Below, one piece after another: positions 1 to 64,000 of a stretch of 64,000 nt of DNA (positions within the stretch are counted from its first letter, which is position 1; every line of letters begins with the position of its first letter). Source of the stretch: an uncultured Dehalococcoidia bacterium (GTDB taxonomy: Bacteria > Chloroflexota > Dehalococcoidia > Lucifugimonadales > UBA3495); NCBI GenBank assembly GCA_958296225.1, contig OY282456.1, positions 2,955,328 to 3,019,327 of the forward strand, given 5' to 3'. The translations under genes and the position numbers were made by a program. The notes below the pieces were generated by a model, which worked only from the letters and a program-made list of their open reading frames with translations, was not told the DNA's origin and made no database searches.

Positions 1-2
1 AC

Positions 3-110
3 TTGCTCACCATGGGGGCGTACAATTTCCTGATCGGGTTGAGCTGCGCGCTGGCGGCGTTCCTCGTTCAGGGGCAGAGGGTTCAGGGGCAGAGGGAGCC
101 AACCGATTAG
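3..110 (+). CDS. 3' end of a membrane protein, truncated by the window edge
   Basis: Open frame LLTMGAYNFLIGLSCALAAFLV...EPTD* ending at TAG 108-110; hydrophobic segment. Confidence 0.4.
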   Translation: MLTMGAYNFLIGLSCALAAFLVQGQRVQGQREPTD

Positions 111-170
111 GCGATTTTTTGCCGGGATGCACCGGACGGAGGGCCAGGCGCCTAACTCCATGTCACCCTC

Positions 171-1148
171 TTACTCTTGCTCATCATCCGGGTGCGTGCT
201 GATAAACCGCCCCGCCCGCGCCGGGTCGATGTGTGGGGCGCGCACTGCTACGCCGGCCTGCTCTTCCTGCAAACGCACCGTTATGCTACTATCCGATTCG
301 GCCCAGCCCCGGTTCATGGCTTGCAGGGCGATTTGCTCGGCCAGGGTGGACAGGGGCATAGGCACGTCGTACTCGCGGGCCAGTTCCGTCGCCAGCGAGA
401 TGTCCTTGAAAGCCAGGTTCAGCGCAAAGCTGGCCGGCTCAAACTGCCCGCGAAACATGGTGCGAACCAGGCCCTCGTGCAGCACCCGCATCCGGCCCAG
501 GGAGCCACGGCGGATGCACTCCCACAGCGCCTCCGGCTCCACGCCGGCCTTGACGCCCAGGGTCAGGCCCTCGGCGATGGCCTGGCGCACGCTGTGGCCA
601 ATCATGTTGTGCACCAGCTTGGCCACGCTGCCCGCGCCAATCTCCCCGGCGTAAAACACCTTGTCGCCAAAGGCATCCAGCACCGGCTTCACCCGCTCAA
701 ACACCTCCCGGTCGCCGCCCACCATCACCGCCAGGTTGCCCGACGCTGCCCCCGACTTGCCCCCGCTCACCGGAGCGTCCAGCACGTGGCAGCCTTTGGC
801 GCGAAACTGCGGCTCAATCTCCCGAATCAGCGTGGGCCGGCTGGAGGACAGGTCAATATAGACGCTGCCGGCGCGGATGCCTTCCAGCACGCCGGAGTTG
901 CCCAGCGCCACCGACTCCACTTCGTAAGGCCCTGGCAGCGAGGTAAAGGTAATATCGCTGCCGGCGGCCACTTCGGCAGGCGTATTAGCCAACCGCGCCC
1001 CGCCTTCCAGCAGAGGCCGCGCCGCTTCCTCGCGCAGGTCGTACACAATCATGGGATAGCCGGCCCGCTGGATGTTAGCCGACATCCCGCCGCCCATGTT
1101 GCCCAGGCCGATAAAACCTACCGTTTCCATAACGTTCACTTGCTCCAT
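171..1148 (-). CDS. NAD(P)-dependent beta-hydroxyacid dehydrogenase (3-hydroxyisobutyrate dehydrogenase/tartronate semialdehyde reductase family)
   Basis: GFIGLGNMG Rossmann motif, DAPVSGG motif, catalytic K in AKLVHN. Confidence 0.9.
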   Translation of the reverse strand: MEQVNVMETVGFIGLGNMGGGMSANIQRAGYPMIVYDLREEAARPLLEGGARLANTPAEVAAGSDITFTSLPGPYEVESVALGNSGVLEGIRAGSVYIDLSSSRPTLIREIEPQFRAKGCHVLDAPVSGGKSGAASGNLAVMVGGDREVFERVKPVLDAFGDKVFYAGEIGAGSVAKLVHNMIGHSVRQAIAEGLTLGVKAGVEPEALWECIRRGSLGRMRVLHEGLVRTMFRGQFEPASFALNLAFKDISLATELAREYDVPMPLSTLAEQIALQAMNRGWAESDSSITVRLQEEQAGVAVRAPHIDPARAGRFISTHPDDEQE

Positions 1149-1256
1149 TAGTTAGTATGGCAGCGGCAGTATAACCGATGCGAATCTGGTTAGAGTTGTC
1201 AGGCCCCCGGTCAAATGCTACACTTTTCCCATTCCAACCCCCAACCCGGACGCAGG

Positions 1257-2492
1257 ATGCTGACCACCCCCGACGCTGCAATGGGCGGCGTTTTTTCGAA
1301 TACCGACCCGCTACGGCGCGCCATCTACGACGAAGTTCGCCGTTGGGCCGCTCAAACCGGGATGGCAGCATATCTGGTGGGCGGCCCCGTCCGCGACTAC
1401 CTGCTGGGCGTCCCCGTCAACGACCTGGACATTACGGTAGCCGGTGACGCGCCGGCCCTGGCCGCCGGCCTGGCCGACGCCATCGGCGGCCGGCTGACCG
1501 TCCACCGGCGCTTTGGCACGGCCACCGTCAGCGCCCGGGACCTCACCGTTGACCTGGTAACCGCCCGCCGCGAGACGTACCGCCACCCCGGCGCTCTGCC
1601 CGACGTGCAGCCCAGCGCCATCGCCGACGATTTGGCCCGCCGGGATTTCACCGTCAACGCCATGGCCATCCCCATCGCCAACGACGCGGCAGAGTTGGTT
1701 GACCCCCACCGCGGACGCGCCGACCTGGACGCCGGCATCATCCGCACCCTGCATCCGCAGAGTTTCCGCGACGACCCGACGCGCATCCTGCGGGCCGTGC
1801 GTTACGCCCGGCGGCTCAACTTCCGCATTGACGACGCAACGCGGTCCGAACTCCAAAGCGCTCTGTCCGGCAACGCCCTGGCCACCCTGTCCGGCGACCG
1901 GGTGCGGCACGAGTTGGCGCGAATCTTGCAGGAGCCGTCCCCACCGGCGGCGTTGCGGTATGCCGACGCGCTGGGCGTGCTGGCCGCCATCCACCCGTCT
2001 TTGAGCGCATCCCACCTGCGCGGCCGGTCCTACGCGCCGGCCGCGCCGCTAACCTGGCTGGCCGCGCTGGTCTGGCCTTTGTCGTCGGCCGCCGGCGCAG
2101 CGTTGTGCGCGCGACTCAACGCACCAGCGGATTGGGCGCGCGTCACCACCGACACCGCCGCCTTGGTGGAGCGGCTGCCGCAGCTCACAGAACCCGATTT
2201 GACGCCATCGGAAGTATGCGCCCGTCTGGATGGCCTGTCGCCCGATGCTCTGCGGGCAGCAACCATACTGGCCTCCCCGGTCGTGGCGGAGCGAGTGCGG
2301 CGCTACTTGAGCGAGTGGTGGTCGCTTGCGCCACGGCTGCGCGGCTCCGACCTGATGGAGCTGGGCGTGCCGGCCGGCCCGGCGGTGGGAGCCGCGCTGC
2401 GCGCGCTGCGCCAGGCCCGGCTGGACGGCGAGACGCACAGCCGGCAGGATGAAACGCAACTGGCCCGGCAATGGGCATCGCCGGCGGCATAA
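1257..2492 (+). CDS. cca: CCA tRNA nucleotidyltransferase
   Basis: YLVGGPVRD, DLD, DLARRDFTVNAMA, DDPTRILRAVRY motifs; start codon uncertain. Confidence 0.9.
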   Translation: MLTTPDAAMGGVFSNTDPLRRAIYDEVRRWAAQTGMAAYLVGGPVRDYLLGVPVNDLDITVAGDAPALAAGLADAIGGRLTVHRRFGTATVSARDLTVDLVTARRETYRHPGALPDVQPSAIADDLARRDFTVNAMAIPIANDAAELVDPHRGRADLDAGIIRTLHPQSFRDDPTRILRAVRYARRLNFRIDDATRSELQSALSGNALATLSGDRVRHELARILQEPSPPAALRYADALGVLAAIHPSLSASHLRGRSYAPAAPLTWLAALVWPLSSAAGAALCARLNAPADWARVTTDTAALVERLPQLTEPDLTPSEVCARLDGLSPDALRAATILASPVVAERVRRYLSEWWSLAPRLRGSDLMELGVPAGPAVGAALRALRQARLDGETHSRQDETQLARQWASPAA

Positions 2493-2494
2493 TC

Positions 2495-2731
2495 GTGGCT
2501 GAGCTGCTCCAGGCATCCGGCCCCGTGTTCTGCGTGGTCTGCAATGAGGAACTGCACGGCCCCCATCGCTCCACCTGCCAGATGTGCGGCGGCCCCTTCC
2601 ATCAGCCCTGGACGCCCGACAGCGACGCCCCCCGCTGCGGTCAAGCCGCCAGTCACGATGAAACGCTGGCCGTGGTGTTCCTGTGCCAGGACTGCTATCG
2701 CAACCGCCGCCGCCCGCTTTTCCAATCCTGA
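2495..2731 (+). CDS. small Cys/His zinc-finger protein (C4HC3-like spacing)
   Basis: CVVC...CQMC..FH...C...CQDC; GTG start right after the cca stop. Confidence 0.65.
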   Translation: MAELLQASGPVFCVVCNEELHGPHRSTCQMCGGPFHQPWTPDSDAPRCGQAASHDETLAVVFLCQDCYRNRRRPLFQS

Positions 2732-2741
2732 ACCCCGTTCC

Positions 2742-2775
2742 GTCATTCCCGCCCGCTTCCGGCGGCCAGGAATCC
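2742..2775. repeat. GTCATTCC...GGAATCC palindromic intergenic repeat
   Basis: gtcattcccgcc...aggaatcc; related copy at 9546-9619. Confidence 0.45.
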
Positions 2776-2794
2776 AGAGGAGTGCAAATCACTG

Positions 2795-3832
2795 ATGAAA
2801 GCCGTCTATATTGAATCTCATGGCGATGCCGGCGTCTTGCAATACGGCGAGCGCCCCGACCCGCAGCCCGGCCCCGGCGATGTGGTGGTGCGAGTAGGGG
2901 CCAGCGCCCTCAACCGCCTGGACATCTTTACCCGCGATGGTCAACGCGGCTTGGAGCGGGAGTTTCCGCCGCCGCTGATTCTGGGGGGCGATACCGCCGG
3001 CGAAGTGGCAGCCACCGGCTCCGACGTGAGCGCTCTCAGCGTCGGCGACCGGGTGGTCGTCAACCCCCGGCTGGCCTGCGGCGTGTGCCAGTGGTGCGGT
3101 TCGGGACGGGATGAGCTGTGCCGTCGCAGCCGGTTCCTGGGCACCGCCAGGGACGGCAGCTACGCTGAACTGGTGGCAGTGCCGGAGGTCAACGCCTACC
3201 GGCTGGACGGCGACGTGTCCTTTGCGGACGCCGCCGCCATTCCTACTACCTATCTCCCGGTGTGGAACATGGCAGTGCGCCGCGCGGCGTTGCAGCCGTG
3301 GGAGACGGCCCTGGTGTTCTCGGCGTCGGCCGGAGTGGGCGCGGCGGCTATCCAGGTGTTCAAGAACGTGGTCGGCGCCACCGTCATCACCACCACCAGC
3401 ACGCCGGAAAAGGCGGAGCTGGCCCGCAACCTGGGCGCCGATTACGTCATCAACTACAATGAGGAAGACATCACGCAGCGCGTCCGGGAAATCACCGGCG
3501 GCGCCGGCGTTGACCTGGTGGTTGACCACGTGGGCGCCGACGTGTGGGGCCACGGGTTCCGCGCCCTGCGGCCCGGCGGGCGCTACTGCATCTGCGGCGC
3601 CACCAGCGGCCTGCGCGCCGAGTTGCACCTGGGCCTGCTGTTCAGCCGTCAAATTGAAATCTACGGCGGCTACATGGGTTCCCGCGAGGATATGCGGCAA
3701 ATCGTCGCCAGCCTCAACCGGGGCGTAATCAAGCCGGCCATCCACAAGACCTACCCGCTGGCGGATGCGGCGGATGCGCACCGGGCGATGGAGGCTACCA
3801 ACTTCTTTGGCAAACTGCTGCTGCAGCCCTGA
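2795..3832 (+). CDS. zinc-binding alcohol dehydrogenase/quinone oxidoreductase (MDR family)
   Basis: LNRLD, CGVCQWC..C structural Zn motif, GKLLL C-terminus. Confidence 0.9.
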   Translation: MKAVYIESHGDAGVLQYGERPDPQPGPGDVVVRVGASALNRLDIFTRDGQRGLEREFPPPLILGGDTAGEVAATGSDVSALSVGDRVVVNPRLACGVCQWCGSGRDELCRRSRFLGTARDGSYAELVAVPEVNAYRLDGDVSFADAAAIPTTYLPVWNMAVRRAALQPWETALVFSASAGVGAAAIQVFKNVVGATVITTTSTPEKAELARNLGADYVINYNEEDITQRVREITGGAGVDLVVDHVGADVWGHGFRALRPGGRYCICGATSGLRAELHLGLLFSRQIEIYGGYMGSREDMRQIVASLNRGVIKPAIHKTYPLADAADAHRAMEATNFFGKLLLQP

Positions 3833-3936
3833 TGCGGGCCAGGCGGCGGTCGCTATAATGACGGCAATCCATACTGGACATACAGGAGGAATCTATGACT
3901 CTTATCCCCCCCGCACTTGAGGGAGTAAAACGCTAT

Positions 3937-4170
3937 ATGCGGCGTCCGATAATCCTGCTGGCGGCCTTGACGTTGGCATTGTCCGTGCTGGCGTGCGGCA
4001 CCAGCGCCGCCCCGTCCGAGTGTGTCCAGGCCGCCGAGAAAGCCGGCCTGCCGGAAAGCGTAATTGAGCAGCTGAAAAAGCCGGGCGACTTGAACGCCAT
4101 CGAGCGGGTGGCCCTGCGCGAGGCGCTCAAAAAGGCGGGGCTGGACGACGTCTGCGACCAGATTAACTAG
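3937..4170 (+). CDS. small lipoprotein
   Basis: Signal peptide with LAC lipobox; GGAG RBS. Confidence 0.65.
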   Translation: MRRPIILLAALTLALSVLACGTSAAPSECVQAAEKAGLPESVIEQLKKPGDLNAIERVALREALKKAGLDDVCDQIN

Positions 4171-4384
4171 GCCGGCCGTTTCCGCCGCCGCTGATTGCCG
4201 CCGCTCTCTATCTGCCGTCCCCCGTAAGCGCGGCGGCTTTGGACAGTCCTGGGGCTTTTTGCCCGCATCCTGTTACTGTTGCTGGCAGTCGTCAACATAG
4301 CGACGCAATCAACGCGCCAAACTGCGCTGCTGCGACAACGGATTTTGCCGCGCTGTCCGGTTTGGCGGGGTGGACTGCCGGGGT

Positions 4385-5134
4385 TTATTCCGCCGCCAGG
4401 ATTGCCTCGTCAATCTCATACCAGAGTATTTCGCCGTTGGCGATTGCGTCCGTTAGTTCGTTGTCAATGCGAACCCCGGTCAGCGCGGGGTGGCTGGGCT
4501 GCCCGGTGAACCGGGTCATCAGTCCGGCGTTGCGCACCGCGCGCTGGCGGTCATAGTCGGTGAGGGTGTATGACGCCTCAATGGCAATGTAGTTGATTGC
4601 CCCGTCCGCGTCGGCAACCTCGATAATAAAGTCGGCCCGGCGGAAACTTCTCAGGTCGGGGCGGGGTATGTCTCTGGTATCCTGGCTCAAGCTCAGGTCC
4701 ATAATCTCGGATTTGGTCAGGGTATGCCGGTATGTGAACCCCATTTCAGCGACAATCCCCCGGACTTCCTCCTGCGTGGCGACAGAGGTAAAGCGCCCTC
4801 GGATATAGCCGATGTCGTCCTGGATGCGTCGCTGGCTCTGCATGATAGCTTCCAGCCCCTCTTTCAGCTCGGCTACGTCGGCTTGCGTTCTGGCCTGGCT
4901 CTCTTTCAGCTCGGCTACGTCGGATTCCAGCCGGGCTTGCCCTTCTTTCAGCTCGGCTACGTCGGATTCCAGTCGGTCCAGCCGCGCGTTGGTTGCGGCG
5001 GCGAATTCGGCGAAACGTTCCGGCAGCTCAAGCAGTTCTTTGCTCAGCAGCAGCGCCCGCAGCGTGTCAACCCAATCCGGGTTCTCGCGCAGTATTCTGG
5101 CAAAATCGTCAATGGTGTTGATGGTAGTGGTCAT
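4385..5134 (-). CDS. coiled-coil repeat protein with putative PD-(D/E)XK-like C-terminal domain
   Basis: 42-bp/14-aa repeats (RLESDVAELKEGQA); ADFIIE...IAIEAS motif. Confidence 0.7.
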   Translation of the reverse strand: MTTTINTIDDFARILRENPDWVDTLRALLLSKELLELPERFAEFAAATNARLDRLESDVAELKEGQARLESDVAELKESQARTQADVAELKEGLEAIMQSQRRIQDDIGYIRGRFTSVATQEEVRGIVAEMGFTYRHTLTKSEIMDLSLSQDTRDIPRPDLRSFRRADFIIEVADADGAINYIAIEASYTLTDYDRQRAVRNAGLMTRFTGQPSHPALTGVRIDNELTDAIANGEILWYEIDEAILAAE

Positions 5135-5203
5135 TGCTGAAACTCCGGGCGGCGGATGGCCTCGCCTTTACCAGTGTAGCACAGCCTGGCGCGGCCGCGC
5201 CCG

Positions 5204-5734
5204 TTAGCCGGCTTCCTGTCGTCCCGTCAACCGGCCCAGCAGCGCCGCCGTCCAGTTGCGCGCACCGGCCGGCTCCGGCGCCTCCTCAACCGGCTCTCCG
5301 ACCACTACCATCGTGCCGGCAATAATGTCGTAAACCGACCGGCGGCGTTCCCGGTCAATCAGGACAATAAGCACTGACAGCAAATCCAGTATGCGGAGGA
5401 ACTCAATGTAGCCATTGGCCAGTTGGAGCACGCTCCGCACTACCTTCTGCCAGGTTCGCATCCGCCGCCCTGTCCGGGCGTGGACGATGTGGGCGTTCAC
5501 CACCATGTGGCCCAGAGAGCGCCCATAGGTGAAATAAAAGACGGCGTACATCCCGTTGGCCATGACGTAAGGCACATAGTAAGTGTCGATTACATCCACG
5601 TGGATGCCCAGGCCGGCGTCAAAGCCGAAGATGTAGCGCACGAAATGCCAGAAGCTCAAGTCCGGCCCGCTGATGATGGTGAAGACTACCCGCAGCATTA
5701 TCAGGACGAAGCTGCCGGGTATCATCCCGTACAT
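5204..5734 (-). CDS. RDD family membrane protein
   Basis: GRSLGHMVV...R and RRSVYDIIAGTMVV motifs; ATG at 5734 after GGAG. Confidence 0.75.
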   Translation of the reverse strand: MYGMIPGSFVLIMLRVVFTIISGPDLSFWHFVRYIFGFDAGLGIHVDVIDTYYVPYVMANGMYAVFYFTYGRSLGHMVVNAHIVHARTGRRMRTWQKVVRSVLQLANGYIEFLRILDLLSVLIVLIDRERRRSVYDIIAGTMVVVGEPVEEAPEPAGARNWTAALLGRLTGRQEAG

Positions 5735-5796
5735 TGTGGCTATGCCCCGCTCCGGTATGGTCAGCGGGCGCAGTTCCGGCGAACTGGACGGCAAAA

Positions 5797-7497
5797 CTAC
5801 GCTACTCTCACCAATCCCTGTACCACGTCCACTACGTCGTCCAGGGGGACCATATCCGCCTCCGCCGCCGTGCGCCGGCGCACCTCCACGGCGCCCTGCC
5901 GCAGGTTGCGCGGGCTGACCACCAGACGCGCCGGCAGCCCAATCAGGTCGGCGTCGTTGAACTTGACCCCGGCGGCATCGGCGCGGTCGTCGAACAGCGT
6001 CTCGATGCCGGCGGCCCACAGCCGATTGTAAAGCTCCTCCGCAGCCTGCGCCACCGCAGCGTCGGACATATTCAGCGCCACCAGGTGCGCCTGGTACGGC
6101 GCGATGGGCGGCGGAAATATGATGCCGCGTTCATCGTGGTTCTGCTCAATGGCGGCGGCCAGCACCCGGCTGACTCCGATGCCGTAGCAGCCCATGGTAA
6201 TCGGCTGCTGCCGGCCGTCCCGGTCCAGGTAGTGGGCGCCCAGGGATTCGCTGAAAAAAGTGCCCAGCTTGAAAATATGCCCTACCTCCACGCCGCGCGT
6301 GGATTCCAGCGTCGCCCCGCATTGGGCGCACTGCTGGCCGGGCTGGGCCAGAGCGATGTCGCTAGTCAGGTCGGCGTCGAAATCGCGCGGGTAGTTGGCG
6401 TTGCGATAGTGGGTATCCGGCTTGTTGGCCCCAACCACAAAGTTGCCGCCGCTGGAAACGGACGGGTCGGCGATGCGGCGCATACTGGTGATGCCGATGG
6501 CCGAGGCTGAGCCGGCCACCAATCCGGCCGCCGCCACTTCGTCGTCGCCGGCCAGGCGCAGGTCGTTGCAGTGCAGGGCGTTTTTGAGCTTGACCTCGTT
6601 CACCTCCAGGTCGCCCCGGATGGTGACGAACACCACCTCCCCGTCGGCAGCGTAGAACACGGCCTTCAGCGTTTGGGATTCCGGCACGCCGAGGAACTCA
6701 GCCAAGCCGGCGATGGTTTTGATGCCCGGCGTGCTCACTTCTTCTAACGGCAGCGGTTCCGGCGTTTCCTGAGCGGGATACAGGCCCGCCGCCTTCTCCG
6801 CGTTGGCGGCATAGCCACAGGCGGGGCAAGTGATAACCGTGTCCTCGCCGGTGTCGGTGGGCAGCAGGAACTCGTGGGAATCCTTGCCGCCAATGGCGCC
6901 GCTGTCGGCCTCCGCCATCACCACCGGGATGCTGCAGCGGCGAAACACGTTGCGGTACGCCTGGGCCATTGCCCGGTACGAATCATCCAGCCCCGCGTCG
7001 TCGGCGTCAAAGGAGTAGGCGTCCTTCATCGTGAACTCGCGCACACGCACCAGCCCGGCCCGTGGCCGCGGCTCATCCCGAAACTTGGTCTGCATCTGGT
7101 ACAGAATGACCGGCAAATCCCGGTAGCTCTGCACGTTGCCCTTGACGATGTTGGTAACCACTTCCTCGTGGGTGGGGGCGAGGGCCAGGGGCCGCCCCCG
7201 CCGGTCTTCCAGTGAAAACATATTGTCGCCGAAGGCCGCCGCCCGCCCGGTTTGCTCCCAAAGCTCCATAGGCTGCAAGGCCGGCATCCGCAGCTCCTGG
7301 CTGCCGGCGGCATCCATCTCCTCGCGCACAATCTGCTCAATCTTGAGCAGCGAGCGCCAGGCCAGGGGGAGGTAAGCGTACACGCCGGCTGCCACCTGCT
7401 GGATGAGGCCGGCCCGCAGCATCAGGCGGTGGCTGGCCGTTTCGGCTTCGGGCGGGTCGTCCCGCAAAGTTCTGGTAACCAGTTTGGAGATGCGCAT
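5797..7497 (-). CDS. proS: proline--tRNA ligase with editing insertion domain
   Basis: SHRLMLRAG, PTHEE, KFRDEPRPR..REF.MKDAYSF, EVGHIFKLG, MGCYGIG. Confidence 0.97.
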   Translation of the reverse strand: MRISKLVTRTLRDDPPEAETASHRLMLRAGLIQQVAAGVYAYLPLAWRSLLKIEQIVREEMDAAGSQELRMPALQPMELWEQTGRAAAFGDNMFSLEDRRGRPLALAPTHEEVVTNIVKGNVQSYRDLPVILYQMQTKFRDEPRPRAGLVRVREFTMKDAYSFDADDAGLDDSYRAMAQAYRNVFRRCSIPVVMAEADSGAIGGKDSHEFLLPTDTGEDTVITCPACGYAANAEKAAGLYPAQETPEPLPLEEVSTPGIKTIAGLAEFLGVPESQTLKAVFYAADGEVVFVTIRGDLEVNEVKLKNALHCNDLRLAGDDEVAAAGLVAGSASAIGITSMRRIADPSVSSGGNFVVGANKPDTHYRNANYPRDFDADLTSDIALAQPGQQCAQCGATLESTRGVEVGHIFKLGTFFSESLGAHYLDRDGRQQPITMGCYGIGVSRVLAAAIEQNHDERGIIFPPPIAPYQAHLVALNMSDAAVAQAAEELYNRLWAAGIETLFDDRADAAGVKFNDADLIGLPARLVVSPRNLRQGAVEVRRRTAAEADMVPLDDVVDVVQGLVRVA

Positions 7498-7545
7498 AGC
7501 TAAATACTACCATCAATTGACCATGGGTTGATTGCTTCTACCCCA

Positions 7546-7717
7546 CTATCGCCAGATAGCAGGCAGGCTATCGTTGACCGGTTCCGACGCCACGTTGGTG
7601 TCAAGTATCGTCGCCATTATCTTCGTCGTCCCTAATGGTGCAGGTGTTGGCGAGCGCCCGGATGCGCAACTCGTCGTCGGCTTCCGCATTCAGGCCGTCT
7701 ATCGTTATGCCGGGCAT
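7546..7717 (-). pseudogene. decayed FitA/VapB antitoxin plus PIN (VapC/FitB) toxin remnant
   Basis: 7717-7601 MPGITIDGLNAEADDELRIRALAN.. with GGAGG RBS, overlapping 7617-7546 MATILDTNVASE..*. Confidence 0.55.
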
Positions 7718-7793
7718 GACACCGCCTCCATCCGCAATGATGATGGATTATAGCACGCTGGCATTGCAGTCAAAGCCGGGCGGCGGCTGGATG

Positions 7794-8198
7794 CAGGGCA
7801 AACGCAGGCAAGCGGCATCAATTGTTGGACATCATCGCGATGTCATCTGCGCAGTTGTGGGAGGCGCTGAGGGTTGGGATGACGTGGCGCCGCTTGCCAA
7901 ACGCCAGGCGGAATGGTTCCGCGGCCAACGCCCTGGACGTTGCGGCGGCTCCAAGCCGTTAGGGTATCGAGAATTCCGTCCCTTGGGTCCTGGACCTGTC
8001 CTGTCTTTCCGGGAGGACGAAAGCCGGGTGCGGGCCGGAGACGCTCCGGAAAACTTGGCGATAATCCGGCACGCGGCCCTTACCCTGTTGCGGAAAGACC
8101 GGAAGTCTAGAACCGCCATCAAAACCCGGCGCAAGCTGGCCGGCTGGGACAATGATTACCTACTGTCCATCCTCTCCAATTAGAATGCGTTTGCCCTG
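7794..8198 (+). mobile_element. internally deleted ISAs1-family element
   Basis: Perfect 13-bp IRs CAGGGCAAACGCA/TGCGTTTGCCCTG; residual ICAVVGGAEGWDD and FREDESRVR..ENLAIIRH..AGWDNDYL transposase segments. Confidence 0.85.
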
Positions 8199-8289
8199 GG
8201 TCTGGATGCAGACGCCGTTATGTTAGAATGGCGCCAATCAATCTGACTGATTGCCCGTTTTGCGATTTGATTTACTGAGGAGGCGCGCG

Positions 8290-9456
8290 ATGACGGTTCC
8301 GGCACGGATGAAGTTTGGCGTTTTTATGGCTCCGTTCCACCGGGTGGGGGAGAACCCGACCCTGGCGCTGGAGCGCGACCTGGAGCTGCTGCAATGGCTG
8401 GACCAGCTTGGCTTCGATGAAGCCTGGATTGGCGAGCATCACAGCGCCGGCTGGGAGACCATCGCCTCGCCCGAGGTTTTCATGGCTACCGCCGCCGAGC
8501 GCACCCGCAACCTGCGGCTGGGCACCGGCGTCGTCAGCCTGCCCTACCACCATCCCTATATGGTTGCCAACCGCATGGTGCTGCTGGACCACCTGACGCG
8601 CGGGCGGGTGATGCTGGGCGTCGGCCCCGGCGCGCTGGCCTCCGACGCCTATATGTTCGGCATTGACCCGGCCCGCCAGCGCGAGATGATGGACGAATCC
8701 TTGGGCGTCATCAAGCGGCTGATGGACAGCGCGGAGCCGTACACCTACCAGAGCGACTGGTTCGAGTTGCACGATGCCCACCTGCAACTGCGGCCTTATC
8801 AGCAGCCCTTCCCGCTGGTGGTGGCGTCGGTGCAGTCGCCGGCCGGCGTAACTACGGCCGGCAAGTACGGCGCCGGGGTAATCTCGCTCAGCGTGCCGCG
8901 CGATATGGTGCGCTCGACCAGCCTGAAAGACCAGTGGGCCATCGCCGAGGAAACCGCCGCCGAGCACGGCCAGACCGTCAAGCGCGAGGAATGGCGTCTC
9001 TCGGTAGGCGTGCATCTGGCCGAGAGCAAGAAGCAGGCGCAGGAGGACATCCGCGAGGGTTCGGCGCGGGTAGTTACCGAGTACTTTGGCAACACGCTGG
9101 GCCACGAAGTGCCGGACGTGCCGCGGGACCAGATTGTGGACTTTATGACTGACAACAAGCAGTGGATTGTGGGCACTCCCGACGACTGCATCCAGCGCAT
9201 CAACGAGTTGCAGGAGCTGTCCGGCGGCTTCGGCGGGATGCTGGTGCGGGTTGAGGACTGGGCGCCGCGGGACAAGCTGCATCGTTCTTACGAGCTGATG
9301 GCCCGCTACGTGATGCCCCAGTTCCAGGGCACGCTGGCCGGCATCCAGACCTCGCAGCAGTGGGCATCCGACCTGCGGGAGACCTTGCAGGTCAACCGGC
9401 GCGCCGGCCTGGACCGCGCCACCCAGGCTTATGAGGAAGGCCGGCAGCAGCGCTAA
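8290..9456 (+). CDS. LLM-class flavin-dependent monooxygenase
   Basis: GFDEAWIGEHHSAG, LGTGVVSLPYHHP, LDHLTRGR. Confidence 0.92.
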   Translation: MTVPARMKFGVFMAPFHRVGENPTLALERDLELLQWLDQLGFDEAWIGEHHSAGWETIASPEVFMATAAERTRNLRLGTGVVSLPYHHPYMVANRMVLLDHLTRGRVMLGVGPGALASDAYMFGIDPARQREMMDESLGVIKRLMDSAEPYTYQSDWFELHDAHLQLRPYQQPFPLVVASVQSPAGVTTAGKYGAGVISLSVPRDMVRSTSLKDQWAIAEETAAEHGQTVKREEWRLSVGVHLAESKKQAQEDIREGSARVVTEYFGNTLGHEVPDVPRDQIVDFMTDNKQWIVGTPDDCIQRINELQELSGGFGGMLVRVEDWAPRDKLHRSYELMARYVMPQFQGTLAGIQTSQQWASDLRETLQVNRRAGLDRATQAYEEGRQQR

Positions 9457-9545
9457 CCGGACCACCAGCCGGCGGCGGAGTGTTCACCTCCTGCCGCCGG
9501 CCCAATGCAGGGGCGGCGCCGGCTGTGGCAAGTCGCCCCTTTTCA

Positions 9546-9619
9546 TCATTCCCGCCCGCTGGCGCGGGAATCCCGGCCTCCGGCAAAGCAAAGACGTTCG
9601 GGCTGGCGCCGGAATGACG
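9546..9619. repeat. palindromic intergenic repeat (TCATTCCCGC..GCGGGAATCC...GGAATGAC)
   Basis: Nested inverted repeats between the LLM gene and pyk. Confidence 0.5.
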
Positions 9620-9730
9620 GGGCTTTTGCGGGGGCCGCGCGGGTTATAATTGGTCAAAGATTGGGGACAGAGCGAACTTAAGAGCAGTTGACGAACCGGC
9701 AGACAGCCGATTGCAGCAGGGGTAGGAATT

Positions 9731-11185
9731 ATGCGTAAAACCAAGATTATCGCCACCATCGGCCCGTCATCCCGGTCGCCGGAAACGCTGGAGCGGTTAG
9801 TCGCCGCCGGTATGGACGTGGCCCGGCTCAACTTTTCCCACGGGACGCTGGAAGAGCACGCCGAGGTTATCGCCAACGTGCGCGCCGCATCGGAGCGACA
9901 TAACCGCCCGGTGGCAGTGCTGCAAGACCTGGGGGGGAACAAGTTCCGGTTGGGGCATATGGAGGAGCCGGCCCAGCTGAATTTTGGCGACCAAGTTTCG
10001 ATAATCAATGAAACGAGGTCTGAGTCCGCCGCGCGGCTGCCTTTTGCCGAGCCGGATATTTTAAGGAGCCTGCGGCCCGGCAACCTGGTGTACATTTCGG
10101 ACGGCACCGTGTGCCTTGAAGTGCAGGAGGTTACGCCGGAGCTGGAAGTGAAAACCCAGGTGCGTAACGGAGGCAATCTCTCGTCCTACAAGGGGGTTAA
10201 CCTGCCCGACGTGCCTATTGATATGCCGGTGATTACGGAGAGCGACAAGGTGGCCCTGCAATTCGGGGTGGAGCAGGAAGTGGACTGGGTGGCGTTGTCC
10301 TTCGTCCGCACGGGGGAGGATGTTCGCTACGCCCGGGCCTATCTGAACCAGCTGAACAGCCGCGCTCCGGTGATGGCCAAGCTGGAACGGCGGGAGTGCA
10401 TCACCAACCTGGACGATATTTTGCAGGAAGTGGACGGCATTATGGTGGCCCGGGGCGACCTGGGCGTGGAGATGCCCATGGAAGAGGTGCCGGTCATCCA
10501 GAAGGATATGGTGACCCGGGCCAACCGGGCGGGCAAGATTTCGTCGGTAGCCACGCAGATGCTGCGGTCGATGGTGAACTCGCCGACGCCGACGCGGGCG
10601 GAGGTGTCGGACATCGCCAACGCGGTGCTGGACGGCTGCGACTCGGTGCTGCTGTCCGATGAAATCGCCATCGGCGCGTATCCGGTGGAAGCGGTGCGTA
10701 TCGCCGACGCGGCCATCGTCCAGGCGGAAAGGATGTACCACTACTATACTGAGTTTCCGCAGCGGAACCAGACGCAGTCGGTTACCTGGGGCGCGACGCA
10801 GCTGACCAAGTCGCTGAATGCCAAGCCCATCGTCATCACCAGCACGGGCCGGGCGGCGTTTGAGATGTCGCGGTTCCGGCCGGAAAACGACATCCTGGTG
10901 TTTTCCCACGATGCGGCGGTGCAGCGCCGGGTCTGCATGGCCTGGGGGCTGGCGCCCAAGGGCGTGATACCCGCCGAACCGGACGTTGCCAAGCTGGTAA
11001 CGCTGCTGGTGGATGAGGCGATGGCCACCGGCATGGTGTCGGAGCGGGACGTGGTTACGCTGGTGCACGGCTTTATGACCGGCGTAACCGGCACTACCAA
11101 CACCATCCAGGTGCTGAACGTTGAGGAGTACCTGAACTATATCGGGCGCAACGCCGTGGCCCACGCCGCCCCCCAACCGGCATAG
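9731..11185 (+). CDS. pyk: pyruvate kinase
   Basis: RKTKIIATIGP, ARLNFSHG, MVARGDLGVE, ATQML.SM, PTRAEVSD. Confidence 0.97.
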   Translation: MRKTKIIATIGPSSRSPETLERLVAAGMDVARLNFSHGTLEEHAEVIANVRAASERHNRPVAVLQDLGGNKFRLGHMEEPAQLNFGDQVSIINETRSESAARLPFAEPDILRSLRPGNLVYISDGTVCLEVQEVTPELEVKTQVRNGGNLSSYKGVNLPDVPIDMPVITESDKVALQFGVEQEVDWVALSFVRTGEDVRYARAYLNQLNSRAPVMAKLERRECITNLDDILQEVDGIMVARGDLGVEMPMEEVPVIQKDMVTRANRAGKISSVATQMLRSMVNSPTPTRAEVSDIANAVLDGCDSVLLSDEIAIGAYPVEAVRIADAAIVQAERMYHYYTEFPQRNQTQSVTWGATQLTKSLNAKPIVITSTGRAAFEMSRFRPENDILVFSHDAAVQRRVCMAWGLAPKGVIPAEPDVAKLVTLLVDEAMATGMVSERDVVTLVHGFMTGVTGTTNTIQVLNVEEYLNYIGRNAVAHAAPQPA

Positions 11186-11219
11186 CGCATCCGGCATAAC
11201 GCGAAAGGAGACGGTGGAG

Positions 11220-11576
11220 ATGACGGAGCAGGAATACGCGCAATGCGCGCGCCGGTTTCTGGTGGATTCCGACCGGGAGTTTGCGGCCGGCGAACGGCAG
11301 CAGGCATCGGAAAAGCTGTACGGCGCGGCCAACGAAGCTTTGACCGCCATCGCGGTGCAGCGCGGCTGGAAACACCGCACGCACCGGGATATGAAAAATG
11401 CCGCCCAAAGGTTGGCGGACGAGCACGATGACCCGTTTCTGTCCACCGGGTTCAACACGGCGGAAAAATTTCACAAGAACTTTTTCCACGACGAGATGGA
11501 GGACTACGAAATTGAGGTCGACCGCCCCTATGTTCATCGGTACGTCAACCGCGTGCTGGCGCTGATGGTGGGCTGA
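11220..11576 (+). CDS. PaREP1/HEPN-like small protein, copy 1
   Basis: QASEKLYGAA, H...AEKFHKNF pattern. Confidence 0.7.
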   Translation: MTEQEYAQCARRFLVDSDREFAAGERQQASEKLYGAANEALTAIAVQRGWKHRTHRDMKNAAQRLADEHDDPFLSTGFNTAEKFHKNFFHDEMEDYEIEVDRPYVHRYVNRVLALMVG

Positions 11577-11666
11577 CGCTGTAATGCTCACCCTTTCTGT
11601 AGCCATACCGTCGCTCGGAATGGCGTGAGGACATCATTTGGCATAACGCAACCGGCATAACGCAAG

Positions 11667-12023
11667 ATGACGGAGCAGGAATACGCACAATGCGCGCGCC
11701 GGTTTCTGGTGGATTCCGACCGGGAGTTTGCCGCCGGCGAACGGCAGCAGGCATCGGAAAAGCTGTACGGCGCGGCCAACGAGGCGTTGACCGCCATCGC
11801 GGTGCAACGCGGCTGGAAACACCGCACGCACCGCGATATGAAAAATGCCAGCCAACGGTTGTCGGAGGAGTGCGGTGACCCGTTTCTAGTGGGTGGGTTC
11901 GCCATCGCCGAAAAATTTCACAAGAATTTTTTTCACGACGAGATGGAGGACTACGAAATTGAGATTGACCGTCCAGCGGTACACGAATACGTCAACCGGG
12001 TGCTGGCGCTGATGGCAGGCTGA
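11667..12023 (+). CDS. PaREP1/HEPN-like small protein, copy 2 (tandem duplicate)
   Basis: First ~60 aa identical to copy 1. Confidence 0.7.
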   Translation: MTEQEYAQCARRFLVDSDREFAAGERQQASEKLYGAANEALTAIAVQRGWKHRTHRDMKNASQRLSEECGDPFLVGGFAIAEKFHKNFFHDEMEDYEIEIDRPAVHEYVNRVLALMAG

Positions 12024-12076
12024 CGCTGTAATGCTCACCCTTTCTGTAGCCATACCGTCGCAAGGAGCAATGGACT

Positions 12077-12986
12077 ATGCAGGGTCAGGTGCTTGATTAT
12101 TCCATTCAAACCAACGAGGGAATTATCTCCGGCGTGGACGGCTCCCGCTATACTTTCAGCGGCTCCGAATGGCGTGAGGCGGTCACGCCATCTCGTGGTA
12201 TGACTGTTGACTTTGAAACGGAGGGGGCAAGGGCCGTTGGCGTGTACCGCGCTTTGGGGCGGGGCGCCGCCAACGCAACCCCAACCGACGCTGAACCCGG
12301 CGGGACTGCCGCGATGCAGGGGCAAGTGCTGGATTACTCCGTTCAGGCTAACGAGGGCGTCATCTCCGGGGATGACGGCATACGCTATACCTTCGCTGGC
12401 TCGGAATGGCGTGAGGACGTCATTCCCGCGCGCGGAATGCGTGTTGACTTTGCAGTGGATGGCAGTAACGCCGCCGGGGTGTACCGGGTATTGGGACGGG
12501 GCCAGTTCGCTGCGAACATTCAGGATTCGGTGAGTAGCGCTTTCTCCCGCTCCGGCGCAACCGGCTCCGAAATTACCCCGGGCAATCGGTTCGTTGGCTA
12601 CTTGGTCGAAGTAGGCATCAGGATTGGGCTTTCGATAGTCACCTGGTTGGTAATCGGACTGCCCCTTGGCATTGTCACCTTGGGCTCCGGCCTGTTTTTG
12701 ATGCCGATAATTGCGAGCGCAATGCTCTTCGGGTACTACTGGTTGATGTACGCCACACAGAGCGAGGGTCTTGGACACAAGGCAATCGGAGCGACTCTGA
12801 TTAACTACGCTACCGGGGAACCGCTGTCTATGGGCAGAGCCGCTGCGCGCCGGGGCGGTCACTGTCGGCTCGTGGCTTTTCCCCATTCCAACCCTGATTA
12901 ACGGCATAATGGTGCTTGCCAATGACGACCGCCGGCACCTCTACGACCTCATCGCCGGCACGCAGGTGGTGCGGAAGGAACGATAA
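12077..12986 (+). pseudogene. tandem cold-shock-like OB domains plus RDD domain protein, frameshifted near 12850
   Basis: Two MQGQVLDYS..NEG.ISG.DG.RYTF repeats; RDD tail RHLYDLIAGTQVV lies in the +1 frame ending at TAA 12986. Confidence 0.7.
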
Positions 12987-12988
12987 CG

Positions 12989-13013
12989 GAGCGGGTTTAA
13001 AATCGACCCCTAC
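12989..13013 (-). repeat. GTAG-type REP-like hairpin
   Basis: Reverse complement GTAGGGGTCGATTTTAAACCCGCTC between convergent genes. Confidence 0.5.
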
Positions 13014-13038
13014 CCGTTCTCAATACGGTCTTTGGCCG

Positions 13039-14487
13039 TTATTCCACAGCTATCGACCGCGGCAAATGACTGCCGCCGGATAGATACTGGTCAACGCCCC
13101 GGGCCACATCCCGGCCCTCGGCGATGGCCCACACTACCAGGGACTGGCCGCGCACCATATCGCCGCCGGCAAAGACGCCGGGCACCGAAGTCATTTTGTG
13201 GTTATCCACTTTGACGTTGCCGCGCCCGTCCAGCGCGACGCCCAATTGCTCCAGCATCCCGTCGTGTTCCGGGTGCAGGAAGCCCATGGCCAGCAGCACC
13301 AAATCGGCGTCCACGCTGAACTCGCTGCCGGGCACTTCGGACATCTGGAAACGGCCGTTGTCGCCGCGCGTCCAGTCCACCCGCACGGCGTGCAACCGGG
13401 AGACCTGCCCGTTGTCGCCGCTGAGGGACTTGGTGAGGATGTTGTAATCGCGGACGCCGCCCTCTTCGTGAGCGCCGGAGGTTCGCAGAATCATTGGCCA
13501 GTGGGGCCAGGGGTTGTCGTCCGGGCGTTCTTCGGGAGGCTCCGGCAACAGCTCGAACTGGTGGACAATTTCGGCGCCCTGGCGATGCGCGGTGCCCAGG
13601 CAGTCGGCCCCGGTGTCGCCGCCGCCGAGGATGATGACCCGCTTGCCTTCGGCGGTAATCCGGTTGGCGACGGTTTCGCCGGCCAGCGCGCGGTTCTGCT
13701 GGGGCAGATAGTCCATCGCAAAATGCACGCCGTCCAACTCCCGGCCCGGCACGTCCAGGTTGCGGGCCTGGGTGGAGCCGCCGGTAAGACACACCGCGTC
13801 ATACTCCTGCAACAGCTGCTCCGCCGGATAGTTGACGCCTACGTTGACGCCGGTGCGGAACGCAATGCCTTCCGCCGCCATCAGGTCAACGCGCCGCTGC
13901 ACTACCGACTTTTCCAGCTTGAAATCGGGGATGCCCAGCATCAGCAGGCCGCCGATGTAGTCGGCCCTTTCCAGCACGGTTACGGTGTGTCCGGCCCGGT
14001 TCAGCTGCTGGGCGGCGGCCAGACCGGCGGGGCCGCTGCCCACCACGGCCACCGTCTTGCCGGTGCGGGCGGCCGGGGGCATCGGCTTAATCCAGCCCTG
14101 CTCGAACCCGCGGTCGCTAATCTCTTTCTCAATGTACTCAATGGTAACCGGGTCGGAGTTGATGCTCAACACGCAGGAAGCTTCACAGGGCGCGGGGCAG
14201 ATGCGTCCGGTAAATTCGGGGAAGTTGTTGGTGCTCAGCAGCACTTCCAGCGCACTTTCCCAATTGCCCAGATAGACCTGGTGGTTGAAATCCGGTATCA
14301 CGTTCCCCAGCGGGCAGCCCATATGACAGAAGGGCACGGCGCAATCCATACAGCGCCCGCCCTGCTCTCTGGCCTGCGCGTCGGACCAGCGATGATAATA
14401 TTCCCGGTAGTCGCCGATGCGCGCCGCCGGGGGGCGACGTTGGGGCGCGCCCCGCCTGAACTCCATGAAGCCGGTGACTTTACCCAT
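13039..14487 (-). CDS. gltD: glutamate synthase small subunit
   Basis: [42 protein letters not shown]. Confidence 0.97.
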
Positions 14488-17400
14488 TGCTTACCGCCAC
14501 CAATTCGGCCGCCGCCCGCTGCGCGCGCTCTTGCAAGACCCGGCGGTAGTCGCGCGGCATCACTTTGTGGAACTTGCCGATGCTGGCCCGCCAGTCGTCA
14601 AGGATGCGTTGCGCCGGGCCGCTGCCGGTGCGTTCCAGATGCTCGGTCAAGAGGCGGTGCAGGATGTCGATGTCCTCTTGCTCAGTCAAGTCTTCCAGGT
14701 CGGCCATGCCGGCGTTAAAGCGGATGTGGAAATCGCCGTCCGGGTCGTACACGAAGGCGATGCCGCCGCTCATGCCGGCGGCGAAATTGCGTCCGGCGCT
14801 GCCGATGACGGCTACGACGCCGCCGGTCATATACTCGCAGCCGTGGTCGCCGACGCCTTCCACCACGGCGCGGGCGCCGCTGTTGCGGACGGCGAACCGT
14901 TCGCCGGCCCGTCCGCGGATGAACACGTCGCCGCCGGTGGCGCCGTAGAGCGCGACGTTGCCGATGATGATGTTGTCTTCCGGCACGAACCTGGAACCGT
15001 CGGGCGGCACGATGACGATGCGCCCGCCGCCGATGCCCTTGCCCATATAGTCGTTGGTATCCCCGGCCAGCCGGATGGAAACGCCGGGGGCCAGGAAAGC
15101 GCCGAAACTCTGGCCGCCGGAGCCGGCCAGATTGATGTTGATAGTATCATCGGGCAGCCCGTCCTCGCCGTACTGGCGCGCCACCCGTCCGCTGAGCATT
15201 GCGCCCACGGTGCGGTTGGAGTTGCTCACCGGCAGGCTGATTGCGACCGGGGCGCCGTAGTCGATGGCGGGCTGGGCCTGAGCGATGAGTTGGTGGTCCA
15301 AGGCGCGTTCCAGCCCGTGGTCCTGGTCAAAGCAGCAGTAAGTCGGTACGCGCTGGGCGCGCGTCGGCATCGTGAGCAGGCGGGAGAGGTCAATGCCTGA
15401 CGCCTTCCAGTGCGCCACGGCCGGGCGGGTTTCCAGCATATCTACCCGGCCCACCATCTCGGCCACGGTGCGGAAGCCGAGGGCGGCCATAATCTCCCGC
15501 AGCTCTTCGGCCACGAAGTAGAAATAGTTGACCAGATGGCCCGGCTGGCCGGCAAAACGTTTGCGGAGTTCGGGGTCTTGCGTAGCGATGCCCACCGAGC
15601 AGGTGTTCAGGTGGCACTTGCGGAGCATGATGCAGCCGTTGACGATGAGGGCGGAGGTGGCCATGCCGAACTCTTCGGCGCCCAGCAGGGCGGCGATGGC
15701 AACGTCGCGACCGGTTTTCAGCTGGCCGTCGGTCTGCACTACGATGCGACTGCGGAGGTCGTTGGTGACGAGCACCTGCTGGGTCTCGGCTACGCCCAGC
15801 TCCCAGGGGAGGCCGGCGTGCTTGATGGAGGACTCCGGCGATGCGCCAGTGCCCCCGTCGTGGCCGCTGATGAGCACCACGTCGCCGTGACCTTTGGAGA
15901 CGCCGGCGGCGATAGTGCCAACGCCAACTTCGGACACCAGCTTGACGTGGATTCGGGCCTCCGGGTTGATGTTTTTCAGGTCGTGGATGAGCTGGGCCAG
16001 GTCTTCAATGGAGTAGATGTCGTGGTGGGGCGGCGGCGAAATCAGCTCCACGCCGGGGGTGGTGTGGCGCACCCAGCCGATGTACTCGTCAACCTTGTGG
16101 CCGGGCAGTTGACCGCCCTCGCCGGGCTTGGAGCCCTGGGCCATCTTGATTTGCAGGTCGGTGGCGTTGACCAGGTAGTTGGGGGTAACGCCGAAACGTC
16201 CTGACGCTACCTGTTTGATGGCGCTGGAGCGGTCGTCGCCGTTGTCGTCGGGGGCGTAGCGATGATAGTCCTCGCCGCCTTCGCCGGTATTGCTGCGCGC
16301 GCCCAGGCGGTTCATGGCGATGGCCATGGTTTCGTGGGCCTCGCGGCTGATGGAACCCAGCGAAATGGCGCCGGTGGCAAACCGCTTGACGATTGCCACG
16401 GCCGGCTCAACCTCGTTGATGGGAATGGACTCGCCGGCCTTGAACTCCAGCAGGCCGCGCAGGGTAGCCATCTTGCGGCTCTGGTCGTTGACCTGCTCGG
16501 CGAACTCCCGGTAGGCGCGGGGGTCATTGGCGCGGGTGGCGTACTGCAGCTTGGCGATGGCCTCCGGGTTCCACTGGTGAAACTCGCCGTGGCGACGCCA
16601 TTGATACTGGCCGCCCATGTCCAATTCCTGCATCCCCGGCACGAAGGGGTCGTCAAAAGCGGATTGATGACGCTGCAAGGTTTCGGCCTCAACTGTTGCC
16701 AGCCCGATACCCTGGATGCGCGAGGGGGTGCGAGTGAAGTAGCGGTCAACCAGGTCATCGTTCAGGCCGATGGCCTCGAATATCTGCGCGCCCCGGTAGG
16801 ATTGCACGGTGGAAATGCCCATCTTGGACATCACTTTGAGGATGCCCTTTTCGTTGGCCTTGATGAAATTAGAGACGGCGTAGTCAGGCTTGGTGCCGTT
16901 CAGTTCGCCGCGTTCGGCCAGGTCGCGCACCGATTCCAGCGCCAGATAAGGATTGATGCCGCCGGCCCCGTAGCCGATGAGCAGGCAGATGTGCTGCACT
17001 TCCCGCGGCTCGCCCGATTCAACTACCAGGCCGACGCGGGTGCGAGTGCCTTCCCGCGTCAGGTGTTGGTGCACGGCGCCGGTGGCCAGCAGGCTGGGGA
17101 TGGGCGCCTGGCCGGCGTCCACGCCCCGGTCGGACAGGATGATGATGTTCTTGCCGTCGGCGATGGCCTGGGAGGCGGCGGCGCACAGGTTATCGAGAGC
17201 TTGGGGTATGGAACCGGCGCGGGCGTCGAACAGGGTGGACAAGGTTACTGACGCGAGGCCGGGCAGGTCCAGGGCGCGGATTTGAGCCAGCTGTTCGTCG
17301 GTGAGCAGCGGGGATTTAAGGCGCAGCTGCCGGCAGTGCCAGGGGCTTTCGTCAAAAAGGTTCTGCTCGCTGCCGATAAAGGCTTCCAGCGATGTAACCA

Positions 17401-19027
17401 GTTCCTCGCGGATGGCGTCCAGCGGCGGGTTGGAGACCTGGGCAAACAGCTGCTTGAAATAGTCGAACAGCAAGCGGTTCTGGTCGGACAGCACGGCCAG
17501 GGAGGCGTCGTTGCCCATGGAGCCGATGGCTTCGTAGCCGGCGGCGGCCATGGGGGTGGTAAGCATCCGCAGTTCCTCAATGGTGTAGCCGAAGGCGCGC
17601 TGCTGCTGGCGGAGGTTGTCGCCACCGGCCGGCGGCAGGGGCGATGCTTCCGGCAGATTGGCCAGGTCAACCTTGTTTTCCCGGAGCCATTCACCGTAGG
17701 GTTGTTTGTTGGCCAGGGTGTGCTTCAGTTCCTCATCGCCGATGATGCGGCCCGCGTCGAAACTGACCAGGAACATACGGCCCGGCTGGAGGCGGCCTTT
17801 CTCCTTGATGCTGGCGGCCGGCAAGTCCAGCACGCCGGTTTCCGACGCCATTACCAGTTTGTCGTCGTGGGTTACGGTGTAACGGAAGGGGCGCAGGCCG
17901 TTGCGGTCGAGGACGGCGCACACGTCCTTGCCGTCGGTGGCGAGCATCATGGCCGGGCCGTCCCACGGTTCCATCATCGCCGAGTGGAATTCGTAGAAAT
18001 CCTTTTTCTCCTGGGGCATGGTTTCGTGCTGGTCCCACGCTTCGGGAATCATCATCAGCATGGCGTGGGCCAGTTCGCGGCCGGTCATCACCAGCAGCTC
18101 CAGGGCGTTGTCGAAGCTGGCGGTGTCGCTGGCCTGCGGGTCGCAGATGGGGGCCAGCTTGTGGATGTCGTCGCCGTACAGGGGCGAACTGAACTGGTAC
18201 TCGCGGGCGTGCATCCAGTTGATGTTGCCGCGCAGGGTGTTGATTTCGCCGTTGTGCGCCAGATAACGATAAGGATGCGCCAGCTTCCAATGCCCCAAGG
18301 TGTTGGTGCTGAAGCGGGAATGCACCAGAGCGAAGGCCGATACCAGCGATTCGTCGTTCAGGTCAAGGTAGAATCCGGCCAGTTGATAGGAAACCAGCAG
18401 CCCCTTATAGACCACGGTGTTGCAGCTCAGGCTGCACAGGTAGAAAAAGTCGGCGTCGTCCGCGCTGATGCCGGTTTCATCCAGGGTGTTGGATATTACT
18501 TTGCGCACGACGTACAGCTTGCGTTCCAGCGCCGCCCGGTCGGGCGTATCAGCGGCGCCTTTGCCGACGAAAAACTGCCGGATGGTGGGGCAGACTTCGC
18601 GCGCGTCCCGGCCAATGACCGCATGGTTGAGGGGCACGGCGCGCCAGCCCAGGAAGGTCAAGCCTTCGTTGGCGACGACGGTTTCGATATGGGCGATGCA
18701 GGTCGCCAGCGCGCCCGCGTCCTGGGGCAGAAACGCCATGCCGACGCCGTATTCACCCTCTGCGGGCAGGCTGATGCCGATGCCGGCAGTGACTTTGCGG
18801 AAGAATGCGTCGGGCATCTGCACCAGGATGCCGGCGCCGTCGCCGGTGTCGGGGTCGGAGCCGGACGCGCCGCGATGCCCCAGGTTGTTGAGCACCTGCA
18901 AAGATTCGGTGACGATGGCGTGGGTCTTTTCGCCCTTGATGTTGGCGACCATGCCCACGCCGCAGGCATCGTGTTCTTGCGCGGTGGAGTATAAGCCGGA
19001 TTGTGCCAACTCTTGGAGCGAATTCAT
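14480..19027 (-). CDS. gltB: glutamate synthase large subunit
   Basis: [43 protein letters not shown]. Confidence 0.98.
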
Positions 19028-19248
19028 AGCGTTACCCCTGCTCACAATAAAACAAAAGCCACCGGCAGGCGAGGGGGGGCGGCAGCCCCATCCTCACTGG
19101 GCAAATCGGAACAGCCGCGCCGCCGGCAGGATTGCTTGTGTAATATATCACAAACGCCGGGGATTGCAAGGCGGGCGCGGCGCGGCCTATACTGCACGTT
19201 GCCGGCGGCGGCGCAATCCCGCCCCCGCCGCGCCCAGGAGCAGCCGAT

Positions 19249-19818
19249 ATGGAAATAACGCCGTTGCAAGCCTTTTACGGCAGCATGATGATAGTGATGC
19301 TGGCCGCGCTGTTGACCATCGTTTTCCGTCAGGGGCAGTCGCCGACCCGCAAGGAAATGCACGATTTGCACCAGCAGCTGCGCGAGGAGCTGCGCGCCGA
19401 AATCAGGGAGGCCGTCAATGCGGCGGTCAGGGAAATCTGCGCCGATATGAGTCGTCAGATAGAGGGCGTGAATCACCGGATAGACGCCTTGGAAGAGAGC
19501 GTGAATCACCGAATAGACGCCTTGGAAGCCAGCGTGAATCACCGGATAGACGCCGTGAATTACCGGATAGACGCCGTGGAAGCCAGCGTGAATCACCGGA
19601 TAGACGCCTTGGGAGAGAGCGTGAATCACCGAATAGACAGCGTGAATTACCGGATAGACGCCTTGGAAGAGAGCGTGAATTACCGGATGGACGGATTGCG
19701 GCAGGACATCACCCGGGTGCTGAACGCGCTGGCCAATCACGAGCATATTGATGGGCGCGTGATGATTACCGCCCAACCCGATGCCGAACCGTCCCCGGCT
19801 GTTGCCGCTGACAACTAG
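19249..19818 (+). CDS. membrane-anchored coiled-coil repeat protein with HxH tail
   Basis: N-terminal TM helix; 33-bp and 21-bp repeats (VNHRIDALEES/VNYRIDA); ALANHEH. Confidence 0.7.
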   Translation: MEITPLQAFYGSMMIVMLAALLTIVFRQGQSPTRKEMHDLHQQLREELRAEIREAVNAAVREICADMSRQIEGVNHRIDALEESVNHRIDALEASVNHRIDAVNYRIDAVEASVNHRIDALGESVNHRIDSVNYRIDALEESVNYRMDGLRQDITRVLNALANHEHIDGRVMITAQPDAEPSPAVAADN

Positions 19819-19833
19819 GCCCAGGCTGCCGCT

Positions 19834-20196
19834 ATGACTACCGTAAACACACTGACACCCACCGATGTAGCCCGGCTGGCCGTGGACGTGGCCGCCGACA
19901 AGCTGGCGTCCGATATTGTGATGCTGGACCTGCGTATGTTGACCGTTTTCGCCGACTATTTCGTGGTGATGACCGCCGACTCGGCGCGCCAGATTGAAGC
20001 CCTGGAAGAGGACCTGTCCAACGCGATGAAAGAGGCGGGAGTGGCCCGGCATCACCGGGAGGGCACGCCGGCGTCCGGCTGGGTTTTGCTGGACTTTGCC
20101 GATGTGGTAATCCACATTTTCGGGCCGGAGGAGCGGGAGTTTTTCGGGCTGGAGCGGCTGTGGAACCGCGCTACCCAGGTGGTCAGGATTCTGTAA
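19834..20196 (+). CDS. rsfS: ribosome silencing factor
   Basis: [39 protein letters not shown]. Confidence 0.95.
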
Positions 20197-20635
20197 TCCA
20201 CCGGTCGGCGCTGCGGGAATAATCCAGCGCGTCCCCGGCCCCGAAGAACAGCCCAATCTCTCGTTCCGCCGACTCCGGGCTGTCGGAACCGTGGACGATG
20301 TTGCGCCCGATGTCGATGCCCAGGTCGCCCCGGATGGTGCCGGGCGCCGCCTCTCCCGGATTGGTTGACCCCATAGTTTGCCGGGCCAGGGCCACGGCAT
20401 TGGCCGCCTCCCAAATCATCGCCACGATGGGGCCGGACGTGATGAACGACACCAGCGACGGGAAAAAGGGCCGGTTGACGTGCTCCGCATAGTGGCGGCC
20501 GGCCAGGTCGGCATCAACCTGCATCAAGCGGATGGCAACCAGTTTGAGGCCCCGTCTTTCCAGCCGCGAGATGACTTCTCCGATAAGTCCGCGCTGTACG
20601 CCGTCCGGTTTAATTGCAATGAAGGTTCGTGCCAT
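20183..20635 (-). CDS. ndk: nucleoside diphosphate kinase
   Basis: [25 protein letters not shown]. Confidence 0.97.
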
Positions 20636-20673
20636 GGGGTTGAGCGCTCCTGTTAGTTGATGACGTTCCGATG

Positions 20674-21393
20674 CTAGCGAGCGGGCAGCGAGGGCCGGCC
20701 TTGCCGCACCCGGTCCCGTTGTCTGGGCGCGCCGATAGTGGGCATTCGCAGGTAATAGGGCTGTAACGTTGCCAGGTCGCCGGCTTCGCCCCGGGCGATG
20801 CGTCGCGCGCCTTCGGAGGCCAGCTGCCACAGCCGGGCCGCCGGTGTCCACGGCGCTAGGGCGGCCCGGTTGGCTCCGGCGGCGCGGATGGTATCAGCGC
20901 GGGCTGAGGCAGCCTCGCCGCAGTAGGCGACCGTCGCAAAGTTGGCGGAATCCTGACGCAGCAGTTCCTCCGGCGGGGCGATGGCATCCGCGGCCAAACG
21001 GTTGCCGTGGCCATCGAACCAGGCGGCTGCCACCTCATTGCGCCCGGCTTCCAGCCAGGCCGACACCACGGCGGCGGTCTTAAAGTGCGGCCCGGCTTCC
21101 AGCTCCAGGGTGTCGATGCCGATGATGGGGAACCCGGCCGCCATGGCCAGGCCCTTGGCGGCGCTGACCCCGACCCGCAAAGCGCTGAATGGCCCCGGCC
21201 CCAGCGCCACGGCAACGCCGGTTAGCCCGGATGCCCGGATGCGCTGCGCCGCCAGCAGTTCCGCCACCGCCGGCATCAGCTGTGCCGTGTGGTTGGCGGT
21301 GGCGCGCCAGAGGCGGGCTTCAATGACGGCGCCGGCGGCATCGGCCAGCGCCGCGCCGCCGCAGCGGGATGAGGTGTCAATCGCCAGCAGCAT
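20674..21393 (-). CDS. tsaB: tRNA threonylcarbamoyladenosine biosynthesis protein TsaB
   Basis: [25 protein letters not shown]. Confidence 0.9.
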
Positions 21394-21923
21394 CAGCAAT
21401 CCCTTTCCGCCAGCCGCGCCAGCAGCCCGGCGAATCGCGCCGGAGCGTCGGCGATGGCAATGCGGCGCCGCGCGGGAACGGAACCGTCGTCGTCGGGAAT
21501 CATCTCACAGGCGGCGGCGTTATTATCGTCAACGGCATAATCCAGCGTAATCCAAAGCGCGTCGTCGGGGAAGATTCCGGCGGCGCGGTCGGCCCATTCT
21601 ACGATGAGAATATCCTCGCCGGCCGCGATAATGTCCTCCAGCCCCAAATCCCACGCTTCCGCCGGATGCTCGATGCGATACAGGTCGGCGTGGTGGATGG
21701 CAAGGCGGCCCCGGTAGCGGGTAACCAGCACGAAAGTGGGGCTGCGGGCGTAGCCGGGGACGCCCAGGCCCCGGGCGATGCCCTGGGTGAGGCAGGTTTT
21801 GCCGGCGCCCAGCGGCCCGGTGAGCAGGTACACGTCGCCAGGACGGGCGGCCTCTCCGATGATTTGGCCGACGGCGCGGGTGGCCGCGGCGCTGTCGGTG
21901 TAGATGGCAAGGTTGGCGGGCAT
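21393..21923 (-). CDS. tsaE: tRNA threonylcarbamoyladenosine biosynthesis ATPase TsaE
   Basis: GPLGAGKT, SPTF, HADLYR, VEWA. Confidence 0.93.
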   Translation of the reverse strand: MPANLAIYTDSAAATRAVGQIIGEAARPGDVYLLTGPLGAGKTCLTQGIARGLGVPGYARSPTFVLVTRYRGRLAIHHADLYRIEHPAEAWDLGLEDIIAAGEDILIVEWADRAAGIFPDDALWITLDYAVDDNNAAACEMIPDDDGSVPARRRIAIADAPARFAGLLARLAERDC

Positions 21924-21928
21924 CAGGG

Positions 21929-22945
21929 TTAGTCGTTGGCGAAGTGGTCCCAACCGGAGCCGCGACGGGGCCGGGGCCGGCCCGCGGTGTCGAGCACGGC
22001 GACCTGCCCCGGCGTTCCGCCGGTTATTTCCCCGATAATCGCGGCGCCGGACGGCAGCAAGTCCAGCGCCGTCGCCATTATATCCGGCGGCGCGGTGAAC
22101 AGCAGCACGTAATCCTCGCCGCCGTACAGGGCCAGGTCGAGCCAATCGTCGGGGAACACGCTTTGGAGGCTGGGAGTTACCGGAACTGCATCGGCCCGGA
22201 TAATAGCGGCTACCCCGCTGGCGGAACACAGCTTGCCCAGGTCGTCGGCCAGGCCGTCGCTGACGTCCATTGCCGAAGGGACGCCGGCCGCCACCAAGGA
22301 TTTGCTCTCGGCAATATGGGGCCGGGGCCGGCGGTGCTGCGTAATCAGGATGTTGGCATTGGCATTATCAGGGACGGCGGAGGGATTTTCCAGCAGCAGC
22401 CGCAGGCCGCCGGCGGAGCCGCCGACGGGCCCGGTGACGGCCACCTGATGGCCCGGCCGGGCGGCGGCGCGCACCATTAGCGCGCCATGGGCAACCCCGG
22501 TGAGCGCGACCGTTACGAAAGCCACCGGCGAACTCACCAGATCGCCGCCGGCGATATGCGCTCCAAATTGCCGGCAAATCGCGGTCATCCCGGCGTACAG
22601 CTCCGCGATGTCGGCCACCGGCGTATGGGGGGGCAATCCCAGCGTAACCAGCGCCAGGGCCGGCGCGCCGCCCATGGCGGCCACGTCGCTGATGTTGGAT
22701 GCGATGGCCTTCCAGCCCAAATCCCGCCAGGGTGTGGTGGACGCCGTGAAATGCACCCCGTCCACCATGGTATCGGTGGTATAGAGTTCGGTGACCGGGC
22801 CGCCGGGGAAGGTCGCCGCGGCCGCGTCGTCCCCGTTGTCCACTACCAGTTGACAAGCGGCGCCGGCCGGGGGCTCGCCCGTGCGCCGGGTCCAGTCCTG
22901 CACCAGGCTGATGAGGCCGAACTCGCCAAGTTCAGAGATACGCAT
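21929..22945 (-). CDS. thiL: thiamine-monophosphate kinase
   Basis: LGEFGLI, GDDAA, NISDVAAMGG, DVSDGL, GGEDY. Confidence 0.95.
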   Translation of the reverse strand: MRISELGEFGLISLVQDWTRRTGEPPAGAACQLVVDNGDDAAAATFPGGPVTELYTTDTMVDGVHFTASTTPWRDLGWKAIASNISDVAAMGGAPALALVTLGLPPHTPVADIAELYAGMTAICRQFGAHIAGGDLVSSPVAFVTVALTGVAHGALMVRAAARPGHQVAVTGPVGGSAGGLRLLLENPSAVPDNANANILITQHRRPRPHIAESKSLVAAGVPSAMDVSDGLADDLGKLCSASGVAAIIRADAVPVTPSLQSVFPDDWLDLALYGGEDYVLLFTAPPDIMATALDLLPSGAAIIGEITGGTPGQVAVLDTAGRPRPRRGSGWDHFAND

Positions 22946-22964
22946 CGGAAATAGGGCCGTAAGG

Positions 22965-23987
22965 CTAGGGGGCCAGCATAAAGGGATTGAGGCGGTTGGC
23001 GATGATTTCGGCCAGGGCGCGGGTTGAGGCCGCATCGGTTTTCTTGTACACGCCGGCGACGATGACGCGCACTGCCGTGCGTCCGCGGGCAAAGCGTATC
23101 TCGCGCCCATCGACGATGGCGGTAGAACCCGAAAAGTTGAAAGCCTTGGCGGCGGCGTAATCGCCCAGCGGCGCCGTGTCGGCATCGGTAACGGAGATTA
23201 CGTTGACGCCGCGCACGGGCAGTCGCAGTTCCTTAACCACCGCGTCAATCTCGTCGTTCAGGGCCTTGCGGTCATAGTCTTTGAGGGTGTCAACTTCCGA
23301 TTGGGCCTGTTCCGGGGAGTCGTACAGGCTGACCCAGGTGAGGGTGAAGTAGGCTTTGCTGCCGGCCACGCTGTACACGTTGAGCAGGCCGCCGCCCCAG
23401 GTCCAGCGCTTGTAGCCGGTGATAAAGCCGTCGCTGTCGGCAGTGAACTCGCCTTCGCCTTCTACGTTCTCATAAACGCAGTCGGCGTCCGCGCCGCCGG
23501 TGCATTCGCCGGCCAGCACGACGGTTCTGATAATCGGGTTGGTCTCTACGGTCTCCGTGGCCAGGCCGGCGATGTCCGCAACCGAGGGCAGCAGGCCGGG
23601 CAAGTCCGCCTGGCTCAGGGTGTCGATGGGCGCCGGCGTGGGAGTGGGCGCCGGCGTAGGAGTGGGCGCTGGCGTAGGCTGGCCGGGCGCGAGGGTAGGC
23701 GTGGGTGGGGGAGTGGGCGTTGGGGTTGGCTCCGGGGTCGGGGTAGCCGTCGGTTCCGGGGTGCTGGTGGGCGCCGGGGTTGGCGTAGCGGTGGGAACCG
23801 GGGTAACGGTTGGAACGGGAGTCGCCGTCGGAATTGGGGTGTCGGTGGGGGCCGGCGGAGGTGTTGCCGTCGGCGGCGGGGTGGCCGTCGGCGCGGCAGT
23901 AGGGGGTGGGGGCGCAGTGCAGGCCAGCGCCAGCATCGCGCCGAGCAACAGCAGGGCGGGCCAGTATTTCCGAACCGACGTTAGCAT
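22965..23987 (-). CDS. lipoprotein with Pro/Thr-rich linker
   Basis: LAC lipobox followed by long PT repeats. Confidence 0.8.
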   Translation of the reverse strand: MLTSVRKYWPALLLLGAMLALACTAPPPPTAAPTATPPPTATPPPAPTDTPIPTATPVPTVTPVPTATPTPAPTSTPEPTATPTPEPTPTPTPPPTPTLAPGQPTPAPTPTPAPTPTPAPIDTLSQADLPGLLPSVADIAGLATETVETNPIIRTVVLAGECTGGADADCVYENVEGEGEFTADSDGFITGYKRWTWGGGLLNVYSVAGSKAYFTLTWVSLYDSPEQAQSEVDTLKDYDRKALNDEIDAVVKELRLPVRGVNVISVTDADTAPLGDYAAAKAFNFSGSTAIVDGREIRFARGRTAVRVIVAGVYKKTDAASTRALAEIIANRLNPFMLAP

Positions 23988-24076
23988 CAGGGAACTCCGT
24001 AAGCCATGGCGGGATGGCGCGCGGTGGGCGCGTTGTGGCCCGCGTCAACATCAATTAGCGGCAGTCAATATACAAG

Positions 24077-24107
24077 AAAACCGGGCCTTTGACAAAAGGC
24101 CCGGTTG
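24077..24107 (-). terminator. intrinsic terminator downstream of 16S rRNA
   Basis: aaccgggccttt/aaaggcccggtt hairpin with U-tract on the minus strand. Confidence 0.75.
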
Positions 24108-24337
24108 AATTTGGCTGACCTTACCGGCTGATTAGTGGAAGGAAATAAGAAGTTTGCGATTTTGTTCCGACGCAATCGTCGGGGCCAGCGGATTTTCTCA
24201 GGGAACCTGCTCTCTTGGCACGGGAGTCAATAAGACTCGACCGGAAAACCTGAGTGGCGGGAACATCCGCTGATTGACCTGGGGAGTGGGTCGGTCGTTC
24301 CGCTTGGAGAGCGGTGACCGGACCGTTGTACTCCCTG

Positions 24338-25850
<1,513 letters not shown>

Positions 25851-25939
25851 AGAACCTTACTTCCTTCCACTATTCAGCTGTTAAGGTGCCTGCTCTCTCG
25901 CCGGTGGCGCTGCGCCATCTACGGCGGGCGAGTTCGTAT

Positions 25940-25968
25940 AAAATACACGCCTTCCAACCCCGTGTCAA
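25940..25968 (-). promoter_or_regulatory. sigma70-type rRNA promoter
   Basis: TTGACA-N17-TATTTT. Confidence 0.7.
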
Positions 25969-26183
25969 CACCGATAACGGCGATTTTTCCGGTTTCTGCG
26001 GCATTTGCGGGGAATTAGCCGGTTCCGTCCCGCGCCAGCGTCCCTGAACCCCGCCGGCCACTGCGCCTTACCCGCTCGGAACGGTTACTGCCCGGCAGCG
26101 CGGTTTGATACCGGCCGGCCCGTAGGCTATACTGCGCATCGGCCCGCACCTAAATGATGAGCGACGGGCAGGAGCAGCGTTTT

Positions 26184-27275
26184 ATGGATTTCAATATAGC
26201 CGTGCTGGGCGGGGACGGCATCGGGCCGGAGGTTACGGCCGAAGGCGTGAAAACGTTAGAGGCCGTGGGCCGCGCTTTCGGCCATAACTTCGCGCTGGAA
26301 TACGGCGACGTGGGCGGCATTGCCATCGACCGGCACGGTACGCCGCTGACTGACGGCGTGCGGGACCTGGCGGCGTCGGCCGATGCAGTGCTGTTCGGAG
26401 CGGTGGGCGGCCCCAAGTGGGACGACCCGGCCGCGCCCACCCGGCCGGAGGACGGCCTGCTGGCTTTGCGGGCGCACCTTAACGTGTTCGCCAACATTCG
26501 CCCGGTCAAAGTGTATCCCGAACTCACCGCATCCAGCGTGCTGAAACCCCACGTGCTGGCCGGGGTTGATATGGTCGTGGTGCGGGAGCTTACCGGCGGC
26601 CTGTACTACGCCCAGCCCAAGGGCCGCACGGCAACGCCGCAGGGCATCGTCGGCGTGGACACCATGCGCTACTCCGAGGCTGAGATTGAGCGGGTGCTGC
26701 GCGTCGGGTTTGAGCTGGCCCGCGGCCGGCGCCGCAAGCTGACTTCGGTGGACAAGGCCAACGTCCTGGAAACCTCCCGGCTGTGGCGGGCCACCGCTAC
26801 CCGACTGGCCGACGAATACCCGGACGTGGAACTGGAGCACGCGCTGGTGGACGCCTGCGCCATGCAGCTGGTGCTGCGCCCGGCATCCTATGACGTGATT
26901 GTGGCGGAGAACACTTTCGGCGACATACTGACCGACGAGGCGGCGATTCTGGCCGCCTCCATGGGGCTGCTGCCCTCGGCCAGTTTGTCCGGCGTGCCCC
27001 AGGCCGGGGCGCGGACACCCGGCTTTTACGAACCCATCCACGGCACCGCGCCGGACATCGCCGGCCAGGGCATCGCCAACCCTTGCGGCTCCATACTCAG
27101 CGCCGCTCTGATGCTGCGCTACTCCCTGGGGCTGACCGAAGAGGCGGCGGCCATCGAGCGCGCCGTGCAGTCGGTGCTGGAGCAGGGGTATCGCACCGCC
27201 GACATTGCCACCGCCGGCGATACGGCTACCGGCACGGCGCCAATGGGCGACCGCATCGCCGACGCCATCGGCTAG
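26184..27275 (+). CDS. leuB: 3-isopropylmalate dehydrogenase
   Basis: [46 protein letters not shown]. Confidence 0.97.
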
Positions 27276-27293
27276 CGCGCCGGCCCCGCACCC

Positions 27294-28310
27294 GTGTTCA
27301 ATCTCTTAGCCAGCGCGGGCCTGCCGGTCGCGGTGCTCGTCTTTCTGGGCAGCGCCGTCGCCGTGGTCTTTCTGGGCGTCCAGTTGGCCCGGTATGGCGA
27401 CGCGCTGGCGACGCTGACCGGGTGGGGGCGGCTGTTCGTGGGCAGCATCCTGGTGGCGTTGGCAACGTCGCTGCCCGAGCTGTCCAACAATATTACGGCG
27501 GTGCAGATTAACAACCCGGAGCTGGCGCTGGGCAACGTGGTCGGCGCCAACATGGTCAATATGTTCACTATGGGCGTGGTGGCGCTGCTGTTCGGGGGCC
27601 GCCGGTTCCTGCAACGGGTGGCCCCGGAGCAGGGCTATCTCATCGTGCTGGCGGCGATACTGACCGGCCTGGCGGTCCTGTTCGCCGGGCTCAAAATCGG
27701 CATCAATGTCTGGCAGATTGGCCTGTCCTCCATCATCCTGCTGGTGGTGTACGTCATCGGGATGCGGATTGTGTACCAGCGGCGGCCGGCGGAGGAACCG
27801 GAGGATGGGGCGGATGACGCGGGCATCACGCTGAGCCGGGCCTGGCTGATGTTCAGCCTGGTATCGCTGGGCGTTATCATCGCCGGCGTATTTCTGGCGC
27901 AGAGCGTGGACCGGGTGGCCGACCTGACCGGCATATCGTCGGGCGTGCTGGGCATCCTGGCGGTGTCTATCGTAACCACAATGCCGGAGGCGTCGGCCAC
28001 CGTCGCCGCGGCCCGGATGGGGGCCGCCGACCTGGGCGTGGCCGGCCTCTACGGCAGCTGCGTTTTCAATGTAACCATCTTGTCCTTTGCGGACCCGTTT
28101 TACCGTAACGGCATTGTGCTCAATCATCCCGACCCGGAGCATTTTGTGGCCGGCATCATCGCCGTGGCCCTGATTCTGTGGGGTGGCCTGATGCTTTGGG
28201 GCCGCAACCGCCTGCCCCAGCCGGTTATCGTGGGCGGGCTGGCGCTGATGGCCGGGGTGTACATTGCCGGCGCAATCTGGGTGGCGCTGTTAGGCGCGCC
28301 CACCGCCTAG
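27294..28310 (+). CDS. sodium:calcium antiporter (CaCA family)
   Basis: Alpha repeats ATSLPE and TTMPE; multiple TM helices. Confidence 0.88.
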   Translation: MFNLLASAGLPVAVLVFLGSAVAVVFLGVQLARYGDALATLTGWGRLFVGSILVALATSLPELSNNITAVQINNPELALGNVVGANMVNMFTMGVVALLFGGRRFLQRVAPEQGYLIVLAAILTGLAVLFAGLKIGINVWQIGLSSIILLVVYVIGMRIVYQRRPAEEPEDGADDAGITLSRAWLMFSLVSLGVIIAGVFLAQSVDRVADLTGISSGVLGILAVSIVTTMPEASATVAAARMGAADLGVAGLYGSCVFNVTILSFADPFYRNGIVLNHPDPEHFVAGIIAVALILWGGLMLWGRNRLPQPVIVGGLALMAGVYIAGAIWVALLGAPTA

Positions 28311-28325
28311 ACGCTGGATGTCAGA

Positions 28326-28814
28326 TTAGATGTCAGCGCCGTCATAGCGGGCCAGCTCCACGAACCCCCCGGCGGCGTCATCCCAGGCAAAGAGGGCAGC
28401 CGCCACGACCCGCCGGGCGTCGATTCCTACCACCAGCTGCTGCACCGGGTAAGCCGGGCCGTCGCCCCAGGGGCTGGCAGCAACGGCGCGGTCGGTGTCG
28501 GAGAGGTAAGCCCGGCCGTTGGGATGGGAGTGGTAGATGATGCGGGCCGGGGTGTCCGAATCCAGACTGTCGTTCAGGGCCAGCAGGTCGGCGGCGCTGA
28601 ACACGTAGGCGGATTCCGCAGTGCGCTCGGAAACGGTGGGGTGAGCGCCGGTGTCCTGCGCGTTGGCGGCCGGCCGGATGGCGGCCACGGCGGCGCCGTG
28701 GGCCGGGCCAACCAGCCAGCCGCAGCACTCGGCGGGAAAGGCGGAGCGCGCCTCCCGATAAACGGAGGTCAGGATTTCCGACGGGATGTTGAGCGGTTCC
28801 GTAGTATTCGCCAT
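28326..28814 (-). CDS. JAB/MPN metalloprotease (Mec-like)
   Basis: ECCG and YHSHP...S.TD motifs. Confidence 0.85.
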   Translation of the reverse strand: MANTTEPLNIPSEILTSVYREARSAFPAECCGWLVGPAHGAAVAAIRPAANAQDTGAHPTVSERTAESAYVFSAADLLALNDSLDSDTPARIIYHSHPNGRAYLSDTDRAVAASPWGDGPAYPVQQLVVGIDARRVVAAALFAWDDAAGGFVELARYDGADI

Positions 28815-28956
28815 TACAACCCCCTTGTTACGAAATGCGTAACGTGATATGCTGTTTGCAACGCCGTTGCCAATTTTGCCGTAATACTTCGGTAATACGA
28901 TGACGGTAAAATGGAACCCATCACCTAGTAAACCGCACTGCGGAGAATCGGACAGG

Positions 28957-29205
28957 ATGACTGAAATGCAGACCATAGCCCGCAAATCGTTGAACCGCAA
29001 GCCGTTGAAACACAAGGCGTGCCCCCGGTGCGGCGGCGACGTTTGCCGAATGAGGGACACCTTTGGAGTGTACCACCAGTGCGCCCAATGCGGGCGCGAG
29101 ATCCGGGGAGAAACCGGCTATCCGGTACCGGCCGCGACGGCAAGCGCCGCCGCAATGAGCCAGCCGTCCAACCCAAAGCGGCATCGTGAGACGCTGTTGG
29201 TCTAG
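28957..29205 (+). CDS. small zinc-ribbon protein, paralog A
   Basis: CPRCGGD...CAQCGRE. Confidence 0.7.
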   Translation: MTEMQTIARKSLNRKPLKHKACPRCGGDVCRMRDTFGVYHQCAQCGREIRGETGYPVPAATASAAAMSQPSNPKRHRETLLV

Positions 29206-29394
29206 CCGGCAGCCCGCGCACAAGAAACCGCAGGCAGTGGCCTCGGACTTGTCGCCGAGGCCACTTTCTTTTAACCGCCGCCCGGATTAGCCATCGCCAA
29301 ATCAGCAGAGCCAAACCGACCAGCGACTACCATCGGAAATGACGATTTTGCGGAAATGACGATTTTAACGCCCTGATTCGGATAAGGAGAACGG

Positions 29395-29634
29395 ATGATG
29401 GAGAGCAAAGTCAGAACCGAACGGCTTGTAGGGGGCGCGCGCCGCCGCCGCGTGCGTCTGGGCGCCTGCCCCTACTGCGGCGGCGACGTGCGCCTGGTAC
29501 GGGACATCTACGGCGCTTATCGCCAGTGCTTGCAGTGCAGCCGGGAAATCCAGCCCGGGACACTGCCGGCGGCCCCGGCAATACCGACCGGGATGCCGGC
29601 GATGCCGCAGGTTGAGGAGCTTATGGCTGCCTGA
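29395..29634 (+). CDS. small zinc-ribbon protein, paralog B
   Basis: CPYCGGD...CLQCSRE; AAGGAG RBS. Confidence 0.75.
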   Translation: MMESKVRTERLVGGARRRRVRLGACPYCGGDVRLVRDIYGAYRQCLQCSREIQPGTLPAAPAIPTGMPAMPQVEELMAA

Positions 29635-29663
29635 CGCCGGCCGATGAACCGGCAATCAGCGGA

Positions 29664-29689
29664 GGGTTCACGGCTGCGTCGTGAACCCT
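29664..29689. terminator. hairpin between convergent genes
   Basis: gggttcacgg/tcgtgaaccc stem. Confidence 0.5.
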
Positions 29690-29710
29690 GATTAGTTGCA
29701 GGGATGAGCG

Positions 29711-30190
29711 TTAGCGGAACCGTCGCGGCATATTGTCGTTGCGTTCCTGGACAAAGGCGGCGTAGTCACGCACCGCATCCTCCTGGGCCACGGTCTGGAT
29801 GGAACCGGGGCGGAGCTGGCGGATGAAGTCGATGGCCTCTTGCGCGCCCCAACCCGTGTTGACCAGGTAGGCGGCCAGGATGGTACCCGTGCGTCCGATG
29901 CCGGCGGCGCAGGTAATGACGGTGGGGCGCTCCCAGGTCTCAATTTGCTGTTCCACAAAGTTCACGATGCGGTCAATCTGCGCCACCGACGGTGCGCCGA
30001 AATCGGGCACCGGCTCGTAGAGTTCCACAAAACCCCACGGTTCTGCGGAGATGGTTGCCTCCTCCATACGCACGATGGCCGTTACGTCGTGGCGTTCAAA
30101 GTAAATCAGGTGCCGCCGTTCCGTGGGCCCCATGGCGCCCGCCAGCGAGCCGGGTAGTATCCAACTGAAGTTGCGAAAGCTGTCTTGCAT
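29711..30190 (-). CDS. dual-specificity protein phosphatase family
   Basis: PDF acid loop and CAAGIGRTG (CX5R) motif. Confidence 0.9.
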   Translation of the reverse strand: MQDSFRNFSWILPGSLAGAMGPTERRHLIYFERHDVTAIVRMEEATISAEPWGFVELYEPVPDFGAPSVAQIDRIVNFVEQQIETWERPTVITCAAGIGRTGTILAAYLVNTGWGAQEAIDFIRQLRPGSIQTVAQEDAVRDYAAFVQERNDNMPRRFR

Positions 30191-30205
30191 GGGGGCGCTC
30201 CGATT

Positions 30206-30517
30206 TTAGTTTCTAGCGGCGGCGGAACCGGCGTCATTGACCAGGTTCCGCAGGCGGCGTTGCAGTTCGGCGTCATCCAAACCGGCCACTGCGGCAACCT
30301 TATCACGGGAGCCGTGGCCGCGCACAATGTTGACGCTGCGGCGGGGGATTTGCAGGGAGTCGGCCAGGATGGCGGCCACGGCGGCGTTGGCCCGTCCCTG
30401 AACGGGCGGGGCCGCCACCCGAACCCGCAGCGCGGTTCCGTGCCAGCCGGCCAGCTCCGAGCGGGCAGCGTTCGGCTGGACGCGCAATGAAAGGCGAGAT
30501 GTAACCGGCTCCGGCAT
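30206..30517 (-). CDS. DUF167/YggU family protein
   Basis: LRVQPNA, VAAPPVQGRAN, GHGSRDK. Confidence 0.88.
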   Translation of the reverse strand: MPEPVTSRLSLRVQPNAARSELAGWHGTALRVRVAAPPVQGRANAAVAAILADSLQIPRRSVNIVRGHGSRDKVAAVAGLDDAELQRRLRNLVNDAGSAAARN

Positions 30518-30642
30518 CAAACTAGGGCAATCGGTCTGGTATAGTATGGGGCAGCCACGGGCGATGCTAACTGCCGCATCCTCCGCGGCCCCGGAACAGG
30601 CGCGAATCCTGAACACGCGAATCGTGAACAATGGAAGGCCGG

Positions 30643-31422
30643 ATGGAGTATAGCAATATTACACTGTCGGCGGGAGACCGGGTAGCCACGGTGCGGCTGA
30701 ACCGGCCCGATGCGCTGAACGCGCTGAACCCGCAGCTGCTGGCGGAACTGGCCCACGCCGCCGCCGCTGTGGCCGCGGACCAGTCGGTCAAAGCGCTGGT
30801 GGTGCGCGGCGAGGGTCGCGGTTTCTGCGCCGGCGCCGATTTGCGGTACTTTGACCAGGTTTTCGCTGACCTTGCGCTGCTCCCGGAGTACGTGCGGGAT
30901 TTGAACGGGGCGTTGTTCGCGCTGGAGTCGCTGCCGATTCCGACCATAGCGTTGGTGCATGGCTACGCGCTGGCCGGCGGTTTGGAGCTGATGATGGCTT
31001 GCGACATGGCAATTGTGGCCGAGGACGCGCGCATCGGCGACCAGCACGCCAACTTTGGTTTGATTCCCGGCGGCGGTTCAACCCAGCGGCTGCCGCGCCG
31101 CGTGGGGATGCCGCGCGCGATGGAATTGCTGACTACCGGCCGCTGGCTGTCGGGGACTGAAGCCGTGGCGTGGGGCCTGGCCCTGCGCGCCGCGCCCGCC
31201 GAGTTGCTGGAGGCCGAGCTGGAAAGCCTGCTCGCGGGCCTCCGCGCCAAGAGCCGCGTTGGATTGGGCCTGATGAAATCCCTGGCCCGCAGCAGCCAGG
31301 ATTTGCCATTGCGGGACGGCGTGGCTCTGGAAGGAGCAACCTTCACCCACCTTTTCGCCACGTCGCCACACCCGCGCGAGGGCATCCGGGCGTTCCTGGA
31401 AAAGCGGCAGCCGGAGTTCTGA
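30643..31422 (+). CDS. enoyl-CoA hydratase/isomerase family protein
   Basis: LNRPDALNAL, FCAGADL, GGLEL..CD, PGGGSTQRLPR. Confidence 0.92.
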   Translation: MEYSNITLSAGDRVATVRLNRPDALNALNPQLLAELAHAAAAVAADQSVKALVVRGEGRGFCAGADLRYFDQVFADLALLPEYVRDLNGALFALESLPIPTIALVHGYALAGGLELMMACDMAIVAEDARIGDQHANFGLIPGGGSTQRLPRRVGMPRAMELLTTGRWLSGTEAVAWGLALRAAPAELLEAELESLLAGLRAKSRVGLGLMKSLARSSQDLPLRDGVALEGATFTHLFATSPHPREGIRAFLEKRQPEF

Positions 31423-31483
31423 CAATCCCGTTTATCCTGTCCATCCCGGTACAAATCCATCCCGGTACAAAAGAGATGATAGC

Positions 31484-32365
31484 TTGAAAATCAAGGAAAT
31501 TCTCAGTGCGCAACGCACCATATCTTTCGAGTTCTTCCCGCCGCGGGAAGCGGACGGCGTGGCCGGCGTCATTGACGTGGTGCAGGGGCTGCGCCGGTTC
31601 AACCCCGATTTCGTGTCCGTAACCTACGGAGCCGGCGGCGGCACCAGAGCCTTTACGGAAGAAATCACCATGCGCCTGCAACGGGAGACCGACCTGAACG
31701 TAATGGCCCACCTGACCTGCGTGGCGCAAAGTCGCGGGGAGGTGCACGGAGTGCTGGAACGGCTGGCGGACGCCGGCATTGAGAACGTCATCGCCCTGCG
31801 GGGCGACCGGCCTCAGAACAGCGCATCGTTGGAACTTGGGGATGACGAATTTCCGCACGCTACCGACCTCATCGACCACATCCGCCATCATTTCGATTTT
31901 GGCATTGCCGGGGCCTGCTATCCCGAAGGGCATACGGAGTCGGCAAGCATGGACTCCGACGTTGGCTATGCGCGCCTGAAACAGGATTTGGGGGCCGAAT
32001 TTCTGATAACGCAGCTTTTTTACGACAATGCTTTCTACTACGATTTGCGGGAGCGGGCGGCGGCGGCGGGAATCACGGTGCCCGTCATCCCCGGCATTCT
32101 GCCCATCCTGAGTACGCCGCAGATTCGCCGGTTCACGTCCCTTTGCGGCGCAACCATCCCGGCCGATTTGGACGCGCAGTTGGAAAGGTTCGCCGACGAC
32201 AACCGCGCCGTGCGGGAAATTGGCATTGAGCAGGCGGCCAGACAAGCCGAAGACCTGTGGGCCAACGGCGTGCCCGGTATCCATTTCTACGTACTGAACC
32301 GCACCTACTCGGTTTCCCGCATCCTGCGGAATCTAAACCTCCCCGGGCACAACGACGGCGCTTAA
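31484..32365 (+). CDS. metF: methylenetetrahydrofolate reductase
   Basis: SFEFFPP, SVTYGAGG, AHLTC, ALRGD, YPEGH, ITQLFYD. Confidence 0.96.
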   Translation: MKIKEILSAQRTISFEFFPPREADGVAGVIDVVQGLRRFNPDFVSVTYGAGGGTRAFTEEITMRLQRETDLNVMAHLTCVAQSRGEVHGVLERLADAGIENVIALRGDRPQNSASLELGDDEFPHATDLIDHIRHHFDFGIAGACYPEGHTESASMDSDVGYARLKQDLGAEFLITQLFYDNAFYYDLRERAAAAGITVPVIPGILPILSTPQIRRFTSLCGATIPADLDAQLERFADDNRAVREIGIEQAARQAEDLWANGVPGIHFYVLNRTYSVSRILRNLNLPGHNDGA

Positions 32366-32371
32366 AGCCTA

Positions 32372-32818
32372 ATGCTGACTACCGGAGTGGACTTTATCGA
32401 GATTGACCGGATTGCCGGGGCGCTGAGCCGGTACGGCGACCGGTTTCTGCGGCGGATTTTTACGCCGGGGGAGATTGCTTACTGCCGGGGCCGGGCTCCC
32501 AACCTGGCGGCCCGGTTCGCGGCCAAAGAGGCGGTGATGAAATCCCTGGGCACCGGGTTCCGCGGCGTGGGCTGGCGCGATGTTGAGGTGGTGCGCGCTC
32601 CCAGCGGCGCGCCCAGCCCCCGGCTGCACGGGCGGGCGCGCCGCCGGGCGGAACGGTTGGGCGTAACCGAAATCGCCATCAGTCTGTCCCACTCCCGGGG
32701 CTTTGCGATGGTGGTTGCCGTGGCGTCGCGGCCCGACACCGCCGAATCCCGCCAGGCCGCCGCCGCGACGCTGTGGGGCGACCCGGTGGCGCCACAGCGT
32801 CGCGGCGGCGCGCTATGA
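32372..32818 (+). CDS. acpS: holo-[acyl-carrier-protein] synthase
   Basis: GVDFIEI.R, ARFAAKEA..K, ISLSH. Confidence 0.95.
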   Translation: MLTTGVDFIEIDRIAGALSRYGDRFLRRIFTPGEIAYCRGRAPNLAARFAAKEAVMKSLGTGFRGVGWRDVEVVRAPSGAPSPRLHGRARRRAERLGVTEIAISLSHSRGFAMVVAVASRPDTAESRQAAAATLWGDPVAPQRRGGAL

Positions 32819-34395
32819 AAGTCGTTACGGTGGCGCAGATGCAGGCGCTGGAAGCCGCGTCGGAACGGGCCGGAGTCAGCACTGATACGTTAATGGAAAA
32901 CGCCGGGCTGGCTTGCGCCCGTCGGATTCGGGAACGGATGGGCGGCGCGGCCGGCCGCCGGGCGCTGCTGTTGATTGGCCCCGGCAACAACGGCGCCGAC
33001 GGCCTGGTTATCGCCAGACACCTGCGCCGCCGGGGCGCGGAAGTGTGCTGCTATGTGGTGCGGGGCCGGCCGGCCGAGGACCCCAAAATGTCGGATGCGC
33101 TGGCTTATGGCGTAACGGTATTGGACGCTGCGGATGACCCGGACTTGCAGGCTCTCGATACCCAACTGCTTCGTGCCGAGCTGGTGGTTGACGCCATCCT
33201 CGGCGCCGGCCGTTATCGCCCTCTGGATGGCGTAGTCGGCGCCGCCGCGTCGTTGGTCAACCGCCGTCGCCGGGCCAACCCCGGCCGGTCGGTGGTGGCC
33301 GTGGATTTGCCCACCGGCGTCAACCCGGATACCGGAGCGGCGGACGGGCAAACCATTGCGGCGGACGAAACGCTGGCGCTGGGTTTCCCCAAGTTCGGCA
33401 TCGCCAACTTCCCCGGGGCCGGCTATGCGGGCCGCATTACGGCGCTGGACATCGGCCTGCCGTCCGAAGTCGCCGCCGCCGCCCACTTGCCCACGGAGTG
33501 GATGACCAACGCCGCCGCCGCCGCTATCCTGCCGGCCCGCCCTCTGGACTCGCACAAGGGCACTTTCGGCCATCTCTTGATAGTGGCCGGCTCCCGCAAC
33601 TTCGTAGGGGCGGCGTTTCTGGCGGCCCTGGGAGCGCATCGCGTGGGCGCCGGGCTGGTAACTCTGGCAACGCCTGAGTCGGTGTACCGCGTGGCCGCCG
33701 CGAAACTGACCGAAACCATCCACCTGCCCTTGCCGGAAGACGCCGACGGGCGGGTTGACGTTGCGGCGGCCGACCGCATCCGGGAGCGCATCGGCAGTTA
33801 CTCGGCATTGGCGGTCGGGTGCGGCCTGGGCTGGTCTGAAGGCACGCGGGCTTTTGTCCAACGCCTGCTGCTGGACGGCGACGCCGCTCCCGAAGGGCCC
33901 ATGGTGATTGACGCCGACGGCCTCAATAACTTGTCCGGCTGCGCGAACTGGCCCGCCCGTTTGCGCGGCGCGGCGGTGCTGACGCCCCACCCCGGCGAAA
34001 TGGCGACGCTGACCGGCCAGCCCACTGCCGAAATACAGTCCGACCGGCTGGCCGTCGCCAGCGCGTCCGCCGCCAGCTGGGGGCAAACCGTCCTGCTCAA
34101 AGGAGCGCACAGCATCGCAGCGGCGCCCGATGGACGGCGCAGCGTGCTGCCCTTCGCCAACCCGGCGCTGGCCGCCGGCGGCGCGGGCGACGTGCTCACG
34201 GGCATCATCGGCGGCTTGCTGGCCCAGGGCGTGGCGCCCTATGGGGCGGCGGCGTTGGGCGGGTTTTTGCACGGCGCGGCGGCTGATAAAGTGCGCTCCC
34301 GGCGCGGCGACGCCGGCGCCGTCGCCAGCGACCTGCTGGAATGGATTCCCTTGACGATGGCCGCATTGCGGAAACCGGAGGCCGGATATGGTTAG
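32815..34395 (+). CDS. nnr: bifunctional NAD(P)H-hydrate epimerase/dehydratase
   Basis: LMENAG, GNNGADG, DLPTG, HKGTFG, DADGL, LTPHPGE, GAGDVL. Confidence 0.93.
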   Translation: MKVVTVAQMQALEAASERAGVSTDTLMENAGLACARRIRERMGGAAGRRALLLIGPGNNGADGLVIARHLRRRGAEVCCYVVRGRPAEDPKMSDALAYGVTVLDAADDPDLQALDTQLLRAELVVDAILGAGRYRPLDGVVGAAASLVNRRRRANPGRSVVAVDLPTGVNPDTGAADGQTIAADETLALGFPKFGIANFPGAGYAGRITALDIGLPSEVAAAAHLPTEWMTNAAAAAILPARPLDSHKGTFGHLLIVAGSRNFVGAAFLAALGAHRVGAGLVTLATPESVYRVAAAKLTETIHLPLPEDADGRVDVAAADRIRERIGSYSALAVGCGLGWSEGTRAFVQRLLLDGDAAPEGPMVIDADGLNNLSGCANWPARLRGAAVLTPHPGEMATLTGQPTAEIQSDRLAVASASAASWGQTVLLKGAHSIAAAPDGRRSVLPFANPALAAGGAGDVLTGIIGGLLAQGVAPYGAAALGGFLHGAAADKVRSRRGDAGAVASDLLEWIPLTMAALRKPEAGYG

Positions 34396-34813
34396 CCTGA
34401 CACCCGAACAAGCCGCCCGCCTGTCTGCTGCGGCAGTGGGCCATCTGGCCACCGCCGACGCCGCCGGCCGGCCCCACGTCATCCCGGTTTGCTTTGCCTA
34501 TGACGGCAGACACATCTATTCGGCGCTGGATGCCAAACCCAAGCGGGGCAGTCTCACCGACCTGCGGCGGGTTCGCAACATCATCGCCAATCCCCAGGTG
34601 TCGCTGGTCATTGACCACTATGATGAGGACTGGTCAAAGCTGTGGTATTTGCTGGTGCAGGGGCACGCCGAACTGGTTGCGGCGGGCGACGAGCAGGCGG
34701 AGGCAATCGCGCTGCTCCGCGCCAAATACCGGCAATACCAGGATATGGAGCTGGACGCCAACCCGGTTATCAAGATTACCCCGGAGCGGGCTGCCAGGTG
34801 GGTTGGGGGCTGA
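34388..34813 (+). CDS. PPOX-class F420-dependent oxidoreductase (Rv0121-like)
   Basis: LATAD..GRPHVIPVCF, DAKPK..LRRVRNI..NP, DHYDEDW. Confidence 0.85.
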   Translation: MVSLTPEQAARLSAAAVGHLATADAAGRPHVIPVCFAYDGRHIYSALDAKPKRGSLTDLRRVRNIIANPQVSLVIDHYDEDWSKLWYLLVQGHAELVAAGDEQAEAIALLRAKYRQYQDMELDANPVIKITPERAARWVGG

Positions 34814-34953
34814 GCGACTGGCAGCGTTCCGTTTCAGGTGGTTTGGCTATTCCTCTGAGGTAGTGGGTGAGGTGGTGGGCTGGGTTCATTGGCGATGCTC
34901 CTTGCTGGTTCAGGCTATCGGGGTTAGGGTGGCTGTCGGGATGCGGTGTGCGG

Positions 34954-35176
34954 GCCAGAGGTTACCGGTCATTGTCAGCCCCACGGCCGGGGGATTTACG
35001 CAAAGTTTTGCTCCGATGGTTCGTGAACTACGCTTTAAGGGCGCAGCCACGCAGCGCGGTGGCAGTCGCTGTTGGCCGGTTAGACCGTTCTCGCGTAAGC
35101 ATTGGACGAGGGGTCTCCACGACGCCGGTATGCGATTTTGTGCTGACTGGCCGTTGATGACCGGTTGACCTCTGGC
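34954..35176 (-). ncRNA. putative structured ncRNA carried by the MITE, copy 1
   Basis: Closing long-range helix 34954-34972/35157-35176; downstream of promoter 35204-35232; much better conserved between copies than the flanks. Confidence 0.55.
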
Positions 35177-35203
35177 GGGACTGAGAATCACGTGATAGAT
35201 TGC

Positions 35204-35232
35204 AGTATAGTACCGATGTTCGTTGTTGTCAA
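35204..35232 (-). promoter_or_regulatory. near-consensus sigma70 promoter inside the MITE
   Basis: TTGACA-N17-TATACT; hexamers conserved in copy 2 while the spacer varies. Confidence 0.8.
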
Positions 35233-35248
35233 AGGGGGGGTGTCAGTG

Positions 35249-36324
35249 GGTAGCGTTCCGTTTTAGGTGGTTTAGTTGTAGGATGGCTGCAAATACCGGC
35301 TCCGGAGTCAGAGGGAGGGGCGCTGCCATGGGACTGCTTTACGACTTGGAAACCCGGCTGGAGCAGCAGATACCCGTCCAGCTGCAACAGTCGTTGCAGC
35401 TGGCTTTGGATGATTACCAGCCCCTCTGCCCGGACTGCGGTTTAGCGATGCACCGGCATCATCGGTACGCCCGTACTATCACCACCCGCTACGGGGCAAT
35501 TCGGTTGCAGATGCCCGTGTTCCGCTGCGGCCAGTGCGGCCGGATGGCCAGCGGCGCCGACCTGCTGGGCGAAGCAGAACGTCATCAAAGGTACTCAAAA
35601 AAACCCGCGAACTAGCCATCAAACTGGCGGCGCAGGGGTTGAGCTACGCCCAGAGCGGCCAGTGGTTCGGGTTCGTTAAAAGCACCATGTGCCGCTGGCT
35701 GCGACGGGAGCCAATAGCACAGCCGGAGTTGCGGGGGCGGGTGTTGGAGCTCGACGGATTGTGGACCAGAACGCGGGCCGGAGCTACGGAATTGAAGGTC
35801 ATCCGAGATGAAAACGGCGTGGCTCTGGGGGCCTTTGGAGGTTGGGAAGAGGTGATTGACCAGGCCTGGCGGCAGGGAGCGGTTCAGCCGGCGCATCTGG
35901 TGAGCGACGGGGATGCGGCCATCGCCGCGGGCATCCGGATGGTCTATGGCCGGCAAGCGCCCCACCAGCTCTGCCATTTTCACCTGCTGCGGGAGTACCG
36001 GCGGAACATTGGGGAGACTGGTTGGCGGGAGGCGCGGCGACTGCTGGCGTCGTCCGGCCTGGCGGAGGCCCGGGGCTATGCGGCGCGGGTGGCCGCGTTG
36101 ACCGGAGGCCAGGGGACGTACTGGTGTCGGAAAGCCCTGGAGAAAGGACTGCGCCATTTAGCCACCGGGCAAGCGCGATTCAAGACAACCTCCCCTTTGG
36201 AACGGCACAACCGGGAGTTGCGGCGGCGGGAAAAGATGGGCACCGTATGGACACCGCACAACCTGCTGGTATTGCTCCAAAACCGGGGCCTGCTCAACCA
36301 AACCACCTAAAACGGAACGCTACC
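35249..36324 (+). mobile_element. insertion sequence, IS256/Mutator-like superfamily, with -1 frameshift
   Basis: 30-bp IRs with 1 mismatch (GGTAGCGTTCCGTTTTAGGTGGTTT); 8-bp TSD TGTCAGTG at 35241-35248 and 36325-36332. Confidence 0.9.
35328..36310 (+). CDS. DDE transposase made of two ORFs joined by a -1 frameshift at A7C (35597-35604)
   Basis: Zn ribbon CPDC..CGQC; ELDG, VSDG, QLCHFH, TTSPLERHNRELRRR motifs. Confidence 0.8.
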
Positions 36325-36579
36325 TGTCAGTGGGCAGGGGCAAAGTGCGGTCGGTGGGTTTTGCGGACGCCGGAGCGGGAGCGCTACCCTTCTCCCAACC
36401 CTCTCCCGCAAGGGGAGAGGGCTTTAATGACTTTGCAAAACCCCGACCGCCGGCAACGGAACGCTACCTGAAGGGACTTCGCGTCTTGACCGTACTGGCG
36501 GCGGCCCCTAGAATGCCGGCAACCGGCGCGGGGCATCCGGGCCGTCAGGTGCAGGTTCCCCCGTGGTGTGCAGGTTTCT

Positions 36580-37293
36580 ATGACGCAACTGGTTTTTATT
36601 CACGGCCCCGGCGCCGGCGGGTGCGCCGATTCCTACGTCAATCAGCTGTCCCATTACCCCGGCAGCCTGGCTCCGCACCTGCCCGGCCATCTGGACGGTA
36701 CGCCGTGCCGCAGCGTGGAGCGGTACACCGACTGGCTGCGGGGCTGGCTGCACGCGCAGGGACTCAACCGCGACCTGGTGCTGAGCGGGTTCACGCTGGG
36801 GGCTTGCATCGCGTTGCAATATGCCCTGGACTACCCGGAGGAAGTCCAGGGGCTGGCGCTGATGACCATTGCCATGCGCCCCAAGCAGCGGCGGCCCCAG
36901 GATTTGCAGTTCCGCCTGGACGCCGCAGAGAATGACGAAACCTACGCGCAATGGCTGGGCGTTATGGACGGCGTGATGCACTTCATTGAACCGGATTTGC
37001 GGGCGAAACTGCTGGCCCGGCACCGGCAGGTCGGGCCGCTGGCCCAGCATAGCGACCTGGTGGTGATTGACCGCTTTGACGTGCGGGACCGAATCCATAC
37101 CCTGCAAACCCCGCTGCTGCTGATTCAGGGAGTGGATGACCCGCTGGCGACGGGAGATTACGAAGCGGAAATCCACCGCGCCGTCCCCGGGTCAAAACTT
37201 ATCCGGATGAAAGACGCCGGACATTTCCCGATGGTGGAAAAGCCGGCCGCGGTCAACGCCGCCATCGACCAGTTCCTGGCCACCCTCGGCTAG
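36580..37293 (+). CDS. alpha/beta hydrolase fold protein
   Basis: LVFIHG, GFTLGA nucleophile elbow (Thr in place of Ser), AGHF. Confidence 0.8.
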   Translation: MTQLVFIHGPGAGGCADSYVNQLSHYPGSLAPHLPGHLDGTPCRSVERYTDWLRGWLHAQGLNRDLVLSGFTLGACIALQYALDYPEEVQGLALMTIAMRPKQRRPQDLQFRLDAAENDETYAQWLGVMDGVMHFIEPDLRAKLLARHRQVGPLAQHSDLVVIDRFDVRDRIHTLQTPLLLIQGVDDPLATGDYEAEIHRAVPGSKLIRMKDAGHFPMVEKPAAVNAAIDQFLATLG

Positions 37294-37390
37294 CTAACCC
37301 GTAAAATCGGAATCAGTCAAAATCCGGTTCATCTGTGCCGGTTCATCCTGTGCATTGATATAAAGAACCCAAACCGTAAGGAGCGTCACC

Positions 37391-39037
37391 GTGGACGGAG
37401 TTACCGCTGTAGCCAACATTTTGAAGATGGAAGGCGTGGAATGGATTGGCGTTATGCCATCCAACCCGCTGATTGAGGCGGCAGCCATCGCCGGCATCCG
37501 TCCGGTGGTGTGCCGGCAGGAACGCACCGGGGTGCATATGGCCGACGGGTTCTCCCGCGTCACCAACGGCAGAAAGACCGGCATTTTTCTGGCGCAGAAC
37601 GGCCCCGGCGCCGAAAACGCCTTTGGCGGCGTCGCCCAGGCATACGCCGACTCGGTGCCGATTCTGGTGCTGCCGGCCGGCGTGGCCCGCCGCCGGGTGG
37701 GCGTGGAGCCGAACTTCCACCCGGTGCGCGCCTACGAGTCCATCACCAAATGGGCGGCCCACGTCAACTTCGCCGACCGGGTGCCGGAACTGATGCGGCA
37801 GGCGTTCACCAAGCTGCGCTCCGGCAAGCCCGGCCCGGTGCTGCTGGAAATCCCCCAGGACCTGGCCGCGGATGAAATCAGCGAAGAGGATTTCGACTAC
37901 ATCCCGCCGGTTCAGATGCGTACCGCCGCTGACCCGGCGGCCATCAGCCGCGGCGTGCGCGGCCTCCTGTCGGCCCGCCGCCCGGTCATCATGGCCGGCC
38001 AGGGGGTGATGTACGCCGAGGCCACCGACGAACTGCTGGAGCTGGCGGAGTTTCTGCAAATCCCCGTGCTGACCACGCTGGAGGGCAAGAGCGCCTTCCC
38101 TGAGAATCATCCGCTGTCCTTGGGAGTGGGCGGGTCCAGCCAGACCGGGCCGGTGCATCGTTTCCTGACCAATGCCGACGTGGTATTTGGCGTGGGCGTG
38201 AGCTTCACCAAAAGCGGTTTCACGGTGCCGATACCGCCGGGCAAGACGCTAATCCACCTGACCAACGGCGACGGCGACATCAACAAGGATTACCGCGCCG
38301 AATACCCCATCCTCGGCGACGCCAAGTTGGCCCTGCGGCAGTTTATCGACGCGCTGAAAGCCCAGGGCGCGCAACAGCGCGCGCCCAACCAGGAACTGGC
38401 CGATGAAATCACCGCCAGCCGCGAGGCGTGGCTGGCCGAATGGCTGCCCCGTCTGACCAGCGACGAAGTGCCCCTGAATCCCTACCGCGTGGTTTGGGAC
38501 ATCATGCACACCGTTGACCTGGACAACACGATTGTCACCCACGAATCGGGCAGCCCCCGCGAGCAGGTGTCGCCCTTCTGGGAAGCCCGCGCCCCGCGCA
38601 GCTTTATCGGTTGGGGCAAGTCAACGCAGCTGGGGTATAGCCTGGGCCTGGCCATGGGCGCGAAAATGGCCGCTCCCGAAAAGACCGTTATCAACTTTAT
38701 GGGCGATGCCGCCTTCGGCATGGTGGGCCTGGACGTGGAGACGGCGGTGCGGGCCAACATCCCCATCACGACCATCGTGATGAACAACTCGACGATGGCG
38801 ATTTACCCCGACAGCCGCATTCCCACCGCCGTGGAGCGTTACGGCCTCAAAGACCTGAGCGGCGACTTCTACCAGGTAGCCGTGGCCCTGGGCGCCTACG
38901 CCGAGCAGATTCACGCCCCCGATGAAATCAAGCCCGCCATGCAGCGCGCGATGCAAGCCAACGCCGACGGCCGGCCGGCACTGCTGGAATTCATCACCAA
39001 AGAGGAAGGCACCTTCTCCAAGTTCCGGTTTGACTAG
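37391..39037 (+). CDS. thiamine pyrophosphate-dependent enzyme (acetolactate synthase-like family)
   Basis: RQER..HMADG, GPG..N, GDAAFGM...NN TPP motif. Confidence 0.9.
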   Translation: MDGVTAVANILKMEGVEWIGVMPSNPLIEAAAIAGIRPVVCRQERTGVHMADGFSRVTNGRKTGIFLAQNGPGAENAFGGVAQAYADSVPILVLPAGVARRRVGVEPNFHPVRAYESITKWAAHVNFADRVPELMRQAFTKLRSGKPGPVLLEIPQDLAADEISEEDFDYIPPVQMRTAADPAAISRGVRGLLSARRPVIMAGQGVMYAEATDELLELAEFLQIPVLTTLEGKSAFPENHPLSLGVGGSSQTGPVHRFLTNADVVFGVGVSFTKSGFTVPIPPGKTLIHLTNGDGDINKDYRAEYPILGDAKLALRQFIDALKAQGAQQRAPNQELADEITASREAWLAEWLPRLTSDEVPLNPYRVVWDIMHTVDLDNTIVTHESGSPREQVSPFWEARAPRSFIGWGKSTQLGYSLGLAMGAKMAAPEKTVINFMGDAAFGMVGLDVETAVRANIPITTIVMNNSTMAIYPDSRIPTAVERYGLKDLSGDFYQVAVALGAYAEQIHAPDEIKPAMQRAMQANADGRPALLEFITKEEGTFSKFRFD

Positions 39038-39164
39038 AACCGCCGCCACCTTTGACTAGAACCGTCGCCACGTCCGGCCGGTTCTGCAACCCGCAGGGGC
39101 GAATAATCATTCGCCCCTGACCCGGCCGGCGCGGCGACGACAAGCGGAATGGGGACGGAACATC

Positions 39165-40280
39165 ATGCCAGTCGCACCCGCCATCCCGGAGCACGAAAAC
39201 GCTATCACCGCGAACTGGATTCAGCAAGCGATGGCCGCCGGCGGCCGGCCCGATTTTCCGGCCATAGAGAGCGTCGCCGTTGCCGACATTGGCGCCGGGG
39301 TTGGAATGGTGGGGAAAATCCTGCGCTGCCGTCTGACCTACCGCGATAGCGCCGGCGGCGGCCCGGAGAGCATTATCGTCAAGCTGCCCAGCGCGCACCC
39401 GGAGACGTTGCAGGTTGCCAAAAGGCTGCAACTGTACCAGCGCGAATACGCCTACTACCGTCAGCTCGCGCCGCACGTGCCGCTCCGGTCGCCGGCGCTG
39501 CTGTATGGCGACTTTGCAGACGACAGCCATCGCTTTGTCCTGGCGCTGGAAGACCTGGGAGCTATGACGACGGTGGACCAGATTGACGGGGCCGGCGCGA
39601 CGCCGGCGAAAGTCGCCGTCCGGGCGGTGGCCGGGATGCACGGCCTCTATTGGGACAAAGTGAACCGGCCGCCGGTGTCCGGTTTTCACGATTCCGCCAG
39701 CCGGGAACGCCGGCTGTTGACTCAGGCCGCCTATCAGGCCAACCTGCGCCCCGCGCTCAATCGCTTTGGCGCCCTTTTCCCCAGCCGGATGCGCCGGTTG
39801 GCGGAAGAATATGGGCCGCGGGTTGCCGCGCACCTGGACGACATCGCCGCCGGCCCCAGCACTTTCACCCACGGCGATTTCCGGCTGGACAATATGTTTT
39901 TCGGCGCCGGCGACAATGGGGATTTCGCGGTTGTTGACTGGCAGGTTTGCGGCATCGCCAGCGGCCTGCGCGACGTGGCCTATTTCTTATCCTCCAGTGT
40001 GGCGACCGAGGTTCGCCGGGAGATTGAGCGCGAGGCGTTGGCGGAGTACTACGACATCATTCACAGCATGGGAGCGGAAGACTTCACGTTTGAGCAATGT
40101 TGGCGCAGCTATCGCCAGAATATGCTTGGCTGTTTCCTGACGCCGATTATTGCGGGCGGCCAGCTGGACTTGACCGGCGACCGGAGCCGCCAACTGGCCG
40201 AGGTATTTCTGCGGCGAACCCTGACGGCCATTGAGGACCTGGAAGCCCGGGAATTTCTGCCGGGGCGTCCTGGGTCTTAA
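39165..40280 (+). CDS. aminoglycoside/choline kinase-like phosphotransferase (EcKinase-like)
   Basis: RE..YY, LEDL, HGDFRLDN, VDWQ. Confidence 0.85.
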   Translation: MPVAPAIPEHENAITANWIQQAMAAGGRPDFPAIESVAVADIGAGVGMVGKILRCRLTYRDSAGGGPESIIVKLPSAHPETLQVAKRLQLYQREYAYYRQLAPHVPLRSPALLYGDFADDSHRFVLALEDLGAMTTVDQIDGAGATPAKVAVRAVAGMHGLYWDKVNRPPVSGFHDSASRERRLLTQAAYQANLRPALNRFGALFPSRMRRLAEEYGPRVAAHLDDIAAGPSTFTHGDFRLDNMFFGAGDNGDFAVVDWQVCGIASGLRDVAYFLSSSVATEVRREIEREALAEYYDIIHSMGAEDFTFEQCWRSYRQNMLGCFLTPIIAGGQLDLTGDRSRQLAEVFLRRTLTAIEDLEAREFLPGRPGS

Positions 40281-40427
40281 CCGGGATTGAAACTGCAAAG
40301 CATCCACCGGCCGGATGCAGCGACCAATTTGCCGGCCGGCGAATTGCTGACAGCAGCCCGTAGCGCAACCGCCGTCCGGCGGTTTAAACTGGCCGGCGAT
40401 GCTGATTCGCGTGGGAGTGGATAGATA

Positions 40428-41309
40428 ATGGTTATCGCCGGCTCGCCAGCTGAAGTGACTGCCCTGGAAGATTTCCGGGCCGAACTGGACCGGATTATCG
40501 CCGGCGCTCCCGTGGCGCCGGCGCCGGCAGCCTCGGCCCCGGCAGCCTCGTCCAATGATTGCGCTGCCACCGCGCCGGCGCCGCCGCAATCCCGTCGCCC
40601 GGCGGCGGTCGCTTACCAACCCACCATCAGCCAGCTGCCGGCCAGCGAGCGGCCACGGGAACGCCTGCGGGAGCATGGCCCCCGCTACCTGAATAATGCC
40701 GAACTGGTTGCCATCCTGCTGCGAACCGGAACCAGGGGCGAAAACGCCGTCAACCTGGCCCAGCGTATCATCGCGGAGTTTGAGGGGCTGGCCGGTTTGG
40801 CCAGGGCCGGGTATGGAGAATTGTGCCGGCAACACGGGGTGAGAGACGCCAAGACTTCCATGATTATGGCCGCGCTGGAGCTGGGCCGCCGGATTGCGTC
40901 GCTGGCCCCGGAAGAGCGGGCGCAAATTTCCTGCCCGCAGGATGCCGCCAATCTGGTTTTGTCGGAAATGTCGCTGCTGGCGCAGGAAAATCTGGTTGTC
41001 CTGCTATTGAACACCCGCAACCAGGTGGTGGGCAAACGCACTATTTACATCGGCACGGTGAACAGCAGCGCGGTGCGCCCCGCCGAAGTGCTGCGCCCGG
41101 CCATCCGCGAAAATGCTCCGTCCATCATCGTCGTGCATAACCACCCGTCGGGCGACCCAACGCCCAGCCCGGAAGACGTGTCCGTAACCCGCGACCTGGC
41201 TGCCGCCGGCAAACTGATGGACATTGAACTGCTGGACCACCTGGTTATCGGCCAGGGCGGCCGGTTCGCCAGCCTGAAAGAAAAAAAGCTCGGCTTCGAC
41301 CGAACCTGA
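40428..41309 (+). CDS. radC: RadC family JAB-domain protein
   Basis: ERPRERL, ELVAILLRTG, HNHPSGDPTPSPED, LLDHLVIG; start uncertain. Confidence 0.9.
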   Translation: MVIAGSPAEVTALEDFRAELDRIIAGAPVAPAPAASAPAASSNDCAATAPAPPQSRRPAAVAYQPTISQLPASERPRERLREHGPRYLNNAELVAILLRTGTRGENAVNLAQRIIAEFEGLAGLARAGYGELCRQHGVRDAKTSMIMAALELGRRIASLAPEERAQISCPQDAANLVLSEMSLLAQENLVVLLLNTRNQVVGKRTIYIGTVNSSAVRPAEVLRPAIRENAPSIIVVHNHPSGDPTPSPEDVSVTRDLAAAGKLMDIELLDHLVIGQGGRFASLKEKKLGFDRT

Positions 41310-41328
41310 CCAGTGAGGAGTTATTGCC

Positions 41329-41661
41329 ATGAGCGATTATTTTCTGCGCCCGGACTGCCGGGGCTACAAGGAACTGGCGGAGGGCGCCCGCACCCGGACT
41401 TTCTGGGGCGCGCAGATGCTGTTCTCTCTGGTGGAAGTGGACGCCGGCGCTACGGTGCCGTTGCACACCCACCCCCACGAGCAGGGCGGCATCATTGTTG
41501 AAGGCGAGCTGGAAATGGGGATTGGCGGCGAAGTTCGCGTCCTGCAACCCGGCGATATGTACATCATCCCCGGCGACGTGGAGCATTACGCCAAAGGACA
41601 GGACACCAAAGCCGTCGCCCTGGATATATTCAGTCCGGTGCGGGAAGAGTTCCAATACTAG
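41329..41661 (+). CDS. cupin domain protein
   Basis: HTHPHEQ...PGDVEH, DIFSPVRE. Confidence 0.9.
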   Translation: MSDYFLRPDCRGYKELAEGARTRTFWGAQMLFSLVEVDAGATVPLHTHPHEQGGIIVEGELEMGIGGEVRVLQPGDMYIIPGDVEHYAKGQDTKAVALDIFSPVREEFQY

Positions 41662-42482
41662 GCGCGGTCGCCGAAATAGTCGGCCACCGCCAGCACCAGA
41701 TTGCCCATGTGCGGGTGGGCCGGCTCAACGTCCACGCCGATGCCGTATTCGCGCAGCTGGCGCGTGCAGACCGGCCCCACAGAGGCGACGGCCACCGGCC
41801 CGGCCAGGCTGCGGCGCAAGGATTCCGCCCGCCCGGCGCCGGCGGCAATTGCGAGCAGGTTAGGCACCTGGGGCCGGCTGGTAAAGGCCAGAGCGTCAAC
41901 CGCGCCCCGTTCCATCCGGTCAATCAGTTCCAGGACGGGGCCGGTATCGTCCGGCAGTCCCCAGTCATACAGCGTCAGTTCCCGGTAGATTGCGCCCTGC
42001 TCACGCAAGTAGGCGGGGAGTTCCGAATCCGGGCCGCCATACCGCTGAAAGACGACCTGTTGGCCACGCAGGGGCAGGTCGGACATAGCGGCGGTCAAAT
42101 CCGACGACGTATAAGGCTCCGGCGGCATAATGTCAATGGGGATTTGGTGGCGGCGCAGTATTCGCCCCGGCTTGGGGCTGCGGGCGACGACGGTGATTGC
42201 ACGCAGCGCCGCCTCAAACTCGGCTTGCCGCCCCATAACGTCGGCAATGCCCATCATGGCGTTGGCGCCCACGCCGGTGAGAAAGATGGCGGTATCGACC
42301 CGGCCCGCGCAGATGTCAATGATAGCCTGCTGAACTTCGGGGCTGTCCGTCAGGTAGTTTTCCTGCAAGACCGGAGCGGCGTAAGGCACGCCGCCATGCC
42401 GCCGGATGAGGCCGGCCATGGCGTCGGGCATTCGCGCTTCGACGAAGGCCAGCACTCGCCCGTTCAGGGATGTTGCAGCCAT
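41658..42482 (-). CDS. hemD: uroporphyrinogen-III synthase
   Basis: IFLTGVG, FTSRPQV, ASVGPVC motifs; directly downstream of a siroheme enzyme. Confidence 0.8.
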   Translation of the reverse strand: MAATSLNGRVLAFVEARMPDAMAGLIRRHGGVPYAAPVLQENYLTDSPEVQQAIIDICAGRVDTAIFLTGVGANAMMGIADVMGRQAEFEAALRAITVVARSPKPGRILRRHQIPIDIMPPEPYTSSDLTAAMSDLPLRGQQVVFQRYGGPDSELPAYLREQGAIYRELTLYDWGLPDDTGPVLELIDRMERGAVDALAFTSRPQVPNLLAIAAGAGRAESLRRSLAGPVAVASVGPVCTRQLREYGIGVDVEPAHPHMGNLVLAVADYFGDRA

Positions 42483-42504
42483 AGCCAGCAGTCCGCGGCC
42501 GCCG

Positions 42505-44340
42505 CTAGACGGCGCACTCGCCTTCGCCGCGTTCCAGCACGTACTGGTTGGTGCGTTCCCAGTCGAAGTACATTTCGCCGCCGCCCTCGGCTTCGTGTCC
42601 TACTTCCTGCGCGCGCGCGGCCACCGCGGTCATCTGCTCCAAACCCACCCGGTCCAGGAAGTCGTTGAACCGCTCGGAGTCGCCGGCGCGGTGGTCCTTG
42701 TAGTAGCTGACGATGTCTTTCAACACCGACGGCACCAGCTTGGCCGGCACTTTAACCCGGGGCACGCGGGTTCCGATGCGGGAATCCTCCACCAGGTTGT
42801 CGCCGTAGTTGCCGCCCAGGAACAGCTCGTAGGATGGAATCTGCTGCCCGTCCGTGCCCTTGACCGCCCCGCCGTGGAATCCGATGTTGGCGATGTGGTG
42901 CAGGCCGCACCCGTTGGGGCAGCCGCTCATCTTGATGCGGATGTCCTGCACGCCGGCGTCGTCGGCCAGGCCGTTCCAGTCCGCAATCTCGGTGCGGAGG
43001 GCTTTGGCCAGGCCCATTGACGCGGTGATGCCGAGTTTGCAGCTGTCGGTGCCGGGGCAGGAAACGATGTTGCTGATGTGGTTGTGGCCGGCCTCGCCCA
43101 ACTCCAGCGCGGTCAAGGCTTCCCAAACGTCGCGCAGGTGGCCGGTGGGCACCCAGCGCAGGACGATGTTCTGCTCCTGGGTAGTGCGCGCCTTGCCGCC
43201 GGTGTAGCGGCGGACGATATTCGCCAGGCCGTGGAACTGGGCGGAGGTGAGGTCGCCCCGCACCGTCTTGACGTACACCACATGGTAGCCTTCCTGGCGC
43301 TGCGCCGCCACGTTGCTGTCCAGCCAGCTCCGGTATTCCGGGCTGCCGTCGTCGCCGTTGCCGGAGGCCGGCTGCGGCGGTGGGGTTTCGCGCTGGATTT
43401 CCTCGGCGGTCATCAGCGGCCGGTAGTCGATGGGGCCGATGTTGGCCAGCTCGGCGTCCACCAGGTCGCGGAATTCGTCCAGGCCAATCTTGTCAATCAG
43501 CACCTTGAGGCGGGCCATCATACGGTTCTTGCGGAGGATGTCGGCGTTGTTGAATACCGTCCATATCGCCAGGGCCACCCGGAGGTAGTCATCCTCGGAT
43601 ACCCACTCGTACAGGGGTTTGGCCAGCCGGGGCATAATGGACGTTCCGCCGCCGCAATAGACTTTGAAGCCTTTGCGCTGCGCGCCGTCCACCTCTTTAT
43701 ACTGGGCTACGTAGGTCAAATCCTGGACGGCGGCGGCCACTTCGTCCCGCCGGTCGTTGCCGGTGAAGGCGGACTTGAACTTGCGGGGGAAGTTTTGCGT
43801 GATGGGATGGCGCACGCCAAAGCGCACGTAGGCGGTGAGATAGGGCGTGGGGTCGAACACTTCCTCCGGGCTGACCCCGGCGGTGGCCGGGCCGACCACG
43901 TTGCGCACGGTGTTGCCGCAAGCCTCGCGAGTGGACAGGCCCACCGCGCCCAGGAGTCGCAGAACTTCGGAGGTTTGTTCCAGCGGGATGTGGTGCAGCT
44001 GGATGTTTTCCCGGGTGGTGATGTGCCCCTTCTGCAAGGGGGCGTAGCGTTCCGCAACGTCGCCGAAGCAGTCCAGCATAGCTGCGGACACGATGCCGCC
44101 GGGGAGTTTGACGCGAATCATCTGCACGTCGGCCTGACGCTGCCCGTACACGCCCTGGCGCAGGCGAAAGGGGGTGAACACGGTGTTGTCCAGGTCTCCG
44201 GTTCGGAAGCGGTCAACCTCGGCGTCAAAGCGCCGGATTTCATCCTCCATAAAAGGGATGATGGCGGGCGATTCCGGCGCCAGTCGCATACTGGATTCAT
44301 GGATTGCGTTCTGGTCGGCAGCTTGAATTTGGCTGGTCAA
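42505..44340 (-). CDS. siroheme/4Fe-4S sulfite (or nitrite) reductase
   Basis: GVYGQRQ, HITTRENIQLH, PRKFK, SCPG..SC, SGCPNGC; TTG start with GGAGG RBS. Confidence 0.9.
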   Translation of the reverse strand: MTSQIQAADQNAIHESSMRLAPESPAIIPFMEDEIRRFDAEVDRFRTGDLDNTVFTPFRLRQGVYGQRQADVQMIRVKLPGGIVSAAMLDCFGDVAERYAPLQKGHITTRENIQLHHIPLEQTSEVLRLLGAVGLSTREACGNTVRNVVGPATAGVSPEEVFDPTPYLTAYVRFGVRHPITQNFPRKFKSAFTGNDRRDEVAAAVQDLTYVAQYKEVDGAQRKGFKVYCGGGTSIMPRLAKPLYEWVSEDDYLRVALAIWTVFNNADILRKNRMMARLKVLIDKIGLDEFRDLVDAELANIGPIDYRPLMTAEEIQRETPPPQPASGNGDDGSPEYRSWLDSNVAAQRQEGYHVVYVKTVRGDLTSAQFHGLANIVRRYTGGKARTTQEQNIVLRWVPTGHLRDVWEALTALELGEAGHNHISNIVSCPGTDSCKLGITASMGLAKALRTEIADWNGLADDAGVQDIRIKMSGCPNGCGLHHIANIGFHGGAVKGTDGQQIPSYELFLGGNYGDNLVEDSRIGTRVPRVKVPAKLVPSVLKDIVSYYKDHRAGDSERFNDFLDRVGLEQMTAVAARAQEVGHEAEGGGEMYFDWERTNQYVLERGEGECAV

Positions 44341-44363
44341 GGTGTCCTCCTCCGGATGCGGGC

Positions 44364-44403
44364 AAAAGAAGGCCCACCGTGCCGTTTGGCAAAACCGGTG
44401 GGC
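44364..44403 (-). terminator. attenuator terminator in the sulfite reductase leader
   Basis: GCCCACCG/CGGTGGGC stem with inner TGCC/GGCA, followed by TTCTTTT. Confidence 0.7.
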
Positions 44404-44430
44404 GCAGGTGGAACCTGTTTTTAGGCCAAG

Positions 44431-44505
44431 TTAGGTTTGCCCTGCCCCCGATGTGGGCGGACAGGAGCAAGCGCAAAGGCAGTTCGTTTTGCAGGTACTA
44501 TGCAT
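44431..44505 (-). CDS. Cys-rich leader peptide MHSTCKTNCLCACSCPPTSGAGQT
   Basis: 5 Cys codons in the first 15; ATG 8 nt after the -10 box. Confidence 0.7.
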   Translation of the reverse strand: MHSTCKTNCLCACSCPPTSGAGQT

Positions 44506-44513
44506 TTGCGAAA

Positions 44514-44542
44514 ACTATACAATGGAGGTCGGGAATTGTCAA
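44514..44542 (-). promoter_or_regulatory. sigma70 promoter of the leader/sulfite reductase/hemD transcript
   Basis: TTGACA-N17-TATAGT. Confidence 0.8.
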
Positions 44543-44573
44543 CCGGGAACCGGGCGGCCGCGGACCGCCGGTT

Positions 44574-45254
44574 TCAGCGCAAAGAACGCTCCGATTTGAG
44601 GTCTCCGGTGCCGATGGTGCGCCCCGAAATCAGCCACAGCACCCGCTCGGAGATGTTGGTGGCCCGGTCGGCGATGCGCTCCAAATCGTGCGCCACCCAG
44701 AGGAGGTAGGTGGCCTGTTCGATGTTGCGGGGGTCTTGCAGCATATAGGTCAGCAGTTCCCGGTAAATCTGATTGTACAGGTCGTCAACGGCGTCATCGT
44801 CCTGGCAAATCTTGCGCGCCAGCCACTCGTCCCGGTTGGCGTAGGCTTGCAGGCTTTCGTTGAGCATTTGCAGGGCGAGTTCCGCCATCCGGGGAATGTC
44901 AATCAGCGGTTTCAGCAATGGCTGGTCGCCAATTCGCAGGCAGATTTTGGCGATGCCCTCGGCGTAGTCCCCCATCCGTTCCAGCTCGACGCCGATGTGG
45001 ACGATGGACATAACCGTGCGCAAGTCGCCGGCGGCGGGCTGTTGGGTCGCCAGCAGGCCCACGCATTTGTTTTCCAGCGTGTCTTGCAGCTGGTCGATAT
45101 GGTCGTCGTCAGCGATGACTTGCCGGGCCAGGGCGGCGTTCCGGGTTTCCAGAGCCCGGAGGGCGCGTTGGGTGGATTGCTCCACCAGTCGCCCCATTTC
45201 AACCAGGCCCTTTTGCAGGGCTGCCAGGTCGCGATTGTAGTCAGAGCGCAGCAT
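44574..45254 (-). CDS. phoU: phosphate signalling protein PhoU
   Basis: QQP.A.DLR, ELERMGD, DDAVDDLY, LERIADRATNI. Confidence 0.95.
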   Translation of the reverse strand: MLRSDYNRDLAALQKGLVEMGRLVEQSTQRALRALETRNAALARQVIADDDHIDQLQDTLENKCVGLLATQQPAAGDLRTVMSIVHIGVELERMGDYAEGIAKICLRIGDQPLLKPLIDIPRMAELALQMLNESLQAYANRDEWLARKICQDDDAVDDLYNQIYRELLTYMLQDPRNIEQATYLLWVAHDLERIADRATNISERVLWLISGRTIGTGDLKSERSLR

Positions 45255-45291
45255 CTGGGCCCTCCTTTTCCTGGTTGGTCGCCGTCTGAGG

Positions 45292-46077
45292 TTAGCCGAA
45301 CCGGCCGGTGATGTAGGCTTCGGTGCGCTCATCAGCGGGGTTGGTGAACATTTTAGGGGTGTCGTCGTACTCAATGAGGTGGGACACCCGGTTTTCGTCC
45401 GGCATCAGAAAGGCGGTTTTGTCGGAAACCCGGCCGGCCTGCTGCATATTATGGGTAACGATGACGATGCTGTAGCGAGTTTTGAGGTCTTGCATCAGTT
45501 CCTCAATGGCCAGGGTGGCGATGGGGTCCAGGGCGGAGCAGGGTTCATCCATCAGGATGACGCTGGGCTGCACCGCCAGGGCGCGGGCAATGCAGAGGCG
45601 CTGCTGCTGCCCGCCGGAAAGCGCCAGCGCCGACTCTTTCAGGCGGTCCCGGACTTCCTCCCAGAGCGCGGCGATTTTGAGCGACTCGACAACGATGTCG
45701 TCCAGGCGGCCGGAATACCCATTAATGCGCGGGCCAAATGCTACGTTCTCATAGATGGACTTGGGAAAGGGGTTGGGACGCTGGAAAACCATCCCCACCT
45801 GGTAGCGAATCTGGGTAGGGTCTGCCCCCGGGCCGTAGAGGTCGAAGTCGTGGAACCAGACTTTACCATCCAGGCGGAAGCTGTCCACCAGGTCGTTCAT
45901 CCGGTTCATTACGCGGAGCAGCGTGCTTTTGCCGCCGCCGCTGGGCCCGATGATAGCCGTGATTTCGTGTTCGGGAATGTCCATATTGACACCCTCAATC
46001 ACGTGGTTGGAGCCGTAATAACACCCCACGTCCGCGAGGCGGAAAACGTGGCGGGCGGCCACTGCCTGGGCGGTCAT
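45292..46077 (-). CDS. pstB: phosphate ABC transporter ATP-binding protein
   Basis: [36 protein letters not shown]. Confidence 0.96.
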
Positions 46078-46083
46078 AGCCAA

Positions 46084-46986
46084 TTACCCCCGATGCCGGT
46101 TTTGCAGATGATTCCGCAGGAGTATCGCAAAGGCGTTCAGCCCCAGCAGCAGGGCCAGCAGCACGATGATGCCGGCGGCGGCCAGCTGGTGGAATTCTGC
46201 CTGCGGTTTGGAAATCCAGACGTAAATCTGGATGGGCAGCACGGTAAAACGGTCCAGCGGCGAGGTGGGCGCAAATGGCACGAAGGACAGCGCGCCCATG
46301 ATTACCAGCGGGGCGGCCTCGCCCATGGCCCGGCTCACCGCCAGAATGATGCCCGTCAGAATGCCGGGCAGGGCCTGGGGCAGCACCAGCCGCCAGACTA
46401 CCTGCCAACGGGTGGCGCCGAGAGCGAAACCGCCCTCTCTGATTGAGGAAGGAACGGCGCGGATGGCTTCTTCGGAGGACACGATTACAACGGGCATAAT
46501 CAGCAAGGCCAGCGTCAGCCCGGCGGCCAGCGTGCTTTTGCCCAACGCGAACAACGCCACGAAAACGCTCAACCCCAGGATACCGTACACGATGGACGGC
46601 ACGGCGGCCAGGTTCTGAATGTTGGTTTGAATCAGTTCGTTGAGACGGGTTTTAGCGGCGTATTCCTCCAGGTAGATGGCGGTGGACACTCCCACCGTGA
46701 ACGAAATGAAGATGCAGATTGCCATTACCCAAAGCGTCCCCACAATCGCCGGGAACAGCCCGGAAGATACCGCTTTGCTCGAGGGCGCGTCGCTCAACAG
46801 CGTCTTGATTGACGCCCCCTCCAGATTAATCCAGCCCCAGGCTTCGGTGGCGATGCCGTAGAGCAGGGCGGCCAGCAGCGCCAGAACCAGGCCGATGGCG
46901 ACGACGCAAACCGCCTGGAAGATCCGGGCGCCGCGCCGGCGCCGCGTCAGGCGCCGCTGGTAGGCCGATAAGGTTTGCCGGGCCAT
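46084..46986 (-). CDS. pstA: phosphate ABC transporter permease PstA
   Basis: LAAVPSIVYG, EEAIRAVP, RAMGEAAP. Confidence 0.95.
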   Translation of the reverse strand: MARQTLSAYQRRLTRRRRGARIFQAVCVVAIGLVLALLAALLYGIATEAWGWINLEGASIKTLLSDAPSSKAVSSGLFPAIVGTLWVMAICIFISFTVGVSTAIYLEEYAAKTRLNELIQTNIQNLAAVPSIVYGILGLSVFVALFALGKSTLAAGLTLALLIMPVVIVSSEEAIRAVPSSIREGGFALGATRWQVVWRLVLPQALPGILTGIILAVSRAMGEAAPLVIMGALSFVPFAPTSPLDRFTVLPIQIYVWISKPQAEFHQLAAAGIIVLLALLLGLNAFAILLRNHLQNRHRG

Positions 46987-48287
46987 TATTCGTACACCTC
47001 CCGGAACCTGGCTACTACCGCCTGGCTCACCAGGTTCATCAGCAGCGTGATGATAAACAGCGTGATACCGACGGCGAACAGCGCCTGAAACTGGGCGGTG
47101 CCGGGTATGGCGTTGTCGCTGAAGTTGGTGGCGGCCATGAACCCGGTCATGGTATTGACCGGCTCCAGCGGGTTGAAGGTAAGCCGGTCGTTTTGCCCGG
47201 CGGCGATGAACACAATCATCGTTTCGCCCACGGCGCGGGACATTGCCAGTATGAACGCCCCCACGATGCCGGAGAGGGCCGCCGGGACTACCACTTTGGC
47301 GGCGACTTCCACCCTGGTCGCCCCCAGAGCGTAGGCACCTTCCCGGAGGGAGGAGGGCACGGCCCGCAGCGCGTCCTCGCTCAGGCTGGACACCATGGGC
47401 AGAATCATCACGCCCATTACAATAGCGGCGGCCAGGGCGTTGAAGATGCCCACGTCATCGCTGAACAGCCGCAGCGCCGGCGTAATAAAGAACAGGGCGA
47501 AGAACCCGTACACCACCGTGGGTATTCCCGCCAGCACCTCCAGGACGGGCTTGACGATAGCCCGCATCCGGGGAGGCGCGTATTCGCTAAGGTAAATAGC
47601 GCTCAACAGGCCCAGCGGCGCCGCGATGAACATTGCCAGCGCCGCAATCATCATCGTGCCTACCAGCAGCGGCCAGATGCCATAGGAGCGCGGCACCAGC
47701 AGCGTGCGCCATTTGGTGTCGGTGAAATAGCGATGCCACTTTACCGATTCGGGAACCGCAAACGAATCCGTTTCCAACACGGCGTCATCAAAGGGGCCGC
47801 CCACCGTAGCGATGCCGACCTTGTAAGAGCGGCCCGGCGCAGCGTTGGCGATAACGCAAGAGGTACGTTCCGGGGCCAGGTTCTGACAATCGGTCAGGTC
47901 AGCGCCCAGGCGGGGCCGTATTGCGACGTCGTAGCCGGTGAAAGGCGCGCCGCCGGCCGGCGGCGACCAGCTGACGTAAATCAGCGAGTCGGTAGTGGCC
48001 CGCACCGATACCTGCGCTATGGTGCCGGGGGCCGCCGTCTCGCCGGTGGCCGTCCGCGCGACCGGTTTCGTTTCGTAAAAATCGGCAGTGAAAAAGCGCA
48101 CGCCCTCGAACAGCAAAACGGATACGATGCCAACGGTGGTGAGCAGGGAGACGGTTGCCAAAAGAAAAAGCGCCACTCTGACAATTTTTTCAAAGCGGCG
48201 CTTGGAGCCGGTGGCTGTGATGTCGTAACCGGCAGCGGTGGCTTGGCCAACTGCCGGTTTACCGCCGAGGATTTTGTCGAAAAGCAC
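46986..48287 (-). CDS. pstC: phosphate ABC transporter permease PstC with inserted FN3-like domain
   Basis: LAGIPTVVYG, SEDALRAVP, RAVGETM; extra ~95-aa beta domain after TM1. Confidence 0.92.
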   Translation of the reverse strand: MLFDKILGGKPAVGQATAAGYDITATGSKRRFEKIVRVALFLLATVSLLTTVGIVSVLLFEGVRFFTADFYETKPVARTATGETAAPGTIAQVSVRATTDSLIYVSWSPPAGGAPFTGYDVAIRPRLGADLTDCQNLAPERTSCVIANAAPGRSYKVGIATVGGPFDDAVLETDSFAVPESVKWHRYFTDTKWRTLLVPRSYGIWPLLVGTMMIAALAMFIAAPLGLLSAIYLSEYAPPRMRAIVKPVLEVLAGIPTVVYGFFALFFITPALRLFSDDVGIFNALAAAIVMGVMILPMVSSLSEDALRAVPSSLREGAYALGATRVEVAAKVVVPAALSGIVGAFILAMSRAVGETMIVFIAAGQNDRLTFNPLEPVNTMTGFMAATNFSDNAIPGTAQFQALFAVGITLFIITLLMNLVSQAVVARFREVYE

Positions 48288-48498
48288 GGTGGCTCACCTG
48301 GTGGCGCAAAACGCCCGCGGGTTGATTGACTGACGGGTTATCATAGCCCAATGCGCTCATCGCGTGACGTTATTATAATAGACGCGCCGGGGAAATCCGG
48401 CAACCCCGGTCTGCGGATATTGATAATCGTGGCGTCGGATGTGCGCCCGGCCCCGGCGTTCTATGGCCGGGGAACCGGCAAAAATCAGGGGGTCTAAT

Positions 48499-49533
48499 TT
48501 GAGCCAGAAATTACAACTGAGCGTGGTTGACCAGTCCCCAATGCGTGAGGGCAGCACCGCCGGCGTAGCCCTGCGGGAAACTATCGGGCTGGCGGTAGCC
48601 ACCGAGCGGCTGGGCTATCAGCGCTACTGGGTGGCCGAACACCACAATTTGCCCAATTTCGCCGGCACGGCCCCGGAGGTGATGGTCGGGCAGATTGCGG
48701 CGCACACCAGGCGCATCCGGGTCGGTTCCGGCGGCGTGATGCTGTCGCATTACAGCGCCTTCAAGGTTGCGGAGACCTTCCGTATCCTGGATTCACTGTA
48801 TCCCGACCGCATCGACCTGGGCCTGGGGAGAGCGCCGGGCAGCGACCAGATTACCGCGGCGGCGCTGGCGTATCCCAGTATGCCCAAAGACATTCGCCAT
48901 TTTCCCCAGCAGGTGCGCGACGTTATCAACTATCTGGGCGATGCCCAACCCGACGACCACCCCTTTCATGAGGTGCTGGCAGCGCCGGACGCGCCGGAAA
49001 CTGCGCCCCGGGTGTGGCTTTTGGGTTCGCGCTACGAATCGGCGTTCATGGCGGCGAAGATGGGGCTGCCCTTTGCCTACGCCCACTTTTTCGGCATGGG
49101 CGCGTCCGACGGCCCCCAGATTGTAGAGTCCTACCGCCGGAACTTTGAAGCGTCGGAACATCTGGCCGCGCCGCTGGTGAACGTGGGCGTGCAAGTGCTC
49201 TGCGCCGACACCGAAGAGGCGGCCCGCCGCATTGCGTCCAGCCGCAACCTGGGACGGCTGCGCTCGGTGACCGGCCGGGCCAAAGGCATACCGTCGCCGG
49301 AGCTGGCGGCAAACTACAAATACCTGGCCAACGAATGGCAGTTCGTCCAGCAATACCTCCGCAACTGCGTGGACGGCGACCCGGAGCAGGTGAAAGCCGG
49401 CCTGGAACAGGTGGCGGAGGATTATCAAACCCCGGACTTGAGCGTAGTAACCATCTGTTACCACTACGCCGACCGTTTGCGCTCCTATGAGTTGGTGGCG
49501 GCGGCGTGCGGGTTGGAACCGGCGGCAGAGTAG
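48499..49533 (+). CDS. LLM-class oxidoreductase (YhbW/MsnO8-like subfamily)
   Basis: LSVVDQSP, YWVAEHH, RVGSGGVML.HYS, RIDLGLGRAPG. Confidence 0.9.
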   Translation: MSQKLQLSVVDQSPMREGSTAGVALRETIGLAVATERLGYQRYWVAEHHNLPNFAGTAPEVMVGQIAAHTRRIRVGSGGVMLSHYSAFKVAETFRILDSLYPDRIDLGLGRAPGSDQITAAALAYPSMPKDIRHFPQQVRDVINYLGDAQPDDHPFHEVLAAPDAPETAPRVWLLGSRYESAFMAAKMGLPFAYAHFFGMGASDGPQIVESYRRNFEASEHLAAPLVNVGVQVLCADTEEAARRIASSRNLGRLRSVTGRAKGIPSPELAANYKYLANEWQFVQQYLRNCVDGDPEQVKAGLEQVAEDYQTPDLSVVTICYHYADRLRSYELVAAACGLEPAAE

Positions 49534-49555
49534 GGGCGGGCTTCAAACCCGCCCC
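49530..49555 (+). repeat. GTAG-type REP-like hairpin
   Basis: GTAGGGGCGGGCTTCAAACCCGCCCC. Confidence 0.6.
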
Positions 49556-49581
49556 CTGCTCCGGGACAATTTCCCCGTATT

Positions 49582-50307
49582 TCACGCCCCCAGCTTGGCC
49601 GCCAGGTCCACGAAACTGTCGGCCACTACGTTGAACGACGGGTCCGGTGTCGGGTCCGGCGTGCGGTCGGGGCCGTGTTCACGGGGCCGGGGCACGAACC
49701 CGGTGCGGAGGCCGACTTTGGCGGCGGCGAGCAGGTCGCCCTGGTGGGCGGCCACCATCATCACCTGCTCCGCCTGGAGGCCCAGGAGTTTGACGGCGGT
49801 GCCGTAACTCTCCGGGTCGGGCTTGTAGTGGCGGGCAACCTCGGCGCCCAGGATGCAGTCCCAGGGCATTCCGCCGTTCTTTGCCATATTGGTCATCAGC
49901 GCAATGTTGCCGTTGGACATCGGCGCGATGATGAACTTGTTTTTGAGCCGGTAAAGGCCGGGCACGCTGTCCGCCCAGGGGCGCAGGTTGTGCCAGAAGT
50001 AGGTTACTTCCATCTTTTCGTCGTCGCTGAACCCGCTGATTTCAAACTCGTCCAGCACCTCGTCCAGGGCCATGCGATGCAGGGCGTCCAGGTTGGTCCA
50101 GGGCAGTTCGCCGTGGCGCACCTTGTCCATATAGGGGCGGTACTTGCCGCGCCAGGCGTCGGCGAACGCGCCCCAATCCCGCTCGATGCCCTTGATGCGG
50201 CCCATGTTCGCGCACTGGGCGGTGATGCTGGAACGCCAATCGACCACAGTGCCGAAAACGTCAAAGATACAGGCCCGGATGTCAAGGCCCGAGGGTGTGA
50301 TTGCCAT
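49582..50307 (-). CDS. haloacid dehalogenase type II
   Basis: FDVFGTVVDW, SNGN, YKPD, MVAAH..DL. Confidence 0.9.
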   Translation of the reverse strand: MAITPSGLDIRACIFDVFGTVVDWRSSITAQCANMGRIKGIERDWGAFADAWRGKYRPYMDKVRHGELPWTNLDALHRMALDEVLDEFEISGFSDDEKMEVTYFWHNLRPWADSVPGLYRLKNKFIIAPMSNGNIALMTNMAKNGGMPWDCILGAEVARHYKPDPESYGTAVKLLGLQAEQVMMVAAHQGDLLAAAKVGLRTGFVPRPREHGPDRTPDPTPDPSFNVVADSFVDLAAKLGA

Positions 50308-50438
50308 AATTGCGTCTCCTTGCTGGCTGGCGGCTCCCCGCCGCGCCGTTATCCTAGCACATCGGGCAGCGCCGGTTGTGGCCGGCGTCGCCAGCTGTGG
50401 TAAGATGCGGGGAACAGTTGCAATTGGGAAAGCAAGAT

Positions 50439-50732
50439 ATGGGAACCACTTTGACTGGTGAGGAAATCGCCATTATCAGCATCGGCGTCATCATAGTCAT
50501 TGCTGTTATTGTGGCCCACGTTGCCCAGTTACGGCGTACCAGCAAATTGCCGACACGCGAGGAGTTCAATGCGCTGGTTGGAGAGGTGAGTACGTTGAAA
50601 GTGGAAGTTGCCGCGATGAATGCTCGGATTGACGCCGCTATCCGCGCCAGTGAAGCGCGCATCATCAAGGCCCTGATTAACCACCGCCACCCGGAGCCGG
50701 CCGGCCCGCCGGTCTTTACCGAACCTCTCTAG
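50439..50732 (+). CDS. TM plus coiled-coil plus HxH protein, array copy 1
   Basis: Paralog of copies 2-4; ends ALINHRHPEPAGPPVFTEPL. Confidence 0.75.
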   Translation: MGTTLTGEEIAIISIGVIIVIAVIVAHVAQLRRTSKLPTREEFNALVGEVSTLKVEVAAMNARIDAAIRASEARIIKALINHRHPEPAGPPVFTEPL

Positions 50733-50770
50733 CCCACGGCGCTGTCCAGCAGGAAAGAGGAAAGCAGGAT

Positions 50771-51187
50771 ATGGGAATCACCGTAAGCGGTCAAATGATT
50801 GCCATTCTGGTGTCCATCATCAGCATCGGCGTCATCATAATCATCGCCATTATTGTGGCCCACATTGCCCAGGTGCGGCGTACCAGCAAGCTGCCCACCC
50901 GCAGCGAGTTCAATGCGCTGGTCGGAAAGGTCAGCGAGTTGCAAGTAGCAGTTGCCGCAGTGAATGGCCGGATTGATTCAGTGCATGGCCGAATTGACAC
51001 GGTGGTTGGTCGGATTGACGCAGTAAGTGACCGGATTGACGCGGTAAATGACCGGATTGACGCGCTCCCCACCCAGGAAAGCATTGACGCCGCCATCCGC
51101 GCCAGTGAAGCACGCATCATCAAGGCCCTGATTAACCACCGCCACCCGGAGCCGGCCGGCCCGCCGGTCTTTACCGAACCCCTCTAG
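50771..51187 (+). CDS. TM plus coiled-coil plus HxH protein, array copy 2
   Basis: Five ..RID heptads. Confidence 0.75.
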   Translation: MGITVSGQMIAILVSIISIGVIIIIAIIVAHIAQVRRTSKLPTRSEFNALVGKVSELQVAVAAVNGRIDSVHGRIDTVVGRIDAVSDRIDAVNDRIDALPTQESIDAAIRASEARIIKALINHRHPEPAGPPVFTEPL

Positions 51188-51221
51188 CCCACGGCGATGT
51201 CCGGTTGGAAAGGCAAGATAT

Positions 51222-51638
51222 ATGGGAATCACCGTAAGCGGTCAAATGATTGCCATTCTGGTGTCCATCATCAGCATCGGCGTCATCATAATCATCGCCA
51301 TCATTGTGGCCCACATTGCCCAGGTGCGGCGTACCGGCAAGCTGCCCACCCGCAGTGAGTTCAATGCGCTGGTCGGAAAGGTCAGCGAGTTGCAAGTAGC
51401 AGTCGCCGCAGTGAATGGTCGGATTGATTCAGTGCATGGCCGAATTGACACGGTGGTTGGTCGGATTGACGCAGTAAGTGACCGGATTGACGCGGTAAAT
51501 GACCGGATTGACGCGCTCCCCACCCAGGAAAGCTTGGACGCCGCCATCCGCGCCAGCGAAGCGCGCATTATCAAGGCCCTGATTAACCACCGCCACCCGG
51601 AGCCGGCCGGCCCGCCGGTTTTTACCGAACCCCTTTAG
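51222..51638 (+). CDS. TM plus coiled-coil plus HxH protein, array copy 3
   Basis: Near-identical to copy 2 (451-bp period). Confidence 0.75.
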   Translation: MGITVSGQMIAILVSIISIGVIIIIAIIVAHIAQVRRTGKLPTRSEFNALVGKVSELQVAVAAVNGRIDSVHGRIDTVVGRIDAVSDRIDAVNDRIDALPTQESLDAAIRASEARIIKALINHRHPEPAGPPVFTEPL

Positions 51639-51672
51639 CCCACGGCGCTGTCCGGTTGGAAAGGCAAGATAT

Positions 51673-52026
51673 ATGGGAATCACCGTAAGCGGTCAAATGA
51701 TTGCTATTCTGGTGTCCATCATCAGCATCGGCGTCATCATAATCATCGCCATCATTGTGGCCCACATTGCCCAGGTGCGGCGTATCAGCAAGTTGCCCAC
51801 CCGCGGCGAGTTCAATGCGCTGGTCGGAAAGGTCAGCGAGTTGCAAGTAGCAGTTGCCGCAGTGAATGGTCGGATTGACGCGGTAAATGACCGGATTGAC
51901 GCGCTCCCCACCCAGGAAAGCCTGGACGCCGCCATCCGCGCCAGTGAAGCGCGCATCATCAAGGCCCTGATTCACCACCGCCACCCGGAGCCGGCCGGCC
52001 CGCCGGTCTTTACCGAACCCCTCTAG
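51673..52026 (+). CDS. TM plus coiled-coil plus HxH protein, array copy 4
   Basis: Two heptads. Confidence 0.75.
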   Translation: MGITVSGQMIAILVSIISIGVIIIIAIIVAHIAQVRRISKLPTRGEFNALVGKVSELQVAVAAVNGRIDAVNDRIDALPTQESLDAAIRASEARIIKALIHHRHPEPAGPPVFTEPL

Positions 52027-52760
52027 CCCACGGCGATGTCCAGCAGGATGCCGCCCAGCTCCTCCGGCGCGGTGACCATCGGGTCGTGCCCGGTATTGAT
52101 GTGGTGAACGCCCCAGCCGGCGGCGGCGGCGCGTTCGGCTACCGAGTCGAACCCGGATTCGCGGCACAGGACGAACTCGCGGCGCAAGGCGGCGGCCTCC
52201 GGTCGTCCCGTGCGCACCGGCTGGGCAAAAGTCAGCGTGGGTTGTGGGGATAGTCGGGGCAGCATAAACGCCTGGTCGCGCGGGTCGGTGATGGCCCAGC
52301 GCTGGGCGATTTCCGCTCCGGTGGTGGGCGGCGGCATAAATGGTTCGCCATCGGCTATGTGCTGCCGTATGCGCCCCACGAACTCCGGCCCGCGCACTGC
52401 TTCCAGCTGGTCAACCATCGCTTCGCCGTCGGCCGGCGCTACTCCGTTGACATAAACGAGGGCGGCGATGCGCGGCGCGGCCAGTTCGGCGACGCCGGTA
52501 ATCACCATGCCGGCGTAAGCGTGGGCGACCAGGATGGCATTTTCCAAGTCGTGCGATTCCAGCAGGCTAAGGATGTCCTGAATGTGCAAGTCCAGGTTCA
52601 GCACTGCCGGCGGCAGCAGCGCCGCCAGGTGCTGCCGGCCGCCCAGGCCGGTCAGGCTGGGCGTCAGCGCCAAGTGGCCGGCCTGGCGGAGCAGGGGCGC
52701 CGTTTTCCACCAGCACCAGCCGCCGTGCCAGGCGCCGTGAATCAGTACGAAAGTTGCCAT
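52023..52760 (-). CDS. alpha/beta hydrolase (esterase-like)
   Basis: FVLIHGAWHGGWCW, AHAYAG (Ser replaced by Ala), TGHDPM. Confidence 0.85.
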   Translation of the reverse strand: MATFVLIHGAWHGGWCWWKTAPLLRQAGHLALTPSLTGLGGRQHLAALLPPAVLNLDLHIQDILSLLESHDLENAILVAHAYAGMVITGVAELAAPRIAALVYVNGVAPADGEAMVDQLEAVRGPEFVGRIRQHIADGEPFMPPPTTGAEIAQRWAITDPRDQAFMLPRLSPQPTLTFAQPVRTGRPEAAALRREFVLCRESGFDSVAERAAAAGWGVHHINTGHDPMVTAPEELGGILLDIAVG

Positions 52761-52770
52761 ATTGCTGCGC

Positions 52771-53859
52771 CTATAGCACCACTACGGAGCGCAGTACCTC
52801 GCCCCGGCTCATGCGCTCGAACGCCGTCTCCACGTCTCCAATGCCGATGCGCTCGCTTACAAAGGCATCCAGGTCCAGCCGCCCTTGCCGATACAGGTCA
52901 ATGAGCATCGGAAAGTCGCGGGTGGGCAGGCAGTCGCCGTACCAGGAGGATTTGAGAGAGCCGCCCCGCCCGAACACTTCAAGCAACGGCAGCTCAATTT
53001 GCATCGTGGGGTCGGGAACGCCTACCAGCACCACGGTGCCGGCGTGGTCGCGGGCGTAGAAAGCCTGCTCGTAGGTTGCCGGGTTGCCCACCGCCTCGAT
53101 GGCCACGTTGACGCCGTTGCCTCCGGTCAGGGCGCGGATGGCCTCCACCGGCTCCGTCTGCGTGGAGTTGATGGTGTGGGTGGCGCCGAACTCTTTGGCC
53201 CATTCCAGCTTGCGGTCGTCAATGTCCACGGCGATGATGGTGTGGGCGCCGGCCAGCCGGGCGCCGGCGACGGCGGCGTTGCCCACGCCGCCGCAGCCGA
53301 TGACGGCCACGGAATCGCCCCGGCCCACGCCGCCGGTGTTCATGGCGGCGCCCAGGCCGGCCATAACGCCGCAGCCGATAAGTCCCGCCGCCAGGGGGCT
53401 GGCCGCCGGGTCCACCTTGACCGCCTGCAAAGCGTGAACCAGGGTCAGTTCGCAAAAAGCGCCGATGCCCAGCGCCGGCGACAGCGCCGAGCCGTCGGCC
53501 AGGGTCATTTTCTGCTGGGCGTTGTGGCTGGCGAAGCAGTACCAGGGCCGCCCGCGCCGGCAGGAACGGCAATTGCCGCAGGGGGCGCGCCAGGCGAGAA
53601 TCACGAAGTCTCCGGGCTGCACGTTGGTCACGCCGTCGCCGACTTTCTCTACGATGCCGGCCGCCTCGTGTCCCAGCAGGAAGGGGAACTCATCGTTGAT
53701 TGCGCCCTCGCGGTAGTGCAAATCGGTGTGGCACACGCCGCACGCCTGTACCCGCACCAGCGCCTCGCCGGCGCCGGGGTCGGGCACCAGTATGGGCGCC
53801 AGTTCAACGGGCGCGCCCTTCGCCCGCGATATGACCCCTTGCACTTCATTGACTGCCAT
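52771..53859 (-). CDS. S-(hydroxymethyl)mycothiol dehydrogenase-like Zn dehydrogenase
   Basis: [51 protein letters not shown]. Confidence 0.8.
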
Positions 53860-53966
53860 TGCTGTTCCCTCCGTGTCGGCCTTTCGCAGCGGCCCGCGTT
53901 GCACACGGTATAATGCCTCAACCGATGGCCGCCGTCAAAGCAGGCAGCCGTCACAGCAGGTGAACG

Positions 53967-54938
53967 ATGCCCAAGCGCGTGATTATTGACACCGACCCCG
54001 GCGTGGACGACTGCGCCGCGCTGCTGCTGGCTCTGACCAGCCCCGAATTGCAGGTTGATGCGCTAACGGCCATCTATGGCAATGGCGCAATGGCGCAATG
54101 CGCCGCCAACGCCCGGCTTATCCTCGGCGTCGCCGGCCGCAGCGACATTCCGGTGTATTGGGGAGCGGAGGGGCCGCTGCTCCGCCGACCTAACGCGGGC
54201 TGGGCCGCTCACATCCACGGCGGCGATGCGCTGGGCGGCGCTGGCAGTATTGAAGGGGATACGCCACCGGGCGACGCTGCCATTCCCCAACGCGCGGCGG
54301 TGGAAATTGCCCGGCGCGCATTGGAATCGCCCGGCGAGATTAGCGTGCTGGCGTTAGGCAGAATGACCAACGTGGCCCTGGCCCTGCGCCTCGCCCCGGA
54401 AATTGGCGACGCACTGGCCGCAGTGGTGGTAATGGGCGGCGCGGTCCGGGTTCCGGGCAACGTGTCGCCCGTGGCCACGGCCAACCTGTATGAAGACCCG
54501 GAGTCGGCGGCGATTTTGTATGACTCCGGCGTGCCGGTCGTGCAGGTGGGCCTTGACGTTTGCGACCGTTGCGGTTTCTCCGACGCACAGTTTGAGCGGT
54601 TGCGGGAGTGTTCGGCGGCGGCGGTGCAATTGCTGGTGTCGGCATCGGCATATACGCAGGGCGCGTACCGCCGCTTGGGTCGTCTGGCGGACGGCGAGGC
54701 GGTACGCTACAACGACGTGCCGGCGGTGGCCTACGCCATTGACTCTACGCTGCTGGAAACGCCGCGGCTGCCGGTGGCGATTGACGTCGGCAGCGACTTG
54801 ACCCGCGGCCAGACGGTGGTGGATTGGTACGGGATGACCGGGCGGGCGGCCAACGTCGCTGTGTGTCTGGACGTGGACGCGGCCCGGCTGACGGAGATGG
54901 TGGTGGAGCGACTGGTCAATCATCCCTGGCCGGGGTGA
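53967..54938 (+). CDS. inosine/uridine-preferring nucleoside hydrolase family
   Basis: IIDTDPGVDD, HG.D.LG, TNVA, RGQTVVD. Confidence 0.9.
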   Translation: MPKRVIIDTDPGVDDCAALLLALTSPELQVDALTAIYGNGAMAQCAANARLILGVAGRSDIPVYWGAEGPLLRRPNAGWAAHIHGGDALGGAGSIEGDTPPGDAAIPQRAAVEIARRALESPGEISVLALGRMTNVALALRLAPEIGDALAAVVVMGGAVRVPGNVSPVATANLYEDPESAAILYDSGVPVVQVGLDVCDRCGFSDAQFERLRECSAAAVQLLVSASAYTQGAYRRLGRLADGEAVRYNDVPAVAYAIDSTLLETPRLPVAIDVGSDLTRGQTVVDWYGMTGRAANVAVCLDVDAARLTEMVVERLVNHPWPG

Positions 54939-54958
54939 AATTGCGCCGGCAAAAAAGC

Positions 54959-54984
54959 GGGGCAACCCTTGTGGTTGCCCCTAC
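54959..54984 (-). repeat. GTAG-type REP-like hairpin
   Basis: Reverse complement GTAGGGGCAACCACAAGGGTTGCCCC. Confidence 0.6.
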
Positions 54985-55008
54985 CACACGGCTCCCGTAG
55001 ATAGTGAA

Positions 55009-55482
55009 TCAGCCCAGAGCGGCCACGGCGGCCTGCACTTCGGCGTAATCAGGCTCGACGCCGGGGCTGTCGGATACCCAGTGATAGCGGACGATGCCCG
55101 CTCCGTCAACGATGGTTACGGCCCGCTTGGCGGCCACGTAGCCTTGCATCCCGGCCAATCCGGGCAGCGCCACGTCGTAGGCGTTCACCACTTCCCGGTT
55201 GAAGTCGCTGAGGAAGGTGTAGCCAACGTTGTTGGCGGCTTTCCAGGCGGCCTGAGCGAAGGGCGGGTCAACGGTGATGCCGATGACTTCGGCGTTCATA
55301 GAGCTGAACTGGTCAATGCGGTCGCGGAGGGCGCACATTTCGGTGGTGCAGACGCCGGTGAACGCGCCGGGGAAGAAGGCGAGGACGACGTTCCGGCCCC
55401 GGTAATCGCTGAGGCTGCGCTGCTGCTGCGGGGTTTCGTGGAGGGTAAAGTCGGGGGCGGCCTGCCCTACGGTGATAGCCAT
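55009..55482 (-). CDS. peroxiredoxin (AhpC/TSA family)
   Basis: APDFTL, FFPGAFTGVCTTEMC, LSDF. Confidence 0.9.
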   Translation of the reverse strand: MAITVGQAAPDFTLHETPQQQRSLSDYRGRNVVLAFFPGAFTGVCTTEMCALRDRIDQFSSMNAEVIGITVDPPFAQAAWKAANNVGYTFLSDFNREVVNAYDVALPGLAGMQGYVAAKRAVTIVDGAGIVRYHWVSDSPGVEPDYAEVQAAVAALG

Positions 55483-55845
55483 AATTGAGAACCTCCGGGT
55501 TGAGAGTGGCTGGGAATGCGGTAGTTGCAACGCTACCGCCAATGCTTTAACCGGCGACAACGATTGGGTATGTTACCACAGGCCGGCAAGTATGTTCCGG
55601 GCGGCGGAGCGGCCAAAAATTTGGCGGCTGCCAGCCCTCTCTGCCCAAAAATTTGGGGCGGCTCAACAGCCGCCCTGGATTGTAATAACCTAGGGTGCGT
55701 GACACGGACGCCAGGGAATATTTCTACAGACGTTAGCGCATCTGCGCCACGCTGTCAAGCGTAATTTTGCGGTTGATGCAGCGATACAGCCCGCCGTGCT
55801 AAACTGGCCGCCACTCTGCGACCGCACAAATTCGGAGCCGTCCTC

Positions 55846-57447
55846 ATGTTTTTCAACTCCCGCCGTTCCACCGTTCACGCCACCCACGGCATGGTTGCCA
55901 CCAGCCAGCCCCTGGCCGCCGTGGCCGGCCTCCGCGTCCTGATGGCCGGGGGCAATGCCGTTGATGCTGCGGTGACGGCGGCGGCCACGCTAAACGTGGT
56001 GGAGCCGATGTCCACCGGCGTCGGCGGCGACGTGTTCGCGCTCATCTGGAGGGCGGCGGACCAAGCGGTGGTGGCCCTGAACGGCAGCGGGCGCGCGCCC
56101 CGGGCCGCCAGCATTGACGATTTGCGCGCCCGGGGGCACCGGCGGATGCCCGCTTTCGGGCCTCTGTCCATCTCGGTGCCGGGCACGGTTCACGGCTGGG
56201 AGATGTTGCTGGATGCGGAAGGCACGATCAGCCTGGCCGACGCCCTGCAACCGGCTATTGACTATGCCGAGCAGGGCTTTCCGGTTAGCGACATCATCGG
56301 CTTCCAGTGGCAGCAGCAGGAGGACAAGCTGGCGGCGCTGCCGTCGGGGCAGGAGCTGCTGGTGAATGGCCGCGCGCCGCGCGAAGGCGAGTTGATGCGC
56401 CTGCCGACGCTGGCGAAAACGCTGCGGGCGGTTGCCGAAGGCGGCAGCGCGGCGTTTTACAATGGGCCAATCGCCAGAGCTATGGCCGATTTTGTGCAAG
56501 AGCAGGGCGGCTGGCTGTCCGAAAATGACCTGGCGGCGCACCATTCCGATTGGGATGAACCCATCAAAACCGATTACCGCGGCGTAACCTGCTGGGAGTG
56601 TCCGCCCAACGGCCAGGGCATCATCGCGCTGGAGGCATTGAACATCGTTGAAGGGTTCGATATCGCCGGCATGGGGCCGCAAAGCGCCGACCGCTATCAT
56701 CATCTCATTGAGGCGACGCGGCTGGGCTTCGCCGACGCCTTTGAGTATCTGGCCGACCCCCGCTGCGCCGAAGTTCCGGTTGCGCTGTGGACATCCCAAG
56801 AGTATGCCGACGGACGCCGTGGCCTGATTGACCCGGCGCGGGCCATGGACACCGTCCCCTACGGCAAAATGACGCCTGGCAGCGATACGGTTTATATCAG
56901 CGTGGTTGACGGCGCGGGCAACGCCTGTTCCCTCATCAACAGCGTGTTCGCCAACTTCGGCTCCGGCCTGGTGGTGCCCGGGGCTGGCATTGTGCTGCAT
57001 AACCGGGCTTCGCTGTTCAGCGTCAACCCGGAGCATCCCAACGCCCTGGCCGGCGGCAAGCGTCCCTTCCACACCATCATACCCGCGCTGGCGACTCGCA
57101 ACGGCGAGCTGTGGCTCAGCTATGGTGTGATGGGCGGGTTTATGCAGCCCCAGGGCCATTTGCAGGTTATCACCAATATGGTTGACTTTGGCATGGACGC
57201 GCAGGCGGCGCTGGACGCCCTGCGGTTCCAGGTGGCGGGAGACGCCGTTTGGCTGGAGGGAGACGTGGACAACGACGTGGTGGCGGGTTTGCATCGCCGG
57301 GGCCACCGGGTCAACGTGATGCACGGCCCGCAGCGGGGCGGCGCCGGCGGCATGGGCGGCGGCCAGGTTATCAGCCGCGACCCCGAAAGCGGCGTATTGA
57401 GCGGCGGCAGCGAACCGCGCAAGGACGGCGCGGCAGTGGGCTGGTAA
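55846..57447 (+). CDS. ggt: gamma-glutamyltransferase
   Basis: GGNAVDAA, SVPG, DTVY..VVD..GNA, KRPFHT, GVMGG.MQPQ, PRKDG. Confidence 0.95.
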   Translation: MFFNSRRSTVHATHGMVATSQPLAAVAGLRVLMAGGNAVDAAVTAAATLNVVEPMSTGVGGDVFALIWRAADQAVVALNGSGRAPRAASIDDLRARGHRRMPAFGPLSISVPGTVHGWEMLLDAEGTISLADALQPAIDYAEQGFPVSDIIGFQWQQQEDKLAALPSGQELLVNGRAPREGELMRLPTLAKTLRAVAEGGSAAFYNGPIARAMADFVQEQGGWLSENDLAAHHSDWDEPIKTDYRGVTCWECPPNGQGIIALEALNIVEGFDIAGMGPQSADRYHHLIEATRLGFADAFEYLADPRCAEVPVALWTSQEYADGRRGLIDPARAMDTVPYGKMTPGSDTVYISVVDGAGNACSLINSVFANFGSGLVVPGAGIVLHNRASLFSVNPEHPNALAGGKRPFHTIIPALATRNGELWLSYGVMGGFMQPQGHLQVITNMVDFGMDAQAALDALRFQVAGDAVWLEGDVDNDVVAGLHRRGHRVNVMHGPQRGGAGGMGGGQVISRDPESGVLSGGSEPRKDGAAVGW

Positions 57448-57751
57448 CGGCCTTTGAACCGGGCCGAGCGGGATTCCGGCGCCGGGCGGCTTACTGTTCA
57501 CAATACCAATATCCCGCCCCGCCTCACTAATATTCTAACGACCGGGATTACCGGTCCGTCGCCAGTTTGGCCGCCGGAGACGGCTTGCCGAGTCCCGGCG
57601 GCGGCGGCCGGTTCTTGCTGTGGCCGCCCTTTCGTCCGCATCAGGACGGGCCAACGGATTCCCGACGCGGAGCGCACCGTCCGTCCGGCCGAGTTTGCGG
57701 TGGGCCAGTAGCGCGGACGGTCTGACCGGAGAATTGCCCGGTCGGTCAGGG

Positions 57752-58144
57752 CTATTTTGCCAGCCAGCGGCGCAAGCGCTGCCAGGCCCCCGGCGGCTCC
57801 TCTGCCACCGGCCGGCCCCGCCAATGCTGCTGCGGCTGCGAGCCCAGGCGCTGGATGAACATCCAGCCGATGGCCGCAATCATAATCACCAGGCCGGCCA
57901 GCGACAGCCAGGTCACTTTCACCGGCAGCAGCAGGCCCAGCACCGCCAAGACCGCGCCCGCCAACGCCAGTTTGGTGGGCGAAATCAAGCGTATGCGCCG
58001 CCGCGGGCGCGGCGTGAATGGGGATGGCTGGTCGTCCGGCGGCGGGACATCATCGGGAGCGGGAACGCGGGCCGGGTCGGGCGGCGCGGATTCCAGCTCG
58101 CTCAGCAGCTGCTCGATTTCCTGTTCGTAGCGGTCTTTCATCAT
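57752..58144 (-). CDS. small membrane protein, hypothetical
   Basis: DRYEQEIEQLL N-terminus, two TM helices, WRGR motif. Confidence 0.7.
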   Translation of the reverse strand: MMKDRYEQEIEQLLSELESAPPDPARVPAPDDVPPPDDQPSPFTPRPRRRIRLISPTKLALAGAVLAVLGLLLPVKVTWLSLAGLVIMIAAIGWMFIQRLGSQPQQHWRGRPVAEEPPGAWQRLRRWLAK

Positions 58145-58412
58145 CGCACTTCCCCTGGCCAAGCGGCGTCCGTCATCGTGTTGCCGGCAGATTATAACCC
58201 GGCAGAGGCGATTGCGTAACCGTTCCGGCAGTGGCGCAGCCCGTGCGCAAATGTCACTGGTGCGCTGCCGAGGGGGGCAGGCAGCGTTCCGTTTCGGGTG
58301 GTTTGGCTATTCCTCTGGGGTGGTGGGTGAGGTGGTGGGCTGGGTTCATTGGCGATGCTCCTTGCTGGTTCAGGGGGTCGGGGTTCGGCGGTTGGCGGGA
58401 TATGGTGTGCGG

Positions 58413-58637
58413 GCCAGAGGTTACCGGTCATTGTCAGCCCCACGGCCGGGGGATTTACGCAAAGTTTTGCTCCGATGGTTCGTGAACTGCGCTTTTAAGG
58501 GCGCAGCCACGCAGCGCGGTGGCAGTCGCTGTTGGCCGGTTAGACCGTACTCGCGTAAGCATTGGACGAGGGGTCTCCACGACGCCGGTATGCGATTTTA
58601 GTGCTGACTGGCCGTTGACGACCGGTTGACCTCTGGC
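58413..58637 (-). ncRNA. putative structured ncRNA carried by the MITE, copy 2
   Basis: Same closing helix and core as copy 1; promoter at 58665-58693. Confidence 0.55.
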
Positions 58638-58664
58638 TGGACTGGGATTCACGTGATAGATTGC

Positions 58665-58693
58665 AGTATAGTACCGATGTTCGCGGTTGTCAA
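58665..58693 (-). promoter_or_regulatory. sigma70 promoter inside MITE copy 2
   Basis: TTGACA-N17-TATACT. Confidence 0.8.
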
Positions 58694-58852
58694 AGGGAGT
58701 TGGTCAGCAAAGTGCGGGCGGCGGGTTTTGCGGGCGCCGGAGCGAGAGTGCTGCCTCTCTCCCAACCCTCTCCCACGAGGGGAGGGGGCTTTAATGACTT
58801 TGCAAAGCCCCGACCGCCGGCAACGGAACGCTGCCGAGGGGGGCAATGGGGG

Positions 58853-58881
58853 TTGACAGAAACGCTATTTTGTGCTAACTT
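58853..58881 (+). promoter_or_regulatory. putative promoter for the tail-tube-like genes
   Basis: TTGACA-N17-TAACTT with TG extension. Confidence 0.55.
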
Positions 58882-58976
58882 CTAGGTACGTTGAGCCAGA
58901 GCGACAGCGTTGCCGCCAATAGAGGGCCGCCAAACCTGCGCCGGAGCCAACAAATTACATCGGAGGTGAGCCACTC

Positions 58977-59396
58977 ATGGCTACCCAACTGGCCGCGTAT
59001 GACGCGGCACCCCTGCCCCCGCCCTCCCCGGCCCCGCTGGCCGTTTATCTCGTGGAGGACGGCGTGCCTGTTGAAATCGCCGGCGTCGACGACTTCGACA
59101 TTACCGTGGAGAACCCCACGTCCGAGCAGGCTGATGCTCCCGAACTGGACATCACCCTCAACTACGACCCGGCGAACCCCCAGCATCAAGCCCTGCTGAA
59201 CGCCGGCAATGGGGGCATTGTCACTGTCCGCGTCGCCACTCGCGACCCCCGGGGCGTGGCGGTGGCCTGCCGGGAGCTGGACTGCACCGTAGTCCGCTAC
59301 CGCCTCTCGATGGACGAGCGTTTCCGCGACGACACCAAGACCGCCAGGGTCAACTTTGACCTGGAAGGCGTCGGCGAGATGCGCGTCGTCGGTTAA
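58977..59396 (+). CDS. phage tail-tube-like protein, paralog A
   Basis: GGAGG RBS; ELDITLNYDPANPQHQALLNA resembles a siphophage tube motif. Confidence 0.6.
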   Translation: MATQLAAYDAAPLPPPSPAPLAVYLVEDGVPVEIAGVDDFDITVENPTSEQADAPELDITLNYDPANPQHQALLNAGNGGIVTVRVATRDPRGVAVACRELDCTVVRYRLSMDERFRDDTKTARVNFDLEGVGEMRVVG

Positions 59397-59654
59397 CCGT
59401 CCGGCGGGAGTCCGGCCGGGGAGGGCGTATCACGCCCCCCAAGCCGGTCGGAGCGGCAGCGGCGGTGCGCTTTCCCTGGCGCAGTGCTGGCCCTCAGCGT
59501 CCTCCCGTACCCGGTACGTCCTGGCCCAGCGCCGGCAGAGGCCGGCGCCAGGGCGAGGACGGCCGTAGGCCGGACTCCCCCTTTCGCAAAACGCCGCGTC
59601 CCTGTCCGGCGCGGGCGCGGCGTTCCCTGGCCCAACTTTTGCGAGGAATCTGTT

Positions 59655-60128
59655 ATGACTGCACCAACCAACCCCGACCCCATCGTCATCTACCTGGTGG
59701 ACGGCGACCGGGTCGTGCCGATTCCCGGCCTCGTGGACTTCAACCTCACGGTGGAGAACCCGGAGGTGAACGAGGAACGCGACGACAACCGCCGCCGCGT
59801 GAACCCGCGCCGGGCGCAGCAGCTGCGCCGCCGCCGCCGCGCCAACCCCGGCGACATTTCCCTGACCCTGGACTACAACCCGCTGGACCAGGTGCACCGG
59901 AAACTGCTGGACGCCGGCGGGGATGACATCCTGCTTACCCTCCGCATCGTGGCGCGGGATGCCGGGGGGCAGACGGTACGGGCGCGGGAAGTGGACTGCT
60001 CCGTGCTGCGCTACACCTTGTCCTGCCGCCAGACGCGGCGCCGGCGGATGCTGGAAGAGGGCCGGATTTACTCCTGTGAGGCCGACCTGCGCCTGCAGCG
60101 GCACGGCGACTTCTACAGCGTTATGTAG
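59655..60128 (+). CDS. phage tail-tube-like protein, paralog B, with Arg-rich loop
   Basis: Aligns to paralog A (IYLVDG, DFNLTVENP, GDISLTLDYNP, RE.DC.V.RY.LS). Confidence 0.6.
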   Translation: MTAPTNPDPIVIYLVDGDRVVPIPGLVDFNLTVENPEVNEERDDNRRRVNPRRAQQLRRRRRANPGDISLTLDYNPLDQVHRKLLDAGGDDILLTLRIVARDAGGQTVRAREVDCSVLRYTLSCRQTRRRRMLEEGRIYSCEADLRLQRHGDFYSVM

Positions 60129-60219
60129 CCGGATTGCAGGAGACGAAATTGATTAGCGCCACCATCATCTCCGTTGCGGCGCAGCCCCAACGGAACGGCA
60201 GCACAACACAGGAGGAGCT

Positions 60220-60501
60220 ATGCCAAAGTGGCTGAAAGTCATCATCTCCATCATCGCCATCGCAGTCGCGCTATTTGTCGTCGGGAGTTGCGTGGCCGAT
60301 TCCGACGGCAGCGCAGAAATCGCCGAAATGTGCCGGGAGTACCGGGAAATCTACCTCGCCTTGCGTTTGTCGGGGCATTCCGAGCAGGAAATAATGCAAG
60401 CTGTGGCGTTGCAACGGGCCGAAAATGAAGGCATTTCGGTGGCGGAAGCGCGGCAGCGAGCTGAGGGGTTCAACGAAGTTTGCGCGGAGCTTGCGCGATA
60501 A
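60220..60501 (+). CDS. small secreted or membrane-anchored hypothetical protein
   Basis: AGGAGG RBS, N-terminal hydrophobic helix, Cys pair. Confidence 0.65.
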   Translation: MPKWLKVIISIIAIAVALFVVGSCVADSDGSAEIAEMCREYREIYLALRLSGHSEQEIMQAVALQRAENEGISVAEARQRAEGFNEVCAELAR

Positions 60502-60740
60502 GTCCGGCGCCGTCGCCCTGATTCCGGCAGCCCTGGAACAGCCGGCGGCGCCAGCATACTAGCCTGCTAATCCAGCAGTATGCGATGGCAAAGCGCGTCA
60601 GCGATGCGCAAAGAGACCAGTCAATCCACCCCACCGCCCGGGGCAGCCTTCGCGCTGCGGGGGTATGCCCTGGCCGTGGTGTCCCAATGACCGGCGACGG
60701 AAAACCTGATTACACACGCCCACGCTGGAGGCTAACCGCG

Positions 60741-61313
60741 ATGGCCGAATATACTCCTCTCCAAATTACCGCCCTCTGCATCCCCCAGGACGAACTGGAG
60801 GCCGCCGCCTCCAGGGTTGACGTCTGGGCGACGCAGCTGCAGACCGGCTATTTTGAAGACGATGACAGTCTGTATTTCGTCTACTACGAAATGCCCGAAC
60901 CGCTGGAACCCCGCCTGGCCGCTCTGCGCGGGCTGCGGGAACGGATGACGGCCCTGGTGGAAGGGATGGACGACCACTCCGGCATTTTCAGCGACGCCAT
61001 TAAGGAGGAGTACCCCTACTACGTCGAAGATTTTTACGACAACCCGGAATTCGCCGACGTCATCAGCTTCTGGCACCGTTTTCCCCTCACGTGGGATAGT
61101 GACTTGGGGGCTATGTACTTGCGGGAATCCGCCCAGTACATCAACGCCTGGGCGACGGCTGTGCTGCCGGTCAAGGACGAACTGCCCGCAAACTTGCAGG
61201 AACTGCTGCAATCGCTGGTGGGCATCGACACCGAAGTGGACGAGCTGATTGATGCCCTGGACGCTGCGCTGTGCACGACGACCGGCGGGGGCTTTAACGC
61301 CGAAATGCGGTAG
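60741..61313 (+). CDS. acidic hypothetical protein
   Basis: GGAGG RBS, coding-like GC3 bias. Confidence 0.65.
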   Translation: MAEYTPLQITALCIPQDELEAAASRVDVWATQLQTGYFEDDDSLYFVYYEMPEPLEPRLAALRGLRERMTALVEGMDDHSGIFSDAIKEEYPYYVEDFYDNPEFADVISFWHRFPLTWDSDLGAMYLRESAQYINAWATAVLPVKDELPANLQELLQSLVGIDTEVDELIDALDAALCTTTGGGFNAEMR

Positions 61314-61804
61314 GGACGCGGAAAGCCGGGGCCGTTTTGCGGCTGATTGCTGCAAAGCGGCCCAATGCAAAGGCCGCGCTCAAAATGATGATTACCATTT
61401 TGGAAGCGGTGATGATTGAGGCGTTCATCCCGCCGCTGAACGATAAGGGCGGCGACCTGATGGGTACGATGTATCGCCAGATTGAAGACCCGTCGCTGGT
61501 TGAGCAGCGCGATGTGGAACTGCGTCGGATGGTAGGGCGGGCGTTGGCGGGCTGACTCCAAGACGCCCGTTCACTACGATAGCCGCCGTATCAGATTGCC
61601 CCCAATTGATGCAAGGCAGACCGGAGAAACGACGGCCAGCCCGCGCTTGATACGGGGCCACTGCGGCGGCCGGGGCGGGTTGATTGACAGGATATGCTGC
61701 CGGGGGCAGAATGGGCCTCAATCCCGGGGCGGCCCATCGCCCCGTCCGCTGCCACTTGGATGGGAATGCACCGGCTGCATTCTCATATAGAGGAGGACCT
61801 GATT

Positions 61805-62974
61805 ATGGCGTTTCCCGAGCGAATGAGGTTTGGAATCTTCCTCGGCCCGTTCCACCGCGTTGGCGAAAACCCGACCCTGGCCATTGAACGCGACCTGGAA
61901 CTGGTGGAATGGCTGGACAAGCTGGGGTTCGATGAGGCTTGGGTTGGGGAGCATCACAGCGCCGGCTGGGAGATTATCTCATCCCCGGAGGTGTTCATCG
62001 CCGCCGCCGCCCAGCGCACCAGCCGCATCAAGCTGGGCACCGGCGTGGTCAGCCTGCCTTATCACCATCCGCTGATGGTGGCCAACCGCATGGTGCAACT
62101 GGACCACATGACCTACGGGCGGGTGCTTTTCGGCGTCGGCCCCGGCGCGCTGCCCGGCGACGCCTATATGATGGGTATTCCCCACGAACTGCAGCGGGAG
62201 CGTATGGACGAGTCTTTGGGCATTATCCTGCGCCTTTTCACGGAGACGGAGCCCATCACCTACCGGAGCGACTGGTTTGAGCTGAAAGAGGGCCTGCTCC
62301 AGCTGCGGCCCTACCAGCGGCCCTATATGCACACCGCCGTGGCTTCGGTGCAATCCCCGGCCGGCGTAACCCTGGCCGGCAAACACGGCTGTTCGGTCTT
62401 GACCATCACCGTGCCCCGAGACCCCTCCGCCGGGCCGTCGGACCTCAAGGGACTGTGGAGCATCGCCGAAGAGTCCGCCGCCGAGCACGGGCAGACCATG
62501 AACCGCGACGACTGGCGGCTGGTGCTGCCCTGCCACCTGGCCGAATCCAGGGAGGAAGCCCTGGCCGACGCCCGCCTCGGCGCCGGCCGCTACCTGCGGG
62601 AATACAGCGAGGGCACCAATGGCCGCCAGCCGGTTTTCGATGGCCCGCTGGACAAGGTAATTGACCACATGGCCGACGCCGGCAGCTGGATTATCGGCAC
62701 GCCCGACGACTGCATCGCCGCCATCGAGCGGCTGGGGGAGCAGAGCGGCGGCTTTGGCGCTTTCCTGGTCCAGACCATCGACTGGGCGCCCCGGGAGAAG
62801 ATGCTGCGCAGCTACGAACTGATGGCCCGCTACGTTATGCCCCACTTCCAGGGCAGCATCCTCAGCACTCAGGCGTCCAATCAGTGGGCCCGAGAGCGGC
62901 AGGATGACCTGGTCAGCGGCCGGGTGCGCGCCATCGACCGGGCCCGGCAGGTGTACGCGGAACGCGCCGGCTAA
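61805..62974 (+). CDS. LLM-class flavin-dependent monooxygenase, paralog of 8290-9456
   Basis: GFDEAWVGEHHSAG, LGTGVVSLPYHHP. Confidence 0.92.
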   Translation: MAFPERMRFGIFLGPFHRVGENPTLAIERDLELVEWLDKLGFDEAWVGEHHSAGWEIISSPEVFIAAAAQRTSRIKLGTGVVSLPYHHPLMVANRMVQLDHMTYGRVLFGVGPGALPGDAYMMGIPHELQRERMDESLGIILRLFTETEPITYRSDWFELKEGLLQLRPYQRPYMHTAVASVQSPAGVTLAGKHGCSVLTITVPRDPSAGPSDLKGLWSIAEESAAEHGQTMNRDDWRLVLPCHLAESREEALADARLGAGRYLREYSEGTNGRQPVFDGPLDKVIDHMADAGSWIIGTPDDCIAAIERLGEQSGGFGAFLVQTIDWAPREKMLRSYELMARYVMPHFQGSILSTQASNQWARERQDDLVSGRVRAIDRARQVYAERAG

Positions 62975-63041
62975 TCGCCCAAATCTTACACACCGGCCCC
63001 GGTTGTTTTGATTCTTGACCGGGGCCTTTACATTCGCTGGC

Positions 63042-63746
63042 TCAGGCCGCCGCCCCCGCTGCCGCCCATTCTACGCCGTTGAGCACGATTTGCTGGAACT
63101 CCGGCGTCTCAAAGCTCCGGCCATCGTGGCCCAGGAGCAGGACGAAAACGTTGCCATCCCCGTACCGGCGGGTCCAGCCCAGGGGGTAGGTGCCGCCGGG
63201 CATAAACTGCGGGTTCCGGTCGGGGCCCCAGGGATAGGTGCCGTCCTCGGCGGCGCCGGTGATGAACACGTCGTTGCCCTCTTTCAGGGCCAGCCCCATA
63301 TACAGCTCGTCGTTGGTGGCGAAGTCTGACACGCCCTTGACCCCGGCATGGCCGGCATCGCTGACGTTGACGGTGAATTGCCCGTAAGGGGGGTGGTAGC
63401 TGGTTCCGCTAATCCAGCCGCCGCCGGTGATGTCGTGGTACTCAGGCCAGGCGGCGGCCACGCAGGTGGCGATATGGAGGCAGACGAACCCCTTGCCCCC
63501 GCTCACGTAGTCCCGCAGGCCCTCCTGCTGCGCCGGGGACAGGCTCCAGTCGCCAAAGTCCGGCACGTTCTCCCGCCGGGTGTTGAAAACCAGAGCGTCG
63601 TACCCGCTCATGGCGGAGCCGTCGGCAAGCACCGACGCATCCTCGGTCACCGTGACCTCGTGTCCCGCTCCGGTGAGAAAAGATTCCAGTACCGGCGTCG
63701 ATTCCTCATAAGGATGACGCCCGCCTGACACTACCAAAAGCTTCAT
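63042..63746 (-). CDS. ThuA-like domain protein
   Basis: GGRHPY, GKGFVCLH, HPPY, DELY, WTRRYG.G.VF..LGHD. Confidence 0.85.
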   Translation of the reverse strand: MKLLVVSGGRHPYEESTPVLESFLTGAGHEVTVTEDASVLADGSAMSGYDALVFNTRRENVPDFGDWSLSPAQQEGLRDYVSGGKGFVCLHIATCVAAAWPEYHDITGGGWISGTSYHPPYGQFTVNVSDAGHAGVKGVSDFATNDELYMGLALKEGNDVFITGAAEDGTYPWGPDRNPQFMPGGTYPLGWTRRYGDGNVFVLLLGHDGRSFETPEFQQIVLNGVEWAAAGAAA

Positions 63747-63919
63747 AATTCGATACCTCCAAACCTGATGTCGGGAATTATAGATTCGCCGGCCGCCGGC
63801 GCCGGCGGCAAACCGCCGCCACGGGCCGGGCCCGGTCGCTGGCGTCCGGCGGATGGGTTACAACCGGCCCGAGTCATTTTACAGGATTGGCCAACCCCCG
63901 GCATCCCCTGGCGCCAAGC

Positions 63920-64000
63920 GGCAGCGTTCCGTTTCAGGTGGTTTGGTTATTCCTCTGCGGTGGTGGGCTGGGTTCATTGGCAATGCGTCCTTTTGCTGGT
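63920..64000. mobile_element. MITE-like element copy 3 (left end only, truncated by the window)
   Basis: GGCAGCGTTCCGTTTCAGGTGGTTTGG.TATTCCTCTG... matches copies 1 and 2. Confidence 0.8.

What the first reader, a model, noticed from the sequence alone, without database searches (positions are those of the whole stretch)
34820..35232. Mobile cassette carrying its own promoter and a conserved ~223-nt structured RNA
Seen: the MITE (copies at 34820, 58280, 63920) has no credible long ORF but holds TTGACA-N17-TATACT on the minus strand, with hexamers conserved while the spacer mutates. The predicted transcript has a ~19-bp closing helix (GCCAGAGGUCAACCGGUCAU/AUGACCGGUAACCUCUGGC), GUCAGC/GCUGAC, a non-nested ACGGCC/GGCCGU pairing (possible pseudoknot), UUACGCGAG/UUUGCGUAA and GCCAC/GUGGC stems. 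By eye the core differs at about 5 positions between copies, versus about 10 in the adjacent 40 nt. Inference: a functional ncRNA spread by an IS256-like transposase. From memory, short segments (GCCAGUC..AAAA, AGCAAAACUU, GUGGGG..GACC) recall raiA-motif RNA; this is unverified.
Basis: partly seen in the sequence, partly recalled or inferred. Interest (0 to 1): 0.82.

Follow-up and report, generated by a model that had tools for sequence, protein, structure and literature searches.

The report
Transposon-borne structured RNA gene family
A small mobile DNA element, present about 70 times in this bacterial genome, carries a promoter and a well-folded RNA gene of a kind not yet catalogued, which in related bacteria sits in front of a gene for a putative RNA-cutting (HEPN-like) protein.

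Summary
Window 34820-35232 is part of a 556-bp MITE (complete copy 58280-58835) with about 70 copies in this 3.97-Mb genome. It has 9-bp target duplications and shares its terminal repeats with a 1076-bp IS256/Mutator-like IS, one copy of which is nested at 35249-36324.

On the minus strand, TTGACA-N17-TATACT is invariant in 69 of 69 copies while its spacer varies. The 224-nt core has about 7-fold lower diversity than its flanks.

The new point is that the RNA is not MITE-specific. The family has 109 copies here in several diverged subfamilies, and 9-35 copies in each of 5 other Dehalococcoidia MAGs. In 58 of 78 related loci it lies upstream of, and co-oriented with, a ~230-aa gene without annotation whose N-terminal half looks HEPN/PaREP1-like.

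The MITE is a deletion derivative that keeps promoter, RNA, Shine-Dalgarno site and about 12 codons.

Function is inferred only. The most likely role is an RNA partner (antitoxin-like or regulatory) of the HEPN-like protein, as RCd22 is for AbiF. No expression data exist.

The parts
34820..35248 (-). MITE copy 1, left part. It holds the left terminal repeat (GGCAGCGTTCCGTTTCAGGTGG from 34820), the ORF stub (ATG 34889->34887, AAGGAG 34903->34898), the RNA core, the 5' leader and the promoter.
34954..35176 (-). RNA core of copy 1, from the P1 5' strand (35176) to the P1 3' strand (34954), 223 nt.
   Evidence: Full-length match of the family models R1 and R2 to this copy (genome 2990272-2990525, 160.4 bits).
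35204..35232 (-). Promoter of copy 1: -35 TTGACA (35232->35227), 17-nt spacer, -10 TATACT (35209->35204).
35249..36324 (+). Nested 1076-bp IS with GGTAGCGTTCC.../...GGAACGCTACC ends and an 8-bp duplication TGTCAGTG (35241-35248 and 36325-36332). Its two overlapping frames are 35328-35615 (zinc-finger part) and 35534-36310 (DDE part).
36325..36468 (.). MITE copy 1, right arm: REP-like hairpin and the right terminal repeat ending ...AACGGAACGCTACC at 36468.
   Evidence: (family D11)
58280..58835 (-). Complete MITE copy 2 (556 bp), flanked by GAGGGGGGCA on both sides (58270-58279 and 58836-58845).
58413..58637 (-). RNA core of copy 2 (P1 to P1', 225 nt), with P2-P8, the hairpin HP and the pseudoknot ACGGCC x GGCCGU.
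   Evidence: (genome 3013731-3013986, 158.7 bits)
58665..58693 (-). Promoter of copy 2: TTGACA-17-TATACT.
58347..58363 (-). Shine-Dalgarno site AAGGAG (58363->58358) and ATG (58349->58347). They open MNPAHH..., which is homologous to the N-terminus of the HEPN-like protein. The frame is cut short by the left terminal repeat.
63920..64000 (-). MITE copy 3, cut by the window end. The full copy is genome 3019247-3019770.

Best explanation
SHOWN:
- The stretch is part of a non-autonomous transposon (MITE) mobilised in trans by an IS256/Mutator-like IS of the same genome.
- Its cargo is the 5' end of a two-part module: a sigma-70-type promoter, a structured RNA of about 250-300 nt (224-nt core), a Shine-Dalgarno site and the first ~12 codons of a ~230-aa gene.
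- The RNA has a closing helix P1, a nested P2-P3, an inner domain P4-P8 and a hairpin whose loop forms a pseudoknot with ACGGCC.
- The protein has a HEPN/PaREP1-like N-terminal domain.
- The RNA belongs to a family absent from Rfam 15. It is multi-copy in this genome and in other Dehalococcoidia-labelled MAGs, and is normally found upstream of that gene on the same strand.

INFERRED (my odds about 0.4):
- The RNA is made as the leader of the HEPN-like gene's transcript and binds its protein product. It would neutralise or regulate the protein in cis and in trans, as the abiF-motif RNA RCd22 does for the HEPN toxin AbiF.
- The ORF-less MITE copies would then be extra RNA genes kept under selection because their RNA is still used.
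For: MITE:
- Shared terminal repeats with an IS present in 18 near-full copies.
- Exact flanking direct repeats in 13 of 26 complete copies: 11 of 9 bp, one of 10 and one of 8. With small offsets allowed, 14 of 26 flank pairs share an exact 8-mer and 6 more have one mismatch, against 2 and 5 of 650 mismatched flank pairs.
- Pfam Transposase_mut scores 24.6 bits against a cut-off of 21.

RNA fold, structure-blind MAFFT alignment of 36 sequences:
- 88.2% of cells are paired, against 81.2+/-0.3 in shuffles (0 of 500 reach it) and 30-37% when partners are slid.
- 137 cells have changes on both sides, against 46.5+/-5.1.

RNA fold, 47 model-aligned sequences:
- 48 of 63 pairs have changes on both sides, against 33.6+/-2.4 (0 of 500).

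Pseudoknot (not part of the model):
- ACGGUC/GACCGU in 5 sequences of one MAG.
- The U.G intermediate in 3 other sequences.

Constraint in the 69 MITE copies: pi 0.019 against 0.11-0.14, and promoter hexamers with 0 changes in 828 bases.

Promoters at the same place but of different sequence in each subfamily.

Link to the gene:
- The RNA is on the ORF's strand upstream of it in 58 of 78 loci, from 23 assemblies.
- Paralogous units share homology only from just before the promoter to just after the stop codon.

Protein:
- AlphaFold pLDDT 89.5.
- The four best Foldseek hits are HEPN proteins (2hsb, 1ufb, 1o3u, 1wol; target-normalised TM 0.71-0.80), and 2q00 (PaREP1 group) is at rank 10.
- Pfam PaREP1 at E 0.0024 on one paralogue.

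Precedent: RCd22/AbiF. I read the abstract and section 7 of PMC12373285.
Against: - No transcription data exist. No RNA run is listed, so expression, ends and strand are unshown.
- The HEPN assignment is weak: best Foldseek E-value 5e-3, no Pfam hit above threshold, and no canonical Rx4-6H motif (the conserved motif is R-A-A-S-H).
- PADLOC gives no hit.
- No intrinsic terminator lies between RNA and ORF in the one locus scanned.
- The RNA has no tandem repeats, unlike classical type III antitoxins.
- RNA genes outnumber full-length ORFs 109 to 3 here (one of the three is frameshifted) and about 4-9 to 1 in five other genomes. That is more than a 1:1 partner needs.
- The two intact ORFs here sit behind another subfamily (F2c), not the MITE's subfamily.
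- The leader-tail helix P0 seen in other subfamilies is at background level in the 3 MITE copies tested.
- G.U against A.C counts do not favour the proposed strand across families (72 against 121 cells).
Confidence: 0.5

Rival explanations
1. A purely cis-acting leader (riboswitch or protein-binding attenuator) that controls translation of the HEPN-like gene through the alternative tail pairings T1/T2 of helix P0. Under this reading the MITE and other ORF-less copies are young relics without function.
For: - The layout promoter - structured leader - Shine-Dalgarno site - ORF has no terminator in between.
- The 5' leader can pair with either of two tandem tail motifs just upstream of the AAGGAG: 8-12 contiguous pairs in 23 of 47 sequences, against shuffle means of 4.0-6.9.
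- Many invariant unpaired nucleotides and a variable-length P8 resemble an aptamer.
Against: - ORF-less copies outnumber ORF-linked ones in all six genomes examined.
- In the MITE copies even private mutations are depleted in the core: 1.24/kb against 4.5/kb, P 3e-7. Stem variants in P8 are wobble or compensatory and the promoter is invariant. Decaying relics would not show this.
- The downstream neighbour is co-oriented in only 44 of 70 MITE copies, using crude gene calls.
Confidence: 0.25
2. The RNA and the HEPN-like protein form a self-mobilising unit, with the RNA as guide, template or scaffold for its own spread. IS110 bridge RNA and IS605/IscB omega RNA are the analogies, and ORF-less copies would be the non-autonomous members.
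For: - The ~1.15-kb unit (promoter + RNA + ORF) is multi-copy, with homology ending sharply at both ends.
- RNA-only copies outnumber RNA+ORF copies.
- The C-terminal domain has invariant or near-invariant D, H, C, C and H residues.
Against: - The MITE's mobility is already explained by IS256-like ends and 9-bp duplications.
- The same type of end lies downstream of the ORF in 3 of 11 loci inspected (L083, L084, L093).
- No copy-specific (guide-like) segment was seen. Variation is at subfamily level.
- No recombinase or nuclease family matches the protein.
Confidence: 0.08
3. A self-processing RNA (ribozyme) or other protein-independent large ncRNA. Its link to the ORF would be only co-transcription.
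For: - Size, a pseudoknot, invariant junction nucleotides and ten helices.
- ORF-less copies are conserved.
Against: - No match to any ribozyme family in Rfam.
- The RNA-ORF linkage persists down to 30-40% protein identity, though with weak RNA hits there.
Confidence: 0.07
4. A DNA-level feature (transposase-binding or cruciform-forming sequence), with no functional RNA.
For: - The closing helix is a perfect inverted repeat in DNA.
- Both strands fold about equally well (z -3.0 and -2.8).
- G.U against A.C counts do not tell the strand.
Against: - A conserved promoter with an invariant -35 and -10 sits at a fixed distance in every subfamily, with different sequences in each.
- The RNA has the same strand as the ORF in 58 of 58 loci that have it.
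- The non-nested pseudoknot covaries.
- The RNA occurs outside IS256-type ends.
Confidence: 0.03

Closest known systems
abiF-motif RNA RCd22 with the HEPN (Abi_2) toxin AbiF of Clostridioides difficile (PMC12373285; abstract and section 7 read)
   Same: A structured ncRNA with its own sigma-A/sigma-70-type promoter lies directly upstream of, and is co-transcribed with, a HEPN-superfamily gene. In that system the RNA neutralises the protein by direct binding, in cis and in trans.
   Different: - RCd22 is about 100-130 nt, has two short abiF motifs, and a terminator precedes the ORF.
- Here the RNA is about 250-300 nt with ten helices and a pseudoknot. No terminator was found and Rfam RF03085 does not match.
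- The protein is HEPN-T/PaREP1-like with an extra C-terminal domain.
- Toxicity and binding are untested here.
Type III toxin-antitoxin systems (ToxIN, CptIN, TenpIN; recalled, not read here)
   Same: The RNA gene is upstream of a putative RNase gene on one strand, and the RNA is pseudoknotted.
   Different: - Their antitoxins are tandem arrays of ~36-nt repeats processed by the toxin.
- Here there is one large unit and no tandem repeat.
- The toxin fold differs.
raiA motif and other large orphan ncRNAs (OLE, ROOL, GOLLD; recalled)
   Same: Large, intricately folded bacterial RNAs of unknown function, some of them on mobile elements.
   Different: No covariance-model match to raiA or to any other Rfam family. 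The gene association and the taxa differ.
MITEs with functional cargo, such as Correia elements with promoters (recalled, not read here)
   Same: A short non-autonomous element with terminal repeats and target duplications, in high copy number, that brings a promoter with it.
   Different: The cargo here is a complete structured RNA gene under purifying selection, plus the start of a protein gene. I found no description of such a case.
Transposon-encoded guide or scaffold RNAs: IS110 bridge RNA, IS605/IscB omega RNA (recalled)
   Same: A structured RNA encoded inside a mobile element, next to the element's protein gene.
   Different: - No guide-like variable segment was seen.
- The protein is neither a DEDD nor a RuvC enzyme.
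- Rfam HEARO does not match.
- The element's mobility is explained by a DDE transposase acting in trans.

Membership tests
MITE (non-autonomous DNA transposon) | Short, with no transposase gene | tested here: met
   The element is 556 bp. No ORF is conserved between copies, and indel polymorphisms break the frames.
MITE (non-autonomous DNA transposon) | Terminal inverted repeats shared with an autonomous IS of the same genome | tested here: met
   GGCAGCGTTCC.../...GGAACGCTGCC in the MITE against GGTAGCGTTCC.../...GGAACGCTACC in the 1076-bp IS, which has 18 near-full copies.
MITE (non-autonomous DNA transposon) | Target-site duplications and high copy number | tested here: met
   13 of 26 complete copies have exact adjacent direct repeats (11 of 9 bp). 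Most of the rest differ by one mismatch. There are 69-70 copies.
IS256 / Mutator-type IS (the mobilising element) | DDE transposase of the Mutator/IS256 family | tested here: inconclusive
   Pfam PF00872 scores 24.6 bits against a cut-off of 21, E 1.4e-5. NCBIfam IS256 scores only 39.4 against a cut-off of 150. The N-terminal part weakly matches ISKra4 and ISH6.
IS256 / Mutator-type IS (the mobilising element) | 8-9-bp target duplication (recalled family trait) | tested here: met
   8 bp for the nested IS. Mostly 9 bp for the MITE.
raiA motif RNA (Rfam RF03072) | Match to the family covariance model | tested here: not met
   No hit at the gathering score, at E<=10 on the MITE, or at E<=1 on 13 related loci.
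abiF motif RNA (Rfam RF03085) | Match to the family covariance model | tested here: not met
   Same scans.
abiF motif RNA (Rfam RF03085) | Upstream of, and co-oriented with, a HEPN-superfamily gene | tested here: met
   58 of 78 loci, all on the ORF's strand.
Type III toxin-antitoxin | Antitoxin RNA built of tandem repeats | tested here: not met
   TRF finds none in 58200-58900, and there is no internal direct repeat.
Type III toxin-antitoxin | Terminator between RNA and toxin gene | tested here: inconclusive
   None on the RNA strand in L098 950-1560 or in the MITE.
Type III toxin-antitoxin | Toxic endoribonuclease neutralised by direct RNA binding | not testable with these tools
   Needs expression and binding assays.
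HEPN superfamily (the protein) | Four-helix HEPN fold | tested here: inconclusive
   The top four Foldseek hits are HEPN proteins (target-normalised TM 0.71-0.80), but the E-values are 5e-3 to 3e-2. The atlas leads point to HEPN and PaREP1 clusters at 0.86-0.89.
HEPN superfamily (the protein) | Rx4-6H catalytic motif | tested here: not met
   The conserved motif is R36-A-A-S-H40, that is Rx3H. Passages of PMC3710099 say that the PaREP1/8 group keeps the H but lacks the R.

The most novel reading that the evidence does not exclude
This is a new class of large pseudoknotted RNA that is the dedicated RNA partner of a HEPN-T-type protein. Its ORF-less copies, multiplied by an IS256-type transposon to about 100 expressed genes per genome, are kept by selection as a trans-acting pool: RNA-only immunity or anti-addiction against the HEPN protein. 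In the boldest form, the RNA-protein pair is itself an RNA-dependent mobile system.
Probability: 0.3. Interest if true: 0.88.

Novelty: new variant of a known kind. Interest (0 to 1): 0.72.

Why it matters
If transcribed as predicted, this is an uncatalogued, covariation-supported RNA of about 250-300 nt. It has a pseudoknot and is present at 9-109 copies per genome in a poorly studied group of Chloroflexota.

- It would extend the recently shown pairing of HEPN toxins with RNA antitoxins (AbiF/RCd22) to a second, unrelated RNA and to a different branch of HEPN proteins.
- It would be a clear case of a bacterial MITE amplifying a complete RNA gene that stays under purifying selection.
- The many natural variants give a ready-made alignment for structure work.

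Tried and rejected
- Rfam: nothing found beyond the 16S rRNA, two tRNAs and chance-level hits.
- blastn of the core in 400 sampled genomes of the phylum: only two ~32-nt chance-level matches.
- Covariance models: R1 in 150 phylum genomes and R2 in 150 class genomes gave no match outside the window's genome. These are samples, scored with stricter filters.
- Sequencing runs: no RNA holder is listed.
- The four runs laid (one sample) are DNA contigs. They say nothing on expression, starts or strand. Contigs break inside the repeat and core pieces have far higher word depth than the flanks, which the tool warns is not a copy number.
- Protein: no PADLOC hit, and no PDB relative by sequence (best E 1.8).
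- RNAalifold on MITE copies alone gave almost no covariation (1 of 65 pairs). On a mixed MAFFT alignment it gave only a partial fold.
- A naive all-against-all covariation scan was swamped by phylogenetic noise.
- G.U against A.C strand test: uninformative across families.
- Orientation relative to neighbouring genes, with crude GC3-based gene calls: downstream gene co-oriented in 44 of 70 F1 copies and 19 of 27 F2 copies. This is too weak to argue for a cis role.
- Helix P0: not detectable in the 3 MITE copies tested.
- Literature: no paper holds 'HEPN' + 'structured RNA' + 'Chloroflexi'. Nothing relevant appeared among the 15 listed for MITE / noncoding RNA / promoter / Dehalococcoidia. The 7 papers with 'PaREP1' mention no associated RNA in the listings and passages I saw. 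Supplements were not consulted.
- Weak R2 matches at the expected place in 4 of 14 loci of distant protein subfamilies, plus a 12-nt pseudoknot-loop match in 4 more. These are suggestive only.
Full report
WHAT IS AT THE COORDINATES

Window 34820-35232 is the left three quarters of a repeat found at 34820, 58280 and 63920.

The complete copy is 58280-58835 (556 bp; my searches used 58280-58836). It begins GGCAGCGTTCCGTTTC, ends AACGGAACGCTGCC, and is flanked on both sides by GAGGGGGGCA.

Copy 1 is interrupted. At 35249-36324 sits a 1076-bp IS with nearly the same ends (GGTAGCGTTCC.../...GGAACGCTACC) and an 8-bp duplication TGTCAGTG. The rest of the MITE follows at 36325-36468. Copy 3 runs off the window.

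The IS carries two overlapping frames. The first has a zinc-finger-like part with weak ISKra4/ISH6 matches. The second matches Pfam Transposase_mut (24.6 bits, cut-off 21) and NCBIfam IS256 (39.4 bits, far below its cut-off of 150).

The genome is one 3.97-Mb contig. It holds 18 near-full copies of the IS, and the two-frame layout was the same in 5 of 5 copies read.

Of the MITE, blastn finds 161 HSPs, and 69 copies span positions <=60 to >=410. Of 26 copies complete at both ends, 13 have exact adjacent direct repeats: 11 of 9 bp, one of 10 and one of 8. With small offsets allowed, 20 of 26 have an 8-mer repeat with at most one mismatch, against 7 of 650 mismatched flank pairs.

PROMOTER AND CONSTRAINT

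The only sigma-70-like site in 58200-58900 is on the minus strand: TTGACA-17-TATACT, 11 of 12 matches, 0.1 expected. Across 69 copies both hexamers are invariant (0 changes in 828 bases). In the spacer, 6 of 17 sites carry a minor allele in at least 5 copies.

The core (MITE 134-358) compares with its flanks as follows:
- Diversity pi is 0.019, against 0.137 (tail), 0.117 (leader), 0.134 (spacer) and 0.112 (right arm).
- Common polymorphisms occupy 9 of 223 core sites, against 47 of 185 flank sites (P 2e-10).
- Singletons are 1.24/kb against 4.5/kb (P 3e-7).

Copies are kin, and the flanks are richer in indels, so these P values overstate the case. The leader and spacer have no indels, however, and show the same contrast.

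Core polymorphisms sit in loops, or are wobble or compensatory changes in one hairpin, P8. There the pair types are UA 25, UG 4 and CG 1 at one pair, GC 27 and GU 3 at another, and so on. Indels at four core positions rule out a conserved reading frame.

THE RNA IS A FAMILY, NOT A MITE ODDITY

An nhmmer profile of the 69 cores found diverged relatives in the same genome:
- single copies at 3174067, 746797 and 3580895;
- a second family of about 30 copies (F2a, F2b, F2c).

The relatives share ACGGCCA, (G/A/U)UCAGC, AAxUCGC, ACCGGC, GCCAC and GCG(C/U)AAAxCC(U/C)CCGGCCGU(A/G)GGGCUGA. Their closing helix, however, has an entirely different sequence in each family. Each family also has its own -35/-10 pair at the same distance.

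A covariance model of mixed families (R2) finds 109 matches at E<=1e-5 in this genome, out of 150 candidates scored. By score band, 69 are of the MITE type, 31 of F2 type and 9 other.

Rfam 15 has no match for any of them, so the raiA lead fails.

LINK TO A PROTEIN GENE

Downstream of the RNA, the MITE keeps AAGGAG-N8-ATG AAC CCA GCC CAC CAC. This is homologous to the start of an ORF that follows the single-copy relative F1b (VNPTHHINR...). It is also homologous to two intact 237-240-aa ORFs that follow the two F2c copies (MGTVPHHQAQ...). A third ORF copy is frameshifted. Some MITE-type copies that lack the left repeat continue into 45-86 codons of this ORF.

The protein has 74 homologue clusters, all unannotated. 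The few that carry a source name are labelled Chloroflexota or Chloroflexi MAGs.

R2 finds the RNA in 58 of these 78 loci, from 23 assemblies. It is always on the ORF's strand and upstream, usually ending 140-170 nt before the start codon (R1 had found 42).

Of the 20 loci without a hit, 5 have fewer than 120 nt of upstream sequence. With filters off, 4 of 14 distant loci gave weak matches at the expected place.

Within a genome, paralogous units are alike only from just upstream of the promoter to just past the stop codon, about 1.15 kb.

RNA genes outnumber ORFs. In five other genomes the counts are 9, 33, 23, 35 and 12 RNA matches, against 1, 5, 6, 6 and 3 full-length ORF matches.

R2 found nothing in 150 sampled genomes of the window's class, and R1 nothing in 150 of its phylum. 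The family is therefore patchy.

STRUCTURE

I built the fold by hand on L085:1056-1313 and transferred it to alignments. It consists of:
- P1, the closing helix of 12 + 3 bp;
- the 5' strand of the pseudoknot, ACGGCC;
- P2 (AUCAGC/GCUGAU) and P3 (CGCU/AGCG; in the MITE, CGCA/UGCG);
- an inner domain with P4; P5 (9 bp with a conserved A.C); P6; P7 (whose loop holds GCCAC); and a variable-length P8;
- an A-rich conserved strand, GAAAAUGAGAGCNAAAAAC;
- a 3-bp hairpin HP whose loop CCGGCCGU pairs with ACGGCC.

On a structure-blind MAFFT alignment of 36 sequences:
- 88.2% of cells are paired, against 81.2+/-0.3 in shuffles (0 of 500 reach it) and 30-37% when partners are slid.
- 27 pairs and 137 cells have changes on both sides, against 20.9+/-2.0 and 46.5+/-5.1 (0 of 500 for each).

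On 47 model-aligned sequences, 48 of 63 pairs have double changes against 33.6+/-2.4, and the covariation score is 0.332 against 0.126. That alignment leans towards the nested helices. The pseudoknot was not in the model, though.

For the pseudoknot, five sequences of one MAG have ACGGUC/GACCGU. Three from other MAGs have the U.G intermediate. That is one independent compensatory event.

An outer helix P0 joins the first nucleotides of the predicted transcript (CGCAGGUGAUUG, CACAGGCGA, GUCAGGCGAA) to one of two tandem tail motifs (AAUC(G/A)CCUG(C/U/A)). It shows 8-12 contiguous pairs in 23 of 47 sequences, against shuffle means of 4.0-6.9. The base before CAGG co-varies with the base after CCUG. 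P0 is not detectable in the 3 MITE copies tested.

They conflict with the conserved P3/P6 and P7/P8.

The strand rests on three things: the promoter, the constant co-orientation with the ORF, and the wobble-type variants within the MITE. Across families, G.U against A.C counts do not help (72 against 121 cells), because two conserved A.C/C.A mismatches sit in P5 and P6.

THE PROTEIN

AlphaFold2 with 31 sequences gives pLDDT 89.5 and pTM 0.62. The model has a helical N-terminal domain (residues 4-122), a disordered linker and a small C-terminal domain.

The best Foldseek hits in the PDB are HEPN proteins: 2hsb, 1ufb, 1o3u and 1wol, with target-normalised TM 0.71-0.80 and E-values of 5e-3 to 3e-2. 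HepT toxins follow, and 2q00 is at rank 10.

Pfam PaREP1 matches one paralogue below threshold, at E 0.0024. Passages of PMC3710099 place PaREP1/8 and 2hsb in the HEPN-T group and cite PDB 2q00 for it.

Invariant residues include H6, H7, Q8, R36, S39, H40, R82, R110 and C197. Near-invariant ones include D181, H183, C195 and H198. There is no canonical Rx4-6H motif.

PADLOC and a PDB sequence search give nothing.

HOW IT MOST LIKELY WORKS

Shown:
- a MITE carrying a promoter and an RNA gene;
- an RNA fold with covariation;
- purifying constraint on the ORF-less copies;
- a conserved upstream position relative to a HEPN-like gene.

Inferred: the RNA is the protein's RNA partner. The closest precedent is RCd22, an abiF-motif RNA with its own sigma-A promoter directly upstream of the HEPN toxin gene abiF. 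It is co-transcribed with the gene and neutralises the toxin by direct binding, in cis and in trans (PMC12373285, abstract and section 7).

This reading explains why ORF-less copies with intact promoters stay conserved. I give it about 0.4. The rivals are:
- a purely cis leader: 0.25;
- an RNA-dependent mobility system: 0.08;
- a ribozyme or protein-independent RNA: 0.07;
- a DNA-level feature: 0.03.

The large excess of RNA genes over ORFs, the weak HEPN evidence, the absence of a terminator and the absence of any expression data all weigh against over-confidence.

NOVELTY

No Rfam family matches, and the searches found no paper describing this RNA. The design (structured RNA upstream of a HEPN gene) has one recent precedent, and MITEs are ordinary. 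I therefore rate it a new variant of a known kind, with a real chance of being more.

In 3 of 11 loci inspected from other MAGs (L083, L084, L093), an IS256-type right end with the same sub-terminal repeats lies downstream of the ORF. The RNA's promoter region resembles such an end. The module may therefore ride on this transposon family more widely, but I did not follow this up.

Noticed in passing
window 24339-25850 (-): A complete bacterial 16S rRNA gene (1519.9 bits).
   Followed up: no
window 50470-52048; 11218-12066; 12077-12502; 19448-19708; 4855-4990: Long tandem arrays with periods of about 451, 447, 237, 33/21 and 42 nt. They are probably repeat-domain coding sequences.
   Followed up: no
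window 8290-9380 and 61805-62904: A diverged duplicate (71-80% identity) overlapping the 426-aa ORF at 61694-62974.
   Followed up: no
window 58734-58795 and 36365-36427; genome 1897167-1897344, 2923273-2923632, 2487335-2487707: The right arm of the MITE holds a REP-like hairpin (CTCTCCCAACCCTCTCCC...GGGGAGRGGGC). The same hairpin also occurs alone and in short tandem runs elsewhere in the genome.
   Followed up: partly
window 35328-36310 and 17 other IS copies: The IS keeps two overlapping frames (zinc-finger part and 258-aa DDE part) in 5 of 5 copies read. This may be a programmed frameshift or two genes.
   Followed up: partly
L083, L084, L093 about 2330-2400; L084, L085, L093 about 990-1050: The sub-terminal repeats (ATCCTGTCCATCC...CATCCATGCAA) and IS256-type right end found downstream of the ORF resemble the sequence just upstream of, and within, the RNA promoter (...CATCCATGCCAA..CCCCTTGCCC..CAGAACGCC). 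The promoter may be a fossil transposon end.
   Followed up: partly
genome 143355-143626, 881667-881936, 2442894-2443165: A third, more distant RNA subfamily (46-48 bits with R2; P2 is GUCGG/CCGAC). No HEPN-like ORF lies within 1.6 kb downstream.
   Followed up: partly
L051 48-251 (-) (genome about 1016447-1016650): Two tRNA genes lie next to an F2 RNA copy.
   Followed up: no
genome 3173900-3174300 (upstream of F1b); 2324800-2325000 and 1673350-1673500 (upstream of the F2c copies): Tiny MITEs (~160 bp) with the same type of terminal repeats (GGTAGCGTTCCGCTTTAGGTGG... and GGTAGCGTTGCAATTTAGGTGG...) lie upstream of several RNA copies.
   Followed up: no

Follow-up and report, generated by a model that had tools for sequence, protein, structure and literature searches.

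Upstream of a siroheme-type reductase gene in an uncultured Dehalococcoidia bacterium lies a very short, cysteine-rich open reading frame that is followed by a hairpin, raising the question of whether the two form a switch that ties expression of the reductase to cysteine supply. We analyzed this locus within a window, the whole 64,000-nucleotide stretch of contig OY282456.1 between positions 2,955,328 and 3,019,327, in which it comprises the following features:

44537..44542, minus strand: -35 hexamer TTGACA (sequence reading and promoter scoring)
44514..44519, minus strand: -10 hexamer TATAGT, 17 nt past the -35, with the ATG 8 nt further on
44431..44505, minus strand: leader ORF of 24 codons plus TAA, MHSTCKTNCLCACSCPPTSGAGQT, with ATG at 44505-03 and TAA at 44433-31, without a Shine-Dalgarno sequence
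44461..44493, minus strand: Cys-codon tract, with TGC at 44493-91, 44481-79, 44475-73 and 44469-67 and TGT at 44463-61
44363..44403, minus strand: intrinsic terminator, with GCCCACCG at 44403-396, an inner GCC/GGC stem, CGGUGGGC at 44379-72 and the U tract CUUCUUUUG at 44371-63
44338..44353, minus strand: reductase ribosome-binding site GGAGGAGG (44353-46) and TTG start (44340-38)
42505..44340, minus strand: siroheme/[4Fe-4S] reductase of the NirA/Sir family, 611 aa (Pfam NIR_SIR, NIR_SIR_ferr)
41658..42482, minus strand: hemD, uroporphyrinogen-III synthase (Pfam HEM4, NCBIfam), the second and last gene of the operon
40428-41309, plus strand: radC, convergent with the reductase-hemD operon

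The promoter of the original prediction, TTGACA-N17-TATAGT with an ATG 8 nt on and no Shine-Dalgarno sequence, matches the locus base for base, the Cys-rich leader peptide that it called is a 24-codon ORF with five Cys codons in the same place, and the terminator hairpin with a U tract before the reductase ribosome-binding site is present as it was described. The predicted promoter agrees with the consensus at 11 of 12 positions and ranks top of 8 sites in 10 kb (2.2 in shuffles), and the 8 nt between the -10 hexamer and the ATG, TTTCGCAA, hold no GGAGG-like element. Such promoter geometry would leave a 5′ UTR of about 0-2 nt, a transcript that we infer to be leaderless or nearly so. The Cys codons occupy positions 5, 9, 11, 13 and 15 of the ORF, none of them adjacent (a C.C.C.C pattern). 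Hairpin and U tract stand 10 nt 5′ of the reductase ribosome-binding site; the U tract is interrupted in the window, and the hairpin escaped our terminator scan owing to a loop longer than 8 nt. At the other end of the operon, a terminator-like site (41307-41286) lies beyond hemD.

Conservation of the leader within the genus

The original prediction had proposed checking whether Cys codons and hairpin are conserved upstream of orthologs, and across the genus both are: the leader ORF is intact in all 53 genomes that have upstream DNA, and pairing in the terminator reaches 97%, with A-U pairs replaced by G-C and C-G pairs by U-A. The TTGACA hexamer is identical in 53/53 genus leaders, and the reductase ribosome-binding site and TTG start are conserved in the genus alignment (in one genus genome, G046, the contig ends within the reductase gene). 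In 52 of 52 aligned leaders, ATG and last Cys codon are separated by a multiple of three nucleotides, with lengths of 42, 48, 51, 54 and 57 nt, and the frame survives indels of 6-15 nt. Cys codons are retained at alternate positions, as TGT in 52/52, TGT in 49 and TGC in 3, TGC in 44 and TGT in 5, and TGC in 33 and TGT in 4, and the codons interleaved with them take 6-14 forms. The kept frame and the synonymous TGC/TGT swaps are strong, if indirect, evidence that the ORF is probably translated. The N-terminus M(H/Q)S(T/N)CK is conserved, and the first 20 nt of the leaders are almost invariant, third codon positions included, with H/Q and T/N/S/K replacements; this pattern points to a probable constraint on the RNA or on initiation, not on the peptide.

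TRAP and HutP bind repeated triplet sites, and the UGY triplets of the genus leaders, at 3-nt spacing, resemble such sites. Together with the near-invariance of the promoter and first 20 nt, this resemblance could suggest that a cysteine-responsive RNA-binding protein or a ligand (riboswitch, TRAP/HutP-like) controls the terminator and that the ORF is a by-product of the UGY repeats. A frame kept through every indel in 52/52 leaders, an ATG with constant spacing to the -10 hexamer, Cys spacing that differs between clades, the lack of an Rfam match and the single occurrence of the promoter and 5′ motif in the genome all speak against such control, which we consider highly improbable.

Cysteine-rich leaders across a wider set of reductase loci

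We extended the comparison to the best 80 of 588 confirmed reductase relatives, mostly from Dehalococcoidia/SAR202 MAGs and with about 8 from the genus of the window. Among these best 80 of 588 relatives, 36 loci carry an upstream sORF with at least three Cys in 8 residues, almost all of them in Dehalococcoidia/SAR202, and 34 of the 36 Cys-rich leaders also have a promoter with at least 9 of 12 consensus matches 5-11 nt before the start; the control on the antisense strand of the same 80 loci gave 4 Cys-rich sORFs and the control inside the gene gave 3, none with a promoter in either case. Within this best-80 set, TTGACA itself is found in 31 of the 36 leaders, and the gap from the -10 hexamer to the start is 6-10 nt, most commonly 8. 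A residue test across the same best 80 of 588 singled out Cys as the sole enriched residue, flagged at 34 loci, with T flagged at 7, I and L at 4 each, and other residues at no more than 2. A hairpin with a U tract follows 34 of the 36 Cys-rich leaders of this set, beginning 25-53 nt past the stop codon in 33 of the 34.

Cys-codon spacing differs by clade (C.C.C.C, CCCC, CC.C.C), a variation that fits the reading of codons and not protein binding at a regular period. The loop of P1, the helix formed by regions 1 and 2 of the leader RNA, holds the stop codon in most clades, at 11-14 nt from the last Cys codon; counted from the first base of that Cys codon, region 2 of the window leader follows at 14 nt, a distance shared by 20 of the 36 wider leaders. 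The leader peptides are 12-29 aa long and lack conserved sequence outside the Cys residues across clades, where poly-Cys leaders have nothing in common but the Cys tract and the C-rich codons of region 1.

These features bear on the possibility that the sORF product is itself a functional Cys-rich micropeptide (metal, Fe-S or redox) co-expressed with sir, with the hairpin serving as a constitutive partial terminator. The Cys pattern is conserved and Sir requires [4Fe-4S] and siroheme cofactors, as such a role might lead one to expect, yet the variable length and unconserved non-Cys sequence of the peptide, the building of the ORF 3′ end into a covarying RNA switch and the placing of the stop codon in the P1 loop, a geometry meaningful only for a sensing ribosome, leave us giving this idea very little credence.

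One subclass of leaders departs from the poly-Cys form. Leaders with the 11-residue peptide MRFEDDLFHLC (L080, L094, L095, L096, L099) have only 1-2 Cys codons, and their ten pairwise comparisons show 46 synonymous versus 8 non-synonymous codon differences, a clear sign of purifying selection on the peptide; given this subclass, Cys-codon counting cannot by itself explain every lineage. A degenerate MRFEDDLFHLC pattern had 1 match in metagenome contigs, at a contig end and unusable. The peptide-level conservation of the subclass, and that of the genus N-terminus, would be in keeping with a nascent leader peptide that itself arrests the ribosome in a TnaC-like manner, maybe sensing free cysteine or sulfide, with the Cys mattering as residues. 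We judge such arrest improbable: across clades the poly-Cys leaders have no residues in common beyond the Cys tract and region 1 codons, the 5′ conservation in the genus acts at the nucleotide level, with residues replaced and third positions held, and five Cys codons exceed the need of a residue-specific arrest motif. It is likewise unlikely that the leader Cys residues and M(H/Q)S(T/N)CK make up a peptide sensor in the ribosome tunnel, possibly for a sulfur metabolite; if true, arrest peptides of a new metabolite-sensing class, coupled to an intrinsic terminator, would be widespread in Dehalococcoidia/SAR202.

Separately, ten leaders are of a 2-Cys form (L105, L110, L114, L117-L119, L124, L132, L137, L144).

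Covariation and folding of the leader RNA

Within the leader RNA, the arms that could pair in alternative ways are the following:

44455..44465, minus strand: region 1 CCUGUCCGCCC, the 5′ arm of P1 (anti-antiterminator), holding the last Cys codon (from folds)
44441..44449, minus strand: region 2 GGGGGCAGG, the 3′ arm of P1 and the 5′ arm of the antiterminator
44412..44437, minus strand: predicted antiterminator inner helix, AACCU (44437-33) with AGGUU (44416-12), from constrained folds
44400..44408, minus strand: region 3 CCUGCGCCC, the 3′ arm of the antiterminator, whose GCCC is common to the terminator 5′ arm

The antiterminator had been proposed from the letters alone as a pairing of GGGGGCAGG with CCUGCGCCC, and 44449-41 indeed pairs with 44408-00, forming 8 pairs out of 9 with a single G.G mismatch. 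Missing from the original prediction was the anti-antiterminator, in which region 1, with the last Cys codon, pairs with region 2; with this 1:2 pairing found, the classical 1:2 / 2:3 / 3:4 design is complete. For the terminated state, constrained folds predict that CAGGU would pair instead with ACCUG (44409-05). The MAFFT register of the inner helix shifts from one subgroup to another. In the genus, 85% of cells are paired in P1 and 88.9% in the region 2:3 antiterminator, the latter versus 44-64% with the partner slid; antiterminator pairing is conserved within the genus, though no covariation was found in it there.

Covariation emerges among more distant leaders. We fitted an alignment of 23 non-genus leaders to a model of P1 and the terminator, with the antiterminator outside the model. 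In this alignment fitted to their structure, 18 of 21 pairs of P1 and terminator show compensatory changes, a level reached by 0 of 500 shuffles; 9 of 10 pairs are compensatory in P1, and in the terminator, which is 98.4% paired, 6 of 8. The antiterminator, to which this alignment was not fitted, is 85.5% paired versus 26-61% with the partner slid, has 5 of 8 pairs changed on both sides versus 1.8 expected (1/500 shuffles), and reaches a covariation score of 0.200 versus 0.132 (0/500 shuffles). All three helices covary, and for the antiterminator of the original prediction the covariation extends across families and comes from an alignment built without reference to it. Some alignment details qualify these sets: L043 is absent from alignment A1, its GGTGG arm having been missed by the pattern, and has the same architecture; A3 is without L123 and duplicate sequences; and A4 includes one spurious in-gene match, L123:2663-2824.

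Calculated energies are -17.9 kcal/mol for P1, -21.6 for the antiterminator and -21.7 for the terminator. When the ribosome footprint is masked and the terminator 3′ arm is not yet made, the 2:3 helix forms in folds of the window leader and its relatives; once the full terminator is transcribed, the equilibrium fold favors the terminator even with a stalled ribosome (-37.9 kcal/mol). Because the terminator is favored at equilibrium and the antiterminator is nearly isoenergetic with it, the antiterminator must win kinetically. In ribosome-masked folds, the antiterminator sequesters the terminator base in 30 of 34 leaders, and in a rerun with 33 leaders the base is sequestered in 30 versus 20.9 expected from shuffles, a weak test in which the excess is only moderate because G-rich leaders pair readily with C-rich arms. 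A test that swapped region 2 and region 3 partners and compared duplex energies gave scattered ranks of the cognate partners, leader by leader, and was uninformative; no consensus came from RNAalifold when it was given 32 diverse region 2-3 segments aligned by MAFFT, which misaligned about nine rows.

The same folds raise the matter of whether the output could be translational, with leader RNA hiding the reductase ribosome-binding site unless a ribosome stalls in the Cys tract and with the hairpin being merely the terminator that belongs to the upstream pst-phoU operon. The minimum free energy fold of the window leader pairs CCUUCUUUU with GGAGGAGG, the phoU stop codon precedes the leader promoter by only about 30 nt, and leaderless polycysteine sORFs of mycobacteria act translationally in the available text of one report (10.1101/834739). 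The hairpin, however, is downstream of the promoter and sORF and is kept at L019, L021 and L023, where the upstream DNA does not align with that of the window, which counts against a phoU origin. As to translational output, a terminator is present in 34 of the 36 Cys-rich loci among the best 80 of 588 relatives, the Cys tract has region 2 as its pairing partner, not the ribosome-binding site, covariation is seen in the helix competing with the terminator, and a duplex between U tract and ribosome-binding site would depend on G.U pairs. We regard a translational switch as very doubtful.

A probable ribosome-mediated attenuator reading charged tRNA-Cys

The reading that we prefer is that the leader is a ribosome-mediated transcription attenuator that senses the supply of charged tRNA-Cys. 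The conserved promoter, Cys ORF, terminator and antiterminator support this cysteine-sensing reading, which the original prediction had already put forward, and from these sequence features we place its probability at roughly three in four. In the proposed mechanism, transcription would start at the leader AUG or 1-2 nt before it, and a ribosome would load without a Shine-Dalgarno sequence and trail the polymerase. With ample cysteine, the translating ribosome would reach the stop codon and cover region 2 GGGGGCAGG or, alternatively, depart and let region 1 CCUGUCCGCCC pair with region 2; either way region 3 would be left free, the terminator GCCCACCG...CGGUGGGC with its U tract could form, and transcription would end before the reductase gene. 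With Cys-tRNA scarce, the ribosome would probably stall at the last Cys codons and cover region 1, leaving region 2, 14 nt downstream, just outside the stalled ribosome and able to pair with region 3 CCUGCGCCC once that is made. This 2:3 pairing would deprive the terminator stem of its base, and the polymerase would be expected to read into sir-hemD.

The leader within its own genome

Seen within a single genome, the leader signal is weak. At least five Cys occur in 204 of the 41,143 ATG-started sORFs of 8-45 aa genome-wide, and the leader folds with a z-score of only -1.83; it is conservation among relatives that places the leader beyond chance. Cys accounts for 21% of leader ORF residues versus 0.95% in long ORFs. 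A strict promoter with an ATG 6-10 nt later occurs at just 58 sites in the whole genome, of which 32 open an sORF of at most 66 aa, the sir leader being the most Cys-rich among those 32.

The leader also appears to stand alone in its genome by several searches. A covariance model, R1, had the sir leader as its sole match in the genome of the window, and no match in 150 other genomes of the class, a search with 21 first-look candidates scored per genome, strict filters and few close relatives that carries no information on distribution. The promoter and 5′ motif together occur nowhere else in the genome, a looser 16-mer gave only chance-like matches, and a genome-wide motif search yielded no shared operator or regulon motif. 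Rfam release 15, run over 43800-45000 at E ≤ 10, produced only two chance-level matches, both outside the leader.

Identity of the reductase

The original prediction took the leader to argue that the enzyme is an assimilatory sulfite reductase. That assignment is reasonable but not settled: the best solved relative of the reductase is M. tuberculosis NirA (1zj8), as the claim would have it, yet plant nitrite reductases reach almost the same score. Among NCBIfam models, 'NirA family protein' matches best, below cut-off, and no recognizable APS/PAPS reductase was found in this genome. From the side of regulation, the leader is an argument for an assimilatory sulfite reductase annotation of this NirA-like enzyme.

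Relation to known attenuators and cysteine leaders

Classical attenuators are the trp, his, leu, thr, ilv and pheA leader peptides of E. coli and Salmonella. Like them, the sir leader has mutually exclusive 1:2, 2:3 and 3:4 pairings, an intrinsic terminator before the first structural gene, regulatory codons at the start of region 1 and a stop codon near region 2. Unlike them, it would sense cysteine from an ORF that lacks a Shine-Dalgarno sequence and starts 8 nt past the -10 hexamer, in a Dehalococcoidia (Chloroflexota) host and ahead of a sulfite-reductase-type enzyme and hemD. To our knowledge, cysteine has long been without a classical attenuator among the amino acids, and the leader would represent a complete trp-style switch linked to Cys codons and to the step of cysteine synthesis that yields sulfide. 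The principle of attenuation is textbook. The leader, with its predicted leaderless initiation, is conserved across much of Dehalococcoidia, SAR202-labelled records included, and unannotated leader sORFs of this kind deserve calling by genome pipelines. At about 145 nt, it is also a compact natural part for testing leaderless coupling of ribosome and RNA polymerase.

We found no literature description of a Cys-sensing attenuator in Chloroflexota or for a sulfite reductase, in agreement with the original view that the system was not known to be described in this phylum, yet a Cys uORF with a terminator has already been predicted for cysS of Rhodobacterales in the text available from PMC8632094. 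There, uORFC-8-2 is a predicted ribosome-mediated attenuator with Cys codons UGC/UGU, two stems and a U-rich terminator; compared by description only, it has two tandem Cys codons at positions 14-15 and no leaderless start stated in the available text. In contrast to uORFC-8-2 as described there, the window leader is in a different phylum, precedes a NirA/Sir-family reductase and has Cys codons that are not tandem. An earlier report (PMC1262725, 2005) describes, in its accessible portion, short ORFs with Cys-codon runs near the stop upstream of cysteine genes; no terminator hairpins were found for those ORFs in that portion and its authors proposed Rho, whereas the terminator of the window is clear and conserved.

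The original prediction presented the leader as a transcriptional equivalent of the mycobacterial polycysteine sORFs, a comparison in need of correction as to the output. As far as the available text of 10.1101/834739 describes them, those sORFs (Ms5788A and others) form a very stable duplex in which the Shine-Dalgarno sequence of the following gene is concealed, and so act on translation without a terminator; here the predicted output is an intrinsic terminator with a covarying antiterminator. In the same text the mycobacterial sORFs are leaderless, as the window leader is predicted to be, resemble it in being unannotated, Cys-rich first cistrons of cysteine-related operons for which stalling at Cys codons is proposed, and differ in having at least two consecutive Cys codons, in contrast to the alternating C.C.C.C of the window leader. 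Some other Dehalococcoidia leaders do carry CC, CCC or CCCC.

A candidate cysteine-sensing leader upstream of sir-hemD

The minus-strand leader preceding the sulfite reductase-type gene (sir) and hemD is, with a probability of about three in four, a ribosome-mediated transcription attenuator that senses cysteine, has a leaderless start and controls sir-hemD. The original prediction had proposed such an attenuator from sequence alone, and the leader elements that it described match the window minus strand base for base:

Leader features read from the window sequence
44542–44537, minus strand: −35 hexamer TTGACA
44519–44514, minus strand: −10 hexamer TATAGT, 17 nt beyond TTGACA
−10 hexamer to ATG, minus strand: 8-nt gap TTTCGCAA, without a purine-rich Shine–Dalgarno element
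ATG at 44505, TAA at 44433–44431, minus strand: leader ORF MHSTCKTNCLCACSCPPTSGAGQT
44403–44396 and 44379–44372, minus strand: terminator hairpin arms GCCCACCG and CGGUGGGC, followed by CUUCUUUUG
44353–44346, minus strand: reductase ribosome-binding site GGAGGAGG
44340, minus strand: TTG start of the 611-codon reductase gene

The leader promoter scores 11/12 and ranks first among eight promoter-like sites in 10 kb, compared with 2.2 sites in shuffled sequence. The terminator hairpin is absent from the terminator-scan list because its loop exceeds 8 nt, and the Rfam families searched against the leader gave no match.

The downstream gene encodes NIR_SIR and NIR_SIR_ferr domains, with 'NirA family protein' as the top NCBIfam match and M. 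tuberculosis NirA as the closest solved relative (1zj8, E 3.7e-48). Plant nitrite reductases come next (~1e-42), followed by weaker matches to sulfite reductase hemoproteins. The mycobacterial NirA enzyme has reportedly been demonstrated to be a sulfite reductase. The second gene is hemD, and a terminator-like site at 41307–41286 together with the convergent radC bounds a two-gene operon. Upstream of the leader lies phoU, which ends a cluster of phosphate-transporter genes; the phoU stop codon is ~30 nt before the −35 hexamer. A BPD_transp_1 phosphate-transporter permease-like protein (window 46986–48287, minus strand) carries an N-terminal fibronectin type III domain, an unusual fusion.

Conservation of the promoter and Cys codons across the genus

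Within its own genome alone the leader hardly stands out from chance, and the case for it rests on its relatives. The DNA is 63.6% G+C, at least five Cys occur in 204 of 41,143 ATG-started sORFs of 8–45 aa, and the leader fold exceeds shuffles by only 1.8 standard deviations. Two figures speak for the leader even so. Genome-wide, no more than 58 sites have a strict promoter followed by an ATG at 6–10 nt, 32 of which open an sORF of at most 66 aa; the leader sORF is the most Cys-rich of these 32, with Cys at 21% of its residues versus 0.95% in long ORFs.

A reductase ortholog is present in all 54 species genomes of the genus, one broken by a contig end, and the same promoter and Cys-rich sORF (22–29 codons, 3–6 Cys) precede it at 53 of 53 loci (25 + 28). 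We aligned 52 of these leaders, omitting locus L043, which has the same design, because the search pattern missed its slightly different arm. The distance from ATG to the last Cys codon takes five values (42, 48, 51, 54 and 57 nt) and is divisible by three in 52 of 52 leaders. Counting codons back from the last Cys codon, position 0 is TGT in 52 leaders, −2 is TGT in 49 and TGC in 3, −4 is TGC in 44 and TGT in 5, and −6 is TGC in 33 and TGT in 4, while the interleaved positions −1, −3, −5 and −7 each hold 6 to 14 different codons. We read this pattern as the signature of selection acting on the reading frame and its Cys codons, as opposed to the RNA stretch as such. The two Cys codons nearest the P1 helix (described below) are TGT in 52/52 and 49/52 leaders, although the long ORFs of the window's own genome use TGT for just 15% of their Cys; this preference could reflect the pairing needs of the Cys-codon arm of P1 or a rarer codon favored at the sensing position.

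Promoter, spacer and the initial 20 nt of the transcript (TTGACAATTCCCGACC...GTATAGTTTTCGCAAATGCA.AGTA.TGCAAA; promoter part at window 44506–44542, minus strand) are near-invariant across the 53 species and, at the nucleotide level, far more conserved than the remaining leader. A search of the window's own genome for this motif found no second occurrence, so no link to a regulon can be drawn. Efficient leaderless initiation, a 5′ hairpin and an operator are candidate explanations.

Three alternative helices form a predicted RNA switch

The leader can form three helices. Terminator and antiterminator, both in the original prediction, stand; a third, P1, had been missed. P1 pairs region 1, CCUGUCCGCCC (44465–44455), which holds the last Cys codon, with region 2, GGGGGCAGG (44449–44441), at a predicted −17.9 kcal/mol. 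The antiterminator pairs region 2 with region 3, CCUGCGCCC (44408–44400), at eight of nine positions as originally claimed and at a predicted −21.6 kcal/mol including an inner helix. Four bases of region 3, GCCC, also belong to the 5′ arm of the terminator, whose predicted fold reaches −21.7 kcal/mol. Pairing across the genus reaches 91% for P1 and the terminator together, the terminated state, and 97% for the terminator helix, in which G-C replaces A-U and U-A replaces C-G. For the antiterminator it is 88.9%, versus 44–64% when the partner is slid, with no covariation inside the genus because this helix hardly varies there.

A covariance model of P1 and the terminator built from the genus leaders, searched against 84 non-genus loci, returned 23 matches at E ≤1, one of them spurious. 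In the resulting non-genus alignment, compensatory changes occur in 18 of 21 modelled pairs, an alignment fitted to that structure. The antiterminator lies outside the model, and here too the proposed helix gained support: it is 85.5% paired versus 26–61% when slid, both sides change in five of eight pairs versus 1.8 expected (1/500 shuffles), and its covariation score is 0.200 versus 0.132 (0/500 shuffles). The exchanges include G-C to U-A in loci L091 and L093 and G-C to A-U in L092 and L095. Further antiterminator tests besides pairing and covariation were weak or failed. Once the full terminator is present, its fold is favored even with a stalled ribosome masked, so the antiterminator must win by forming first, as it does in other attenuators. 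In the minimum-free-energy fold the pyrimidine-rich terminator tail CCUUCUUUU pairs with the ribosome-binding site (window 44346–44371, minus strand), a pairing that might bring in translational control as well once transcripts read through.

Cys-rich leaders extend beyond the genus

The order's other families were sampled with 16 genomes, of which 12 encode a reductase ortholog. Five loci (L027, L028, L029, L032 and L034) carry TTGACA, 16–17 nt, TAnnnT, 8–10 nt and ATG, opening ORFs of 12–16 codons with a terminal Cys cluster (MRKSMLVCCYCCPLT, MLSIVDPCRCCC, MAHTAFHQVCACRCGP, MLNCTLSTRCACMCWP and MSTRICTCSCMK) and a GC-rich hairpin and U tract 3′ of the ORF. Leaders at L030 and L037 are doubtful, L035 is cut, and no such leader was seen at L026, L031, L033 or L036.

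We then considered a wider set, the best 80 of 588 confirmed reductase relatives in species-representative genomes. By title, these comprise 71 Chloroflexota/Dehalococcoidia/SAR202 MAGs (about eight from the window's genus), six Solirubrobacterales, one Nitrospinota, one Binatia and one 'uncultured bacterium'. An sORF of 8–40 codons with at least three Cys in eight residues lies within 420 nt upstream in 36 of these best 80, and in 34 of the 36 a promoter of at least 9/12 sits 5–11 nt before its start; the loci are mutually related, so these counts are not independent events. Control searches found four such sORFs on the antisense strand and three in an in-gene window, zero promoter-linked in either. 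Repeated for each amino acid in the same best 80, the promoter-linked test gave 34 loci for Cys, 7 for Thr, 4 each for Ile and Leu and at most 2 for the rest. A hairpin and U tract accompany 34 of the 36 Cys-rich leaders, beginning 25–53 nt past the stop codon in 33, and, the Cys cluster aside, the leader peptides have almost nothing in common. Relaxing the Cys threshold added 16 loci with a promoter-linked sORF of 14–17 codons and 1–3 Cys near its end; terminators were inspected in six of the 16. None of the eight non-Chloroflexota loci in the best 80 was flagged for a Cys-rich sORF. We conclude that the leader is a genuine, conserved regulatory element.

A subclass at other Dehalococcoidia sir loci encodes the conserved peptide MRFEDDLFHLC (variants MRMEDD.. 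and MRFPDD..), with only 1–2 Cys codons and the same promoter, P1 and terminator as the poly-Cys class:

L080:720–770, L094:717–767, L095:717–767, L096:724–774 and L099:775–822: MRFEDDLFHLC leaders

Its first 11 codons show 46 synonymous versus 8 non-synonymous differences over 10 pairs, including Arg as CGC, CGT, AGA and AGG. This bias hints that the peptide is itself selected, and it may act as an arrest peptide.

Ribosome geometry and relation to known systems

As in the window itself, region 2 starts 14 nt downstream of the last Cys codon's first base in 20 of the 36 wider leaders; in most others the distance is 11 nt. Such spacing puts region 2 just past the 3′ edge of a ribosome whose A site holds that codon. 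The stop codon lies in the P1 loop directly before region 2 in most clades, and 2–8 nt past region 2 in the window's genus. Given this placement, a ribosome at the stop codon would cover region 2, and one stalled on Cys would cover region 1 and free region 2, the same logic as in the trp attenuator. We infer transcription start, sORF translation, stalling and the cysteine response from these sequence features.

Canestrari et al. (bioRxiv 10.1101/834739) showed that mycobacterial polycysteine leaderless sORFs relieve Shine–Dalgarno sequestration; they state the regulation as translational and call uORF-mediated attenuation for cysteine previously undescribed. Other reports describe Cys leader peptides without terminators in Actinobacteria (Seliverstov et al. 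2005, PMC1262725) and predict ribosome-mediated attenuation ahead of Rhodobacterales cysS, where two tandem Cys codons are combined with a terminator (PMC8632094). The attenuator principle is already known, and this leader adds a further case. In the searchable literature, which excludes subscription journals and supplements, we found no account of such a leader from Chloroflexota or for a sulfite reductase gene.

Sulfur metabolism and a further candidate leader in the same genome

The window's own genome (G000), a single contig 97.7% complete, has no match to APS/PAPS reductase (PF01507, TIGR02055) and no cysE above cut-off. It encodes an ATP sulfurylase (2357316–2358596), two APS kinases (near 1017517 and 2396967) and a CysK/CysM-like PALP gene (1189312–1190406) adjoining a ThiF-family gene, a pair that recalls the mycobacterial CysO/CysM route. 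As a guess, the sulfite used by the reductase might come from organosulfonates.

Two further observations lie outside the window. A 31-codon Cys-rich sORF (MTTACPS.TSQFCGCATT.TGNGRCRPTCCC) occurs in three copies ~631 nt apart (G000:C1:3510144–3511501, minus strand), and may be either a spurious out-of-frame reading of a repeated gene or the coding sequences of several precursor peptides. A second leaderless-type leader (G000:C1:3094393–3094497, plus strand; L068:94–198) precedes a DAHP synthase ORF within L068:201–1379. It comprises TTGACA, 17 nt, TAGGAT, 9 nt and ATG, an sORF MITACRQIACGYCRPFYLYAYRRPVSVNPAREAR with a FYLYAY tract, and a hairpin GGACUUCAGCC...GGCUGAAGUCC with UUUUU before the DAHP synthase ribosome-binding site, making it a candidate Tyr/Phe-sensing attenuator.
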